Assembly: GCF_006345805.1 (NCBI RefSeq)
Contig: NW_021829119.1
Coordinates: 1 to 6,992 of the forward strand
DNA: 6,992 nucleotides
Direction: 5' to 3'
Origin: Octopus sinensis
Lineage: Eukaryota
The stretch's first letter is position 1. The number at the start of each line of letters is the position of its first letter. Shown in pieces: positions 1 through 6,992 of this stretch. The translations under genes and the position numbers were made by a program. Below the pieces are notes generated by a model. The model had not been told where the DNA came from, ran no database searches, and saw only the letters and a program-made list of their open reading frames with translations.

Positions 1-43
<43 letters not shown>
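1..43. repeat. (TA)n microsatellite, also the tail of the adjacent minus-strand SINE
   Basis: Near-pure AT dinucleotide run at the window start. Confidence 0.95.
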
Positions 44-47
<4 letters not shown>

Positions 48-48
<1 letters not shown>

Positions 49-202
49 GATGGGCTTCTTTCAGTTTCCGTCTACCAAATCTACTCACAAGACTTTGGTC
101 GCCCGAGGCTATAGTAGAAGACACTTGGCTCGAGGTGGCCACGCAGTGGGACTGAATCTAGCACTATGTGGTTGGTACTTACCACACAGCCACTCCTGCG
201 CC

Positions 203-204
<2 letters not shown>
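48..204 (-). mobile_element. tRNA-derived SINE, family A (octopus CORE-like SINE), copy 1
   Basis: Minus strand reads GGCGCAGGAGTGGCTGTGTGG (A box, 182-192), GATTCAGTCCC (degenerate B box, 148-158), GCCAAGTGTCTTCTACTATAGCCTCGGG (CORE-like), then GAAACTGAAAGAAGCCC and (TA)n. Homologous to 4336-4480 and 4618-4738 in this window. Family assignment is from recall. Confidence 0.85.
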
Positions 205-243
<39 letters not shown>

Positions 244-430
244 ATATATGTATATATAGGCATGCATATATTTAACCATACGTTTACATGTATCTATGTG
301 TGCATTCATAAATATATATATATATGTATGTATGTATGCATAAGCGTATACGTATATCTCTTTATTCATATGTATCTACATCTACAGACATGTTCACATA
401 CATGTGTACACGCATACATGTACACAGACA
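205..430. repeat. (TA)n followed by degenerate (TA/CA/TG)n low-complexity sequence
   Basis: Pure (TA)n at ~206-241, then degenerate TATG/CATA repeats. Confidence 0.85.
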
Positions 431-510
431 AGCATAGAAATGTGAAACATATTGATTTCATTATCGCGTTATTACATAGTATTCAACCAACATGATATAT
501 AACATGTGAT

Positions 511-559
511 ACAATAACAACAAAGAACATTCACAACAACAAGAACAACAACGGAAGCA

Positions 560-593
<34 letters not shown>
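511..593 (+). repeat. Compound (CAA)n/(CAG)n trinucleotide repeat
   Basis: Degenerate CAA/AAC run, then CAG CAA (CAG)9 CAA at 558-593. Confidence 0.9.
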
Positions 594-595
<2 letters not shown>

Positions 596-679
596 TCTGT
601 TGGAACTCCAAGAAGGACATCAGGGGCTGCTTGTACTTCGACTGCTAAAATATAGTTAGTTGTCTTGCAACGTCTTCCA

Positions 680-1166
680 TACACGTGCGCGCATGCACAA
701 ACACGATCACGTAAACTCACACACACACATATACATACACACACATGCACATTCGTGTACACACGCGCGTACATGCACGCGCATGCACAAATGTATAGTT
801 GTAAACACTACAAGCAATCATGTACAATATTTACACACACACACACACACACGCACACATATATATGCTCATACACACGCACACAAGCGCAAATACATAT
901 TTGTACACACCACACACATATCCACGCATAAAATTTTACACACATATACACATACACACATATAATATCTATATAGCTTCGCATACGCTTTCATACATAA
1001 TCACATTTTTGCTCCTTTTCACACAGACACACACACACGCACACACTCAACTTTACACAGACACGCACTTATACATGTACATAATTTCACACACACACAC
1101 GCGCGCATGCTGACTTTCACATACACACACACGCACATACACACACACATACATACACATATACAT
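680..1166. repeat. Degenerate (CA)n/(CATA)n microsatellite field
   Basis: Repeated ACACAC, ACGCAC and ACATAC tracts; these produce the His/Thr-rich ORFs at 660-1113. Confidence 0.9.
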
Positions 1167-1626
1167 TGTAATGATTGCCTAGTTCCCTTTCATGAATGAA
1201 GTAGTCATTGTATGAAAATTGGGGTAGAAATAATAACCAAATGCCCTCAATTTAACCGTTATCCATCTGCTATGTGAGGATGCATTAGATGTCCTAGATT
1301 AATACGTCTAAAATTAATTAGGGATGGCCATATTGGCAAAATCATTTGATCATATCCATAAGTCTCGGTCGATACAAGAACCTAATTCTTTTATGAAATC
1401 CACCGATGTTAGGATGTTGTGATGTTCATTCTTTTCCAAGAAGTCACAACCTGTATTTTTCAAGTGACTTCAGCTGAGAATTGAAACCCAAACGTCGGTT
1501 TACCCCAACCGTTGCAGCTCCTATTTTGCTCGTTAGATATTAAGATCTTAAGACTAAAATGAAATGGCGTTCTTTGTTGTTGTTGTTAGTGACCTTGGTG
1601 CTTAACTCCTGGTTATTTCTGATTAA

Positions 1627-1847
1627 GGCGGCGAGCTGGCAGAATCGTTAGCGCGCCGGGTGAAATGCTTAGTGGTATTTCGTCTGTCGTTACGTTGTGA
1701 GTTCAAATCCCGCCGAGGTTGACTTTGCCTTTCATCCTTTCGGGATCGATAAATAAAGTACCAGTTTCGCACTGGGGTCGATGTAATCGACATAATCCCT
1801 TTGTTTGTCCCCTCTATGTTTAGCTTCTTGTGGGCTGTAAAGAAATA
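1627..1847 (+). mobile_element. tRNA-derived SINE, family B (Meta-domain-like core), full length with 13-bp TSD
   Basis: Starts GGCGGCGAGC; A box TGGCAGAATCG at 1637-1647; B box GTTCAAATCC at 1701-1710. Central GCCTTTCATCCTTTCGGGATCGATAAATAAAGTACCAG (1727-1764) resembles the MetaSINE-type domain (recall). Flanked by the perfect direct repeat TATTTCTGATTAA at 1614-1626 and 1848-1860. Homologous to 3534-3747. Confidence 0.92.
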
Positions 1848-1916
1848 TATTTCTGATTAAAGAAAGCAGAGCAGTTTCCCATTTAGCTCTTCAAATACTG
1901 AGCTCTGGTGACGACA

Positions 1917-1997
1917 ATGGAAAGAAGTCCAGTATTATTGCTGCTGTTATTCTTAGCGTTCTTGCTGTTCCTCAACCCCAACGGAAGCTCTGGTTAG
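1917..1997 (+). other. Short ORF or possible exon encoding a signal-peptide-like sequence (MERSPVLLLLLFLAFLLFLNPNGSSG)
   Basis: ATG in ACAATGG context; upstream acceptor-like TTTCCCATTTAG (AG 1885-1886); possible phase-1 donor GTTAGA at 1993. It may instead be a degenerate (CTG/TTG/TTA) triplet tract. Confidence 0.2.
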
Positions 1998-2202
1998 AGA
2001 AATTCTTCATTCGAGTCATTCACGACCGTCTCTTCTTGTTTTCAAGTAAAGAGTATCTATATTTAGGACACCATTATCCAAAAACGGTGTGAAATGATAA
2101 GATGCGATTTGTGGGAGCTATAACTGTTGTTTATAACAAGTCGAGTAAACCATGTAATGAAGAAAGAAGTAGAGTCAAGTGGAGTTCCTTCCATAGTACA
2201 GT

Positions 2203-2578
2203 CCCCAAAGTCCATCCCCTCCTCACCGTGGTGGGGACGCTGGCAACAGGTAGTGTCAGAGCTATGCCGTCGGGAACTTCGGTTCCTGGTAGGGCCACCC
2301 AAGCGGGATTGGTCTGACACCGAGTGGTATTAGGGCCACAACCCGGCAGACGGAGCTCTGGTGAAAATCCTCAGAGTGTCTATTTCGGCAACCGGCGGCT
2401 CCTCGGTCGTTCTGTCCCTGCATCTGCTGACAATCTGCGGCAAACAGGATGTCTCTACATGCGCGATTGTCGGGGACCGCTTGTGAAATCCACATATTCC
2501 CACGAAACTTCTTCCATGGTAGAAGAAGCCGACTCAACCCGCCCAGGGTGAATGTCGCCACAAGTACAAGTAAGTATA
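2203..2578 (+). mobile_element. Non-autonomous RTE-clade-derived retroposon (RTE 5' UTR-like head plus short-tandem tail, no ORF)
   Basis: GC-rich island in AT-rich DNA. Flanked by CATAGTACAGT (2192-2202) and CATAGTATAGT (2579-2589), 10/11 identical. Ends in CAAGTA CAAGTA AGTA (2561-2576). Motifs CGTGGTG...GAGCTATGCCGT...GGTAGGGCCACCCAAG match remembered BovB/Expander (RTE) 5' UTR motifs. Confidence 0.65.
2220..2339 (+). ncRNA. Candidate structured RNA element in the RTE-like 5' end
   Basis: Stems read directly: 2220-2226/2231-2237 (loop CGUG); 2253-2260/2313-2320 (8 bp perfect); 2266-2277/2282-2295 capped by cUUCGg; 2298-2300/2305-2307; 2324-2328/2335-2339. Confidence 0.5.
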
Positions 2579-2949
2579 CATAGTATAGTACTGATATTTA
2601 TTTGATCGTTGTAACTGAAACAGAGTCGGTCTTGGCCGGATTTTGAAACATGATACATAGAACAGCAACACCAAAGTCGCTCTTTTAAAAGTCACACTTT
2701 TGTTAACCCCGGATTTTAAAGTAATCACTAACAAAATGCGACACACAGGATTTTCTGAATGGCACGCAAAAATAAAAAGAAACCTTGAAAGCTTTTAGCT
2801 GATTACCCCGATTGATGATAAGTCATGTCTGATGCGGCCTATTTCTCGAAAAAGTTTGCCCGCATCTTTGAAATCTAAAGTATTGTCCAACCATATCGTC
2901 AATCCGGAGTTCTTTAAAAAACACAAGTACCACTAGGATGTTACGAAAC

Positions 2950-3495
2950 ATATGATGGTCTATCAAACTATTGATCTGATGGTCGATTGATCTACTTTTA
3001 CAGACAGCCACAGATAGTCTGATGGACCCTTGGTCTTTGCCTAAGCCTAGGTTGGTCTTCGGATTAATTCATCTGATGGTCCATTGATCTTAATCTACAA
3101 CCTGTAACTATCTTTCTGTCTGTTAGTCTGATGATCTACTGGCCCTTGTCTCAATCAGAGATAGTCTGTCTGATATTCCAAGTGACCATTTGGCTATGTC
3201 TATAGTCTGAGGTCCTTTGATCTATATCTACAACCAATAATAGTCTTTTTCTTCGATGGTCAACTCTTCTGTTGTTCCCTTAGTATGTTTAAAGCTACAG
3301 ATGGTCTCTGTCTCTATTGGTCTAACGATCTCTTTGCCTATATCTACAACGAATGACGGTCTTTCGATCTGTTGGACTAATGACCTAATTACACATTATC
3401 TACTATCCTGTTGGTCTGTTTCCACAACCAGTGATAGACTATCTCTCTGTTCGTCTGATGGTCTACGGATCCGCTGGTGTGAGGGCCCTTGATCC
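2950..3495. repeat. Degenerate minisatellite, unit ~40-60 bp (TCTGATGGTC...GATCTATATCTACAACCA...ATAGTCT)
   Basis: TCTGATGGTC-like words start at 2975, 3018, 3072, 3127, 3169, 3206, 3252, 3297, 3321 and 3454; TCTACAAC-like words at 3094, 3227, 3343 and 3421. Confidence 0.7.
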
Positions 3496-3533
3496 ATGAC
3501 TAGAGACAGTGTTATTCTACAATTGCAAATATT

Positions 3534-3747
3534 TGTTTCAAGTTCTGGCACAAGGCCAACAATTTTGGGGGAAGGGGTAGTCGACCCAGGGTTACATCGA
3601 CCCCAGGATTCAACTGATACATATTTTATCAACCTCGAAAGGACAAAAGTCGACCTCGGCTCCATTTGAACGCAGGACGTAAAGACGGACGGAGTTCCGC
3701 AAAACATTTTTCCCGGCGCGACAACCATTCTGCCAGCTCACCGCCTT
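3534..3747 (-). mobile_element. tRNA-derived SINE, family B, diverged copy with a different 3' tail
   Basis: Minus strand starts AAGGCGGTGAGCTGGCAGAATGGTT and contains GTTCAAATGGAGCCGAGGTCGACTTT and GGGGTCGATGTAA, matching 1627-1790. Flanking direct repeats AATTGCAAATATT (3521-3533) and AACTGCAAATATT (3751-3763). Confidence 0.88.
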
Positions 3748-3945
3748 GATAACTGCAAATATTGGCGGCGTTTAGTGGGACAATTCTTCATTTTTGCTGG
3801 CTTAGTTTTGGCTTTAGTTCTTCAAAAATGTTAGCTTGTTTTTAGTAGATCTCAGCCACGCTCATGCTGGGATATCAACTGCATATCCATCATCACATTT
3901 TACACTAAATATTAAAATAACTTCAGAGTGAGAATATTTGTTATA

Positions 3946-4182
3946 CAGAGTGGCCCAAAAGTAGGTTTACAGTTATTCAACTGCGTCTTTCACATTCATA
4001 TATGAACAGTTTAGATCATAATTATAAAAAAAATATATGAAGCCATTATTCCATGTTAATTTAATTAATTTTGTCAAGCTCCTTTTTCAGATAGTAAGAT
4101 AGAAATCTAAATGTAATAAATTGTTTTAAAAGATTTAAAGTGCCTACGTGACATCTGTAAGCCTACTTTTGGGCCACCCCTG
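3946..4182. mobile_element. Tc1/mariner-superfamily MITE (237 bp) with ~27-bp TIRs and TA TSD
   Basis: Left TIR CAGAGTGGCCCAAAAGTAGGTTTACAG (3946-3972). Right TIR reverse complement CAGGGGTGGCCCAAAAGTAGGCTTACAG (4155-4182). TA at 3944-3945 and 4183-4184; AT-rich non-coding interior. Confidence 0.9.
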
Positions 4183-4335
4183 TACATTAATGTAATCGTG
4201 AGGAGAAAAGAATCGACCACGAATAAATTTAATATTGGTATCTATGTGCGTATGTATGATGACTGTATACGCTGTGTGCGTACATTGTGTGTATCTATTT
4301 GTGTATGTGTGTATCTAAGTGACTGATTTTGTATG

Positions 4336-4480
4336 TGCAGACGTGAGATGCCGTGAATCTGTTTGTGTCGCAACCACATGGTTCCGGGTTCAATCTCACT
4401 GCGTTTTGTCGACTATAGCTTTGGGCCGACCAAAACTTTGTGAGTGGATTTCGTAGACAGAAACTGAAAGAAGCCCGTTG
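4336..4480 (+). mobile_element. tRNA-derived SINE, family A, copy 2 (5'-degenerate, internal deletion)
   Basis: CAACCACATGGTTCCGGGTTCAATCTCACTGCG...ACTATAGCTTTGGGCCGACCAAAACTTTGTGAGTGGATTTCGTAGACAGAAACTGAAAGAAGCCCGTTG followed by a (TA)n tail; matches the reverse complement of 48-204. The 5' boundary is approximate. Confidence 0.85.
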
Positions 4481-4508
4481 TATATAATATATATATATAT
4501 ATATATCC

Positions 4509-4572
<64 letters not shown>

Positions 4573-4617
4573 GTGTGTGTGTGTGTATATATGTATGTGT
4601 GTATATATATACACACA
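4481..4617. repeat. (TA)n/(TG)n/(CA)n microsatellite shared as tails by two inverted SINEs
   Basis: Direct reading of the sequence. Confidence 0.92.
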
Positions 4618-4738
4618 CGTCAGGCTTCTTTCGGTTCCCGTCTATTCGCTCACAAGGATTTGGTAGGCGAGGTTGTAGTAGAATGGGACTGAACCCGGAA
4701 CCATGTGGTTGGTAAACAAGCTACTTACCACACAGCCA
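4618..4738 (-). mobile_element. tRNA-derived SINE, family A, copy 3 (internally deleted)
   Basis: Minus strand TGGCTGTGTGGTAAGTAGCTTGTTTACCAACCACATGGTTCCGGGTTCAGTCCC (A and B boxes) ... GAAAGAAGCC; same orientation as and homologous to 48-204. Confidence 0.85.
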
Positions 4739-4885
4739 TATATTTATATATGTATGTGTGTGTATGCATGTATGCATATATGTATATATGTAGGTGTGCG
4801 TATGTGTGAGTGTATATAGACAGACATGCATGCACACACACACAACAATATCTGTGTATATGCGTGCATATACATATATGTATGT
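4739..4885. repeat. Degenerate (TA/TG/CA)n low-complexity tract
   Basis: TATG/TGTG/CACA repeats. Confidence 0.8.
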
Positions 4886-5124
4886 GAGCAGGTTCGTGTC
4901 TGGGTAAAAAATATAAATGCAAGTGAGTAACAGGATTATGCTTTCATCATGTTAAAATACGTGGCCCTTCGTACAAAAAAATATAGAAATGAATAAAAAG
5001 GTTTCCCTGCGATTAAGAAATAAGAAACTGTGGTTATCAGTGCTGCTGGAAATATTTTAATTTGGAAAAAGAAATCGTGTCTGAGGTATATTATATCGGG
5101 TATAAATGGCGATCGCTGAGAGGC

Positions 5125-5265
5125 AGATAGATAGATAGACAGAGAGATAAATAAGCAGAAAGAAGGTAAGAGAGAGTTAGAAAGAGAGGGGGAGAGTCAG
5201 AGAGAGTTAGAGAAGGAGAGAGACAGAGACATATAGGGAGAGAGACGCAGAGAGAGAGAGAGAGA
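5125..5265. repeat. (GATA)n/(GA)n polypurine tract
   Basis: AGATAGATAG... and GAGAGAGA... runs; strongly purine-biased on the + strand. Confidence 0.85.
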
Positions 5266-5398
5266 AACGTGCATGGTCAATAACATACACAAACTCATGT
5301 GAGGACGCGTATACGCGCTGATCTTTCCATATAGTCAGAAATATAGATAGAATAAATAGATTCACTGTTTTATCATACATACATAATATGCATATAAA

Positions 5399-5726
5399 AT
5401 GGCCCAGTGGTTAGGGCAGCGGACTCGCGGTCATAGGATCGCGGTTTCGATTCCCAGACCGTGCGTTGTGAGTGTTTATTGAGAGAAAACACTTAAAGGT
5501 TCACGAGCTCCGGCAGAGGGTCGTGACGAACCCTGCTCTACTCTTTCACCACAACTTTCTCTCACTCTTACTTCCTGTTTCTGTTGTACCTGTATTTCAA
5601 AAGGACCACCCTTGTCACACTCTGTGTCACGCTGAATCTCTCCGAGAACTACGTCAAGAGTACACGTTAATTTCACGAGCAGGCTGTTCCGTTGATCAAC
5701 TGGAAGCCTCGTCGTCGTGCGACGAC
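5399..5726 (+). mobile_element. tRNA-derived SINE, family C (octopus-type), slightly 5'-truncated
   Basis: A box TGGCCCAGTGG (5400-5410); B-box-like GGTTTCGATTCCC (5443-5455); tRNA-like head, ~270-bp unrelated body, ending in a GTCGTC-GTGC-GACGAC hairpin and a (TA)n field. Resembles octopus tRNA-derived SINEs (recall). Confidence 0.8.
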
Positions 5727-5864
5727 ATATATATATGTATGTATGTATATTATATATTGTATATTATGTTTTGTATATGTAATATTGTATATATATATAT
5801 ATATGTATGTCATATCCACACACATAATATTATGTATATATATGTATACATAATATATATATAT

Positions 5865-5895
<31 letters not shown>

Positions 5896-6130
5896 CTATA
5901 TAAATATATAAATATATACATATAATATACATAATATATAGATATGTATACATAATATATATATATATATATATATACATATATACATATATATGTATAC
6001 ATAATTATATATATATGTATATATATAATACATACATAAGATATATATATTTATATATATACACACCCACATACACACACACACTCACATACACACGCAC
6101 ACACACATATATATATATATATAGATATAC
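5727..6130. repeat. Long degenerate (TA)n/(CA)n microsatellite field
   Basis: Direct reading; source of the Ile/Tyr-rich ORFs. Confidence 0.93.

Positions 6131-6209
<79 letters not shown>
6131..6209. repeat. Perfect (TAGA/GATA)n tetranucleotide microsatellite, ~19-20 units
   Basis: Uninterrupted TAGA repeat. Confidence 0.97.
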
Positions 6210-6495
6210 CCAAGGAGACAAATAAGCAGATTGTGTCAAGGAGAGGTATGTAACTACACACACGCACACAAACCAATCAGAAACGGCATATTTCAGATTT
6301 AAAACACTAAAACAAAAACCCCACCAAATTAGGTGAATGAATAATGAAAGTTGAATGAAGATTAAGTTGAAAGACTCATCATTCGACAGAGGGGAGATAA
6401 GGGTTTAATAATTGACTATAAGAGACAGATCCTTAATTTTAATCAGAAGCCACGGCTTTACTCCTTTTACCATCTCTGCAATATTTTTTCCCCAG

Positions 6496-6687
6496 CAGAA
6501 TTACTAATCTCAGTCACTCCTCTGCCTGTGCTGCGGAGCAGTTGAGTGAGTGCTCACTGCTACTGTTGAGAGAGAGCGACGTCCGTAGCGATGGTGGTGG
6601 TGGTGGTAGTGGGGGAGGTGGTGATGTCGGCATGTCGCGTAGCGGTTGTCGGTTCACGGTGACGAACACACAGACACAGAATACGTT
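6496..6687 (+). other. Candidate exon (internal symmetric exon or 5' UTR exon)
   Basis: Polypyrimidine tract ending TATTTTTTCCCCAG|CAG (AG 6494-6495, NAGNAG); donor GTAAGA at 6688; 192 nt, open in one frame; CpG-rich relative to its flanks; Inr-like TCAGTC at 6510-6515. Confidence 0.3.
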
Positions 6688-6796
6688 GTAAGAATATTGT
6701 TGTATATCGCGTGAGAGTTGAGTTTCAAGATAGAACAGGCCAACACAGAGCTTCGCCCTTACTCCTTTTTTTGATGCTTGTTTATTATGTATCATT

Positions 6797-6822
6797 GTGT
6801 TGTGTGTGTGTGTGTGTGTGTG
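6797..6822. repeat. (TG)n microsatellite
   Basis: Direct reading. Confidence 0.9.
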
Positions 6823-6850
6823 GGCACAGAGGGGGTGTGTGCAACTTCGC

Positions 6851-6992
6851 ATAGATAAATAGAAAGATAGAGAGACAGACAGACACATATACAGACATAT
6901 ATAAAGAGAGATCGATCGATCGATCGATAGATAGATAGATAGATAGATAGTAGATAGATAGATTGAGTGATAGATAGATAAAGATAGATAGA
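6851..6992. repeat. (GATA)n/(GACA)n/(GATC)n compound tetranucleotide repeat running off the window end
   Basis: GATA units with an internal (GATC)4 block at 6910-6925. Confidence 0.9.

What the first reader, a model, noticed from the sequence alone, without database searches (positions are those of the whole stretch)
2201..2340. Compact multi-stem RNA at the 5' end of an RTE-derived retroposon: candidate ribozyme or translation element of unassigned class
Seen in sequence: (1) hairpin UCCUCAC-[CGUG]-GUGGGGA (2220-2237); (2) perfect 8-bp stem GUGUCAGA/UCUGACAC (2253-2260/2313-2320) closing a junction; (3) inside it, GCCGUCGGGAAC-UUCG-GUUCCUGGU(AG)GGC with an extra-stable cUUCGg tetraloop, plus a small CCC-AAGC-GGG hairpin. 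GUGG (2228-2231) is complementary to CCAC (2295-2298), allowing a pseudoknot; GUCCCCA (2201-2207)/UGGGGAC (2232-2238) is an alternative pairing. From memory, BovB and fish Expander/Rex3 5' UTRs keep the junction words (CGUG, GAGCUAUG, GGGYCACCCA) while the closing stem differs yet still pairs, which would be covariation. Established: non-LTR elements often carry 5' self-cleaving ribozymes (HDV-like in R2, L1Tc and some RTE; twister in Schistosoma RTE). Inference: this may be a conserved, possibly catalytic RNA. The HDV fit is incomplete (no GG for P1.1, weak P2), and hammerhead, twister and pistol cores are absent.
Basis: partly seen in the sequence, partly recalled or inferred. Interest (0 to 1): 0.72.

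Follow-up and report, generated by a model that had tools for sequence, protein, structure and literature searches.

The report
Damaged ribozyme head of mini retrotransposon
This is one copy of a common 380-base jumping element made from the two ends of a longer retrotransposon; its first 160 bases match the fold of hepatitis-delta-type self-cutting RNAs, with an unusually large extra arm, so intact copies likely cut themselves out of host transcripts at their first base, while this copy has lost the two bases at the cut site and probably cannot.

Summary
Window 2201-2576 is a bipartite non-autonomous element: 95% identical to the 5' 318 bases and 98% to the 3' 57 bases of a 3.4-kb endonuclease + reverse transcriptase LINE (L213). 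Its head (2199-2357) is an HDV-like double pseudoknot, not an unassigned class. The 'alternative' GUCCCCA/UGGGGAC pairing is P1. P1.1 is CA/UG here and G-C or A-U in relatives. The catalytic C (2347) and P2 3' strand lie beyond 2340. In 87 homologs found only by P4 words, the catalytic C is kept in 81 and P1.1, P3 and P2 covary. Family 5' ends coincide with the predicted cut site. This lineage has a U-U in P3 and a 4-bp P2, and this copy lacks the first two P1 bases. Cleavage is untested. RTE ribozymes and bipartite RTEs are known; I found no Rfam model or description of this P4 arm, but could not read the key 2011 paper. The scan noted this reading before, in this genome and others.

The parts
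2192..2202 (+). left target-site duplication (11 bases, 1 mismatch to the right copy); its last two bases overlap the element, which is 5'-truncated by 2 bases
2199..2206 (+). P1 5' strand position; family begins G-C at 2199-2200 (predicted cut 5' of 2199); window has host C-A there, so the first two pairs are lost
2216..2219 (+). P2 5' strand (CCCC), only 4 bp next to P3 in this lineage
   Evidence: register inferred from relatives
2220..2232 (+). P3 (UCC/GGU, first pair U-U) and L3 (U2223, C2227, G2228 match the U-C-G of the HDV descriptor)
   Evidence: descriptor in PMC6326823
2233..2242 (+). P1 3' strand (one extra G at 2233, or an 8-bp P1) and J1/4 U-G forming P1.1 with A2225 and C2224
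   Evidence: P1.1 covariation
2346..2357 (+). J4/2 with predicted catalytic C2347 (C-A-G-A, fits C-R-R-A) and P2 3' strand 2352-2355 (window has A at 2354 where most copies have G)
2358..2518 (+). rest of the LINE 5' UTR, ending at the first AUG; 2201-2518 is 95% identical to L213:205-522
2508..2528 (+). deletion junction inside a 7-bp stem (2508-2514/2522-2528) that in the full-length LINE is predicted to pair the 5' UTR end with the ORF end
2517..2576 (+). LINE 3' end (98% to L213:3580-3636) with CAAGTA-type repeat tail 2561-2576
2579..2589 (+). right target-site duplication

Best explanation
The stretch is the head of a short non-coding element built from the two ends of an endonuclease-plus-reverse-transcriptase retrotransposon (likely RTE clade), and it has the covarying double-pseudoknot pattern of an HDV-like ribozyme that likely cuts intact elements out of read-through transcripts at their first base, while this 2-base-truncated copy is probably inactive. 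Steps: (1) shown: bipartite make-up, target-site duplication, hundreds of copies, full-length partner; (2) shown by covariation in relatives: P1.1, P2, P3 and a branched P4, with conserved U20, G25, C75, A77, A78 (HDV numbering); (3) shown: family 5' ends fall at position +1 of P1 in families with different P1 sequences; (4) inferred: C2347 acts as general acid, cleavage 5' of G2199 leaves a 5'-OH RNA, the LINE protein binds the 3' tail and reverse-transcribes it at a nicked target; (5) inferred: the short element arose when copying skipped across the stem that pairs the 5' UTR end with the ORF end; (6) inferred: this copy lost +1/+2 by microhomology at insertion and has four more substitutions in P2 and P4.
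For: Copies start at one point: G at +1 in 25 of 32 family-A heads, C at +1 in 16 of 22 family-B heads, C in 11 of 14 in one metagenome family, with mixed flanks upstream (TSDs). In 87 of 100 metagenome hits with full flanks, found by P4 words only: C75 81, A77 81, A78 78, U20 81, G25 71 of 87; P1.1 paired in 76 of 84 (G-C 67, A-U 9; 0 of 1000 shuffles); two P3 pairs and five of eight P2 pairs exceed shuffles. Curated 26-row MAFFT alignment: 86.4% of cells paired, 33 of 45 pairs with two-sided change, 0 of 500 shuffles, slid controls at most 49.7%. 15 of 81 of these loci have an endonuclease-start motif within 400 bases downstream, 0 antisense. Partner L213: RVT_1 above cutoff, endonuclease hits below cutoff, close homologs are ~1000-aa single endonuclease + RT proteins. 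RTE ribozymes and bipartite RTEs are reported in PMC6765202 and PMC5786205.
Against: No cleavage data. This lineage departs from the norm: U-U as first P3 pair, 4-bp P2 (about 7 bp is usual, PMC4908430), an extra G or 8-bp P1, G at position 77. Folding of intact copy L002 prefers an alternative in which the P2 5' strand takes the P1 3' strand (P1 0.40, P2 0.00; pseudoknots not modelled). P1 covariation did not exceed shuffles in the unselected alignment (best 28 of 1000). The 26-row set was chosen for good pairing, and relatedness inflates all counts. The boundary is blurred in a second metagenome family (+1 C 10 of 26) and among 9 family-A copies not chosen for length (G 3 of 9). 18 family-A matches against 208 intact lack the 15 bases that hold C75 and the P2 3' strand, and several still start at +1. 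An internal promoter can also give starts at +1 (L1Tc, PMC3185411).
Confidence: 0.7

Rival explanations
1. The fold descends from an HDV-like ribozyme but in this lineage is catalytically dead or very slow; the +1 boundary is set by an internal promoter or by the fold blocking 5' decay.
For: Lineage-wide U-U in P3, 4-bp P2, extra G; competing fold in L002; copies without the catalytic strand that start at +1; promoter at +1 in L1Tc.
Against: C75, A78, U20 and a 2-bp P1.1 are kept in families A, B and C. P1 differs between A and B yet the 5' end tracks it. The catalytic-strand deletion occurs on at least three junction types and in two families, which fits repeated skipping between short direct repeats during copying rather than one ribozyme-free lineage (no tree built).
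Confidence: 0.22
2. The multi-stem junction (2243-2345) is a separate ribozyme or translation element of a new class, and the HDV resemblance is incidental.
For: No Rfam match; the junction words recur in at least 100 metagenome loci and its helices covary.
Against: It always sits between J1/4 and a C-N-A-A strand of an HDV-like core whose letters were not in the search pattern. Element ends map to P1 +1, not to the junction. The proposed pseudoknot fails.
Confidence: 0.05
3. The stems are chance pairing in a G+C-rich repeat.
For: Folding z-scores of -0.5 to -2.1.
Against: Two-sided changes across divergent families, absent in slid controls.
Confidence: 0.02

Closest known systems
[quoted passage not shown] 2011, not held, seen only as cited in PMC6765202 and PMC5786205)
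   Same: Position at the element's first base; P1, P1.1, P2, P3, P4 double pseudoknot; L3 U-C-G and J4/2 C-R-R-A as in the descriptor of PMC6326823.
   Different: P1.1 is G-C or A-U with U-U (relatives) or A-U plus C-G (this lineage) instead of two C-G pairs; first pair mostly C-G in relatives (16 of 25); a ~90-110-base branched P4 with recurring sequence words; in this lineage U-U in P3 and a 4-bp P2. Whether the 2011 paper shows this P4 type is unknown to me.
L1Tc ribozyme of Trypanosoma cruzi (PMC3185411, passages)
   Same: Cut at +1 of the element, P1.1 of one or two pairs, shared with a non-autonomous partner; head may double as a promoter.
   Different: 77 bases with a simple P4, different clade; activity shown there, untested here.
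Bipartite ORF-less non-autonomous RTE elements such as RTESINE1/2, WALLSI3, RTE-N2_Lch (PMC5786205, parts 2 and 3 of 5 read)
   Same: 5' UTR joined to the 3' end of the LINE by internal deletion, keeps the LINE's own 5' end, no tRNA head (one search found no tRNA gene in the window).
   Different: This family is not named in the parts read; several independent junctions cluster at a predicted end-to-end stem.

Membership tests
HDV-like ribozyme | 6-7 bp P1 starting at the cut site | tested here: met
   Family A: 7 pairs from G+1 (perfect in 15 of 31 copies), plus one extra C/G; family B 7 pairs. This row is for the family, see next row for the copy.
HDV-like ribozyme (window copy itself) | intact P1 at +1 and +2 | tested here: not met
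   C-A replaces G-C at 2199-2200, giving two mismatches at the cut site; single P1 mismatches lower or abolish activity in PMC3774820.
HDV-like ribozyme | 3-bp P3 with L3 carrying U20, C24, G25 | tested here: inconclusive
   Met in relatives (P3 76/85, 75/85, 78/86 paired). Window lineage has the L3 letters but U-U at the first P3 pair in all five rows.
HDV-like ribozyme | P1.1 of one or two pairs | tested here: met
   76 of 84 paired, G-C 67 and A-U 9; A-U plus C-G in 29 of 31 family-A copies.
HDV-like ribozyme | P2 of about 7 bp stacked on P3 | tested here: inconclusive
   7-9 bp with covariation in relatives; 4 bp in this lineage, 3 in the window copy.
HDV-like ribozyme | J4/2 with catalytic C followed by N-R-A | tested here: met
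   C 81 of 87 unselected homologs; 30 of 31 family-A copies including the window.
HDV-like ribozyme | Mg2+-dependent, C75-dependent self-cleavage leaving 5'-OH | not testable with these tools
   Only assembled contigs were available; they cannot show RNA ends.
Bipartite non-autonomous LINE | 5' and 3' ends of one autonomous LINE, no ORF, TSD, repeat tail | tested here: met
RTE clade (partner L213) | single ~1000-aa ORF with AP endonuclease and RT, short 3' end with tandem repeats (definition recalled) | tested here: met
   L213 itself has stops and frameshifts
RTE clade (partner L213) | placement in the RTE clade by RT phylogeny | not tested
   No named reference proteins came back; the label RTE rests on architecture and recall.

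The most novel reading that the evidence does not exclude
The branched P4 arm is a clade-wide functional module of RTE RNAs, separate from catalysis, that binds the element's protein or recruits ribosomes to the uncapped 5'-OH RNA; together with a stem joining the 5' UTR end to the ORF end it would explain why RTEs so often spawn bipartite mini-elements, and it defines an HDV-like subfamily missing from Rfam.
Probability: 0.3. Interest if true: 0.65.

Novelty: new variant of a known kind. Interest (0 to 1): 0.38.

Why it matters
It gives a full structural model and cut-site prediction for a very widespread RTE head that Rfam does not detect, and it makes two open points testable: how far an HDV-like core can drift (U-U in P3, 4-bp P2, swapped P1.1) and stay active, and what the large P4 arm is for. 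RTE-1 UTRs are used in RNA-based gene writing (PMC13708176, passages), so the map could guide UTR work. The locus itself is an ordinary, probably dead copy.

Tried and rejected
Rfam scans of the window and six homologs: no relevant match. A first P4 register (columns 59-62 with 127-130) was replaced by the RNAalifold register. A hairpin at 2324-2340 was mis-specified by one base, so its zero probabilities mean nothing; the L002 fold shows it at 2324-2328/2335-2339. Viral contigs gave one chance-looking pattern hit and no protein relatives. 80 loci from prokaryote assemblies with related RT genes held no copy of the P4 words, so no outside relatives of the window's own lineage were found. Sequencing runs: no RNA holder listed; four guessed-RNA contig sets cover the family but cannot show ends, strand or level. 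Patterns mis-specified family A and count family B only. A core-only pattern gave just 4 genome hits; all carry a similar P4 layout but only 1 has the exact words, so I do not claim the words are invariant. Ruminski 2011, Webb 2009 and PMC3256349 were not held.

Full report
Observation. The evidence had to come from relatives.

The element. A search of the window's genome G000 gave 41 listed matches from 1201 candidates, 40 scored; an internal pattern has 624 matches and 0 in the reversed control. Similarity runs from 2201 to about 2576 and ends in a CAAGTA-type tail. Most close copies carry two more bases in front (G 24 of 31, C 23 of 31), outside their target-site duplications in several cases, so the family starts at the equivalent of 2199. 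The window copy has an 11-base duplication at 2192-2202 and 2579-2589 that overlaps its first two bases, so it lost those two bases at insertion (inferred). A full-length partner, L213 (3.4 kb, broken by stops and frameshifts), encodes RT and an AP-type endonuclease (below Pfam cutoff); its closest homologs are single ~1000-aa proteins with both domains. The window is 95% identical to its first 318 bases and 98% to its last 57. The RTE label rests on this architecture and recall; no phylogeny was run.

The fold. Reading outwards from the words shows the HDV layout: P1, J1/2, P2, P3, a 7-base L3, P1 3' strand, J1/4, a long P4, C-N-A-A, P2 3' strand. Two tests were run. (a) A 26-row MAFFT alignment: from 105 parsed heads, 71 passed a pairing filter and 23 remained after dereplication; I dropped L105, L160 and L202 and added the window, L191, L121, L119, L157 and L106. 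It gives 86.4% paired cells, 33 of 45 pairs with two-sided change, 0 of 500 shuffles for four of five measures (10 of 500 for the fifth), and at most 49.7% in slid controls. This set is biased towards good pairing. (b) All 87 of the 100 hits with full flanks, unfiltered (13 dropped as too short): C75 81, A77 81, A78 78, U20 81, G25 71, C24 55 of 87; P1.1 76 of 84 paired with G-C 67 and A-U 9; two of three P3 pairs and five of eight P2 pairs exceed shuffles; P1 does not (runs of C and truncated copies; best 28 of 1000). Relatedness among loci inflates both tests. The features match the HDV descriptor quoted in PMC6326823 (G1-Y, L3 U-C-G, J4/2 C-R-R-A), except that P1.1 is not C-G/C-G.

Mapping to the window. 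P1 is 2199-2205 with 2234-2240 (G2233 is extra, or P1 has 8 bp); P3 is 2220-2222 with 2230-2232, first pair U-U; L3 is 2223-2229; P1.1 is A2225-U2241 and C2224-G2242; P4 spans 2243-2345; C2347 is the predicted general acid; P2 is 2216-2219 with 2352-2355. The GUGG/CCAC pseudoknot and the two small hairpins are not supported, and the CCC-AAGC-GGG hairpin depends on a swap seen in 1 of 31 copies. 11 of 31 close copies keep every core feature; the window copy fails P1 and P2 and has changes in P4a and P4c, and its P4b probability falls to 0.13 against 0.76-1.00 in L002.

Cut site. Conservation among copies begins at P1 position +1: family A G 25 of 32, with at most 12 of 32 upstream apart from an unexplained T at -1 (18 of 32); family B, with a different P1, C 16 of 22; one metagenome family C 11 of 14. 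It is blurred in another (+1 C 10 of 26, +2 20 of 26) and among 9 family-A copies not chosen for length. HDV-like ribozymes cut at the first base of P1 (PMC4908430), so this fits cleavage, but the L1Tc head also works as a promoter starting at +1 (PMC3185411).

Against activity. The window's lineage (families A, B, C) has U-U in P3 and a 4-bp P2, and nested folding of L002 favours a competing pairing. A 15-base deletion that removes C75 and the P2 3' strand has 18 matches against 208 intact in family A and 9 matches at 6 loci against 27 in the family-B-weighted pair; many such copies start at +1. They fall on different deletion junctions and in both families, which fits repeated skipping between short direct repeats during copying, but no tree was built.

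Origin of the short element. Following a lead from earlier scan notes, I mapped junctions: 52 of 59 loci had both ends; 51 leave the LINE at L213 516-539 and 45 rejoin at 3552-3587, and these two stretches are predicted to pair. In the window the junction closes a 7-bp hairpin at 2508-2528. That skipping across this stem makes the mini-elements is inferred.

What is known. HDV-like ribozymes in RTEs and bipartite RTE elements are reported in PMC6765202 (passages) and PMC5786205 (parts 2 and 3 of 5 and passages). Other papers seen as passages only: PMC4758252, PMC10879173, PMC6326823, PMC13708176, PMC3774820, PMC9115989, PMC3185411, PMC8495972, PMC4908430. No supplements were read. Eight searches listed no paper that, from title or abstract, describes this P4 arm, but Ruminski 2011 and Webb 2009, with their supplements, were not held and may show it. 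A core-only search gave 4 genome hits with the same P4 layout and mostly diverged words, so the words are not invariant. The host was not identified here; earlier notes on this genome call it likely an octopus. Earlier scan notes reached the same reading; my reading was written down before I opened them.

Verdict. A real, covarying HDV-like head on an ordinary bipartite retroposon; a variant of a known kind, untested for cleavage, in a copy that is probably dead. Interest 0.38.

Noticed in passing
L298 (G000:C10219, about 12050-13000) and L320 (G000:C29:5067600-5067967), L003, L323: Head-to-tail arrays of the element's 5' head (about 157-187 bases per unit), each unit restarting at or next to position +1; the units in L298 and L320 lack the catalytic strand.
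   Followed up: partly
window 2346-2360 equivalent in family copies: Recurrent 15-base deletion between short direct repeats that removes the catalytic C and the P2 3' strand.
   Followed up: partly
position -1 of family-A copies (window 2198 equivalent): T in 18 of 32 heads, more than at other upstream positions; may be target or microhomology preference.
   Followed up: no
window 1622-1790 and 3646-3750: Two inverted copies (79% over 105 bases) of another short interspersed repeat with a tRNA-like head by eye.
   Followed up: no
window 44-200, 4340-4480, 4620-4740, 5400-5720: Fragments of further short interspersed repeats, flanked by (AT)n tracts.
   Followed up: no
window 2946-3480: Degenerate repeats of about 50-57 bases, 61-73% alike (families D14, D15, D19).
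   Followed up: no
L084, L088, L089, L104, L144: A metagenome family with the same P4 and J4/2 but about 11 extra bases in the L3 region.
   Followed up: no
L214-L293: Many prokaryote genome bins hold contigs with eukaryote-type non-LTR RT genes, probably contamination.
   Followed up: no
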